The notes: generated from the letters alone by a model not told the origin. Positions 1-64,000 are shown, counted from the stretch's first letter. The stretch: 64,000 bases of DNA from Eledone cirrhosa (GCA_964016885.1 OZ024746.1:77872001-77936000); one strand, 5' to 3'. Numbers and translations are program-made.

Positions 1-893
1 CTCACACTCTCACACACACACTCACTAACACACGCACGTACACACACTCACACACACACACACCATCTCTCGCTTCGTTTTATTTATCTATTTATTTATT
101 GTTTATTCTTTTTCTCAATGACAACTGTAAAATTATTGTAAACTATCAAAATTTATTGTCTGGCTTGAGTTCTAAAGAGGGTGACAGAGAGAGAGAGGGG
201 GGGGGGGACAAGAGAAAGTGAGAGAGAGAGAGAGATGGTGAGCAAAGATATAGCAAAAGAGAGAGAGGGATGGAGGATTGATAGAGCGAGAGAAAGTGAG
301 AGTGGGTGAGAGAGAGCGAGAGGGGGGGGGTGAGCAAGAGAAAGTGAGAGTAGGTGAGAGAGAGAGGGACGGAAGATTGATAGAGCGAGAGAAAGTGAGA
401 GTGGGGGAGAGAGAGAGGGGGGGGGAGATACAGCAAGAGTGAGAAGGAGGGTGAGACAGGGAGGCGAGGTGGGTGAGAGAGAGGAGAGCTAAAGCAAAAG
501 GGAGCAAGAGTGGGCTAGAGAGAGAAAGAGACATACAGAGAGCAAAAGAGAGCAAGAGTGGGTTAGTGATAGAGAGGAGGAGAGAGAGATGTGGTGTATA
601 GCCTAAACTATTAACAGCTACTTTGATCTTAAAATTCACCAAATTTTATTGATCTGCTGTTGATAGATTTTTCTATAAAAAAAAATAAAGAAAGACATTT
701 CTATATATTGTTGTTTTATTTTAATGCTTAAAGACAGTATTATTTGAAATAAAGGATTCTTAATGATAGGTTGGGCTTTATTAACCCACGGCTGAGCCCT
801 TACTCTTTCAGATATCCCCCCCCCCTCCATCTCTGGCACTTTAATCTTTCATCCCACTTTTAGTGCCCAGGTTTCAGCCCTGTCAGCCTCACA

Positions 894-1083
894 AATAATT
901 GTTTCTACTTTTAGCACAAGGCCAGCAATTACCCTCAGTGCATTACTGGTACTTTATTTTATCGACCCCCGTAAGGATGAAAGGCAAAGTCAACCTCGGC
1001 GGGATTCGAACTCAGAACGTAAAGGGCCGTAACTCCATGTTGCAAGGCTCAGTGTCTCACGCTCTACCGATACTGCCAATCCA
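894..1083 (-). mobile_element. tRNA-derived SINE family A (~190 bp)
   Basis: B-box gttcgaatcc on the minus strand, conserved core gactttgcctttcatccttacggggtcgataaaataaagtaccag, and an AAT-type tail. More than 10 copies occur in the window. Confidence 0.85.
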
Positions 1084-1459
1084 TCATACAGTCCTGCTTG
1101 TAGTTCTTTCATTGATGTCATCTGTTTCTGGTAATTTGCTATAAACTAAGCAGGGAATTGGCAGAGATGTTAGAACATCAGTTGATATATTTTGCACCAT
1201 TTGTTCCAGCTCTCTGTGTTTTCAGTTCAAATTCCATCGAGGTCAACATTGTCATTTGTCCTTTCAGGGTCAACATTCAAAGTACTGTTTCAATACTGCT
1301 GTTGATTCAGCATCTACCTTTCTTTTTCACTTCCTCTCACTCCCTCCCTGCTCTCGCTCACTCCACCCACTCTCTCTCAGACCTGTATATAATACGAGGA
1401 ATTTTAAACTAAAATTTTATGGCAAAATGGTGGTGGTAAGAAGTCAGGTCATATATCTA

Positions 1460-1675
1460 TTAACCTTTTAGCATTTAAACAGGCCATATCCGGCTAGAAT
1501 TCTCTCACCTCTTTTTGTTGAAACTGGCAGTAACTGGCCACTCATACTGATGTTAAAGTATTGTTCTCAAAATAAATAACATCAAAATCTCACAGATTAA
1601 ATATTATGAGAAGTAAAGCTTTTACCACAAAAATACAATAATCTATATTGAGTAATGTAAATGCTAAAGGGTTAA
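1460..1675. mobile_element. piggyBac-like MITE family D
   Basis: TTAA-flanked, with terminal inverted repeats ccttttagcattta/taaatgctaaaggg. Homologous copies at 6042, 21019, 37578 and 60939. Confidence 0.8.
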
Positions 1676-1714
1676 ATGGATATTTTTACTGAGCTTGAAA
1701 ATACTAATTTAATA

Positions 1715-1901
1715 AATAATTGTTTCTACTTTTGGCACAAGGCCAGCAATTACCCGGTACATTACTGGTACTTTATTTTATCGACCCCGTAAGGATGAAA
1801 GGCAAAGTTAACCTCGGCGGGATTTGAACTCAGATCGTAAAGGGACGGAACTCTTTGCATCAAAGCATGGCGTCCGACCCTATACTGATACTGCCAATCC
1901 A
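1715..1901 (-). mobile_element. SINE family A
   Basis: Colinear with 894-1083. Confidence 0.85.
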
Positions 1902-3196
1902 AAAGTCAAATCAGACAGAAAGTATATTAGGTTGATTAGTACCTTAAAATATATATTCCTTAAAATGCATTATATCAAGTTAGAGATTTCCGAAAAACTT
2001 TTAACCCTTCAGCATTCACATTATTCTATATTTACTATTATATTTCCACAGTTAATGCTTTATCTCACACAATATCGAATCTATGAGATTTTGATATTAT
2101 TTATTTTGAGAACAATACTTTCAAATAATTATGAGCAGCCAGTTACAGCTGGTTTGAACAAAAAAAAAAGGTGTGAGAATTCTGGCTGGATGCACCCTGT
2201 TTAAATGCCAATGGCACACCTTGGAACACATGAAAAAATAGCGGCACACCTGGCTTTGAATTTTACAAAATAAAAACATGGCAAGTCATAGACGGCATTA
2301 AACCGTAATCACATACTAGTCTCAAGCTAAATAAAGTAAAACACAGCTATGAACTTACTTTCGCATTTTCTTAGTGTGCTGTTCAAAATTTTGTGGCACA
2401 CTTAGGAAGAACTCGTGGCACACTGGTTGAGAATCTTGTTTGAAATAGGAAGGAGGATAAGTCTATTTCTAAATGAAATGATAAATATCTGGATGTTTTA
2501 CATTCTTTAACGTCATGAGAAACTGAATATTGTAGTGAATATCTGTATAAGATCAATATTTTGAAGGATAACATTGTAGTAGCAGCTTATAAAAATTTAC
2601 TTAAATATGGTAATTCCCCAAGAGTCTATTATACACAAGGATACAATTTATTGTTGTTTTTTTGTAGCTTCAGAAACAGGTGTTGTATTATACTCAAGTC
2701 ATATTATATATTTATACAAAGAAATACGGTAGTTAAGCAGCAAATAATTAGCTAGACAAAATAAACAGTTAGCATATAGTGTTTCTTATACATCAAATCT
2801 TAGTACATAATTACAACTTAGTCGCTTTTTGATTGTTTTAGCAGATACCATACTAAATTCTTACAGGTTAGCGAAAATGTTAAATAGATTTGTTGTGCAA
2901 CTTGAGATCAGCAAATTGCATGCTAGCTGTTTGACTTTGATATCTAAATGTCATGTTGCAACTGTGTATCAACCATCAGGAGATCAAGCCATATATTGTA
3001 CACTTAGATACATAATTAAGTAGTAGTGAGGCAATACTTAAACTTTCTCTCTTTCACTGAAAGGAAATACTGTGTAAAATCAACAGCTAGATGGATTGAA
3101 AAGACGGAAGAGACGACATAACTGACATTTTTCTCTTCTATCTCTTTCTCACTCTCACTCTCATTATCTTTCTCTCTATAATAAAAATGATAATGA

Positions 3197-3915
3197 TAAT
3201 AATTGTTTCTACTTTTCGCACAAGGCCAGCAATTATCCCCGTGCATTACTGGTACTTTATTTTATCGACCCTGTAAGGATGAAAGGCAAAGTTAACCTCG
3301 GCAGAATTTAAACTCAGAACGTAAATAGCCGTAACTCTATGCCACAAAGCATGTTGTCCGATGCTCTGCCGATACTGCCAATCCACTGCCCTAATAATGG
3401 TTTCTTATATAGGCACAAGGCCAGCAATTTTGGGAGAGGAGGAAAGTCGATTAAATCGACCCCACTGCATTACTGGTGATTTATTTTATCGACCCCATAA
3501 GGATGAAAGGCAAAGTTAACTTCAGCGGGATTTGAACTCAGAACGTAAAGAGCCGTAACTCTATACTGCAGAGCATGGTGTCTGACCCTCTACCGATACT
3601 GCCAATCCACGGCCCTAATAATAATGATAATAATAATAATAAAAATAGTCACAGTAATAATTACTAATGTTAGCACAAGGCCAGCATTTTTGGGGGGCTG
3701 GCTGGGGGGAGGAAACTGATTATATCAACCTCAGTACTGATTACCTTATTGTATTGACCCTGGGAGGATGAAGACTCTGGGAGGATGAAGACCCTGGGAG
3801 GATGAAAAGCAAAGTTGGCTTTGACAGGATTGGAACTTAGAACGTAGAAAATTGTATCTAACTACCACAAAATATTGACTCTGACTCTCTAACGGTACTG
3901 CCAACCCACCACCTT
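3197..3915 (-). mobile_element. Three tandem SINE family A copies (3197-3391, 3393-3615, degraded 3660-3915)
   Basis: Repeated gcacaaggccagca...aggatgaaaggcaaag...actgccaatccac blocks. Confidence 0.8.
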
Positions 3916-3918
3916 TAA

Positions 3919-4507
3919 ATAGTAGTAGTGGTAGTGGTAGTAGTAGTGGTGGTGGTGGTGGTGGTGGTTTTAGTAGTAGTAGAGGTAGTGGTAGTAGTGG
4001 TGGTGGTGGTGGTTTTAGTAGTAGTAGAGGTAGTGGTAGTAGTGGTGGTGGTGGTGGTTTTAGTAGTGGTGGTGACAGTAGTAGTAGTAATAGTGGTGGT
4101 GGTGGTGGTGGTGGTTTTAGTTGTAGTAGTAGTAGTAGTGATGGTGGTGGTGGTGGTTTTAGTAGTAGTGGTGGTGACAGTAGTATTAGTGGTGGTGGTG
4201 GTGGTTTTAGTAGTAGTAGTAGTAGTGGTGGTGGTTTTAGTAGTAGTAGTAGTAGTGGTGGTGACAGTAGTAGTAGTAATAGTGGTGGTGGTGGTGGTTT
4301 TAGTAGTAGTGGTAGTAGTAGTGGTGGTGGTGGTGGTTTTAGTAGTAGTGGTGGTGACAGTAGTAATAGTGGTGGTGATGGTGGTGGTTTTAGTAGTAGT
4401 AGTAGTAGTAGTAGTGGTAGTGGTGGTGACAGTAGTAGTATTTGAGGTGGTGGTAGTAGTAGTATTGGTTGTGATGCTGACAGTAGTAGTAGTGCTGGTG
4501 GTGGTTT

Positions 4508-4549
<42 letters not shown>

Positions 4550-4606
4550 GGTTAGTGGTAGTGGTAGTAGTAGTGGTGGTGACAGTAGTAGTAGCAGTAG
4601 TAGTAG
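3919..4606. repeat. (GTA/GTG)n compound microsatellite
   Basis: Direct inspection. Explains the poly-Thr and poly-Val ORFs. Confidence 0.95.
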
Positions 4607-4718
4607 GTGTTAAAAGTCCATATGTACTATTTGTTTTCAGTTTCTTTTCTCTCTTATTTGTCTTTTGAGGTATTTCTTGCAATGTAAATCTATAATATAC
4701 TAGAACACTATATACTAG

Positions 4719-4910
4719 AATAATTGTCTCTACTTTAGGCACAAGGCCAGCAATCACCCAGTGCATTACTGGTACTTTATTTTATCGACCCCGTAAGGAT
4801 GAAAGGCAAAGTCAACCTCGGCGGGATTTGAACTAAGATCGTAAAGGGATGTAACTATGCTGGAAAGCATGGCGTCCGACCCTCTACCGATACTGCCAAT
4901 CCACCGCCCT
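4719..4910 (-). mobile_element. SINE family A, young copy with target-site duplication
   Basis: Flanked by the direct repeat actatatactagaataat (4707-4724 and 4912-4929). Confidence 0.9.
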
Positions 4911-5189
4911 TACTATATACTAGAATAATGAGACATACTTACAAGTGTCAAGTGTATGCACATTTATGCAACATATACACAATAGACATAGCATGGAAAA
5001 GTGAACGTAAAATGATGATACATATCATCATCATCATCATTTTACGTCTGCTTTTCCCTGCTTGCAAGGGTTGGACCATATATATATATATATGTGTGTG
5101 TTTATGAATATATGTGTATCCATGTATATATATATATGTTGTGTAGATGTATATGTGTGATGATGATATATATGTGTGTATATATATAT

Positions 5190-5530
5190 ATCATCATCAT
5201 TTCATTTTACGTCTGCTTTTCCCTGCTTGCAAGGGTGGGACGGGAACGGATTCTGGCTTGATTTCTACAGCTGGATGCCCCTCCTAACACCAACCTCATT
5301 TACAGTGAGTGCTGGGTGCTTTTTTTGTTGTGGCACCTCCACGACCACTTTACAGTGGAATGATAGGGACCCCGGTCGCTATCATCTCATTTCTACAGCT
5401 GAGTAAACTGGAGCAATGTGAAATAAAGTGTCTTGCTCAAGGAAACAACACATCACCCGGTCTGAGAATTGAACTCACAACCTTTCGATTGCAAGGCCAA
5501 TGCTCTAACCACACTAAGCCATGTGCCTCC
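5190..5530 (-). mobile_element. tRNA-derived SINE family B (~340 bp, (GAT)n tail)
   Basis: Head ggaggcacatggcttagtg..gttagagc (A-box) and gagttcaattc (B-box), core ccttgagcaagacactt, GAT tail. Near-identical to the copies at 26683 and 32720. Confidence 0.85.
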
Positions 5531-5574
<44 letters not shown>

Positions 5575-6041
5575 GTATATATATATATAGAGATATAGAT
5601 ATAGATATACATACACACAAGTATATATATATATGTGTATGTGTGTGTATACATATACACACATATACATGCAGATATATTCAAATACCCAGCATGGAAT
5701 AGCAGGTATAACATGATGATTATCATCATGACACACACATATATATATATATGCACACACATATATTCATAAACACACACATATACATATATATGGTCAT
5801 ATATATATTCACACACTCAGCATATACATAGCATGGAAAAGTAGGTATATGATGATGATGATGATGATGATACATATATACACATACAGAAATCCACACA
5901 CACATTTAGGGAATAAAGAAAATAAAGTTTACAGCTCACACTTATGAGGTTGCATCTCATCAGAGGTTTCTCTGGTGATTTAATGTTAGGGGGCCCCCGT
6001 TTTATCATGTTGTTATTGCTACAGCTCTCACATTTGGAGGC

Positions 6042-6268
6042 TTATCCCTTTAGCCTTTACATTACTCTATATATACTATTGTATTTTCATGGTAAAGGCT
6101 TTACCTCACATAATTATCTCATGTAATATCGAATCTGAGATTTTGATGTTATTTATTTTGAGAACAATACCTTAACATCAGTATGAGTGGCCAGTTACAG
6201 CTGGTTTGAATAGAAAGAGGTGAGAGAATTCTGGCCAGATACGGCCGGTTTATTTGCTAAAGGGTTAT
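6042..6268. mobile_element. piggyBac-like MITE family D (TTAT target variant)
   Basis: ttat-ccctttagc...gctaaaggg-ttat. The internal sequence is the reverse complement of 1460-1675. Confidence 0.75.
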
Positions 6269-6818
6269 AATAATAATGAGATTATTGTGTACAGTGCTCA
6301 GGTGCACTACAGCTCACCAAAGGTGCATGTATAGTACATAGAATCATGTACTAATGTCATGAAAGTGTACAGTGTATCTGGCTTACTACGATGTTACATT
6401 TCTGTTGTTTTAATAGTAGGAGTACCTGGTCATATCAGGCAAAGCAACACAAAATCAGTCATTTTACTCAAGAACACAACACACTGCGAGGGGTGGTGGT
6501 TCAGGTATCAAACCAAAATCTTAGGTTTGCGAGTCCAATACCCTAACCAGCAGGCCATTTGACAGACTTCCATATCATTCTCAGTGTTATAGCCTCCCAT
6601 GAAAAGGCCTGTTAACTAGTGTAGTATTTAGAAAGAGGGAAGATGATCTTTATATTGATATATAATGTGTTATTTACATGTGGAGTAAGGGTAGACCTAT
6701 TATTTTAGCTGCAGCAACCTTGTCATAAATGTTTAACTTGTGTCCATACTCTAAATTATGTACAGTTGCATACAAATACATATGTACCCACACATACACA
6801 CCATACACACACACACAC

Positions 6819-6850
<32 letters not shown>

Positions 6851-6959
6851 TTATATACATAGATACACACAAACGCTATATATATTTGGGTGTGTGTATA
6901 TATCTATGTATATAAGTATGTGTATATACATATATATATATGTGTGTGTGTTTGTGTGT

Positions 6960-7435
<476 letters not shown>

Positions 7436-7949
7436 CATATAAAGGTATATAACTTATATCGATATACCCTGTTATATATTTAATGGGGTGCTGGTATGTA
7501 AAAATGTCTTAATAGTGAATACTTGCTTGGTAGTATATAATGTGTTAGCATGATTTATGTTGAAGAAATGCTGAATAAATGTAGCCTCTATTATATTCAT
7601 GTGTCTCATGATAGAAAGCTTGGTACCAAATGAAAGCATCGCGAAAGAGTCTGTTTGTGTAATTTCAGCTTTAACTCCTGCTATACAGTAAGAAAATAAT
7701 TCTTAATTCAAGTTTATGTACTTTTTCATCATCTACTCACTCTTTGGTTTTCATTTTTCTTTTCTCTTTTGCTTCTTTGCTTTCTTTCTTTCTTTCCGTC
7801 TTTCTTTTTCGGAAAGATTATTTTTCTTTCTTTCTATATAAATCATATGCTTTGGTTTAATGTTGGCACTTTTCACCTCCTCTGGTGCTATGTCTGTTGT
7901 CTCTGTTGTGTATATGTGTGTGGTGGTAACTGTTAACAACCATCTCGAA

Positions 7950-8553
7950 CACCACCACCACCACCACCGTCATCATCATCATCGCCACCACTGCACTATC
8001 ATCATCATCGCCACCACTGCACTATCATCACTAGCAACCACCATCACCAACCACTAGCACCACTGCCACCATCGTCGCCACATCCCTCACCCACTACCAA
8101 TCATCATCACCACCACCACCATCACCATCACCACATCATCAGTCCACCACCACCACCACCATCACCACATCATCAGTCCACCACCACCACCATCACCACA
8201 TCATCAGTCCATCACTATCACCACCACCACCACCACCACCACCACCACCATCACCACATCATCAGTCCACCACCATCATCACCACATCACTATCACCACC
8301 ACTATCACCACCACCACCATCACCATCATCACATCATCAGTCCACCACCACCACCACCACCACCATCACCACATCATCAGTCCATCACTATCACCACCAC
8401 CACCACCACCACCACCACCACCATCACCACATCATCAGTCCACCACCATCATCACCACATCACTATCACCACCACCACCACCACCACCACCACCACCATC
8501 ATCAGTCCACCACCACCACCATCATCAGTCCACCACCACCACCATCATCAGTC
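7950..8553. repeat. (CAC/CAT)n compound repeat
   Basis: Direct inspection, with recurrent catcatcagtccaccacc. Confidence 0.9.
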
Positions 8554-8659
8554 CAATACAACATATATTCACTAGCTATTACATCATATATACCTTTCAG
8601 TCATTGGGACTCCTATGGTTTTGTCACTTTGCAAGAAAATGGTAATTGACGATCATTCT

Positions 8660-9500
8660 CCCTCTCCTAGATATCCCCCTCTCCTACACTGATATCTCCC
8701 TCTCCTACACTGATATCCCCCTCTCCTACACTGATATCTCCCTCTCCTACACTGATATCCCCCTCTCCTACACTGATATCTCCCTCTCCTACACTGATAT
8801 CTCCCTCTCCTACACTGATATCTCCCTCTCCTACACTGATATCTCCCTCTCCTACACTGATATCCCCCTCTCCTACACTGATATTTCCCTCTCCTACACT
8901 GATATCTCCCTCTCCTACACTGATATCCCCCTCTCCTACACTGATATCTCCCTCTCCTACACTGATATCCCCCTCTCCTACACTGATATTTCCCTCTCCT
9001 ACACTGATATCTCCCTCTCCTACACTGATATCTCCCTCTCCTACACTGATATCTCCCTCTCCTACAACTGATATCTCCCTCTCCTACACTGATATCTCCC
9101 TCTCCTACACTGATATCCCCCTCTCCTACACTGATATCCCCCTCTCCTACACTGATATCTCCCTCTCCTACACTGATATCTCCCTCTCCTACACTGATAT
9201 CTCCCTCTCCTACACAGATATCTCCCTCTCCTACACTGATATCCCCCTCTCCTACACAGATATCCCCCTCTCCTACACAGATATCCCCCTCTCCTACACA
9301 GATATCTCCCTCTCCTACACTGATATCTCCCTCTCCTACACCGATCTCTCCCTCTCATACACCTATATCCCCTTCTCCTACACTGATATCTCCCTCTCCT
9401 ACACAGATATCTCCCTCTCCTACACTGATATCTCCCTCTCCTACACCGATCTCTCCCTCTCATACACCTATATCCCCTTCTCATACACCAATATCCCCGT
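8660..9500. repeat. 21-bp minisatellite (ctctcctacactgatatctcc), decaying to about 10020
   Basis: 7-aa periodic ORF (SLSYTDI). Units become more diverged toward the right. Confidence 0.95.
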
Positions 9501-10407
9501 CTTATACACCGATGTCTCCCTCTTATACTGTGATATCTTTCTCCACTGCACTGCCATACGCCGATATCCCTCTCTCATACATTATCTCCTTCTCCTACAC
9601 TATCTCCGTCTCTATCCTCCTCTCATACACTGATGTCTCCCTCTTATACAGTGATATCTCCTTCTCACACTCTCATATCTTTCTCCCATATAATTCTCTC
9701 ACCCACTGATATCTTTCTCATCACTACACTGCCCTACTCCAATATCTCCCCCTCATGCACCGATATCCCCCATCATTGTGCTGTTGTACACTAATATCTA
9801 CCTCTCCTACACTGATATCTTTTCCCCCATATACAGATATCTCTCTCTTCACTGTGCTGCCATATACTGATATTTTCCTCTCATGCATTGATATCACTCT
9901 CTCTCCCCATTATCCTTCCTTTAATACTGATATATCCCTTCGTATGCCAATATCTCTCTCTCTCATACACCGATATCCCTCTCTCTCTCTCTCATGTTAT
10001 CCCCCCTCCTACACCAATATATTTCTCTCTCCAGTACGCTGCCAAGGAACTAACCTCTTATCAAATAAAGATGCACACAGTGTGAGCCATACTAATTTAA
10101 GAAATGCCATGGTACACCTCTTGTAGCCTCTGGCTGGTTCAACTCATCTATCTTTCTGTCTATCTATAAACTATCTAGCTATCAGCTGAGCTATCTATCT
10201 ATCAACTGATCTATCTATCTAACTATCTATCTATCTTACTAAACTTCCCCCTTTGTATTTGTCCCCTTCTTTTGTGCCCCTGTGGCTAATAAAGAAACAT
10301 ATCCTACTATCTAACTATATATCTATTTACCAACTAATCTATCTACCTGTCTATCTAGCTATCAACTAATCTATGTACCTGTCTATCTGTCTACATATCA
10401 ACTAATC

Positions 10408-10438
<31 letters not shown>

Positions 10439-10483
10439 CCTCTCTAGCTATCTATCTACCTACCTATCTATCTATCTATCTAT

Positions 10484-10908
10484 CTGAAAGGGCTGAGGTC
10501 AGACACCTTTCTCTCCGGCCAACAACTGATTCTTTTTTTCAAATACCACTTTGGAAGAAGAATCAGGATGGAGAGAGAGGTGCTGTACCCCAGCAAGTTT
10601 TATGAAAGGTGGGTGAAAGTGGCGAGAATGGCCCGAGTGAATGGGCCTTCTCTCTATATCAGCCTGTAGGTTGAGGAAAAGGAGGAGGAGAGGAAAGGAG
10701 TACAAGCTCTTCGTACTCCTGGAGATGAGGGTTGCACATTTTTTTCGGGGGTCTGTGTTACCCATATAAACTGTCTCCCTCTATTGGGGAAAATCGACTA
10801 ACTTTTAAATTCCATCTGTGATAACATTTTACACGTTTTTATTGTATGTAAACTTCCCCCTTTGTATTTGTCCCCTTCTTTTGTGCCCCTGTGGCTAATA
10901 AAGAAATA

Positions 10909-10912
<4 letters not shown>
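10484..10912 (+). mobile_element. 5'-truncated LINE 3' end (probably Tx1/L1-like) in a (TATC)n tract
   Basis: Open frame 10484-10669 (LKGLRSDTFLSGQQLILFFKYHFGRRIRMEREVLYPSKFYERWVKVARMARVNGPSLYISL*), then a 3' UTR, AATAAA and (TATC)n. A short 3' fragment is also at about 10241-10303. The clade call is inferred from the terminal FxxRW motif. Confidence 0.6.
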
Positions 10913-10941
<29 letters not shown>

Positions 10942-11448
10942 ATCTCTGTTTATGCTGACTATCTTTTCCTCACACCTATAATTTCTCATTCTGATAATCT
11001 TCCTCTAATAATTAGCTTAACATCTTGTAGCAGTGTTGCTGTTGTTGTTGTTGTTGTTGGCGGTGGTGGTGGTGGTGACGGTGGTGGCGACGGCAGTGTT
11101 TGTTGTTGTTGTGATTGTGATTGTGATTGTGGTATAGCAGTGGCACTGTTGGTGTTGGAGGTGTATTGAGGTCTCTATATGAAGGTGCCAGTTCAGATAA
11201 TGGTTTGAAAGGATCTGCACAGCAGACTTCTCAATAGAAATTATTTTGATTTTTCAATTAACTTTCTTCTATTATCTGGTGCATTATATAAAATTACTCT
11301 GATCTCTTCTTCCTCCTCCTCTTCCTCCTCTCAGTCTCTAGCTGTCTATTTGTCTGTCAGTCTCCCCCCCCCTCCCCTCTTTCTCTTTATTTTCTATTTC
11401 TTTCTCTTATTTCCATCTATCCCTCTCTCTCACCCCCACACATACTTA

Positions 11449-11485
<37 letters not shown>

Positions 11486-11515
11486 CTCATATATACATGC
11501 ATGCATACACATAGT

Positions 11516-11568
<53 letters not shown>

Positions 11569-11645
11569 GCGTGCTCACACACACACACACCTTTCTCCAG
11601 CTGTCTTTCCATTCTTCCTTTTGCAGCCATTCTCCCTTTTGCAGC

Positions 11646-11768
<123 letters not shown>

Positions 11769-11957
11769 ATATAATATAATGTCTATCTCTGACACCTCCA
11801 GCCCCTACCAATGCCCCCCGCTTCACTTCTCTGCTTTAAGTAATATTGCTAAACTGTCTCCATATTTCAACGATTCCTTCCTATTGTTACCGTTCTTCGT
11901 CATTTCTAAATTCCATTCGTTGTTCTTCGTCCTCTGAAAGCAAGTGGCTCAGCCTTG

Positions 11958-11994
11958 AACAACAACAACAACATCAACAGCCACTGTAACAACA

Positions 11995-12028
<34 letters not shown>

Positions 12029-12487
12029 TAACAACAATTTCAACAGCCTTTAACAACAACAACAACCACCACAGTAACAACAACAACCACCACAGTAACA
12101 ACATCAACTACCACAGTAACAACAACAACTACCACAGTAACAACAACTACCACAGTAACAACAACAACTACCACAGTAACAACAACAACTACCACAGTAA
12201 CAACAACTACCGCAGTAACAACAACTACCACAGTAACAACAGCAACTACTACAACAGCCACTGTAACAACAACAACAACCATTGTAACAACAACTACCAC
12301 AGTAACAACTACTACTACTACTACAACAGCCACTGTAACAACTACTACTACTACTACAACTACAACAGCCACTGTAACAACAACTACTACTACTACAACA
12401 GCCACTGTAACTACTACTACTACTACTATAACAGCCACTGTAACAACTACTACTACTACTACTACTACTACAACAGCCACTGTAACA

Positions 12488-12519
<32 letters not shown>

Positions 12520-13275
12520 AACAGCCACTGTAATAACAACTACTACAACATCCACTGTAACAACAACAACTACCACTGTAACAACAACAACTACTACTAC
12601 TACTACAACAACAACAGCCACTGTAACAACTACTACAACATCCACTGTAACAACAACAACAACAGCCACTGTAACAACAACTACTACTACTACAACAGCC
12701 ACTGTAACAACAACTACTACTACTACAACAGCCACTGTAACAACAACTACTACTACTACTACTACTACTACTACTGCCACTGTAACAACAACAACTACCA
12801 CTGTAACAACAACTACTACTACTACTACAACAGCCACTGTAACAACAACTACAACCACTACTACTACTACTACAACAGCCACTGTAACAACAACAACTAC
12901 CACTGTAACAACTACTACTACTACTACTACTACTACAACAGCCACTGTAACAACAACTACTACAACATCCACTGTAACAACAACAACTACCACTGTAACA
13001 ACAACTACTACTACTACTACAACAGCCACTGTAACAACAACAACTACAACATCCACTGTAACAACAACAACTACCACTGTAACAACAACTACAACTACTA
13101 CTACTACTACAACAGCCACTGTAACAACAACAACTACTACTACTACTACTACAACAGCCACTGTAACAACAACTACAACCACAAGTTGATCAAGGTGAAC
13201 AATAACAACAATAACATCAACAACAACAACAACAACTACAACCACAAGTTGATCAAGGTGAACAATAACAACAAT

Positions 13276-13320
<45 letters not shown>

Positions 13321-13400
13321 TACAACCACAAGTTGATCAAGGTGAACAATAACAACAACAACAATAACATCAACAACAACAACAACATCAACATCATCAT
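11958..13400. repeat. (ACA/ACT)n compound repeat with acagccactgta spacers
   Basis: Direct inspection. Confidence 0.95.
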
Positions 13401-13654
13401 TTAAGCAACGGAGAACAATGGAAAGTGAAGTAACCACACCTTATTGAATTCTGCTGTCTTGTTAATGGTCATCAATGGTTAAAGGAATGGTTTATTACAC
13501 TCTTCCATGTCACTAACATCTCATTCAACTGTCCTCTCCTACTTCTTCACTTCCAGTTAGCTAATATCTCACCATTACCTTTCTTTGCCACATCTACCAT
13601 TGTACAGGGGCTGCACCATTGTTCTACAATGAAGCTTAATATGGTCGTCTGCTG

Positions 13655-13673
13655 AATTTCACTGGGTCTATCG

Positions 13674-13706
<33 letters not shown>

Positions 13707-13878
13707 CGGGCGTGTGTGTCTGTGTGCGTGTGTGTGTGTGTGTGTGTGTATGTTTCACTAGGTCTGTGTGTGTGTGTGTGTGTGTGTATGTGTGTGTGTG
13801 TGTCTGATGTGTGCGTCTGATGTGTGTGTGTATGTTTCACTGGGTCTATGTATGTGTGTTGTGTGTGTATGTCTGGTC

Positions 13879-13910
<32 letters not shown>

Positions 13911-14034
13911 TGTGTGTGTCTGATGTGTGCGTCTGATGTGTGTGTGTATGTTTCACTGGGTCTATGTATGTGTGTTGTGTGTGTGTGTCTGGTCTGTGTG
14001 TGTGTGCGTGTGTGTGTGTGTGTGTGTATGTTTC

Positions 14035-14074
<40 letters not shown>

Positions 14075-14900
14075 TGTGTGTGTCTGATGTGTGCGTCTGA
14101 TGTGTGTGTGTATGTTTCACTGGGTCTATGTATGTGTGTTGTGTGTGTGTGTCTGGTCTGTGTGTGTGTGTGTGTTTCACTGGGTCTATGTATGTGCGTG
14201 TGTGTTTCACTGGGTCTGTGTGTCTGATGTGTGTGTGTATGTTTCACTGGGTCTATGTATGTGTCGTGTGTGTGTGTGTTTCTGTGAATCTGTGTATGTG
14301 TACATGAGTGTGTGTCTGGTCTGTGTGTGTGTGTATGTTTCACTGGGGTCTATGTATGTGTATGTGTGTCATGTGTGTGTGTGTTTCTGTGAATGTGTAC
14401 ATGAGTGTGTGTCTGGTCTGTGTGTGTGTGTATGTTTCACTGGGGTCTATGTATGTGTGTGTGTGTTTCTGTGTATGTGTACATGAGTGTGTGTGTGCGT
14501 ATGTTTCACTGGGGTCTATGTATGTGTGTGTGTGTTTCTGTGTATGTGTACATGAGTGTGTGTCTGGTCTGTGTGTGTGTATGTATGTTTCACTGGGGTC
14601 TATGTATGTGTATGTGTGTGTTTCTGTGGATCTATGTATGTGTGTGTGTCTGGTGTGTGTGTGTGTTTCGCTGGGTCTATGTATGTGTATGTCTGGTGTG
14701 TTTCTGTGGATCTATGTATGTGTGTATGTGTGCGTGCATGAGTTTCAGTGGATCTATGTATGTGTGTATGTGTTGGTGTAGATGTCTGTGTGTATGGATG
14801 TTAATATGTGTGTTTGTCATGTGTATGTGTGTGTGCATGTATGTGCGTGTATATCTGTGTGTTTGTGTCTGTGCATCTATGAGGGATGTCCCTGTGTGTT
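13655..14900. repeat. (TG)n-based complex satellite with gtttcactgggtctatg units
   Basis: Direct inspection. Confidence 0.9.
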
Positions 14901-15099
14901 TATGTGGTTGATAGTATCTGTGTTTGTGTTTGTTTTCATTTCTGTATATTTGTTTGTGTATATGTATGTATGTGTTCATGTGTTTGTTTGTATTCATCGC
15001 TCCAAATCTCACAACAGTTAACCAACACTTAGTTCTATTTTAGTGATGTCAGGTGGCAGGGAGACTTTTTCCCCTGGGGAAAATGTCAATTTAGTATGC

Positions 15100-15134
<35 letters not shown>

Positions 15135-17766
15135 CAAAAGTCATTATCTGTTTTTTATTGTAATGTGAGGCATGTAGAATGTAATGCCTTGCTGTGAAAT
15201 TGAACTCAAAACCTCGTGTAATAATACTCCCATATTACAACTACCCCCCCCCCCCCCCCCCCTGCAGTCTCTAACCACTTCAAACTTATTTTTCTAACCA
15301 ACATTTATTTTCAGATGTTAATTGGTGTTGTAGCCTTTACATGAGAATATTTATACTTTTAACCCTTTTAATACCAAACTGCCTGAAAGAAATCAATCTG
15401 ATATCTCTCAGAAAATGATAGTTCTAAAACATCAGATTTCTTTGGTTTAACTGTTTTGATTCCAAACCACATGAAACCACTGTTTATTTCTCTAATACAA
15501 AGCAGTTTATTTTAATTTTTAAACTGTTTATCGTCATCGTCATTGTTGTTTGACATCTCTTTTCCCTTCTAGTAAGGGTTGGACATGTTGTTACAGATCA
15601 GTCAGTACTGAAGTGGAACCTCTGACCTCCAGGTGGGCTGGGGGCCCAACATAGGGTCTCACGCTCTCTGTAGTGTATTTTATCATGGCACTAATACTAG
15701 TGAAGCTGTCATGTCTTTCGTGTAGCTAAGGAGTCTTCCCAACCCTTTGTTTAGTAGGTTGTAGGTTTTACTATGGCTTGATGCCCTTCCTATCACTAAC
15801 CACTTTACAAAGTGTACTAAATCACCAATACTAGAGAGGTTGTTGTGTATATGACACAGCTGAAGAGTCCTCCTGACTCTTTGGCAAGTTTTCCTTATTG
15901 TTGGATACCCTTCCTCTCACCAACCACTTTACAGAATGTATTCGGTGCATTTATCATCTTTATATTTGTCTAAAATCCTTCCATTTTAATTTTGAGTGTC
16001 GGGGACCATGCTTTGCAACATTGAGTTGTGGCCCTTTACGTCCTGGGTTCAAATCCTGCCGAGGTTAACTTTGCCTTTTATCCTTACGGAAGTCGATAAA
16101 ATAGAGCACTGGCGTAATTGGTGGCGTTGTGCCAAAAGTAGAAACAATTATAAATTTATGCAAGAATCTTTGTTAAGTTACATTCCAAACACCAGCTTAA
16201 TAATGAGAAAATGAATTCCATTACTAAATCCTTCCATATACTTGATTATTTTCAAAATTTATATATATGTTTATTCTTGTACAATAAACTTCTTTTGATA
16301 TTTTGTAAAAGGTTTGAACCTTCTGGCTGAGTATTCCATTCCAACCAATGTCCATTTATATCTCAACAGCCATCTATTCCATCCTGCTTCACACTTCTCT
16401 TTACTCCTGTTATTTACACCACTTTATACATTAATTAGCGATCATTCTACTTCATTGCTTTAACCTGAAATCTTCAACCAAGATTTGCCATGATTTCCCT
16501 CAAGTTCATACATTTAATAATTCCCACTCCATTTTTTTTTTTAAAGTTTCATTAATGATCAGCATTTCTTCTGTGGTTTTCATGCAAACCCTGCCACCAC
16601 CACCAGAACCACCTACACAGCCAGGATTGGTGACTTGTACACGTGGTGGCAGGAGGTCAAGATTCAATGAGTTAACAATGCTTTATATTTACTCCAGTGA
16701 CATGTAGCAACTTTTAGTTAAGAAGTTGTCTATTATTAAGTTACCGCAGGTAAATCATATACCACAAGCCACCAAAGCGAACATTTTTTCTTTTGTTTTT
16801 GTTTTTAATAGGATGCTGATCCTTTGTGGTTGATAATCAATTAATTGTTCAGGAACTCACCATGTATTCTGAGGTGAATTTGCTGAACTATACCGACTTC
16901 ATGCATATTACTTCAAACCCTCATATAATTATTATATTTTGCCTTTGAGCTAGGTACATAACTCTGCTTCTCTGCTTGCTTCATTTACAGATTCAGATTC
17001 AGATTTAGTGGTTAGTAAATGATTTACAGATTCAGATTTAGTGGTTAGTAAATGGTTGGAAGAAGATTTAGGTGTAAAATAATTGCTTTAACAGAAACCA
17101 CTCATGTTATACCAGCCAAAAAAAAACATTGGATTTAAAACATAAGGAGGATTATCACTTGAAATAATATAATTTGTGAAGGTGTGTAACTAGGAATAAT
17201 GTTGTTGGCTAAATCCCATGAAGTGGTGCTCAAGCATGGCCACAGTCAAGTGTGAGAAACCAATAAAAGAATACTGTCGGCTGACTAATATTCCGTTAAT
17301 GTTTTTCAGCAAATTAACCCAATTGATGCGAACTTTACCAAAACTGCTTCTGGTTCTATGAAACAAAACTACCCGTTTTAAAAGGTTCCTACTTAACTTA
17401 AAATCTTCCAACATTATTTTATATGAGAATCAAATGTTAAGCTGCTATCTTAGTAATGAAATAATAATTTTAGAAAATCCTTCAGAATTCTTCATTAATT
17501 ACTGTAGATACTTAAATATAAGCTGACACATATTTTATGTTTGAGGCAAGGTAAAAACATTCAAACTCTGTATATAAGCTGAGGTAGCTCATCAACACAT
17601 CATGTTTAGGTGGCATGATTTTGAAATTCTCATGAGTAGAGTTTTTAAGTGACACTTAGAATATAGTTTTTGTTTCACACCATTATGTAATGATAGTTAA
17701 CCAATGTTTTTACCTTTTTGAATGCTAGATTCATTCAAAACACATCAAGAACAATAAGAAAATCAA

Positions 17767-18441
17767 AAAGTGAACCCGGTGTAATGTTCACCTCCAAAGT
17801 GAAACCGGTGTAATGTTCATCTCCAAAGTGAAACCGGTGTAATGTTCACCTCCAAATTGAAACTGGTGTAATGTTCATCTCCAAAGTCAAACCGGTGTAA
17901 TGTTCACCTCCAAAGTGAAACCGGTGTCATGTTCACCTCCAAAGTGAAACCGGTGTAATGTTCACCTCCAAAGTGAAACCGGTGTAACGTTCACCTCCAA
18001 AGTGAAACTGGTGTAATGTTCATCTCCAAAGTGAAACCGGTGTCATGTTCACCTCCAAAGTGAAACCGGTGTAATGTTCACCTCCAAAGTGAAACCGGTG
18101 TAATGTTCACCTCCAAAGTGAAACCGGTGTAACGTTCACCTCCAAAGTGAAACCGGTGTAATGTTCATCTCCAAAGTGAAACCGGTGTAATGTTCATCTC
18201 CAAAGTGAAACCGGTGTAATGTTCATCTCCAAAGTGAAACCGGTGTAATGTTCATCTCCAAAGTGAAACCGGTGTAATGTTCACCTCCAAAGTGAAACCG
18301 GTGTAATGTTCATCTCCAAAGTGAAACCGGTGTAATGTTCACCTCCAAAGTGAAACCGGTGTAATGTTCACCTCCAAAGTGAAACCGGTGTAATGTTCAT
18401 CTCCAAAGTGAAACCGGTGTAATGTTCACTCCCAAAGCGAA
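17767..18441. repeat. 29-bp minisatellite (aaagtgaaaccggtgtaatgttcacctcc), ~23 copies
   Basis: Period 29 (ctcc at 17792 and 17821). No spacers. Confidence 0.95.
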
Positions 18442-21018
18442 AATATTTTAGCACCTTATTTATGTAGAAGTTGGCGAACATCAGCAAAATATTGATCTCA
18501 AATATAAGCCGACTTCTCCCCCTCTCCATTTTACCATCAAATTTTTTATCCCATTTTTCTTGGCTTATATATGTACTAGTATGTACGGTAATTGTAATAA
18601 AGTATATTTATTTCATTATAAATACAGTCACAAAAGTGTTAAATCCCTTTTCCTTTTAAAATGTAACCCTATACTGGCTACATGCTCTATTTATGAAATA
18701 AACAATTTCTGATAAGCAGTGCATGTTGAAGATGTATATCTAACTTGATTTTATTTACATGGCCACAGACACACACTTTGACATGTTAATCAATCTCTCA
18801 GATGGCTAACAGATAATTTCAGTCAGAGATCAACTAATGGTAATGCTATAAGACTCAACAACAACAAACAAACAAGCAAACAAAAAAATAAAAGGAAGAT
18901 GATGTTTAAATGTGTTGAAGGATAATTAAACTTTAACCCCCCCTCCCTCCAACACTCCCCCCTCCTCCCAACACTCCCCCCTCTCCCCGTTTCCATCTAC
19001 ACTCACTAGTTATGTGCCAGACCAACTCCTCTGTTGTGTTTAAATACATAACCCAGGTTCAGTGCTAATTAACAGCTGAAGTTGCAAGTGATAAAGTTAG
19101 TGTGAATTGGGTGTTATAAAAATATTGTGTTGAGCAAATCACACCAACTTAACCCACAGATATAAATTTGATTATTGCAATGGTTGTTGTTGTTGTTGTT
19201 GTTGTTGTTGTCGTTGTTTCGGCCAGGTCTAGTCAACCCAGATCAAGCAGAGCTTTGTATGATTAAAAAGAGATTATAGGTTTGTTTTGTCTGGCAACCA
19301 GAATTTATTTGAAGTGTTAATAAAAGGTTTTGTTGTTTTAGTTAACACTTTTGCTGAGGGTTGGCACTACCAACAAGGCCAACTAGGCAACCAGCCACCT
19401 AAGATGCAAACCTCAGAGGTGCATTCACTGAACTTCAAGGGATCACAGTTTCATATGAATTTGAATTACTAAACTGAATACATAATAATTTCTTGTGATC
19501 AATAAATAAACCACTAAACTATTTGTTGTGTATGGTGACGGACCTGTCATATACATGATTTGGCATGGGTGAGCGCAAGGCGGCAAATTGGCAGAGTCGT
19601 TAAGACATCGGATAGAATTCTTTACGATATTCGTCCCACCTCATTGCACGCTCTGAGTTCAAATCCCGCCGTGGTCAACTTTGCCTTTCATCCTTTCAAG
19701 ATCGATAAAATAAAGTATCAGTCCAATATTGGGTTGATTCTTCCTCTATAGAAAAGATCGGTTGTTTTCAGACTTGGAGAGGGTTGTGCTCCACCAGGTT
19801 TAAAAGTACCCTAGACACGCCTCTACAATTCCACAAGGAGTTATGGAATGGGGGTGGACTGTATAATGGAAAATGTAGGTGTAGTAAATTACTTAGTGTG
19901 GTCAAAGCAAGAACTGTCAACAATTAGGTTTGTCAGCTTTTCAGTAATTTAATATTATATTATTCGGGAGAAGGGTGTACACTTTGTTGGGTTAACCTAG
20001 GGCATGAAGTTCCCACATGCTGGCTCTGCTTATGCTAGTTGCTGGTGGAAAGCTTATATTGTAGCCAGGACTGACACCAACTAAAAGTTGTTTAGCAAAA
20101 CTATTGGTCACATAAATCATGCAGATTACACAGCAAAATATCACACAGAGTAGATGGTTTGTTTGCTTCATACCTTGGACATCTAAATCATTCCCCCATC
20201 CTGTGCACTCCTGAAACAACCATGAGTAAGGACAGGAGAGTTTGGCCAGTAAAATTTGCTGTAAGCCTAAGTTGTGTTGTCATGGCTAAAGAGCAATTAA
20301 ATTTGCTGTGAAAATGAAAGTTGCCATTTGATGAAGATTTTCACAGCTTCCAAAGTGTATGAAAACAGTGTTACATGGCAATAAAGTAGAGTTTCTCTAA
20401 ATTCAGCAAGCAGATATTTGGTATTAGTTTATGGGACAGGATCAGCTGTGTATGACAATCATTTGTTCAATGGTCTGCTACAGAGACAAAGGCCTCAAAT
20501 AAATCTTAGTTTTCATAGAGAAGCTGTTTCTTGGTTTGATTTACAAACTTCCTTTATACATTCCTGTGAATAAATGTGTCTATTGTTTCATCAAATATTA
20601 TTTCATGATTCAAGATGTTTTATTCTATTTGTTTTAGCTTTAGTTTTGTTGAATTATCAACCACCCCACCCCCACACATACACACACCACACACAAAAAA
20701 AAAAAGAAAAGAAAAAGTAGATTAACCCTTTTGATACCAACCTACCTGAAACACCCTTTCTCTCTCTCTCTCTGATACAAAACTGTTTGTTTCAATTCTG
20801 AACACCATGTAATGATTTAGCAGAAAATATTCCCCCCCCAAAATGGGTTTGTTAATTCAAATGTTTGTACTATCTTTACTAGTGGACAGATCATTGAACA
20901 TTTGCAGTATTAGAAAGTAAATATTTTAATTTGTAATGTGATGCAGTTATAGTGCTGTTTCATACTTTTCAAGAATTGTCTTGCTAATGCTGTTTCATTC
21001 AGTACAGGACATTAAGAG

Positions 21019-21644
21019 TTAACACATTATCATTTAAATTACTCTCTATATACTATTGTATTTTCACAGAAAAGGCTTTAACTCACATAATTATCTCACA
21101 TAATATCGAATCTACGTATGAAATTTTAATATTATTTATTTTGAGAACAATACCTTAATGTCAGTCTGAGCAACCAGTTATGGCCGCTTTGAACTGAAAG
21201 AGATGAAAGAATTTTGGCCAGATATGGCCGGTTTAACTGCTAAAGGGTTAAAATCCATATATTTATCTAAACACACCAGATTAACCCTTTTGATATCACA
21301 AGATACCTTTTGGTATCAAGCTATGCCTACCTAGTTCTACCATGCAAAACTGTGTTTTAAAATGTATATATACATTTATCTAAAGAAACCTTCCATCATA
21401 ATATTATATAAGAACCTATTTTAAGACTTGCTGAATGAGTGCCTTGGCATAGGTTAAGTGGGGAAAAACAGATGTAAAGATAATGATGGTGATAAGCTTG
21501 GTTCCAAACAGCAGCTAAATAATAAGAAATTTTGCTATATTGCTAAACCTCTCCAAGTTTTTGATTATTTCCAAAATTAATTGAAAATCATTGGCAATGG
21601 TGGTGTTTTTTTTTTTATTAGAAATATGGTAAGAAAAGGGTTAA
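21019..21644. mobile_element. Adjacent piggyBac-like MITEs: family D (21019-21251) and family E (21281-21644)
   Basis: Both end aagggTTAA. Family E starts TTAAcccttttgata. Confidence 0.7.
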
Positions 21645-21779
21645 AACACTTTTTACTTAAAGAAAATTGTTATTTTATGCCTGCTCTCCATGTTGACATG
21701 GGTTGAACTTGTCATTGTCTGAGACAAGACATGGTTGGATAACCATGTCTTGTTGATATGTTCCATATTTTGGCTTGTT

Positions 21780-21835
<56 letters not shown>

Positions 21836-21847
21836 TATGTGAGTATA

Positions 21848-21894
<47 letters not shown>

Positions 21895-21903
21895 ATGAGT
21901 ATA

Positions 21904-21950
<47 letters not shown>

Positions 21951-22446
21951 ATATAATATATATGCACTCACACTTGCTGTTTAATAGCAAATACGTGTGT
22001 ATTCATATGTGAATATGCACATACTTATATGATACTCACAAATAAATATGTTAATTTTATTGCACTTATAGATTTCTACATAAAGATATACTCAAATGCT
22101 ATACAGTTTTATTGCATACATAAACATATATATATATATTTATATATATATATTTATATATATATGTGTTTGTGTATGTGTGTGCTTATGTTTTAATATG
22201 TTAATTCACACATACAAATGAAAGTACACATATCTCCTCAGAAAAGATTACTCAACATTCTATTTATTGATAAAGTAAATAAAACTGGGGAAAAAAAAGT
22301 GTATTGTATATATGTGTGGTGGTGGTTGGAGTGCGAGCTGGTTATGAGGAGGAGGTGGTGGTGGGGAAAGAAAAACAATAGATTTTCTATGATGTTTGAA
22401 ACAATTTGTTTCACTCCTTGTCTAAACAAAACACTAGAGAGAGAAT

Positions 22447-22486
<40 letters not shown>

Positions 22487-23559
22487 TAAATAGTTATTAT
22501 CTATGGTGGTGTTGGTGGAAAGATAAATATGTGTAATCAGAACTCACATATACACACATGAAGAACAACAGAGATAGAGAAGAGAGAAGAGCGAGAGAGA
22601 GAGAGAGATCATGGGTGTGAGGAGCGGTGAGAAGAGATAGAGGGAGGGAGGGATGGAGAAAGAGATAGCTAGGAGGGAGGAGGAGATAGAGGAAAGGAGA
22701 GAGGAAAAGATATAGAGAGCAGTGGTAGATATAGAGAGGGGCAAAAGATATAGATAGAGAGGGAGAGATGGGTGGGGTGATTAGTATGCTCTCTACTAGT
22801 CATAGTACTTGTTGTATTACAATGTTTATTATATCAGTGGTAGTTAACATGGAGTCTTTAACCTTAACCATGAGTCAACAGACTGTTGTTGTCTCATTCC
22901 ACTACAACTGCCAATAATTCCTAGAGAAAGACAGAAGAGGGTGGTGAGAGAGTGTATGTAGTTTCCAAAGGAGGAATTGAAGAGGTATAGATATATGAGA
23001 TGGTAAAGTTTGTGTAAACAGAAGGGACTGCATTGTTATTTATTGTGCTGTTGTTGGTGTATAGCTTTTCATAATAGATATCTTGAATTGATCACAGGTG
23101 TGTGTGTGTGTGTGTGTGTGTGTCAAACAGAAGACATAATTACTATTGTATTTGCTTAGAAGTTCATCTCTGCCTGAGTTGTCTGTGAAAGTATTGTCTT
23201 TTGGTGGAGACTGGAATGGTGTTCAGGTTTTCCTCTGTTGCTGTGTCTGTGTTTGTTTTTTCTTGTATTTTTAATGTAATGTATTTGGTTGTGGTTGTGT
23301 GAGTTGTGTTATTCTACTTATATTTTTACTATCCATCCTTCCATGATTCTGTTTAACCTCTTTGTTACCAACATTGCCAAAACTGACTCTGGGTCTATGA
23401 AAAAAAACACCAAAACCCACACATTTGAAAGGGTTTGTATTTTAATTAAAATCTAGCATAATTTTATATAAGATCCATATGTTTAGTTACTATCTTAGTA
23501 ATAAAATAATCTATAATTTCAGTAAAAACCTCAAAGTTCTTCATTAATTAATTGAAATA

Positions 23560-23750
23560 GGGCGGCGGATTGGCAGTATCGGTAGAGGGTCGGACGCCAT
23601 GCTTTCCAGCATAGTTACGTCCCTTTATGATCTGAGTTCAAATCCCGCCAAGGTTAACTTTGCCTTTCATCCTTACGGGGTCGATAAAATAAAGTACCAG
23701 TAATGCACTGGGATAATTGCTGGCCTTGTGCCTAAAGTAGAAACAATTAA
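23560..23750 (+). mobile_element. SINE family A with target-site duplication, nested in a TTAA-MITE
   Basis: Direct repeat attaattaattgaaatag at 23543-23560 and 23746-23763. Confidence 0.9.
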
Positions 23751-24962
23751 TTAATTGAAATAGAGTGTATTTTATGATAAAAACAGTCACTATGGGGTCA
23801 AGACAATAGCACCCTTCTAACATTTTTGGCTTTCTATCAAATTTTAAAACCTCATCGTCATTAAAAAGGCTATCGGCTATTGGCCTTCATCATGGCTGAG
23901 AAGTTCCTACTTTTTGTAAATTCTATTGTTTATCTAAGATTATTTTAATTATCTACTCTTTGTCAAGGTGACTCCATAAAGTCATTTTTTTTTTTTTTTG
24001 TTTCTGCTTTTTATTTGTTCACTTTTCAACTGAAGTATTTCAGAGATCTTCTTTTGTGAAGTTACACAGCCTTGTGGTCCAGGAATTAATCTCAATGATT
24101 ACAAACAGCAGCAGTTTGCTGGAGGTTAACTTTGCAATGGACTAGTGTCCTATCCAGAAAAAGTGTTATACTCTCAGTTACTTAACTCTACATCTAAGTA
24201 AAATAAGCTCCAGTTTAAATGGTTTTACTTAACATAGTGAAGGTTAGTGTGTTAGCTTCAGTGTCAATTGTAAATTGCTCTAGATTAAACTACTTTAATA
24301 CAAACCCAGCTGAAACACCCCTGGTTTTATGATAGAAAAGTGTCCATACATATATTAAAACCTTCTATCATGATTTTCTATAAGAAATTTTTAATGTTCC
24401 AAACATTAACTAACTAATGAAAAATTCCTGCAACTTTTTTTTTTATTTTCAAATTTATTAGAAATATGGTAATAAAAGAGTTGACCATTTTTATACTAGC
24501 TCAACCAAAACCTGCTCTGGTTCTCTGAAACAAAGTCACCCATTTTAAAGGGTTTCCATTTAAATTAAAATCTTCCAACATAATTTGATATAAGAAACTT
24601 TTGTTAAGATATGTTACAAAAGCAATCATAAGGAAATAGTTAATAATTTTTGTAGATCCCTCAAAATTTCTCATTAATATGATGTATTTCATTAGAAATA
24701 TTGTAACAAAAGCCTTAAACACACTAAATGTGTGTGGCCTAGTAATTAGGGTGTTGGATTCATAGTTGTAATATCATTGATTCATTCCTCAGACCAGGCA
24801 GCACAGTGTGTCCTTGAGCAAGATATTTCATTTCACACTGAACCAGCTCACTCAGCTGATAAAAATTTGACTCAATGTAACAAAGCCTACTTCTATTGCA
24901 GCACATGGAGTAGTGGACATAATGGACATAATGCCCTGTGGTACACACACAACGCACACACG

Positions 24963-25001
<39 letters not shown>

Positions 25002-25994
25002 CACATTTACACACAATTATAAACTGTCAAATATATAGGTTGCTCAGTAACTTAGCATTTTTCACATGTGTTGTTCATGAGGGTTGTTCATGTATGAAAT
25101 ATATGTTGCCAAGAAACCTATTTATTTGATTGCTTAGTGTGGAATGTGAACAAAAGATCACTTTATTAAGTTGTGTTTTATGTAATTCTGATCTCTTTAT
25201 TGTTGTTGCTTTTTTTTTTTCTAAGGTAATTTTTTTTTTCTTTAGATTTTGTGTATGTATATATGTATGTATGTATGTGTGTGTGTGTGTGTTTCTTTTT
25301 CTTTTTCTCTTTGTGACAACTCATTTGAATTTGTTACAAGAAAATGTCTTGGGAGTGTTCTTGAGAGATGTAATCATGGTTTATTTTACAGAACACTCAA
25401 TCAACACTTGCTGTTACGAAAACATTAATAATGATAATAATAATAAAATAGTAACCCCCTCCCCCACCCTGTGGCCTCTTTTGGAGTCTAGTTTCTCTAA
25501 TGAGTAATTGTGGCTGGCTGTACATATACATACATATATACATAGAAAAAGGCTTGGCAAGCTCTTACTGACACATGCACATGCACACACATACATGTGT
25601 GAGTGGTGGGATGCACCACCATATTGTGAATTAATGTTATTTTTACCACATGACAGTTTTTTCACTCTTTTGAATCTCCCCCTCATCCTTCTCGCTAACC
25701 CTTTGTCTCGCTCTCTCTCTCTCAGGTTAAGCTAAGACACATGTCTTTTCCTATCCTGCCTGTCTCATTCTTCTGTCATCTTTATCCCCCCCCCCTCCCC
25801 GGCCTTAATTTTCTAATCCTTTTTAATTAAACTTTATTAAGTCTAGACCAGAAAAGGGTTAAGGGATGGGAATGGGGTTAATAAAATGTTGGAACTGGTG
25901 ACATTTTAATTGCAAAAACAATTAGTCTCATTTAAATTCTCTCCACTTCTTATTTTGAGCTTTGCTCTAGGTCAAATGTGTGTGTGTTTGTGTT

Positions 25995-26048
<54 letters not shown>

Positions 26049-26183
26049 TGTGTGTGTGTGTGTGTGTTTGTGGGTTTGTGTTTGTGCATCATCATCATCA
26101 AATGGCTTCTTTTGATGCCGACATTGGCTAGATGGGTTTTCACTGTCTGAGACTAGCCAGGGCCAGTTGGACCTTATTTTGCT

Positions 26184-26215
<32 letters not shown>

Positions 26216-26299
26216 CTATCTATATCTATATATATGAAATATATCTATCTATCTATATATATATATATATATATGTATATGTATGTATGTGTGGGTGTG

Positions 26300-26558
26300 T
26301 ATCATCATCATTTTTGTCCACTTTGCCATCCTTGCATGAATTGGGTGGCTCCTTTTTCAGCTCAGCATCTCTCCACTCGTCACATTCCTTTGTCGTTTCT
26401 TCTGTCATCCCTCACCAATTCTTCCCAGGTCTTCCTTGGTCTTCCTCTACTGCAGCTTCCTTTCACTAAGATTACTTGGCATGTCTTCACCCAGTAATCA
26501 TCATCCATGTACATCACATGTCCATACCAACGCAGTCTTCTCTCCTGCACACTACTTA
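26300..26558 (-). pseudogene. RTE-clade LINE relic (C-terminus of RT ORF plus GAT tail)
   Basis: The translation VQERRLRWYGHVMYMDDDYWVK...GSCSRGRPRKTWEELVRDD matches the RTE C-terminal RLRWxGHV...GRPxxxW motif. Confidence 0.8.
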
Positions 26559-26628
26559 TGTGTGTATACATATATATATATATATATACATACATTAATA
26601 AATGGAAACTATATTTATAAAACTATAT

Positions 26629-26682
<54 letters not shown>

Positions 26683-26686
<4 letters not shown>

Positions 26687-27005
26687 GGCACATGACTTAG
26701 TGGTTACAGCATTGGCCTTGCAATCGAAAGGTTGTGAGTTCAATTCTCAGACCAGGTGATGTGTTGTTTCCTTGAGCAAGACACTTTATTTCACATTGCA
26801 CCAGTTTACTCAGCTGACTGGGGTCCCTATCATTCCACTGCAAAGTGGTCGTGGAGGTGCCAGGGCAAAAAAGCACCCAGCACTCACTCTAAATGAGGTT
26901 GGTGTTAGGAAGGGCATCCAGCTGTAGAAATCAAGCCAGAATCAGTTCCCGTTCAACCCTTGCAAGCAGGGAAAAGTGGACGTAAAATGATGATGATGAT
27001 GATGA
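26683..27005 (+). mobile_element. SINE family B
   Basis: Same head, core and tail as 5190-5530. Begins directly after (TA)n. Confidence 0.85.
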
Positions 27006-27066
27006 TATATACAATATATTAATAAATGGAAACTATTTTTATAAAACTATATTTATAAAATATATA

Positions 27067-27117
<51 letters not shown>

Positions 27118-27224
27118 TGCAAGGGCGGTGCCCCAGCATGGCGTCAGCCGGATGGCTGAAACAGGTAAAAGAGTAAAAGAGTATACAATATATTAATAAA
27201 TGGAAACTATATTTATAAAACCAT

Positions 27225-27297
27225 ATTTATTTTATTATACATATTTCAAGGGCAACCAAGGCAAATTATGGTGCGCTTTCATCAGATAAAATTAAAT
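27225..27297 (-). ncRNA. Type-I hammerhead ribozyme, second sequence group
   Basis: Minus strand reads attttat-CTGATGA-aagcgcacca...tggttgccctt-GAAA-tatgta-TA-ataaaat. Stems I and II pair, and stem III ATATGTAT is self-complementary with G.U pairs. Confidence 0.75.
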
Positions 27298-27566
27298 ATA
27301 ACCTCTACACACACACATATATATATATAAATGGCTGAGTGGTTAGAGAATTGGATTCACAATTGTGAGATTGGGATTTCAATTTCCAGACCGGATGATG
27401 CGTTATATCCTTGAGCAAGACACTTTATTTCATGTTGCTCCTGCCTGGATTTGTGACCAACGGATATTATTAGCAATTGGAAAGACCAATGGAAACATTG
27501 TTTCCTTGATCCAATTTGACGAGCTCTAACCCACTCATTAAGCAAATGAGGTCTGGGATCTTGTTG

Positions 27567-27600
<34 letters not shown>

Positions 27601-27655
27601 TGATTTAAAACTGCACTATCCACAAGTGTTTTTTAACCTTCATATCATGTCTTCC

Positions 27656-27726
27656 TGTTTTATCTGATGAAAACACAAATATTATTGCATGATGATATTT
27701 GTTTTTGAAATGCGCATAATAAAATA
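27656..27726 (+). ncRNA. Type-I hammerhead ribozyme with long stem II
   Basis: ttttat-CTGATGA-aaacacaaatattatt[gcat]gatgatatttgttttt-GAAA-tgcgca-TA-ataaaa. 15 of 16 stem II positions pair, and stem III ATGCGCAT is a perfect palindrome. Confidence 0.8.
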
Positions 27727-27754
27727 CATGGAACTCTTTTAACCATCTTTTGTT

Positions 27755-27785
<31 letters not shown>

Positions 27786-27796
<11 letters not shown>

Positions 27797-29343
27797 AATA
27801 TAGACATAGAATATTCGAAAATATTCTGTATGTTTATAATAAACATTTTGAAGACCTAATCGCTATAGAATAGAATACGTCACGTATTACAATTAGATTC
27901 TCGATAAAAGCAAGGGAAGTAAGTCTACGCGTTTCATTCTTGTTAGAATTCATCAGGACTACATATCCAGTGCTTTTATCGAGAATGACACAGCTAGAGA
28001 CTTATAGAATACTTAGCTGTGTACAGGAACTGGTTTGAAAGAGCGGTTGCCGGTCCGGCAGAAATTAGAAATTGGAATAAATGCTCTGAAATAGCGATAT
28101 ATATGTGAATATAGACATAGAATATTCGAAAATATTCTGTATGTTTATAATAAACATTTTGAAGACCTAATCGCTATAGAATAGAATACGTCACGTATTA
28201 CAATTAGATTCTCGATAAAAGCAAGGGAAGTAAGTCTACGCGTTTCATTCTTGTTAGAATTCATCAGGACTACATATCCAGTGCTTTTATCGAGAATGAC
28301 ACAGCTAGAGACTTATAGAATACTTAGCTGTGTACAGGAACTGGTTTGAAAGAGCGGTTGCCGGTCCGGCAGAAATTAGAAATTGGAATAAATGCTCTGA
28401 AATAGCGATATATATGTGAATATAGACATAGAATATTCGAAAATATTCTGTATGTTTATAATAAACATTTTGAAGACCTAATCGCTATAGAATAGAATAC
28501 GTCACGTATTACAATTAGATTCTCGATAAAAGCAAGGGAAGTAAGTCTACGCGTTTCATTCTTGTTAGAATTCATCAGGACTACATATCCAGTGCTTTTA
28601 TCGAGAATGACACAGCTAGAGACTTATAGAATACTTAGCTGTGTACAGGAACTGGTTTGAAAGAGCGGTTGCCGGTCCGGCAGAAATTAGAAATTGGAAT
28701 AAATGCTCTGAAATAGCGATATATATGTGAATATAGACATAGAATATTCGAAAATATTCTGTATGTTTATAATAAACATTTTGAAGACCTAATCGCTATA
28801 GAATAGAATACGTCACGTATTACAATTAGATTCTCGATAAAAGCAAGGGAAGTAAGTCTACGCGTTTCATTCTTGTTAGAATTCATCAGGACTACATATC
28901 CAGTGCTTTTATCGAGAATGACACAGCTAGAGACTTATAGAATACTTAGCTGTGTACAGGAACTGGTTTGAAAGAGCGGTTGCCGGTCCGGCAGAAATTA
29001 GAAATTGGAATAAATGCTCTGAAATAGCGATATATATGTGAATATAGACATAGAATATTCGAAAATATTCTGTATGTTTATAATAAACATTTTGAAGACC
29101 TAATCGCTATAGAATAGAATACGTCACGTATTACAATTAGATTCTCGATAAAAGCAAGGGAAGTAAGTCTACGCGTTTCATTCTTGTTAGAATTCATCAG
29201 GACTACATATCCAGTGCTTTTATCGAGAATGACACAGCTAGAGACTTATAGAATACTTAGCTGTGTACAGGAACTGGTTTGAAAGAGCGGTTGCCGGTCC
29301 GGCAGAAATTAGAAATTGGAATAAATGCTCTGAAATAGCGATA
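27786..29343 (-). repeat. Tandem array of ~5 x 311-bp hammerhead-bearing units (left arm; ribozyme sense on minus strand)
   Basis: The motif gtgaatatagacatag recurs at 27794, 28105, 28416, 28727 and 29038 (period 311). Units look identical by eye. The reverse complement of CTGATGA (tcatcag) is at 27950, 28261, 28572, 28883 and 29194. Confidence 0.95.
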
Positions 29344-31738
29344 AAAGCACTGGATATGTAGTCCTGATGAATTCTAACAAGAATGAAACGCGTAGACTTA
29401 CTTCCCTTGCTTTTATCGAGAATCTAATTGTAATACGTGACGTATTCTATTCTATAGCGATTAGGTCTTCAAAATGTTTATTATAAACATACAGAATATT
29501 TTCGAATATTCTATGTCTATATTCACATATATATCGCTATTTCAGAGCATTTATTCCAATTTCTAATTTCTGCCGGACCGGCAACCGCTCTTTCAAACCA
29601 GTTCCTGTACACAGCTAAGTATTCTATAAGTCTCTAGCTGTGTCATTCTCGATAAAAGCACTGGATATGTAGTCCTGATGAATTCTAACAAGAATGAAAC
29701 GCGTAGACTTACTTCCCTTGCTTTTATCGAGAATCTAATTGTAATACGTGACGTATTCTATTCTATAGCGATTAGGTCTTCAAAATGTTTATTATAAACA
29801 TACAGAATATTTTCGAATATTCTATGTCTATATTCACATATATATCGCTATTTCAGAGCATTTATTCCAATTTCTAATTTCTGCCGGACCGGCAACCGCT
29901 CTTTCAAACCAGTTCCTGTACACAGCTAAGTATTCTATAAGTCTCTAGCTGTGTCATTCTCGATAAAAGCACTGGATATGTAGTCCTGATGAATTCTAAC
30001 AAGAATGAAACGCGTAGACTTACTTCCCTTGCTTTTATCGAGAATCTAATTGTAATACGTGACGTATTCTATTCTATAGCGATTAGGTCTTCAAAATGTT
30101 TATTATAAACATACAGAATATTTTCGAATATTCTATGTCTATATTCACATATATATCGCTATTTCAGAGCATTTATTCCAATTTCTAATTTCTGCCGGAC
30201 CGGCAACCGCTCTTTCAAACCAGTTCCTGTACACAGCTAAGTATTCTATAAGTCTCTAGCTGTGTCATTCTCGATAAAAGCACTGGATATGTAGTCCTGA
30301 TGAATTCTAACAAGAATGAAACGCGTAGACTTACTTCCCTTGCTTTTATCGAGAATCTAATTGTAATACGTGACGTATTCTATTCTATAGCGATTAGGTC
30401 TTCAAAATGTTTATTATAAACATACAGAATATTTTCGAATATTCTATGTCTATATTCACATATATATCGCTATTTCAGAGCATTTATTCCAATTTCTAAT
30501 TTCTGCCGGACCGGCAACCGCTCTTTCAAACCAGTTCCTGTACACAGCTAAGTATTCTATAAGTCTCTAGCTGTGTCATTCTCGATAAAAGCACTGGATA
30601 TGTAGTCCTGATGAATTCTAACAAGAATGAAACGCGTAGACTTACTTCCCTTGCTTTTATCGAGAATCTAATTGTAATACGTGACGTATTCTATTCTATA
30701 GCGATTAGGTCTTCAAAATGTTTATTATAAACATACAGAATATTTTCGAATATTCTATGTCTATATTCACATATATATCGCTATTTCAGAGCATTTATTC
30801 CAATTTCTAATTTCTGCCGGACCGGCAACCGCTCTTTCAAACCAGTTCCTGTACACAGCTAAGTATTCTATAAGTCTCTAGCTGTGTCATTCTCGATAAA
30901 AGCACTGGATATGTAGTCCTGATGAATTCTAACAAGAATGAAACGCGTAGACTTACTTCCCTTGCTTTTATCGAGAATCTAATTGTAATACGTGACGTAT
31001 TCTATTCTATAGCGATTAGGTCTTCAAAATGTTTATTATAAACATACAGAATATTTTCGAATATTCTATGTCTATATTCACATATATATCGCTATTTCAG
31101 AGCATTTATTCCAATTTCTAATTTCTGCCGGACCGGCAACCGCTCTTTCAAACCAGTTCCTGTACACAGCTAAGTATTCTATAAGTCTCTAGCTGTGTCA
31201 TTCTCGATAAAAGCACTGGATATGTAGTCCTGATGAATTCTAACAAGAATGAAACGCGTAGACTTACTTCCCTTGCTTTTATCGAGAATCTAATTGTAAT
31301 ACGTGACGTATTCTATTCTATAGCGATTAGGTCTTCAAAATGTTTATTATAAACATACAGAATATTTTCGAATATTCTATGTCTATATTCACATATATAT
31401 CGCTATTTCAGAGCATTTATTCCAATTTCTAATTTCTGCCGGACCGGCAACCGCTCTTTCAAACCAGTTCCTGTACACAGCTAAGTATTCTATAAGTCTC
31501 TAGCTGTGTCATTCTCGATAAAAGCACTGGATATGTAGTCCTGATGAATTCTAACAAGAATGAAACGCGTAGACTTACTTCCCTTGCTTTTATCGAGAAT
31601 CTAATTGTAATACGTGACGTATTCTATTCTATAGCGATTAGGTCTTCAAAATGTTTATTATAAACATACAGAATATTTTCGAATATTCTATGTCTATATT
31701 CACATATATATCGCTATTTCAGAGCATTTATTCCAATT

Positions 31739-31739
<1 letters not shown>
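29339..31739 (+). repeat. Tandem array of ~7.7 x 311-bp hammerhead-bearing units (right arm, inverted relative to left arm)
   Basis: Reverse complement of the left-arm unit. CTGATGA occurs at 29364, 29675, 29986, 30297, 30608, 30919, 31230 and 31541. The arm ends at ...ttccaattt, running into (TA)n. Confidence 0.95.
29340..29422 (+). ncRNA. Minimal type-I hammerhead ribozyme (representative of 13 copies in the array)
   Basis: gtagtc-CTGATGA-attc[taacaa]gaat-GAAA-cgcg-TA-gacttac gives an intact catalytic core, a 4-bp stem II and a palindromic stem III (ACGCGT). Stem I is extended by attctcgataaaagca/tgcttttatcgagaat in full copies. Predicted GUA cleavage is after 29394. Confidence 0.88.
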
Positions 31740-31772
<33 letters not shown>

Positions 31773-32313
31773 CTTATTTCACTCATGCTTTCCATACATG
31801 TATGTGTATAATCATATATATAAAAGCTCATCTTACTCATACGTGGTTGACATTAGGAAGGACATCCAACAGTAGAAAATTTGGGGAAATACAGAATGTA
31901 TGACCAAGTAATGGCTATCTGATCTATCTTGTCTCTGACAATGACGGCAGTCCAGTCCAGTCCATGCCAAGGGGGGGGGGGCATTCCCCCCTTGGAAGTA
32001 ATGTGATGACAATGGGTGTGTGTTTACTGTTGTTTTGTGTAATGTATGAAGTGAGTGTATGAAAAGTAAACAGAAACAACAAAGCAAACAATAGAGTACA
32101 GTGAAGAAATATATTAGTTTAATGCTTGATTTTGTTAGGAAAAGAGTGTTAACGTTTCTGACACTAATCCTTCATCAGAAGACAGAATGTGAAATAAAAA
32201 GGTATAGAGTGAAAAAAACGTGTGTGTTCAGTCAGCCATTATTTTTTTAGTGGAGTAAGGGTAGATTCATATGTGTGTATATAAATATATATATGTATGT
32301 GTGTGTGTGTGTG

Positions 32314-32348
<35 letters not shown>

Positions 32349-32462
32349 ATGTATATACAAATATACATGTGTGTGTGTATTTGTTTCTTTGCTATTGTTA
32401 CTGAGTAATGTATGATGTGTATATATATATATATATATATATGATATATGATATATGATATG

Positions 32463-32509
<47 letters not shown>

Positions 32510-32512
<3 letters not shown>

Positions 32513-32662
32513 AGTGTAACTTGGAGTTACTGTAGGTTCGCCCGGGTGAGCACTCGGTTAAGATCGATACAGATCGAACCTTGAGCTGATCAGTGGTGAA
32601 ACACGTGTCACCTACCAATAAATGTAATGAAGGAGTAACCAATCGTCCTTGTTATCTGTTCA
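32510..32662 (+). mobile_element. CpG-rich structured island between (TA)n tracts with hammerhead-like 3' half (possible Penelope-like terminal repeat)
   Basis: gtaggt(32532)...GAAA-cacgtg-TC-acctac is followed by AATAAA (32617). The canonical CTGANGA box is missing, with tcgcccgggtga in its place. Confidence 0.45.
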
Positions 32663-32719
32663 ATATATATATATATATATATATATATGTTAAACGAAGA
32701 TGATGATATATATATATAT

Positions 32720-33066
32720 GGAGGCACATGGCTTAGTGGTTAGAGCATTGGCCTTGCAATCGAAAGGTTGTGAGTTCAATTCTCAGACCGGGTGATGTGT
32801 TGTTTCCTTGAGCAAGAAACTTTATTTCACATTGCTCCAGTTTACTCAGCTGTAGAAATGAGATGATAGGGACTGGGGTCCATATCATTCCACTGCAAAG
32901 TGGTCGTGGAGGTGCCACGGCAAAAAAGCACCCAGCACTCACTGTAAATGAGGTTGGTGTTAGAAAGGGCATCCAGCTGTAGAAATCAAGCCAGAGTCAG
33001 TTCCCGTCCCACCTTTGCAAGCAGGGAAAAAAGCGGATGTAAAATGAAATGATGATGAATGATGAT
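32720..33066 (+). mobile_element. SINE family B
   Basis: Same head, core and tail. Begins directly after (TA)n. Confidence 0.85.
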
Positions 33067-33083
33067 ATGTGTGTGTGTGAGTG

Positions 33084-33163
33084 TGTGTTTGCTTTTGTTT
33101 TGTGTAGTGTTTTATATATACATATATATATATAAAACACTACACAAAACAAAAGCAAACACA
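33084..33163. repeat. Perfect 37-bp inverted repeat centred on a TA microsatellite
   Basis: 33084-33120 is the reverse complement of 33127-33163, with a 6-nt spacer. Confidence 0.9.
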
Positions 33164-33522
33164 GATGTATGTGTGTGTGTGAGTGTTATGCTGATGTATG
33201 ATGAGTTCATGTATATATTTATATTATTTTAACCTGTTTCTTCAATTCAAGTGAGAGGGGATGCATCTGACAAAACACAAATTCTAACCTTTTGATGCTG
33301 ACCAACTGACATAGGTAAACCCCCCCCCCCCTGCAAGAAAGTAAATTACCTCCCCCTTCCTGCTGGAGAAAATAAGTATGAGAGGGAGGATGGCAACCAG
33401 AAAGAGACCAAGGAGAAGTTGATAACAAGGTTTGAGAATTGAGGTTGTGTGGTGATGGGGCAGGAGGAATTGTAGCTTGTGGGGGTTGTTGGTTGTTGTT
33501 GGTTGTTAGTCAGCATGTTCGA

Positions 33523-33565
<43 letters not shown>

Positions 33566-33765
33566 NNNNNNNNNNNNNNNNNNNNNNNNNNNNNNNNNNN
33601 NNNNNNNNNNNNNNNNNNNNNNNNNNNNNNNNNNNNNNNNNNNNNNNNNNNNNNNNNNNNNNNNNNNNNNNNNNNNNNNNNNNNNNNNNNNNNNNNNNNN
33701 NNNNNNNNNNNNNNNNNNNNNNNNNNNNNNNNNNNNNNNNNNNNNNNNNNNNNNNNNNNNNNNNN
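33566..33765. other. Assembly gap (200 N)
   Basis: Run of N flanked by (GA)n and (CAC)n. Confidence 0.99.
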
Positions 33766-34223
33766 GTCCACCATCACCATCCACCACCACCACCAGCACC
33801 ATCCACCACCACCACCACCATCATCATCACCACCCATCACTACTACCACCACCATCATCATCACCATCATCACCACCATCACCACCACCACCATCACCAT
33901 CCACCACCACCACCATCCACCACCACCACCACCATCACCATCATGGTCATTACCATTATCCTCCTCTTACTATCACTCACACTCTTTTAACATGATGTCA
34001 TCCCTGCTTATATATCCTTCACCTCGTCTGTGTCGGAAGCCGGGACACACTGTGTATGTGCTTCAACTTTGGCCTGTGCCCCCCCCCCCCCCCCCTCCGT
34101 GGGAAGTCGGGTCTTCTCTACATGTATAGAATCTCACAAACAGAAATCATCTTTGTAATTTTATGTCTGTTTCTCTGCTGGCATGGGCTGGGCAGTGAAT
34201 AGCTCTCATACATATATATGTGT

Positions 34224-34420
34224 GGGTGGTGGGTTGGCAGTATCGGTAGAGGGTCGGACGCCCATGCTTTCCAGCATAGTTACGTCCCTTTACGATCTGA
34301 GTTCAAATCCGCCGAGGTTAACTTTGCCTTTCATCCTTACGGGGGTCGATAAAATAAAGTACCAGTAATGTAATGCACTGGGTAATCGCTGGCCTTGTGC
34401 CTAAAGTAGAAACAGTTATA
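34224..34420 (+). mobile_element. SINE family A
   Basis: ttggcagtatcggtagagggtcggacg...gagttcaaatcc...aaagtagaaaca. Confidence 0.85.
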
Positions 34421-34557
34421 TATATATGTGTGTGTGTATGTAACTTATGTGTGTGTGTATATGTGTATGTGTGTGTCTCTCTTCTCTTCTCTCTCTCTCT
34501 CTCTTCTCTCTCTCTCCTCTCTCTCTCTTCTCTCTCTCTTCTCTCTCTCTCCTCTCT

Positions 34558-34593
<36 letters not shown>

Positions 34594-34749
34594 AGAGCGA
34601 TATTACTATCTCATCCCCTGGCATTCAAGATTTTCATTATGAAGGTGACTAAGATGATTCTAACTCTTTGTGTGTGTGTGTGTGTGCCTGCCTATGTATT
34701 TGCAAACAGTTGTGTCAGTGAATATTCTATTTAGTATTATTGTGGCAGT

Positions 34750-35532
34750 GATGGGCTGTGGGTTGGCAGCCATTACAATGTTGGATAAATGTGTGGCAGT
34801 ATTTTTTCTGCTCTTTATATTATGAGTTCAAATCCCGCCAAAGTAAACTTTGCATTCTTTCTGGGTTGATAAAGTGAAATACCAGTTAAATACTGGAGTT
34901 GATTTATTCCAGTTATCCCTCCCCACAAATTGTTGGCTGTGGGCCTAAATTGGAAATTATTATTAGGGTGGTGGCAGTATCGGTAGAGCATCAGACACCA
35001 TGCTTTGCAGCATAGAGTTATGGCCCTTTACGTTCTGAGTTCAAATCCTGTCGAGGTTAGCTTTGTCTTCCATCCTTATGGGGTTGATAAAATAAAGTAC
35101 CAGTAATGCACTGAGGTAATTGCTGGCCTTGTGCCAAAAGTAGAAACAATTATCAGGGTAGCTGTATCATTAGAGCAGTGGTTGTCAAGGGTTCCGCAAA
35201 GGAGTGTCTGGGGTTCTATGAAAAAAGGTAGAGGAATATATTTATATTACGACCATAAAACAGTATTAGACTTTGGGGTTCCCCCAAAAGTTTCTGAACC
35301 AAAAAGGGTTCCACATTTGAAAAAGTTTGGGAAACCCTGCATTAGAGCATTGGACAAGATGCTTTGTAGTGTTTAGTTATGGTCCTTTACATTTTAAGTT
35401 CAAATAGCGTTGAGATCATTTTTATCTTTCATTCTTCCATGGTCGATTAGAAAAAGTACTAGCTGTGTACTGGGGTCAATACTTTCCTCTTCCCCTAAAT
35501 TGCTGGCCTTGTGCCCAAAATAGAAACAATTA
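34750..35532 (+). mobile_element. Cluster of three SINE family A copies, the third split by a hAT MITE
   Basis: Copies at about 34750-34960, 34966-35152 and 35155-35532. Confidence 0.75.
35176..35339. mobile_element. hAT (Charlie-like) MITE with 8-bp TSD
   Basis: Termini cagtggttgtcaa...ttgggaaaccctg. Perfect 8-bp direct repeat cattagag at 35168-35175 and 35340-35347. Confidence 0.85.
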
Positions 35533-36799
35533 TTGCTGCTGCTGCTTTTCTTTCTTTTACATGTATAGCTTTACATTTACACAGCATAGATAATGTTCAT
35601 TTAATGAAACTATATCATACATAGGCTGTACTAGCATATATTGTTTGTTTCTGTTTGACATCCATTTTCGCCATTCACTAGAAATAGACATGTATGAAGG
35701 TAGCCTCCTCCTTCCCCACTGATGAATGTGTGTGGCTATCGGAGCATGGTTAATTTTACAGTTCAGGTAGCTCTCCTGTAAAACCTACTGAAGATGAGGG
35801 GATACATCAATCAATGTATAAATGCCTAATACAGAAACAAATGTATGATAAATTAGATGATTAACCACATTCATTTGTTGAAGTAATGTCATAAAAGAAT
35901 TTGATTCATCTCCATGAAAGTTTTGCTATTATATTATATTCTCCCAACTATGGAGAATATAGAAAATAAATTATGGTGAAATTTATATATTGTTATATCA
36001 TCATCATCATCACCATCATCGTTATTATCCTTTTATGTTTGTTTTTCTGTGCTTGCATGGGTTGGATAGGTCTTTCTAACACAACCTTCCACCAGTTGTT
36101 GTGTTCCTTTGTTAGCAACTATGGCAAATATATAAAAGAAATCATGGTGACTTTATGTATTGTTACATCATCATCATCATCATATGTTTGTTTTCCATGC
36201 TTGCATGGGTTGGACAGATCTTTCCAGTACAGCCTCCCTCCATTTGTCATTTTTTGTTTCTTTATTTCCCCTGTGAAGTTTAACATTTGGAGATCAGCTC
36301 TCACCACATCTGCCCAGGTCTACCTTGGTCTCCCTTTACTGCAGCTTCATTCATCTAGGATCTTTTGGTACTTCTTCACTCAGCAATCCTCATCCTATCA
36401 CAATTCCCCAAACCCACAGCCCATGGGGTGGTACTTTATTTATTGACCCTGAAAGGATGAAAGCCATAATTGACCTCAGCAGGACTTGAATACAGAATAT
36501 GTCGAAACACAACAAATAACACAATGTATTTAATCTAACTCTTGGTGATGATGATGATCATCATCATCATAGCAGCAAAGACATTTAAATTTCACTCTAG
36601 ACTACAATTTTTATATGGGTACTTGACTGGCGCTTTGTTTTATTGGCCCCAGCTGTAGAAATCTAGCCAGAAGCAATTCTGTATGAGCAGGATATGGTCA
36701 TCTGACCCATCTAACCCATGCTAGCATGGAAGGTGGACGTTAAACTGCGATGATGATATAAAGATGAAAGCTAAAATGGTCCTTACAAAGGAATAAAGT

Positions 36800-37062
36800 T
36801 TAATTCTTTTGATACCAAACTGTTTTGAGACAGACTGCCCTTGGTTTTATGATATTAAACTGTTTATTTTAAAATGCTTATATTTATCTGAAACCCTTCC
36901 ATAATAATTTTATGTAAGAACCTTTGTTATGTTCTAAACATAACTAACTTAAAAAACAGTTAGTTACATTATTAAATCCCTTCAAATTCTTGATTACTTT
37001 CAAAGTTATTTGAAAATCATAGGTAGTATCATTCATTAGAAATATGGTAACAAAAGGGTTAA
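36800..37062. mobile_element. piggyBac-like MITE family E
   Basis: ttaattcttttgatacca...tggtaacaaaagggTTAA. Related degenerate copies lie near 17290, 23353, 24290, 43890, 45794 and 50760. Confidence 0.7.
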
Positions 37063-37577
37063 CAATGTATGCAACACCTGATTTTTTACATCAATGTTTA
37101 TAACTGATAAGAATATAGGTCATAAAATGTATTGACTTTTCTCTGTAAAACTTCTGTCATCAAAACTATGTTGAAAATCATTAGTGCTGAAATCATTAAA
37201 AACTTTATTTCAATCAATTATTGTTTTTACAACAAAGGTAGTAGACACATTAATTGGCTATGTTTGTTCACAGTTGAGTGATTAGCATTAGGAAAGATAT
37301 CTGATGTGTCAGTAATACATATTGCTGCAATTCATATATAGATTATTCTGTGTATTTTCAGAATTAACATAACCTTGGCTATCTTAAAAAAATAAAATGT
37401 TAAGATGTTAAGTGAGAAGGGAAGGCAGGGGTCATTTTGAAATATATAAAGCACAGGGTGTGTGTTTGAGTATACCATATTTTCTTGTATATAATATGAG
37501 AAATTTTGAATTTGAATTGGTAAAAAAGAGGGGATGTATTATACATGAACATATGTTTTCTGAAATTTTTACTGAGC

Positions 37578-37804
37578 TTAACCCTTTAGCATTTAAACTG
37601 GCTGTATCCTGGCAGAATTCTCTCCTCTCGTTCTGCTCAAACTTGTTGTAACTGGCCACTCATACTAATGTTAAGGTATTGTTCTCAAAATAAATAATAT
37701 CAAAATCTCATAGATTTGATATTATGTGAGATAATTATAAAGTAAAGCCTTTACTGAGAAAATACAATAGTGTATATAGAGTAATGTAAATGCTAAAGGG
37801 TTAA
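37578..37804. mobile_element. piggyBac-like MITE family D, intact ends
   Basis: TTAA-ccctttagcattta...taaatgctaaaggg-TTAA. Confidence 0.88.
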
Positions 37805-37834
37805 AATATACTCATTTCAATTAAAACTCTAAAG

Positions 37835-38098
37835 TCTGTCTCAAGCCTGGAGATTCATCAGACCAGTGCTTATCTTGGTTTCCATGGCATGAAGTGACTG
37901 AGAGTACAAGATTCCTCTTGGACAGGATGCCAGTCCATTGCATCCAACTATTGCTGGTACTCATCTTTAGTTGAGTATACTGGAGTAACGTGAAATAAAC
38001 TGTTTTGCTTAAGACCACAACACACAACCCAGTCCAGGAATTGAGCCCATATTATGATTGTAAGTCCATCACCCTTACCAGTAGGCCACATGTCTTCA
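37835..38098 (-). mobile_element. SINE family C (tRNA head, Meta-domain-like core)
   Basis: Shares ggcatgaag.gactgaga.tacaaga.ttcct..tggacaggatgccagtccat with 51965-52236. The resemblance to the MetaSINE domain is recalled from memory, not from an alignment. Confidence 0.65.
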
Positions 38099-38789
38099 AT
38101 TATCAAGATTGCAAAAATATGTTGATAACAATTGTTTACAAATGGTACTTGTTTTATCAGCAATATTTGTTTGGGAATCTACATAATTGCAAGTCATTTT
38201 TCTCAAAGATAGAAAATTGAAATAGTGAATTAATAAAGGGTCTACATAATCAGTAGTTCAGTTATTTTACATTCTTTGTCATAAGAAATTGAATATTGCA
38301 GTGAAATATCTGTAAAATTTTGATGGATAACATAGTACAAGTTTACAAAAGAATTTAGATAGACATGGCTATATTTTGGTGTCCTAATATATTCTGGTTT
38401 TTATTTTTGGTTTTATTTTTAGCTTCAGAAACATGTCTCACACACAGACCATACTAAAGGTGTGGGTGGGTGGCTTAGTTGACAGCTGTAAATTATCTCT
38501 TTCACAATTATCATACCTTGGCTATCTTCATTTTACATCCATTTTTGTGTCCAGTTTGCATGGGTTGGACATACTTTTTTCCATCACATACTTTTTCCTT
38601 CACTTGTTGAGTTCTTTTGTGAGGTGCAGTGTTTTGAGGTCAGCTCTTGCCACTTCTATCCAGGTCTTCCCCAGACTTGTTTTAGCTTCACAAACAGGGC
38701 CAAACTACGGCTAAACACTCCTGCCCACACTACTACTGTTACCACTTCCAGCAACAACAACAACGATACCAACATTGTCATTGTTAAAG

Positions 38790-40925
38790 CAGTGAGATTA
38801 GATGGTGTTGTGGTGGTGGTATGCCTGGTGGAGGACCAGATAGTGTTGTGGTAGTATTGTTGGTGGTGGACTGGATGGTGTGGTGCTGGACTAGGTGGTG
38901 GTGGTATGGTTGGTGCTGGACTAAATGACATGGTGATGGTATGCCTGGTGCTGGACTAGATGGTATGGTGGTGGTGGTATGCCTGGCACTGGACTAGATG
39001 GTATGGTGGTGTTGGTGGTGGTATGCCTGGTGCTGGACTAGATTGTATGGTGGTGGTGGTGGTGGTATGCCTGGTGCTGGACTAGATGGTACTTTGGTGG
39101 TGGTGATATGCCTGGTGCTGGACTAGATTGTATGGTGGTGTTGGTGGTGGTATGCCTGGTGCTGGACTAGATTGTATGGTGGTGATGGTGGTGGTATGCC
39201 TGGTGCTGGACTAGATGGTACTTTGGTGATGGTGGTGGTATGGCTGGTGCTGGACTACATAGTGTGGTGGTGATGGTATGCCTGGTGCTAGACTAGATGG
39301 TATGTCTGGTGTGGTGGTGGTGGTGGTGTTGGTGATGGTATGCCTGGTGCTGGACCAGGTGGTGGTGGTGGTGGTGGTGGTGGTGGTTGGGGTGATATGC
39401 CTGGTACTGGGCTAGATGGTGTGGTGGTGGTGATGGTATGGCTGGCGTTGGACGTGATGGTGGTGGTACGCCAGGCGCTAGACTAGATGGTGATGGAGAT
39501 GGTGGTATGGCTGGTGTTGGATTAGATGGTGTGGTGGTGGTGGTGGTGGTATGGCTGGTGCTAGACTAGATGGTGATGGAGATGGTGGTATGGCTGGTGC
39601 TGGATTAGATGGTGTGGTGGTGGTGGTGGTGGTATGGCTGGTGCTAGACTAGATGGTGATGGAGATGGTGGTATGGCTGGTGTTGGATTAGATGGTGTGG
39701 TGGTGGTGGTGGTGGTATGGCTGGTGCTAGACTAGATGGTGATGGTGATGGTGGTATGGCTGGTGCTGGATTAGATGGTGTGGTGGTGGTGGTGGTGGTA
39801 TGGCTGGTGCTAGACTAGATGGTGATGGAGATGGTGGTATGGCTGGTGCTGGATTAGATGGTGTGGTTGTGGTGGTGGTGGTATGCCAGGTGCTAGACTT
39901 GATGGTGATGGTGGTATGGCTGGTGCTGGATTAGATGGTGTGGTGGTGGTGGTGGTGGTATGGCTGGTGCTAGACTAGATGGTGATGGAGATGGTGGTAT
40001 GGCTGGTGCTGGATTAGATGGTGTGGTTGTGGTGGTGGTGGTATGCCAGGTGCTAGACTTGATGGTGATGGTGGTATGGCTGGTGCTGGATTAGATGGTG
40101 TGGTGGTGGTGGTATGGCTGGTGCTAGACTAGATGGTGATGGAGATGGTGGTATGCCAGGTGCTAGACTAGATGGTGATGGAGATGGTTTTATGGCTGGT
40201 GGTGGTATGCCAGGTGCTAGACTAGATGGTGATGGTGATGGAGATGGTGGTATGGCTGGTGGTGGTATGCCAGGTGCTAGACGTGATGGTGATGGAGATG
40301 GTGGTATGGCTGGTGGTGGTATGCCAGGTGCTAGACTAGATGGTGATGGTGATGGAGATGGTGGTATGGCTGGTGGTGGTATGCCAGGTGCTAGACGTGA
40401 TGGTGATGGAGATGGTGGTATGGCTGGTGGTGGTATGCCAGGTGCTAGACTAGATGGTGATGGTGATGGAGATGGTGGTATGGCTGGTGGTGGTATGCCA
40501 GGTGCTAGACGTGATGGTGATGGAGATGGTGGTATGGCTGGTGGTGGTATGCCAGGTGCTAGACTAGATGGTGATGGTGATGGAGATGGTGGTATGGCTG
40601 GTGGTGGTATGCCAGGTGCTAGACGTGATGGTGATGGAGATGGTGGTATGGCTGGTGGTGGTATGCCAGGTGCTAGACTAGATGGTGATGGTGATGGAGA
40701 TGGTGGTATGGCTGGTGGTGGTATGCCAGGTGCTAGACGTGATGGTGATGGAGATGGTGGTATGGCTGGTGGTGGTATGCCAGGTGCTAGACGTGATGGT
40801 GATGGAGATGGTGATGGCTGGTGGTGGTATGCCAGGTGCTAGACTAGATGGAGATGGTGGTATGGCTGGTGCTGGATTAGATGGTGTGGTGCTGGTGGTG
40901 GTGGTATGGCTGGTGCTCTGCTAGA
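38790..40925. repeat. GGT-rich composite minisatellite (ggtatgcc.ggtgct.gactagatggt)
   Basis: Variable-length units. A higher-order 114-bp alternation gives the Gly/Asp ORF at 40114-40842. Confidence 0.9.
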
Positions 40926-41275
40926 TGGGGGAGAGGTGTAAGAGGCTGTATTACAAGTGAAGGTGAAGTCAATGTACTCTCAATGTTTGAACCATTTTAC
41001 TGCCATCATCATCTTGTTAGATGTTAAAGAAACAATTACTGCGAGTGAATGTCACACACATTCATGACGTTGTAATGTAGTTGCAGTTGTTCTGACACTG
41101 GTGACTCTAGTGACTCTGCCGACTCTGGCATATGAGGGCGAAAGAGAACTTCTCTCTACTGGGGAAATATGGGAGGGAGAGAGAGAGAATGAAAGGGAAT
41201 GTGTGATTGAGAAAGAGAGACTGGGAGGGAGAGAGAGCAACTGAGAGGTAAATAGAACTTCTCTCTAATGGTGAA

Positions 41276-41311
<36 letters not shown>

Positions 41312-41349
41312 CTGAGAGGCAGCAAGAGATACTGAGAATGAAAAGGAAA

Positions 41350-41387
<38 letters not shown>

Positions 41388-41659
41388 TACTGACAATGGA
41401 AGGGAAAGTGTTTGTGTGTGAGAGAGAGAAAGACTGAGAAGAAGCAAGAGAGCAACTGAGAGGGGAAGAGAGAGAGAGAGAATGGGAGGGAGAGAGAGAG
41501 AGGGGTGTGGTGGTAGAGACAAAAGAGTGTGATAATGCGAATCAGAAAAAAAAGAAGAAATATCACAAAAATGACTTCATGTTAAAAACTCTAAAATAAA
41601 TGTAGCTTCCATTATTACATTGTTATTAACATGTTGTCTAATGTTACTTTTAAAAGAAC

Positions 41660-42410
41660 AACACTACCACCACACCAACACTACCACCACACCAACACTA
41701 CCACCACACCAGCACTACCACTGCTACCACTATACCAACACTACCACCACACCAACACTACCACCACTACCACCACACCAACACTACCACCACACCAACA
41801 CTACCACCACACAAACACTACCACTGCTACCACTATACCAACACTACCACCACTACTACCATACCAACACTACCACCACTACTACCATACCAACACTACC
41901 ACCACCACCATCACCACACCACCACCACACCAACACTACCCCTATCACAACACCAACACTACCCCATCACTACACCACACCAAACCTACCACTACCACCA
42001 TCACACTACATTAACACTAGCACTACAACACTACTACCACCACCACAACACTACAGACTCACATCAACACTACCATAACAACAGCAACTACACCATTAAC
42101 CACCACCACCACCACCACCACCAACCCAACAACAACAACAACAGTACCAACAGCACTACAACAACACTACATTATCACCACACCTCCCCCACAACCACAA
42201 AAACAACAACTGTACCAAAACTCCACCACCACCACGACAATACAGCCACATCACCACCACTACACCAACACTACAATCACCACCATAATAACAATAGCAG
42301 CTACACCATTAACAACCACCACAACAACAACAACAGTACCAACACACCATTACGCCAGCACCACAAAAACACCACCACCACCACCACAACAACAACAACA
42401 ACAACAATAT
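41660..42410. repeat. (CAC/ACT/AAC)n compound repeat
   Basis: Direct inspection. Confidence 0.9.
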
Positions 42411-42685
42411 CACAGCTAACAAAAATCAAGGAAATTAGAAAGTGTTAGTGTTATATATACATTCCTTGTCTGTTCATCGTCATCTATTAGTTTATTAATT
42501 TCTTTAGTGAAATGTTGTTGAAAAGCTGAAGCAAACCATTTCTGTCCATGTACTTGTTGCCAACAAAATTTCTTATGTATTCCTTTACATAATTGCTTTT
42601 AGTTGCCAGTTCCTGAATGCTTTACAGTTTCTCTGTCTAGGTTAACAGTTAGTTGGATAGCTTTGATAGACAATTAGTAAGTACT

Positions 42686-42717
<32 letters not shown>

Positions 42718-42750
42718 TGCTTTGATAACTTGTAGTATGTTTGTCCAGGG

Positions 42751-43010
42751 CAGTGGCTCTCAAACCTTTTCATTACCAAGGACCTCTTGAACTGAGATGA
42801 ATGTTGCTATGAACCACCCTTGCTACAATCACTCCCCTCTCAGACGGTTATTTGATGAGAATAACAATCGAAAGGAAGATGTATTTATTCCTTAGAGAAG
42901 AATGGATACTGAATAATGTGTGTATATTATGTTTATAACAAAGTAAGAGGAATTTTGAACTTAGCTAACTTGCCCCCAGGATTTTGTGGGCCCCAGCTTG
43001 GGTGCCACTG
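42751..43010. mobile_element. hAT (Charlie-like) MITE, older
   Basis: Termini cagtggctctcaa...ttgggtgccactg. The TSD is not preserved. Confidence 0.6.
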
Positions 43011-43120
43011 GCTTAGACAATAAGTTGTTCACTTGTCTCCCTTCATATCAGATTATCTTCAATGCCTTAACCTCTTCAGTGCTGTAGACGAGATAACTCA
43101 TCCTAACATGTTTGAACTCC

Positions 43121-43323
43121 TTTCCAAGAGTTCATAACTTCAACGTTATGAACTTGTTTCCAACAGTTCATAACTTCAACGTTATGAACTTGTTTCCAAC
43201 AGTTCATAACTTCAACGTTATGAACTTGTTTCCAACAGTTCATAACTTCAACGTTATGAACTTGTTTCCAACAGTTCATAACTTCAACGTTATGAACTTA
43301 TTTCCAACAGTTCATAACTTCAA
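43121..43323. repeat. 36-bp palindromic minisatellite, ~5.6 copies
   Basis: Unit agttcataac-ttcaac-gttatgaact-tgtttccaac, containing a 10-bp inverted repeat. Confidence 0.92.
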
Positions 43324-43429
43324 AGCTAGATGAGGTTACTAATTTATTGATGTGACTGCAACTGTAGCTGTATAAAATATACACAGCAGTCAACAGGTTA
43401 ATAACAAAACCAGCATTTAAAGGTAATTT

Positions 43430-43865
43430 CCCTGTTAAACCATGCGTCCTATGATAAGCTTCTTTATTCTTTCCTATTGTCTGCATCCCCCCTCTTAACT
43501 CCCTGGCTTTCATTTCCTCCTACATCACCTTTTATCATGTCTTTCTTGGTCTTCCCCTTCCTCTACTTCCTTCCACATTAATTTCTATCACTCCTCTCAT
43601 CCACTCACTTTCATCCTTCCTCAACACATGATCCAACCATGTCATTCCATTTCTCCTCACAACATTCACCACTGACTCTATTCCCACTATCCTCAGTCAC
43701 TACCATCCTTCCTCAACACATGATCCAACCATCTCATTCCATTTCTCCTCACAACATTCATCACTGACTATCCTCTGCAATTCATTGTTTTCCTCTTTCT
43801 CTCAGCGATACTCCACTCATCCACCAAATCATTCTCACTTCTGTTCTTTCCAGCTTTCTCTGCTC
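43430..43865 (-). pseudogene. RTE-clade LINE relic
   Basis: Minus-strand peptides RKLERTEVRMIWWMSGVSLRE and WLDHVLRKDESEWMRGVIEINVEGSRGRGRPRKT*, interrupted by stops and a small duplication. Confidence 0.75.
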
Positions 43866-44685
43866 TACATATTTATTACCCAAAACACTTGTATGGCAAT
43901 ATTTCTAATTAAATACACTCTATTTCAATTAATTAATGAAGAATTTTGAGAGATTACTAAAATAATTAATTATTTCATTTCTAAGATAGTAACTTAACAT
44001 ATAAAAATGATGTTGAAATATTTAAATTTAAATAGGAACCCTTTAAAATTAGTGCTTTTGTTCCTTAGAACCAGAGACGTTTTGGGTCAGATTAGTATCA
44101 AAAGGGTTAAGTCAACTTGGTAATTTGTTACATTTAAGAACTAGATTACTTTCTTGTTGTTTCTACTGTTGTTGTTTCTGCTGCTGTTGTTGTTGTTGTT
44201 GTTGCTTCATATCAACCTTCAGACCTGGGTTCATATGAAAAGGGTTAATAACACATACGATATTGTCTAAGGATAAAAATGTCATTTTCTCATGATGCCA
44301 GCTTCTTGATAGATAGAAAGAATCAGCTAGGGAATTTTGATAGTTTTATTGTTATTTGACTAAATAGTTCTCATAATTTTAATTAGATATAAACATAACT
44401 TTAATTCTTCTTCCACTTGCCTGTTGAGTAATTAACTGCCAATCTCACCTAAATGGTAAATCCATTACTGTATTATTCTGTGATTATATTTCTATTAGTC
44501 TTGTGTTAGTAATTACTTTTCGAGATCTCTTTCATATTATTACTGTACTTTTGGTGTGTGTTTGTTTGTATGTATGTGTGTGTGTGTGTGTATATGGGGA
44601 TGTACGCATATGTGTGTCTGTGTAACAGCATTCAATATAGCTCACTTGTGAATTCAATGCTAGCAGGGAAAATTGACATTAAATG

Positions 44686-44815
<130 letters not shown>

Positions 44816-46114
44816 TGTGTTTGTGCATGTGGTGTGGATGCAGCTAACATCTCTTGAATAAATTGCTTTACAATGGTGGACAGGCTTTTAATTCTGAGTC
44901 AAATGCAGGCAAAATAAAATAATTAGTAATAATAAATGAATGGATATAGCTCTTCTACTGATGAAGTCTGTTGTGAAATAGAATCTGGTTTAATGTCTAT
45001 TCTGACCCTCATTAATTTCGGTACTTTCCCTGTACCATAACTACTATCAGAAACAGAACCAGACTTAAACCAATTGGACCAATTGCTTCTTGCTTCAAAT
45101 TGGACCCATCTAACTAAAGGTCTCCACACTTGAGTAATCTACTCTCCTCAGCTTGTCAAGTATACACAACAATACATTCTAATAAAGACGGTTAGTCATA
45201 CATTTATATTCCAAATGATAGTATTTCCTAAATTCTGGTTCATACAGTATGAAATTATAAATACATCAAACTGAAGTAGTTAATAAAATATAATTAAAGC
45301 AATTGTTTGAATAGCTTGATCCTGTTCCTCCCACACAAATAAACAGATGTTCAAAAAGTTATCTGTGAACCTTGCAATATGAATACATTGACTGCCCGGT
45401 TACTTGTGACTCACCCTGTATATATAACACCCACATGAGACTTGCACCTCCTATGGCTGGCCCTGACTACAAATATAGATGCAATTTTAGTGTGTGTCTG
45501 TGCCAAATATGCCCTTAATGCCTTTAATAAAGATCCATATCGGATCAATAAGTCATTTCTGTTTTTTGCTGGACCTCCATCTGTTCTAATCAAGAGTGTA
45601 CCAGTTTGTTTAAACAATAAAACACCTTGCTTATGAAATTAACGGATAAGTGGCTGAGCATTCCACAGACATGTGAACCCTTAACATCGTTCTCAGGGTA
45701 ATTCAGCATGACATAGTGTGTAACAAGGCTGGCTATTTGAATTACTGGTACAATCCATCCAAGGAATAAAAACAGACAGATAGCCCTGCTGTTTTAACCC
45801 TTTGGATACCAAATCACCAGAATCTATCCTTGGTTCTATGATACAAAGCTGCTTTCAAGTGCAGTGATTATTTAAAAATCTTCCATCAATTTTTATGTAA
45901 TAACCTTTGTTAAGTTATTCTCCAAACACCAGCTTGATCATGAGGAAGTTAGTTATATTATTAAATCCCTTCAAATTGTTGATTATTTTCAAAATGATTT
46001 GAAAGTGACAGGCACTGTGTTTCATTAGAAATATGGTCATTAAAAGGGGGTAAACTTATATCACTATAGAGCATTGATAATGTAATGGCGGATGAAACAT
46101 TTTATTTTGGAGTT

Positions 46115-46690
46115 GCCTGGCAAGTGACTTGATCTGAGGATGTGTATTGTAACTAAAAGAAATTACTTTGTGTAAAAGTCATTTTAGCTGCAGTTGTACA
46201 TGTCTGGTGACTTGATATGTCACTGTATATTGAAACTAAAGCAATTACATCATCGAAGGGTCATTTTAACTACAGTTGTACATGTCTGGTGACTTGATAT
46301 GTCACTGTATATTGAAACTAAAGCAATTACATCATCGAAGGGTCATTTTAACTACAGTTGTACATGTCTGGTGACTTGATATGTCACTGTATATTGAAAC
46401 TAAAGCAATTACATCATCGAAGGGTCATTTTAACTACAGTTGTACATGTCTGGTGACTTGATATGTCACTGTATATTGAAACTAAAGCAATTACATCATC
46501 GAAGGGTCATTTTAACTACAGTTGTACATGTCTGGTGACTTGATATGTCACTGTATATTGAAACTAAAGCAATTACATCATCGAAGGGTCATTTTAACTA
46601 CAGTTGTACATGTCTGGCAAGTGACTTGATCTGAGACTGTGTTGTGTTGAAAACTAAAACAATTAGATTTTAGAGGAGTCATTTTAACCA
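46115..46690. repeat. 82-bp tandem repeat: 5 identical units plus diverged flanking units
   Basis: tgtctgg at 46201, 46283, 46365, 46447, 46529 and 46611. Confidence 0.93.
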
Positions 46691-47343
46691 TTAAAAAAAA
46701 ACTAAGACTATTAACTTCACTTTAAATTTATTATTTATTTGTTGGTGTCACAATTCTGCTGCACCTGATAAGGCCAGTGGCCAGGTCACAAATGGTGTGA
46801 TGAAAATTTTGACACCAAGAAATAAGTTGTAAATGTAAAGTGAAGTTTACAGCATTTTGTGTTTTAGAATGGCTTAAATGACTCTTCCATGATGTTTAAA
46901 AAAAAAAAATGTTTTTTTAAATGTATATAATGGGGGGGGGGGGGGGTATCCATTGCTGTCTTTCATTTATTGCAGGTTTTTTTTCTTTTTTTTTCTTTTT
47001 CCTCTCCTTTCTTTTTTTTTCTTCTATACTAATAATGATTATCACTGCTAGTTTAGTACAGGCAGGAAATATTGTTGATGTTGTTATATTTACCACTGTT
47101 GCAGTGTCAGTTTCGTCTTCCTCATCAGGCTCCTTCTCGTCCACCTCCTTCTCCTCCTCGTCCACCTCCTTCTCCTCCTCATCCACCCCCTTCTCCTCCT
47201 CATCCACCCCCTTCTCCTCCCCACATCAACAGTGAAGCAGATGCTAGTAATTCACATTTACTCTCTCATTTCTATCCATTTCCCTCTTATTCCCTCTCTT
47301 ATGCTTACTCTCTGTCTCTCACTTTGTCTTTCTGTCTCACTCT

Positions 47344-47383
<40 letters not shown>

Positions 47384-48762
47384 TGCTCCATGCTATTTCT
47401 AAAATGGCATGTTGATGATGATGGTTGAGATGGTGGTGGAGGTGGTGGTGAAAGTGGTGGTGGTGATGATGATGATGGTGGTGGTGGTGGTGGTGGTGGT
47501 GGTGGTGGTGGTGGTTGTGGCGGTGATGGTGTTAGTAGTGGTAGAGGTGGTGGTGAAAATGATGATGATGATGGTGTTGTTGATGATGATAATGGTGATG
47601 ATTCTGTCTAGATTCAATGGACTAGATAATATTACTCATTGAAAGCCATTAAATCTAATAAACATTTGTATAAATGCTTAAACACACACTAAAATGTTTT
47701 TACACGTGGTGCTTTGCTCATTGCATGTATGTGTGTATGTGTGTGTATATATGTGGATGTGTTGGTGTCTGTTTGTGCAAACATTCATACACATAGAATC
47801 TCTCACATGCTTACACAAATTCTGGCTCTTATACACACTCACGCACCACACATACACATTCACTTACAGTTTCTCAAGTGCACACACGCAAACACATTTT
47901 CTCTTTCTTTCTCATACATACACACAGATTAACTCACACACACACTTTTAGGTGCAGACATACAGACACACACTTATACATATTCACACAGGCACATACA
48001 TACACACATGCACACACTTATACATATTCACACACACACACACACACTTATACATTCAGACACACACACAAACACACACACTTATACATATTCACACATA
48101 CGCACACAGACTCACGCACACGCACACTCACACAGACGCACACACACACACGTACACCCCCACATCGCCAGTGTAAGACAGCTTACTTCCTCCTGCCCCA
48201 AGTGGCAAACATTCTGTTGAATTCTTCTAGTAAGGATGTGTATACAGTTGCAATATATTATCTCACTTATTCCTTTCATCTTATTTAATCAGCTGTTCTT
48301 TTCGGTTTCTTCTTTCATTGCTTTATTACTTTATTGTTGTTCCCTACTTTCACACAATTTGATCCCTGCTCCCTAAACTAACCAAACTATTTACCAGTTG
48401 TTGTTGGGTTTTTTGTTTTTTTTTAGTGGGAGGGGGGGGGGGTTCACTCACTGTGACATATTACCACAGACTCTCTCTCTCTCTCCTTTCTCCCCCTCTC
48501 TCTCTTTCTGCCTTTTTCTCTTCCTATTTCTTCCTCCATCTCTCTCTCTCACTCTCTCTTTCTCCATCCCTCTCTCTCTGTCTCTCTTTCTCTTCTTTTC
48601 TCTCCTTTCTTGCTGCCTCACTCTCTCCCTCCTTTCTCAGGGTTAAGAAGTCCAGTTTAACCTTTAATGAAAGACACTGCCTGCGATTTTGAAATCTTTT
48701 TCGAAATAACCAAGAATTTCAAGTGATTTAACAATGCAACTAACTTTCTCGTTATCTAACTA

Positions 48763-49381
48763 CTAGCAGGCCCTGTGCCGTCAAAAATGACGGTTAAAGA
48801 GTAGATGTGTATTTGTATATACCTTTCAACTGTGGTCTTTTTATATTCTTGATAATTCTAATGTATTTCGATATTGCAAGGGACTTGGCACCTTGGACAA
48901 CACATACACACAAACACTCACATACACATACAGTCATAAAAGTGTAGTCAATCTAAGAACGCTGGTTAAAAATAATTATTAGATACACACACACATCTAC
49001 ACAAACATACACATAAACAGACTCAGAGAAAATAATTATTACATGCTCACACATATGTATGTGTGTGTGTGTGTGTGCGTGCGCATATGTATACATTTAT
49101 ATGTATGATTAACACAGGTGTATCGGACGCTGTTCTTTGTCTTCTATAATTTGTTATAGCGCCCTTGCTTCCACACTCCTCACATAGATGTGTGTGTATG
49201 TAATCATTATTTTGTACCAGTAATGCACTGGGTAACTGCTGGCCTTGTGCCTAAAGTAGAAACAATTATTTTGTATAATGTATATGTTTATGTATGTATT
49301 TATATTCACATACTGAAACATAGATGAGTTACCTCCCTTTGCGTGATGGACAAAAACACAAGAGCATTATATATTAGTGGA
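48763..49381 (-). mobile_element. Non-autonomous Helitron-like element
   Basis: The minus strand begins TC(cactaatatataatg). It ends with the hairpin ccgtca-tttt-tgacgg, 11 nt, then CTAG|T. No TSD. It contains a SINE A 3' fragment at about 49214-49270. Confidence 0.6.
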
Positions 49382-49925
49382 CTAGCAGAAAACCACCCGG
49401 TGGGTGGTTTTCTGCTAGCAAATCTAGTGTATATACTGATATTGTTGAGATTTGGATGAGAAATGTTTTCGGCACCACATGTTCACCGTCTCTCGGTGTG
49501 TCTTTTATGCATGTATAAATATATATGTTATCTATACGGTGAAATCTTTGAAATAAATATATGTTAAAACGAAAAAGGAGAAAAAGAGATTAGTGACGGA
49601 AATATAAACGTTATGATACATAAACGTTATGATATAACGATGGAAATATATCTTCAAATGCTCCTTGGCATGGTGTCAAGTCAGAACCGCCTCGAACTGG
49701 TTACTTCTGGCTTGTGCAAGGTGTCTCTATAGCAACCAGCGATTCCCTCGGCCTCAGTGACCAAAGCCAGTGGAGAGGGGAAGGTAATGTTTCTATAGCG
49801 ACAGTGTTTCTCTTGGTAGTACCAAAGTGGAGAAAGGAAGGGGAAGGTAATATTTCTGTAGCACCTACATTTGAGTTTTAGGGAAGGACGGACAGACAGA
49901 CAGACAAACAGAGAAATGCCCATAT
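49382..49925 (-). mobile_element. Second Helitron-like element abutting the first
   Basis: The minus strand ends in CTAG within a 17-bp palindrome (49382-49418). A (GACA)n tract lies near the other end. The 5' boundary is uncertain. Confidence 0.45.
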
Positions 49926-49930
49926 ATTTC

Positions 49931-49965
<35 letters not shown>

Positions 49966-50311
49966 TACACACACAGAAATGTATATATATTTCTGTGTGT
50001 ATATATATATATATTACACACACAGAAATGTATATATATTTCTGTGTGTATATATATTTCTGTGTGTGTATATATATATATATATTTCTGTGTGTGTATA
50101 TATATATATATATTACACACACAGAAATGTATATATATTTCTGTGTGTATATATATATATATATTACACACACAGAAATGTATATATATTTCTTAGAACA
50201 AAATTATTATTAATGTTTTGCTGTTCATAACAATTGGAATTAAAAAATTACTTTTGAAATTATTAGTTATTTTACTAATGCTTAGATATGTAAAAATGAA
50301 GTAATGTTTCT

Positions 50312-50504
50312 AATAATTGTTTCTACTTTTGGCACAAGGCCAGCAATTATCCAGTACATTACTGGTACTTTATTTTATCGACCCCGTGAGGATGGAAGGC
50401 AAAGTTAACCTCGGCGGTATTTGAACTCAGACCGTAAAGGGACGTAACTCCATGCTATGAAGCATGGTGTCCGACTCTCTACAGATTCTGCCAATCCACC
50501 GCCC
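50312..50504 (-). mobile_element. SINE family A
   Basis: Colinear with the other family A copies. Confidence 0.85.
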
Positions 50505-51964
50505 TAATGTCTGTACGTAATGAGGGAGTGAGAGGGGAGAGAAAGAAAGCAGCCAATAAATGAAACCATTATCAAGCTGATGTTTTGAGCACCACTTAAC
50601 AAAGATTCTTACATAAAATTATGTTGAAAGGATTTTAGATAAATATAAAAGCTTCAACTCTTTTGTTACCATATTTCTAATAAAAGGCACTGTGTTTGGA
50701 CGATAACTTAAGGGCTTTTATTTAGATTTTGCTGGAAGGTTTTTAGATAAATATAAACATGTGAACCCTTTTGCTACCATATTTCTAATAAAAGGCAGTG
50801 TGTGTGATTTAAAAAAAAAAATTAAAATAATTAAGAATTTGTAGGGATTTAGGAGTTGTGACTGGTAGATAATATCTACAATGGAAAGACTAATGGGAAT
50901 ATTGTTTCCTTGGTCCAATTTGATCAATTCCACCCCATTTGGTAAGCAAATGAGGTCTGGGATCTTGTAGACCGAACTCTATGCTCTATCTCATCATTCA
51001 GCTGGTGCTTGGAGCATAATTTAACAAAGGTTCTCACATAAAATTATGATGGAAAATGTTTAATATAAATATAAACATAAACACTTTAAAAGAAATAATC
51101 TTTTATCAGAGAACCAGAAACAGTTTCAAAGAGTTTAGTATTAAAAGGGTTAAATGGCTTAACTTGAATACAAAGAACAATACCGGCACAGATATTTAAA
51201 CTCCCATACTTGTGTTGCCAAGATAGCTGTATCTTGTATTTTCATCTGTTTTGCTTTATTTATTTTACTGTTTAGTCATGAAGGGAGGAACAGTGTTTAT
51301 GACTCTTTTCAGGGCCTCCCAGACTGCTGGGAGGGACAGAGAAAGGTACCCTACCCACAAACTGGAGACCAGGCTGAATTACTTGCAACAGAGTGGACTT
51401 TCCTAAAGATGCTCATGAACAAATTGAGCAGTGGGTTAAGTAGAGCCGTACCAGATTTCAAATAAGAAATCAAAGAACTGGAACAAATATCATATAGCAT
51501 TTTATCTAATGCTCTAACAACTCTGCTAATCTAGCTATCAACATTGGTACTTTATTTTATCAAATTGAAAAGGATGAAAGGTAAAGTTGACTTTGGTAGG
51601 ATTTGAACACAGAGCACAGAAATCTGGTACAAATACTGCAAGATATTTTGTCTAATGTTCTAACAACTCTGCAGTTTACTGGTAAAGGCATATGTAGCTC
51701 ACCTTATGTCTACCAGTTAGTTATAAGTAGTTGCAGGAGCTAAGGTAACTTGTTTTACTCTTATTTGCCCCAGTTTGGAAACAAGCACCAGTTCCATTTC
51801 AAAGTTGAATTCTGTCTATTTAGTAAGTAAAATATCTGGGTGTTGTATGAGGTGACTAAAAGGGTTGGTACTAAGAAGAGCATGTAGCTGTAAAATATTG
51901 TCTCAAAAGTGATCCATGTTCAGTATGAAGCCTATTATGAGAGCCACAAAGTTAATCTATGCCT

Positions 51965-52236
51965 GTTTTGAGCCTGGTAGCTCATCAGACCTGTGCTTAC
52001 CCCCAGTTCCTGTGGCATGAAGCGACTGAGAATACAAGACTTCCTCCTGGACAGGATGCCAGTCCATCGTAGGGTTAAACTCCTACCTCTAGCTGGCACT
52101 TATTTCCAACTGAGTGTCCTGAAGCAATGTGAAATGAAGCATTTTTCTCAAGAACACAACAACACATAACTCAGTCCAGGAATGGAACCCACAACAATAG
52201 GATCGAACACCCTTACCACTAGGCCACATGCCTCCA
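51965..52236 (-). mobile_element. SINE family C
   Basis: Colinear with 37835-38098. The tRNA-like head ggaggcatgtggcctagtggtaaggg is on the minus strand. Confidence 0.65.
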
Positions 52237-53354
52237 CTAACACAGTAAACTGACCTTAAAATGTGTTACGATTGTTGTTGTTGTTGTAGTTGTTAGTAAG
52301 TGAAATAATTATTCTGAAAACCATCCAACCCATGCTAAATACTCTCCGAGTTACTCAAATAAAGAATGAGATGATGAAAAGAAAGGAAAAGAAAAAGAGA
52401 TGAAGAGAAGTAGGGGTGGGGGAAATGATGATTCTTATAGTTTTCTTGTTTAGAAACTAGCCAAGAAAATCATGTCTCATTAGAGAGTAATGTCTGAAAT
52501 AATAATAATATTAGCAACAACAATAATAAAAACAATCTCAGAATTCTGATTACTCTCCAGGAGGAGGGGAGGGAGGGGGATTAGACTGACATGAAACATT
52601 CTCTTTTAATACTTGATTATGCTCTGTTTAACTACAAGAGAACACTATTTTTGGTGGTCCCTCCTCTTATCTCTCCATCTCCACCCTCCTTCTCTTTCCA
52701 TCCCGGCCCCCTCCCCCACCTTACCTTCACCCTCCATCTTATGGGGGGAGGGGCGCTGCCCACCCCTCTCTTTCTGGTTGCCTTTCTTCTACCCAACACT
52801 CCACCTCACCCCACCCCCTCGGCTTATATCTCTCACTTGTTAAGAAGTCATTTTAGATGAGGCATTATTTCTAGTGGTTTACCCTTGGTATCCTGGTCAT
52901 GGGTAAGTAGGCAGGGTGAGGGGGGGGGGGGGTAAACTTACTAGAGAGAGAAGAAAAAAAAAAAAGAACATTTGAGCTAACAACAAAACAACTAAAAACT
53001 ATTTGTAAGATCTAGGTCAGCATGAATCCCAGCATTGACATTTAGAAAGGAATTTTCCCAAGTGTGTGTCTGGGGTGGGTGGAGGGAGTGTGCTGGTGAA
53101 GATAGATAGATAGATAGAGAGGGAGATAGATAGATAGACAGATAGATAGAGAGGGAGATAGACAGATAGATAGACAGGTAGATAGAGAGGGAGATAGACA
53201 GATAGATGGAGATAGACAGATAGATAGATAGACAGATAGATAGAGAGGGAGATAGACAGATAGATAGAGAGGGAGATAGACAGATAGATAGACAGACAGA
53301 TAGATGGATAGATAGATAGAGAGACAGATAGATAGATAGAGAGGGAGATAGACA

Positions 53355-53780
53355 GATATGTTTCTTTATTAGCCACAGGGGCACAAAAGAAGGGGACAAA
53401 TACAAAGGGGGAAGTATACATACAATAAAAACGTGTAAAATGTTATCACAAATGCAATTTTAAAATTAGTCGATTTTCCCCAATAGGGGGAGACATTACA
53501 TATGGGTAACACATACCCCCGAAAAAAAAATGTGCAACCCTCATCTCCAGGAGTACGAAGAGTTTGTACTCCTTTCCTCTCCTCCTCCTTTTCCTCAACC
53601 TACAGGGTGATATAGAGAGAGAAGGCCCATTCACTCGGGCCATTCTCGCCACTTTCACCCACCTTTCATAAAACTTGCTGGGGTACAGCACCTCTCTCTC
53701 CATCCTGATTCTTCTTCCAAAGTGGTATTTGAAAAAAAGAATCAGTTGTTGAGGGAGATAGACAGATAGATAGATGAATG

Positions 53781-53818
<38 letters not shown>

Positions 53819-54229
53819 CAGACAGACAGATAGATAGATATATTTCTTTATTAGCCACAGGGGCACAAAAGAAGGGGACAAATACAAAGGGGGAAGTTTA
53901 CATACAATAAAAACGTGTAAAATGTTATCACAGATGGAATTTAAAAGTTAGTCGATTTTCCCCAATAGAGGGAGACAGTTTATATGGGTAACACAGACCC
54001 CCGAAAAAAATGTGCAACCCTCATCTCCAGGAGTACGAAGAGCTTGTACTCCTTTCCTCTCCTCCTCCTTTTCCTCAACCTACAGGCTGATATAGAGAGA
54101 AGGCCCATTCACTCGGGCCATTCTCGCCACTTTCACCCACCTTTCATAAAACTTGCTGGGGTACAGCACCTCTCTCTCCATCCTGATTCTTCTTCCAAAG
54201 TGGTATTTGAAAAAAAGAATCAGTTGTTG
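53355..54229 (-). mobile_element. Two tandem copies (53355-53751, 53837-54229) of the same LINE 3' end, in (GATA)n
   Basis: Reverse complement of about 10520-10912. Both copies stop at the same 5' truncation point. Confidence 0.75.
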
Positions 54230-54258
54230 AGGGAGATAGACAGATAGATAGATGAATG

Positions 54259-54291
<33 letters not shown>

Positions 54292-56176
54292 GGAGACAGA
54301 CAGACAGATAGATAGATAGATAGCTAGGCAGGCTAACAACAATCAATAAGAGAGAGACTTCATTCGTTTAGTCCTTTCCACTTAACCCTTTCATAATGTT
54401 TTCTTCATGTAGGGCACTGATACAGAAATAGAGGGGTGGGGGGCATTTTGTCCCCAGGGAGGAGGAATTTTAGCCCAGGGAAGAATTGGAGAGGAATCCA
54501 AACTGGGAAAGAATAGTATATATTGTGTATATCATCATCATCATCATCATCGCCATCATCACCATCGTCATCATCATTTTATGGCTGTTTTCCATGCTGG
54601 CATGGGTTGGACAGGGTGACATGATTTGTTTCGAGACTAGACAGGTCAGAGAGACCACATCTTATATGCTCTATATTTGGCATATTTTAACTGTTGGATG
54701 CCTTTCCTAATGCCAACCACATTACAGAGTGTACAGGGTGTATTTTATCATAGCACTAATTCTCACATTTTGCAAGTAGTACAAGTGTAATACCAATATA
54801 CTTAACTATAAGGGTGATGACAAATTATCAGTTTACAAAAAACCTTAATAAAATAATTTGTTTTTATAATTTATTAATTAATTATCGCCAACCACTAAAC
54901 AAACCATTTTAAAGCTGGTTTTCCCAGCTAGAACAAGAGTTATCCTTGTGAGTCTCATGGCAGGCTTCATACTCATCATGAGGTAGCAAGGTTTTACAGC
55001 CAGATGCCCTTCTTCATGCCAACCCTTTTAGCTGCTTCTTACAACATGGAGGGTTTATGGTGTACCGGTTCTAAACCAGATACACTGTAGAAGTATAATG
55101 GTTAAAAAAAAAAAGAAATTAGATGACAATTGAAAATAGAGTAGCATTTGAGGAATCTCGAGGTTGCCATGGAAGGAATATGACCTGGGTCTCTGTGAAC
55201 CACTGATACAAGTGAAAGACTTGCCAGCAAGATTTAGAAGCAGCACTAAGGAGTAAAAAATTGAGGGTTCTTTCAAGTATTCTTTTATATCTCTCTCTCT
55301 CTCTCTCTCTCTCTCAAATGCAGCCTCTTGATTTATAGAGGCTGCTGTTAGCACCATGAATTAGAACACCCTGAAGAAAGGTGTGGGTGGGTGGGTGGGT
55401 GGGGTGGGGGTGTTTAAAGCGAAGAAGAGGGGGAGCAGGGTGAAAAAGAAAGCACTGGCATCAAGAATATCATCAACATTAATAACATTATCAATAATTA
55501 CAACAACCACCACTTCAGAGTAAATAAATAAATTTATTATTGTTATTATTATTATTATTTGTTTTACTCCTCCTGTTTAAGTAATTGCCAGATAAAAAAG
55601 AAGAGAAACAAATCTATTCTTAATGTAATAAATCATTTCGACAAATATTTTCGCATGACAGAAACTTTTTTTGAAAAAAAAAAAAAAAAAATTAATACTT
55701 TTCTTTGGTTAATGTTTTTTCTCAAAGCTCAATAACACAATAACTTTGGATATTTCTTTAACAATTGAAGGGTGGTTCAAGCCCCCTTCTCTCTCTCTCT
55801 TTTTATATTTTCATTTACTTTCTTGAAAAAGAAAACCACCATTTTTTTTATCGTCCATTTGTATTCTAACATTATTATTTATTTATGCTCCTTCATCACT
55901 CTATATATGTCTTTTAGTATTTATAACTATATATATTTAACACTTTATATATATATTTATAACTATATATATTTAACACTTTATATATATATTTATTACT
56001 ATATATATTTAACACTTTATATATATATTTATAACTATATATATTTAACACTTTATTTTGTTATATTATAAGATGTAATATATATTGTTTGTTACTTTTG
56101 AATATAATATACTATTTATATAGGAATGTGTTTGTGTATGTATATATATATATATGTGTGTGTGTATATGTGTGTA

Positions 56177-56246
<70 letters not shown>

Positions 56247-59200
56247 TATATATATATATAACCCATGCTAGTGTGGAAGATGGACGTTAAACGATGATGA
56301 TGATATATCATCTAGGAAGGGCACCCAGTCATAGAGAGCCTACCAAACAAAGGGTTGGGAGGACCCTTCAGTTGTGTCAAAGACATGGCAGCCTCCCCTG
56401 TGCACTCAATAGAATGTAAGGCTGTAGAGATCCAGACCACCCAGTCTGTCTGGGAGGTCAGTAACCCTGCTTCAGTACTGACTTGGTCTATGTAGGCTTG
56501 TCCAAGCCTTCCAGCAGGGAAAGCAAAGTGGAAGTATCAGTAGAGTGTCAAGCAACATGCTTTATGGCATAGAGTTACGGCCCTTTACATTCTGATTTCA
56601 AATCACGCAGAGGTTGGCTATGGGGTCAATAAAATAAAGTACCAGTGACACAATGGGGATCAATTTAATTGACTTACCCTTTCCCCCAAATCGTTGGTCT
56701 TGTGCCAAATTTCTCCGTCATATTGTCGTATTGTGGTGCTTTACATTCAGAGTTTAAATCTGGCTGAGGTCAATTTTGCCTTTCTTCCTTCCTAGGGTCA
56801 AATAATCAACTTTTCCCCTAAATTGTAACGGGTCTGAGACTAAATGGATCAAAGTCACCTCATAATACTCATTTCTCTATCCTTCCTATATATCTATAAG
56901 TTAAAATGGCAGAGCCATTAGAACTTGGGATAGAATTCTCTGCATTCTGAGTTCAAATTCAACCAAGGTCAACTTTACCTTTTATTCTTAGAGATAAAAT
57001 ACTTGTCTATTGCTGAAGTCAGTTCTCCTCCTCCTCCTCCTCTCTCTCTCTCTCTCTCTCACTCACTCCCTATCTCCCTCTCACACATATACACAGTTTT
57101 TGTGGTAGATTAGGTATACAAATGTTATTTATGATAGGGGCTTTGCTTTGTTGACACCATAACTCTGTTTCCACCCTCTCTCTCTCTCTCTCTCTCTGCC
57201 CCCCCCCCCCCCCCATCCTTCCTCTACTCTATGTATCTCTGAGTCTCACACCTCTTCCCCTCCTCTCTGCACCCTCTCAAAACCACTCAAGCCTCCACTT
57301 TAAATAAAGTCCAGCTGTGTTCAGTCTTAACCACTACACCTAGCCAACACTATCAAAAAGGTTAAAGCAAGTTTTATCAGTGTTCATTGGTTGAATCATT
57401 GGTTGCTTGTTGACAGAAGTAACAGCTATACCAGTGGGTTTGTGTTTCGATCTGGACTTGACTACATTTCAAATTTTCCCACTGTTTCCTAAGTCAACCG
57501 GATATTTACAATTTCTATTTTTTAAATTTTATATTGAGACCTTTGATTTCCTTTGTCCTCCTCAAACTGCTGTTTGTTTCTTTTCCAACTGAAGCGGGAA
57601 AGTATTTCATTTGAGGAAGGATCCCCGCAAGGTGGAAAGGTTGATGCTGTTGGTATCTCTGGCTAGCTGTTCTCTATGGCAACACTTTCTCCATCTTGTT
57701 TGCCATGGTGGTGTGCAGGGGTAGGGTTTACCACATGGTGAGGGGGTGAGGAGGTGATGCACTGGGTATCTCTGGCTGACTCTTCTTTTCGACATCTTGT
57801 TGGGCCATGGTGCACCAGCTAAAGTGCTAGAGTTTACCACCCACCCACCTCTATGCTCCATCCCACCACCCACCTCCATTCTCCACCCCACCACCCACCC
57901 ACCCACCAATTTTTCTTTCATATTCTTCTTTCCCTCTTTTCTTCTCTTTCTTGTTGCTTTTGAAAAGATGTATTCTTAAAAAAAATAAATTACATTTTTT
58001 TTCAACAGAGCAGAAAAGCCTGTGTGAATAGGGTGGAGGGTGTCATGACAGCTGTATTTAACTATAAGATATTGAGATTTTTGTTTTATAACAGGTTAAA
58101 TTACCCTTCCACCCTTCTTCTCTTGGTTGTTAGAATGATACATAGGAAAAGGAAGATTATCTCTTGGAACAAGACCATTTGGGGAATGGGGCTTTGTGTT
58201 TTATCAGATAACTTCCTGTTAACCCCTTCCCTCAACATGTTTCTATAATCAAAATAAAAGTGAAGTTTGTGTCTATGAGAAAGGAAGATTTGTTAGCACA
58301 AAGAATTTCCTTCTGTTGACCAGTCTAGCTGTCAAGAAGCATCAGCTTGTAGGAGCTGTGGTGGTGCTGGTGGTGGTGGTAGACAAGGCTGCCATAGTTA
58401 TCACATGCCCCCCCAAACAGATGGATCATGGCTTTTTAGAGATAGCTTTTGCTATCATTACCACCATCATCATCATGTATCTACTATCCATGCTTACCCA
58501 GGTTAGAATGCTCATCATGGCCTGAGACTTGATTGGTTGTGGAACCAAGTCTTTGATCTTACATTCCATATATGGTATGGTTTTTTTTCTACAAATTGAT
58601 ATTCCTTCCTAATGTCAGCCAGTTTGCAGTACCGATTGTACTCTGTGCATTTTATTGTGGCACCAGCACTACCACTTTACAGTGCATACAGCATGCAGTT
58701 TATTGTGGCACCAACACTACCACTTTACAGAATATAGTGAGTGCATTTTATTGTAAAATCAACATTACTATTTTACAGAGTGTACTAAGTGTATTTTTCT
58801 GTAGTATCAGTACTACCACTTTAGAGTGCACTGGATGCATTTTATTGTAGCACCAGCGCTAACTCTGAAATCGTAAGTTAAATTTTATAGAGAGACTGCT
58901 TGGTTCAGCCAGCTGTGTGTGTGTGTGTGTGTGTGTGTCTTGATAGAGCTATACTCTAAGTATTTTTTTATCTGCCAGCCTACCCTAAATAAACTATCAT
59001 TTGATCACCAGCCACTTCAGTCAGTCCTGCCATGCTCAAAACTATTTCTTCACAATCTGAACACCTACTTTGTTGTTACACAAGAGCTTACTTACTAGCT
59101 TGCCAGATCATATAGTATCCAGTTTCCACAAGCTTACTCACTTTACTCACTTCACTAGTGCTGGAGAAGGGGCATGGCTGGGCTGGTTTGTTGAGAGGGT

Positions 59201-59501
59201 GAACTTTGTTATAAAACCAATACACTTATGAAGCTGATAAAATTTCATATCAGCTGTTGTTGTTTGTTGTTAGGCTGTTTGGGTATCCTGGGAATGGACT
59301 GACTGAGAAAATAAAATAAGAAAAAGAAATCAAGAAAGAAAAACAGAAAGTGGGTTGTCTTGTGAGTTCTCAGTGAGTCTCTTGAAGAGCTACTTAGTTT
59401 TTATTGGTGCTTGCCTGAATGAATGACAGGTGGCTATAACCTGATGGTGTTGCCCCTCTTTAGCTATTGGTTGCTCCATCTAGCCAATGGCTGAGTCACA
59501 A

Positions 59502-59533
<32 letters not shown>

Positions 59534-60143
59534 CTCTCACACACCAGCCTTTTAAACTGAGATAAAAAAACAAAGTAATAAACATCAAGAAATGAATACA
59601 TTTGTAAAGATGGGATAATAGTCAATGTGATAAGGTTTATTTAGATATAGTTTGCATGTTGTTGTTTTTTTTTGGGGCGGGGGGGGGGGGGGCTTTTTTT
59701 TTTTTCCATCCTTATTATTGTTGTTATTATTTTTATTTGAACACATGGCAGACAGCCTGGTGGTTTTGATTCATTAGTGTAGGCTAAGGTCTGTGAACTG
59801 AACCATGTAGTCACTGTGGGTTGTGTTGTGTTGGTGTTGGTGTTGGTAATTGTACCTGCTCTAACAACCAACCGCCCACTCACCTATCTATCCACTCCTA
59901 CCCGCCTTTTCTTCCTCTTGTTATTTTTTCTTATTATTATTATTGTTGTTGTTATTGATTATTATTATTATTATTGTTGTGGTTTTTGTTTTGAACATTG
60001 ATGGTGGGCTCTTTAAGTATTATACCCAAGACACAAACACACCCACACACGCACACGCATTAGCTTACTCTCTTTCTCATATATTATATATTATGTGTGT
60101 ATGTGTTGATTCATGGCTAATGTACAGACACACACAAACACAA

Positions 60144-60197
<54 letters not shown>

Positions 60198-60282
60198 CAG
60201 AGGAGTTGTTTAGCCCCAATACACCCCTGATCAAAGGTATTATTCCTAAAAAAAAAAACTAGTGTGTGTGTGTGTGTATATA

Positions 60283-60386
60283 TATAGTGTCCATCCCCCC
60301 AAAACGTATGCACACTTTGATTACATGTACAGGCAATATTTATTAGAATGCTGTTGTGCGTATACATTTTGGAGGGACACCTTGTA
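60283..60386. mobile_element. Degenerate Tc1/mariner-like MITE
   Basis: Imperfect TIRs gtgtcc.tcc...ccaaaacgtatgcac / gcgtatacattttggagggacaccttgta, flanked by TA. Confidence 0.5.
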
Positions 60387-60397
60387 TGTATGTGTAT

Positions 60398-60513
60398 ATA
60401 GGAAAAAAGTCAGGACCCCGACGGCTGAGCTCCGGCCGTTTCGAGAGCTAGATCTGGGTCTAGCTGTCTAAACGGCTGGAGTTCAGCCGTCGGGGTCCTG
60501 ACTTTTTTCTTAT
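60398..60513 (+). other. Near-perfect 116-nt GC-rich hairpin (palindromic MITE or hairpin RNA)
   Basis: ataggaaaaaagtcaggaccccgacggctgagctccggccgttt pairs with aaacggctggagttcagccgtcggggtcctgacttttttcttat. Inner stem agctaga/tctagct. Confidence 0.85.
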
Positions 60514-60593
60514 TACCCACTCTACTATCCTAAGTATTGAGTACTCTGGTGCGTTATGGTCCACCTGGTATCTTAACACACCACCCTCTTTGT

Positions 60594-60641
<48 letters not shown>

Positions 60642-60938
60642 GACACACACGCACATGCCTTTCATCAGATGTATATATGTGTATATACACACACACATAT
60701 ATATATATTACAGGCACCACCGTGACAGAACCAGACACCCGTTCGACCCCTACTCCTTGGGTTGAAAGGAATATCCAAGATGTAACAGCTGAAATAAGAA
60801 AGGGTTGTACCAATTCTGGGCTGTTACTTTCTTTATTGACCCCCAAAAAGGATAAAAGGCAAAGTGGAACCGAGTATGATGTAGCCAAGACTCCGATTGA
60901 GCCAAAATCAGGGCTACATTAGCCAATGTGTATTTTCT

Positions 60939-61152
60939 TTAACCCTTTAGCATATATCCGGCTAGAATTCTCTCACCTCTTTCTCTTCAAACCAGCTGTA
61001 AATGGCCACTCATACTAATGTTAAGGTACTGTTCTCAAAATAAATACCAAAATCTCATAGATTCAATATTATGCGAGATAGTTATGTGACTAAAGCCTTT
61101 ACTGTGAAAATACAATAGTAAATATAGAGTAATGTAAATGCTAAAAGGTTAA
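60939..61152. mobile_element. piggyBac-like MITE family D
   Basis: TTAA-ccctttagcat...atgctaaaagg-TTAA. Confidence 0.8.
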
Positions 61153-61296
61153 AGATGGTGGTGTGTGATATCAGGTAGATTTGGGTGTTGTTTCTAGACG
61201 GTCAAGTGACCATATGTAGAGCTCCTCACTCATTGGTTTAAGATGTAATAGGGTATTTGATGGTGTGGAATGTGTTTCCATTATATACCAACTTAA

Positions 61297-61490
61297 GGGC
61301 AGTAGATTGGCAGTATCGGTAGAAGGTGGGACGCCATGCTTTGCAGCATAGTGTTACGCCCCTTTACAGTCTGAGTTCAAATCCCGCCGAGGTTCACTTT
61401 TCCTTTCATCCTTACGTGGTCGATAAAATAAAGTACCAGTAATGTACTGAGATAATTGCTGGCCTTGTGCCAAAAGTAGAAACAATTATA
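61297..61490 (+). mobile_element. SINE family A
   Basis: gggcagtagattggcagtatcggtag...gagttcaaatcccgccgagg...aaagtagaaacaatta. Confidence 0.85.
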
Positions 61491-61829
61491 TTGTCAACTT
61501 AGGATTGAATATGAAATTTGAGTGAGGGGGGGGGGGGGGGCTGACTACCGCGTTCATACAGACACAACCTCATTCATACACACACCCTTACCTCCTTGGT
61601 ACACATAAGTACAAACCTCCTCCCATACCCCACCCTCCACCCATACCCCACCCTTCACCCATACCCCACCCTCCACTCATACCCCACCCTCCACTCAACT
61701 TCCTCTCAGAACAGGTTCAGTGTGAGAAATATGGTGAATTCCATCAGAAAGATGGGGGGAGGTGGGGGTGTACATGGTGGAAGGAGAGATGTCCCTCTCT
61801 GGATCTTTTTATTCATATGTATTTAATTT

Positions 61830-62262
61830 CTTATATATATATGTGTATATATATATATGTGTGTGTGTGTGTGTATATATATATACATATATATATATAT
61901 GTGTGTGTGTGTATATGTGTGAATATATGTGTGTGTGTGTGTGTGTATATGTGTGAATGTATATATGTGTGTGTGTGTGTATATGTGTGAATGTATATAT
62001 ATATATGTGCGTGTGTATATATATATGTGAATATATATGTATATATGTGTGTCTGTGTATATATATGTGTGTGTGTTTGTATATATGTATGTGTGTATAT
62101 GTGAATATATATATATATGTGTATCTATGTATGTATGTGTGTATATATATATATACATATGTGTGTGTATGTATATATATATATATGTATATGTGTGTAT
62201 ATATATGTATGTATATGTTTGTGTATATATATATATGTATTGTGTGTGTGTGTATATACATG

Positions 62263-62293
<31 letters not shown>

Positions 62294-62385
62294 TTATGTT
62301 ATTATTTGCTCTTCATTTCCCATAGACTATAATAGATAAGGCAACTACTTAATATTTTTTCTACAGCTTATATATATATATATAT

Positions 62386-62428
<43 letters not shown>

Positions 62429-62450
62429 CACATATATATGTGTGTGAGTC
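61830..62450. repeat. (TA/TG)n compound microsatellite
   Basis: Direct inspection. Confidence 0.9.
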
Positions 62451-62722
62451 TGTTTACATATATCATATTCACAGCTATATAGTCGCCCCCACTCTACACA
62501 CACATACAAACGCACGTAGGCATACAGACATGTTGTGTTATATATACTTTTGACTGTGTTATATATATATGTGTGTGTTTGAGGAACACACATGCATATT
62601 CACATACATGCATACATGTACATAGGCACACACTTGAATAAACATTCACACAACCTCACTTATTTACTTATTACACACCCTACCCGTCCATGAGCTAATG
62701 TAAATCCAAGTTATACATCCGC

Positions 62723-62834
<112 letters not shown>

Positions 62835-63144
62835 TGTGTGTGTGTGTAGTTTCTCTCGCTCTCTCTCCCTATATATATATATATATATATATGGTGGCTG
62901 CCAACTCGTTTTCGAGTACGGCCACTACTTTATATCCATGTAGGAGAACTCCTACCGATGCGCTGAACGAGTGTGACTTTTTAGTCCAGCCAGCGACTTG
63001 AAAACTCTGGTACAAACACTACACTTGTGACAATTATTGACACATAGTGCTGGGCCCATGGTGCCATGTGACGACAAGTGCAGAGAGATCTCCAGTCATA
63101 TATATATATATATATATGAATACATACATATATATATATATATG

Positions 63145-63267
<123 letters not shown>

Positions 63268-63306
63268 TCAAAATATTAACAAAATAGACATTCTTGTGAT
63301 CAATTA

Positions 63307-63373
63307 TATTTTATTATACATATTTCAGAGGTACTGAGTTAAGTTTAACAGTACGTCCTCATCAGATAAAATA
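63307..63373 (-). ncRNA. Type-I hammerhead ribozyme, same group as 27225-27297
   Basis: Minus strand reads tattttat-CTGATGA-ggacgtactg...cagtacctct-GAAA-tatgta-TA-ataaaata. Stem I is 8 bp and stem II pairs. Confidence 0.8.
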
Positions 63374-63751
63374 GGATGATGCATGACATACCCTGACATA
63401 GTAGATGGTTAAGATTCAGTCATGGTAGTGATTAACATGAGACAAAACTCAATATTGATACCCTAATATTGAGAACATGAGATAGCATAATACAAACAAT
63501 AGAGAGGGTGCGTGTAATACAGCTTAAAAAATACATGACATCAATATAAGTAAAAAATTTAAAAAAAAAAAACTACTGAAGAAAGAGGAGGGAAAGGAAA
63601 GCATAGTTTAAAAAAAATGTTTTTAACTGTTATATTGATGCCATGTATTTTTTAATGTGTATTACACGCACCCTCTCTATTAACATACATTCTACTATTG
63701 GACTCGCTTACTCTTAAGAAATATAAAAAAATATATATGTATCATCATTTA

Positions 63752-63833
<82 letters not shown>

Positions 63834-63934
63834 CGTACATATACACACACGATGTGTATATATGTATATATACCATAACTTAGCTTAACTACTTTGCTCT
63901 TCTTTGTGTGTGCGTGTGTATATATATATACGAT

Positions 63935-64000
63935 ATTAAACAAATGGAAACTATATTTATAAAACCATATTTATTTCATTATACATATTTCAGGGATACC
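63935..64000 (-). mobile_element. Further copy of the hammerhead-bearing element seen at 27189-27297, cut by the window end
   Basis: aaatggaaactatatttataaaaccatatttattt.attatacatatttca matches 27198-27248. Only the GAAA/stem III/UA half of the ribozyme is visible. Confidence 0.65.

Follow-up and report, generated by a model that had tools for sequence, protein, structure and literature searches.

The window, that is, the whole 64,000-nucleotide stretch of DNA that was analysed, carries two perfect arrays of a 311-nt unit on opposite strands, at 27786-29343 and 29339-31739, in which the units are 100% identical. The features of the locus are the following:

27757..27793, no strand: (TA)n target, left side; its final 8 bases match the unit too
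27786..29343, minus strand: left arm, 5.01 units of 311 nt; its outer end is the short (A) site, unit position 131-140
27926..27956, minus strand: outermost minus-strand hammerhead core, repeated every 311 nt to 29200
29339..29343, no strand: inversion joint with a 5-base microhomology; the 5' ends of both arms lie here, at unit positions 138 and 256
29339..31739, plus strand: right arm, 7.72 units of 311 nt; its outer end is the long (B) site, unit position 168
29364..29394, plus strand: first plus-strand core with helix II and helix III, recurring at a 311-nt spacing as far as 31571; cleavage is predicted after 29394
29453..29560, plus strand: candidate initiation module, unit 59-166; a predicted long hairpin with site A at 29525, site B at 29560 and a 35-nt tail between them
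29645..29733, plus strand: the entire ribozyme domain; a basal helix of ~15 bp closes helix I, which contains internal loops
31740..31757, no strand: (TA)n target, right side

With a length of 311 nt and a GC content of 34.4%, the unit falls within the range used for non-LTR retrozymes (150-450 bp, <45% GC). Its longest stop-free stretch is only 59 codons and it holds no RT + GIY-YIG ORF; a tblastn search of the window with two local Penelope-like element (PLE) proteins gave no match. An intact hammerhead core is present in 13 of 13 units, eight on the plus strand (29364+311n) and five on the minus strand (27956+311n). The earlier note on this DNA, which had described 13 intact cores at a 311-nt spacing in non-coding units and a very recent copy, is borne out on these points.

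The ribozyme is laid out with a helix I of ~6 bp, a helix II of 4 bp, and a helix III of 1 bp with a palindromic tetraloop. As passages of two published accounts describe, this is the layout of the canonical metazoan type I hammerhead, and a 1-bp helix III with a palindromic loop functions as a double hammerhead (PMC4209133, PMC7229834). The motif is therefore canonical in layout rather than the minimal type I that had been proposed. Two copies of the helix III segment are predicted to pair at -9.5 kcal/mol. The predicted cuts lie after 29394+311n on the plus strand and between 27926 and 27925 (+311n) on the minus strand, in exact agreement with the positions given before. The fold of the 89-nt ribozyme region reached -29.9 kcal/mol (z -6.3), and none of 200 shuffles was equally stable; when folded as a circle, the whole unit was predicted to reach -67.2 kcal/mol (z -4.5 against 200 shuffles). 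In the suggested check against hammerhead models, nothing in Rfam reached the gathering score, and the best sub-threshold match was Hammerhead_HH9 (17.8 bits, E 0.15).

The earlier note had named the element a candidate retrozyme and viroid-like. By sequence criteria it is a metazoan non-LTR retrozyme, and that the family is a real retrozyme family we regard as nearly certain. It shares with the non-LTR retrozymes described in part of PMC7229834 the ~300-nt AT-rich non-coding tandem units, the type I hammerhead and the presence of PLEs in the genome. From the same account, the axolotl HHR_Amex1 has a similar 1-bp helix III with a palindromic tetraloop, and HHR_Amex2 has the U-U at the base of helix II that is found in the majority haplotype of the retrozyme (PMC7229834). 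The viroid-like label holds only loosely. Viroid-like replicons have ribozymes on both polarities and no DNA stage, whereas a single polarity of the unit carries the hammerhead core, and the DNA copies run into the thousands: a 29-nt internal motif of the unit occurs 17,420 times in the genome. Nor does the element have the symmetric terminal inverted repeats of a foldback element or MITE, as its outer ends differ by the 35-nt tail.

The host genome, of 3.0 Gb, looks like that of a microsatellite-rich animal, perhaps a cephalopod. Exact end patterns were found in the genome 1,006 times for the long (B) end and 1,189 times for the short (A) end, and capture-recapture on C1 put the number of insertions at ~1,740-1,860 loci. 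The first 222 Mb of C1 gave a list of 179 ends, made up of 100 A ends and the 79 of 100 B ends that lie within the interval. These included 54 divergent pairs (108/179 ends), all 54 of which were A+B, while 71/179 were without a partner under the exact patterns. We then read 136 regions, with both paired and unpaired ends, which resolved into 123 two-armed and 19 one-armed insertions. The two-armed insertions comprised 116 A+B, five with an end cut off or in a gap, and two others; none was A+A or B+B. This sample covers ~7% of the loci, nearly all on C1 and most selected by one perfect end; 13 of 15 loci chosen through the internal motif alone were two-armed. In the first 88 elements, A ends fell at unit 131 in 48/86 cases and B ends at unit 166 in 67/85, and the arms overlapped by 0-5 bases at the joint in 56/88. 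The divergence within a locus was 0.036%.

A TA or AT-rich target was observed at 256 of 261 ends, most loci having had one end selected on TA; in the 15 internal-motif loci, a TA target was present at 25 of 27 readable ends. The sole clearly non-TA target (L267) has a target duplication of 14-15 bp. A target repeat was scored in 29 of 120 loci, nearly all of low complexity, and in pure TA it cannot be scored. The flanks of L034 and L107 are mirror-image ends of another repeat, which suggests repeated insertion into one TA tract.

Inverted arrays of identical units may raise the question of the assembly, and public sequencing runs bear on it. Contigs of run X1 contained 11 other antisense-to-sense joints of the family. 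Runs X2 and X3 each gave one 53-nt contig with an exact match to 29315-29367 across the window joint, although with 29 letters per side these contigs lie below the 31-letter bar for bridging. Runs X1-X3 are one sample, possibly the source of the assembly. At the level of the family, the inverted arrays are not an assembly artefact. Across 20 runs (X1-X20, with 18 coded organism labels from 17 studies), 66-94% of the sampled words of the unit were present; the near-identity across labels could reflect close kin, mixed samples or recent spread.

The inner ends of the arms are scattered round the unit, with 6/246 near the cut site against 8.7 expected. The longer arm was the A arm in 51 of 116 insertions and the B arm in 65; A exceeded B by more than one unit in 32/116 and B exceeded A in 51/116, and the outer ends were fixed nonetheless. 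Because either arm may be longer, neither arm is a copy of the other, and because the ends stay fixed, both outer ends are best read as start sites. That they are start sites on one template is probable. An alternative is that one arm was reverse-transcribed and the other formed through self-priming of a fold-back, a route put forward for inverted PLE joints and, in part of one published account, for rotifer PLEs (PMC3846280). This would fit the haplotype and register common to both arms and the microhomology at the joints. The excess of more than one unit in either direction with fixed outer ends argues against it, as does the fact that the 48/86 A ends at 131 stop short of the TA-like stretch; already largely refuted, fold-back self-priming is very improbable.

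The PLE signature consists of a 30-40 bp tail at one end, an inverted truncated copy and a TA bias, as set out in part of a published account (PMC8557442). The retrozyme family matches this signature, with a head-to-head inverted 5'-truncated copy, modal ends at 131 and 166 (35 nt apart) and a TA target. In the available part of the report on the anole PLE, the purified protein cuts both DNA strands and extends them. Its synthesis begins at two internal positions of the RNA, between which the tail lies, and the protein is a predicted dimer (PMC11167929). The earlier note had proposed mobilisation in trans, on the grounds that the unit is without an RT ORF, and this stands, as judged from the sequence; the family-wide signature of two arms and two ends, which the note had not seen, points to the likely mobiliser. 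Mobilisation of the retrozyme in trans by a PLE enzyme is very probable.

Candidate enzymes are present in the same genome, which has 10,597 GIY-YIG candidates and includes RT + GIY-YIG ORFs. The local PLEs have a cysteine linker of the Neptune/Nematis type (CX4CxxC). Two local RT + GIY-YIG families are found as divergent pairs, one end long and the other short, in (TA)n; upstream of the ends, both families have a hammerhead-like motif whose tetraloop is palindromic. The first, an autonomous family (L120, L121, L125, L130), has ends ~65 nt apart in (TA)n and a hammerhead-like core variant in which U replaces the usual C3 and A the usual G8. The second is a young family (L123, L126, L129), in which the arms of L129 differ at 1 of 1,086 bases. 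Its hammerhead is built like the majority form of the retrozyme, with no sequence match to it, and this family is the best candidate for the driver by age and layout. The local PLE tails measure ~65 and 55-60 nt, compared with 35 nt in the retrozyme. Among 61 GIY-YIG loci of the 10,597 candidates, no parent PLE with the unit as its terminal repeat was found, and none shared the initiation module. One lead to a parent PLE was resolved to a one-armed insertion beside unique DNA.

An older sister family (sister family 2; L042:2440-2880 and L171-L200) provided insight into what sets the ends. It has a 314-nt unit with copies 87-96% alike. Within the candidate initiation module (unit 59-166) it retains unit 60-155 at 78% identity, and it ends at equivalent sites, although it is without the internal ATATATAT. 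It is therefore the RNA, rather than microhomology with TA, that determines the A end. The ribozyme has diverged; the ~15 bp basal helix is retained with a changed sequence. The end rule of this family is looser, with 13 two-armed insertions distributed as 8 A+B, 4 A+A and 1 B+B.

The variants within loci were used to characterise the template. Arm-fixed variants were common to both arms at 158/160 sites, and the 119 loci with full coverage (of 134) held 42 haplotypes, of which 31 were singletons and one singleton spanned 37.7 units. To become fixed in all units, a variant must pass through a bottleneck of one unit. The source arrays of the singleton haplotypes may lie elsewhere, given the ~7% sampling mostly on C1. 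Within arms of at least three units, 121 variants were single-copy and 8 multi-copy, and the units were therefore mostly made at once. Over 724 crossings of the cut site, none of the 95 private substitutions lay 5 nt or less from it, where 3.1 would be expected. As the cut site is crossed without scars and inner ends are not enriched there, the template was continuous; template jumping between linear monomers is rejected, since there are no scars at the cut site. No fixed variant fell in the 12 core positions (0/39; ~1.5 expected, which is not significant alone), and two fall on the free N7 position. We consider a monomer circle to be the likely usual template.

Register-matched variants are not given by a monomer circle. 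At three loci (L089, L157, L170), the variants (8 sites) lie solely in the outermost one or two units, and they do so in both arms with matching register. Both primers therefore read the same template positions, and these cases point towards multimer templates. For L089 and L157, conversion between the paired arms is a possible alternative source. At L170, two units of one haplotype are followed by up to 16 of another in both arms, suggesting either a multimeric template or a joint switch of template. Such loci are a minority: among 71,880 doubly covered bases, 58 variants were unshared and register sharing was seen at these three loci only.

The same PLE double priming might usually have used a linear template, namely the uncleaved multimer transcript of an existing array. 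The register-matched variants at the three loci agree with this, the scar-free crossings of the cut site fit it as well, and ribozymes with a weak helix III are described in part of PMC7229834 as poor at cleaving as monomers. Two further observations bear on the circle, each from part of its source: in vitro, the anole PLE used uncleaved RNA (PMC11167929), which speaks for the linear multimer and against the circle, and 8/9 Xenopus dimers did not cleave (bioRxiv 10.64898/2026.07.22.740005). However, a new variant on a linear multimer could not be fixed in every unit, as the 42 haplotypes with their 31 singletons would demand; register sharing at three loci is set against the 58 unshared variants; the register is broken at L145, where an allele switch lies inside one arm only; and each round would shorten the arrays. 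A linear multimer as the usual template is unlikely. Alternatively, the circle could first have been copied from RNA to RNA into a multimer, as in viroids, and then reverse-transcribed by the PLE. This would account for the monomer bottleneck as well as for the register-matched variants seen at a few loci, and RNA-RNA replication has been named as a possibility for mussel retrozymes. It requires an extra step, and the ribozyme is on one polarity only, and we find it improbable.

Some arms have a further history at the DNA level. The 45-unit arm at L270/L271 (G000:C1:97461509-97475587) has irregular multi-copy variants, from later DNA-level expansion or assembly error; L078/L079 have multi-copy variants as well, and the longest arms show higher-order duplications. 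From the multi-copy variants at these two places it follows that DNA-level expansion occurs too. These duplications, along with the 100% identity of the window units, speak for a satellite or foldback element made purely at the DNA level, or else for an artefact of the assembly. The asymmetric ends, dispersed loci, locus-specific haplotypes and star-like variants are against such an origin, as are the inversion joints in the public-run contigs, and it is the least probable of the explanations considered.

The array is thus best explained as one retrozyme insertion that a PLE enzyme copied in trans from two primers on a single template, in most cases a monomer circle, and we give this reading a probability of roughly two in three. 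Transcripts of an array would be cut as double hammerheads at GUA, and the cut RNAs would close to the predicted 310/311-nt circles. The PLE reverse transcriptase-endonuclease would then nick both strands of a (TA)n site, with one DNA end priming at unit 166 and the other at unit 131. Both polymerases would go round the circle, the number of turns varying, and the two cDNA ends would be joined by 0-5 bases of microhomology, the products of which are seen in the genome. A minority of events may have used a multimeric RNA template or a template switch, and A-to-I editing of the template may account for some of the heritable A-to-G changes.

The last step is suggested by the spectrum of variants. 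On the ribozyme strand, fixed variants were A-to-G at 11 sites and T-to-C at 6 (p=0.14), so that the excess is weaker with more data than in the earlier count of 10 against 3 sites (p=0.027). Private variants lean the opposite way (10 vs 26; Fisher p=0.016). When recurrences on different backgrounds were counted, the numbers were 19 vs 6 (p=0.002). A paired adenosine after U, or in UAG, is a context preferred by ADAR. At the recurrent sites (21, 260 and 277) the adenosine is paired and preceded by U, and at one of them it lies in UAG. The A-to-G excess is a hint of RNA editing, and recombination between haplotypes could be another source of the recurrence. The fullest version of the mechanism, two-primer rolling-circle reverse transcription by a dimeric PLE protein on one circle with A-to-I edits fixed in every unit, is tentative and somewhat doubtful as a whole. 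If it is true, it represents a natural rolling-circle, two-ended target-primed reverse transcription, in which RNA editing passes into inherited DNA and drives heritable change in the element, and the tail and inverted repeat of PLEs are simply the two priming sites of the dimer.

In the literature compared, the route of animal retrozymes to new loci has been proposed and not shown, and a full mechanism for the tail and inverted repeat of PLEs is lacking. Circle-templated cDNA and mobilisation by PLEs were put forward in this way by Cervera and de la Pena (2020, PMC7229834), where the words 'inverted', 'target site', 'microsatellite' and 'octopus' have no occurrence in the main text. Unlike the retrozymes of the sections of that paper compared here, the present insertions are two-armed with fixed ends, and are known from DNA alone. 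Li, Clavereau and Pollet (2026, bioRxiv 10.64898/2026.07.22.740005) regard animal retrozymes as non-autonomous derivatives of PLEs; in the part of the preprint considered, this is based on co-occurrence and pLTR similarity, mostly in vertebrates, local tandem expansion by unequal crossover is favoured, and the anatomy of insertions is not described. In contrast to that part, the link to PLEs here is the integration footprint, with no parent pLTR in the 61 GIY-YIG loci. The titles and abstract openings searched held no description of a two-armed retrozyme insertion or of a cephalopod retrozyme, though supplements could list the family, and the main text of an Octopus vulgaris repeat paper (PMC13282606) has no match for hammerhead or ribozyme.

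As portrayed in portions of PMC8557442, PMC3846280 and PMC11167929, EN+ PLEs of the Neptune/Nematis type have the same head-to-head copy, 30-40 bp tail and (TA)n target, and a hammerhead upstream of two internal start sites. The retrozyme differs from them in being without an ORF, in having arms that are multi-turn concatemers of a short unit, and in a tail asymmetry that is near-obligate. The family offers ~1,800 very young events under a strict rule of one long and one short end. Together with a candidate initiation module of 108 nt and the candidate enzymes that this genome encodes, these events make the copying step directly testable in vitro. In L1 twin priming, too, two primers at a single break yield an inverted product whose divergent halves are joined through microhomology. 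The retrozyme arrays resemble that product; unlike L1, their arms start 35 nt apart, the same sequence is copied many times and there is no poly(A).

Further hammerhead-like sequences were observed in the window and in other loci. A second, unrelated hammerhead-like element with a long helix II and a palindromic helix III is located at 27600-27757 (+). It ends at the (TA)n into which the array inserted, and has 85-99% copies in at least nine other loci. A lone core-like motif at 32151-32178 (-) has unconvincing helices and is perhaps a decayed hammerhead. Inverted or tandem hammerhead families of other sequence were seen at L130:8495-8810, L125:7100-7430 and L206.
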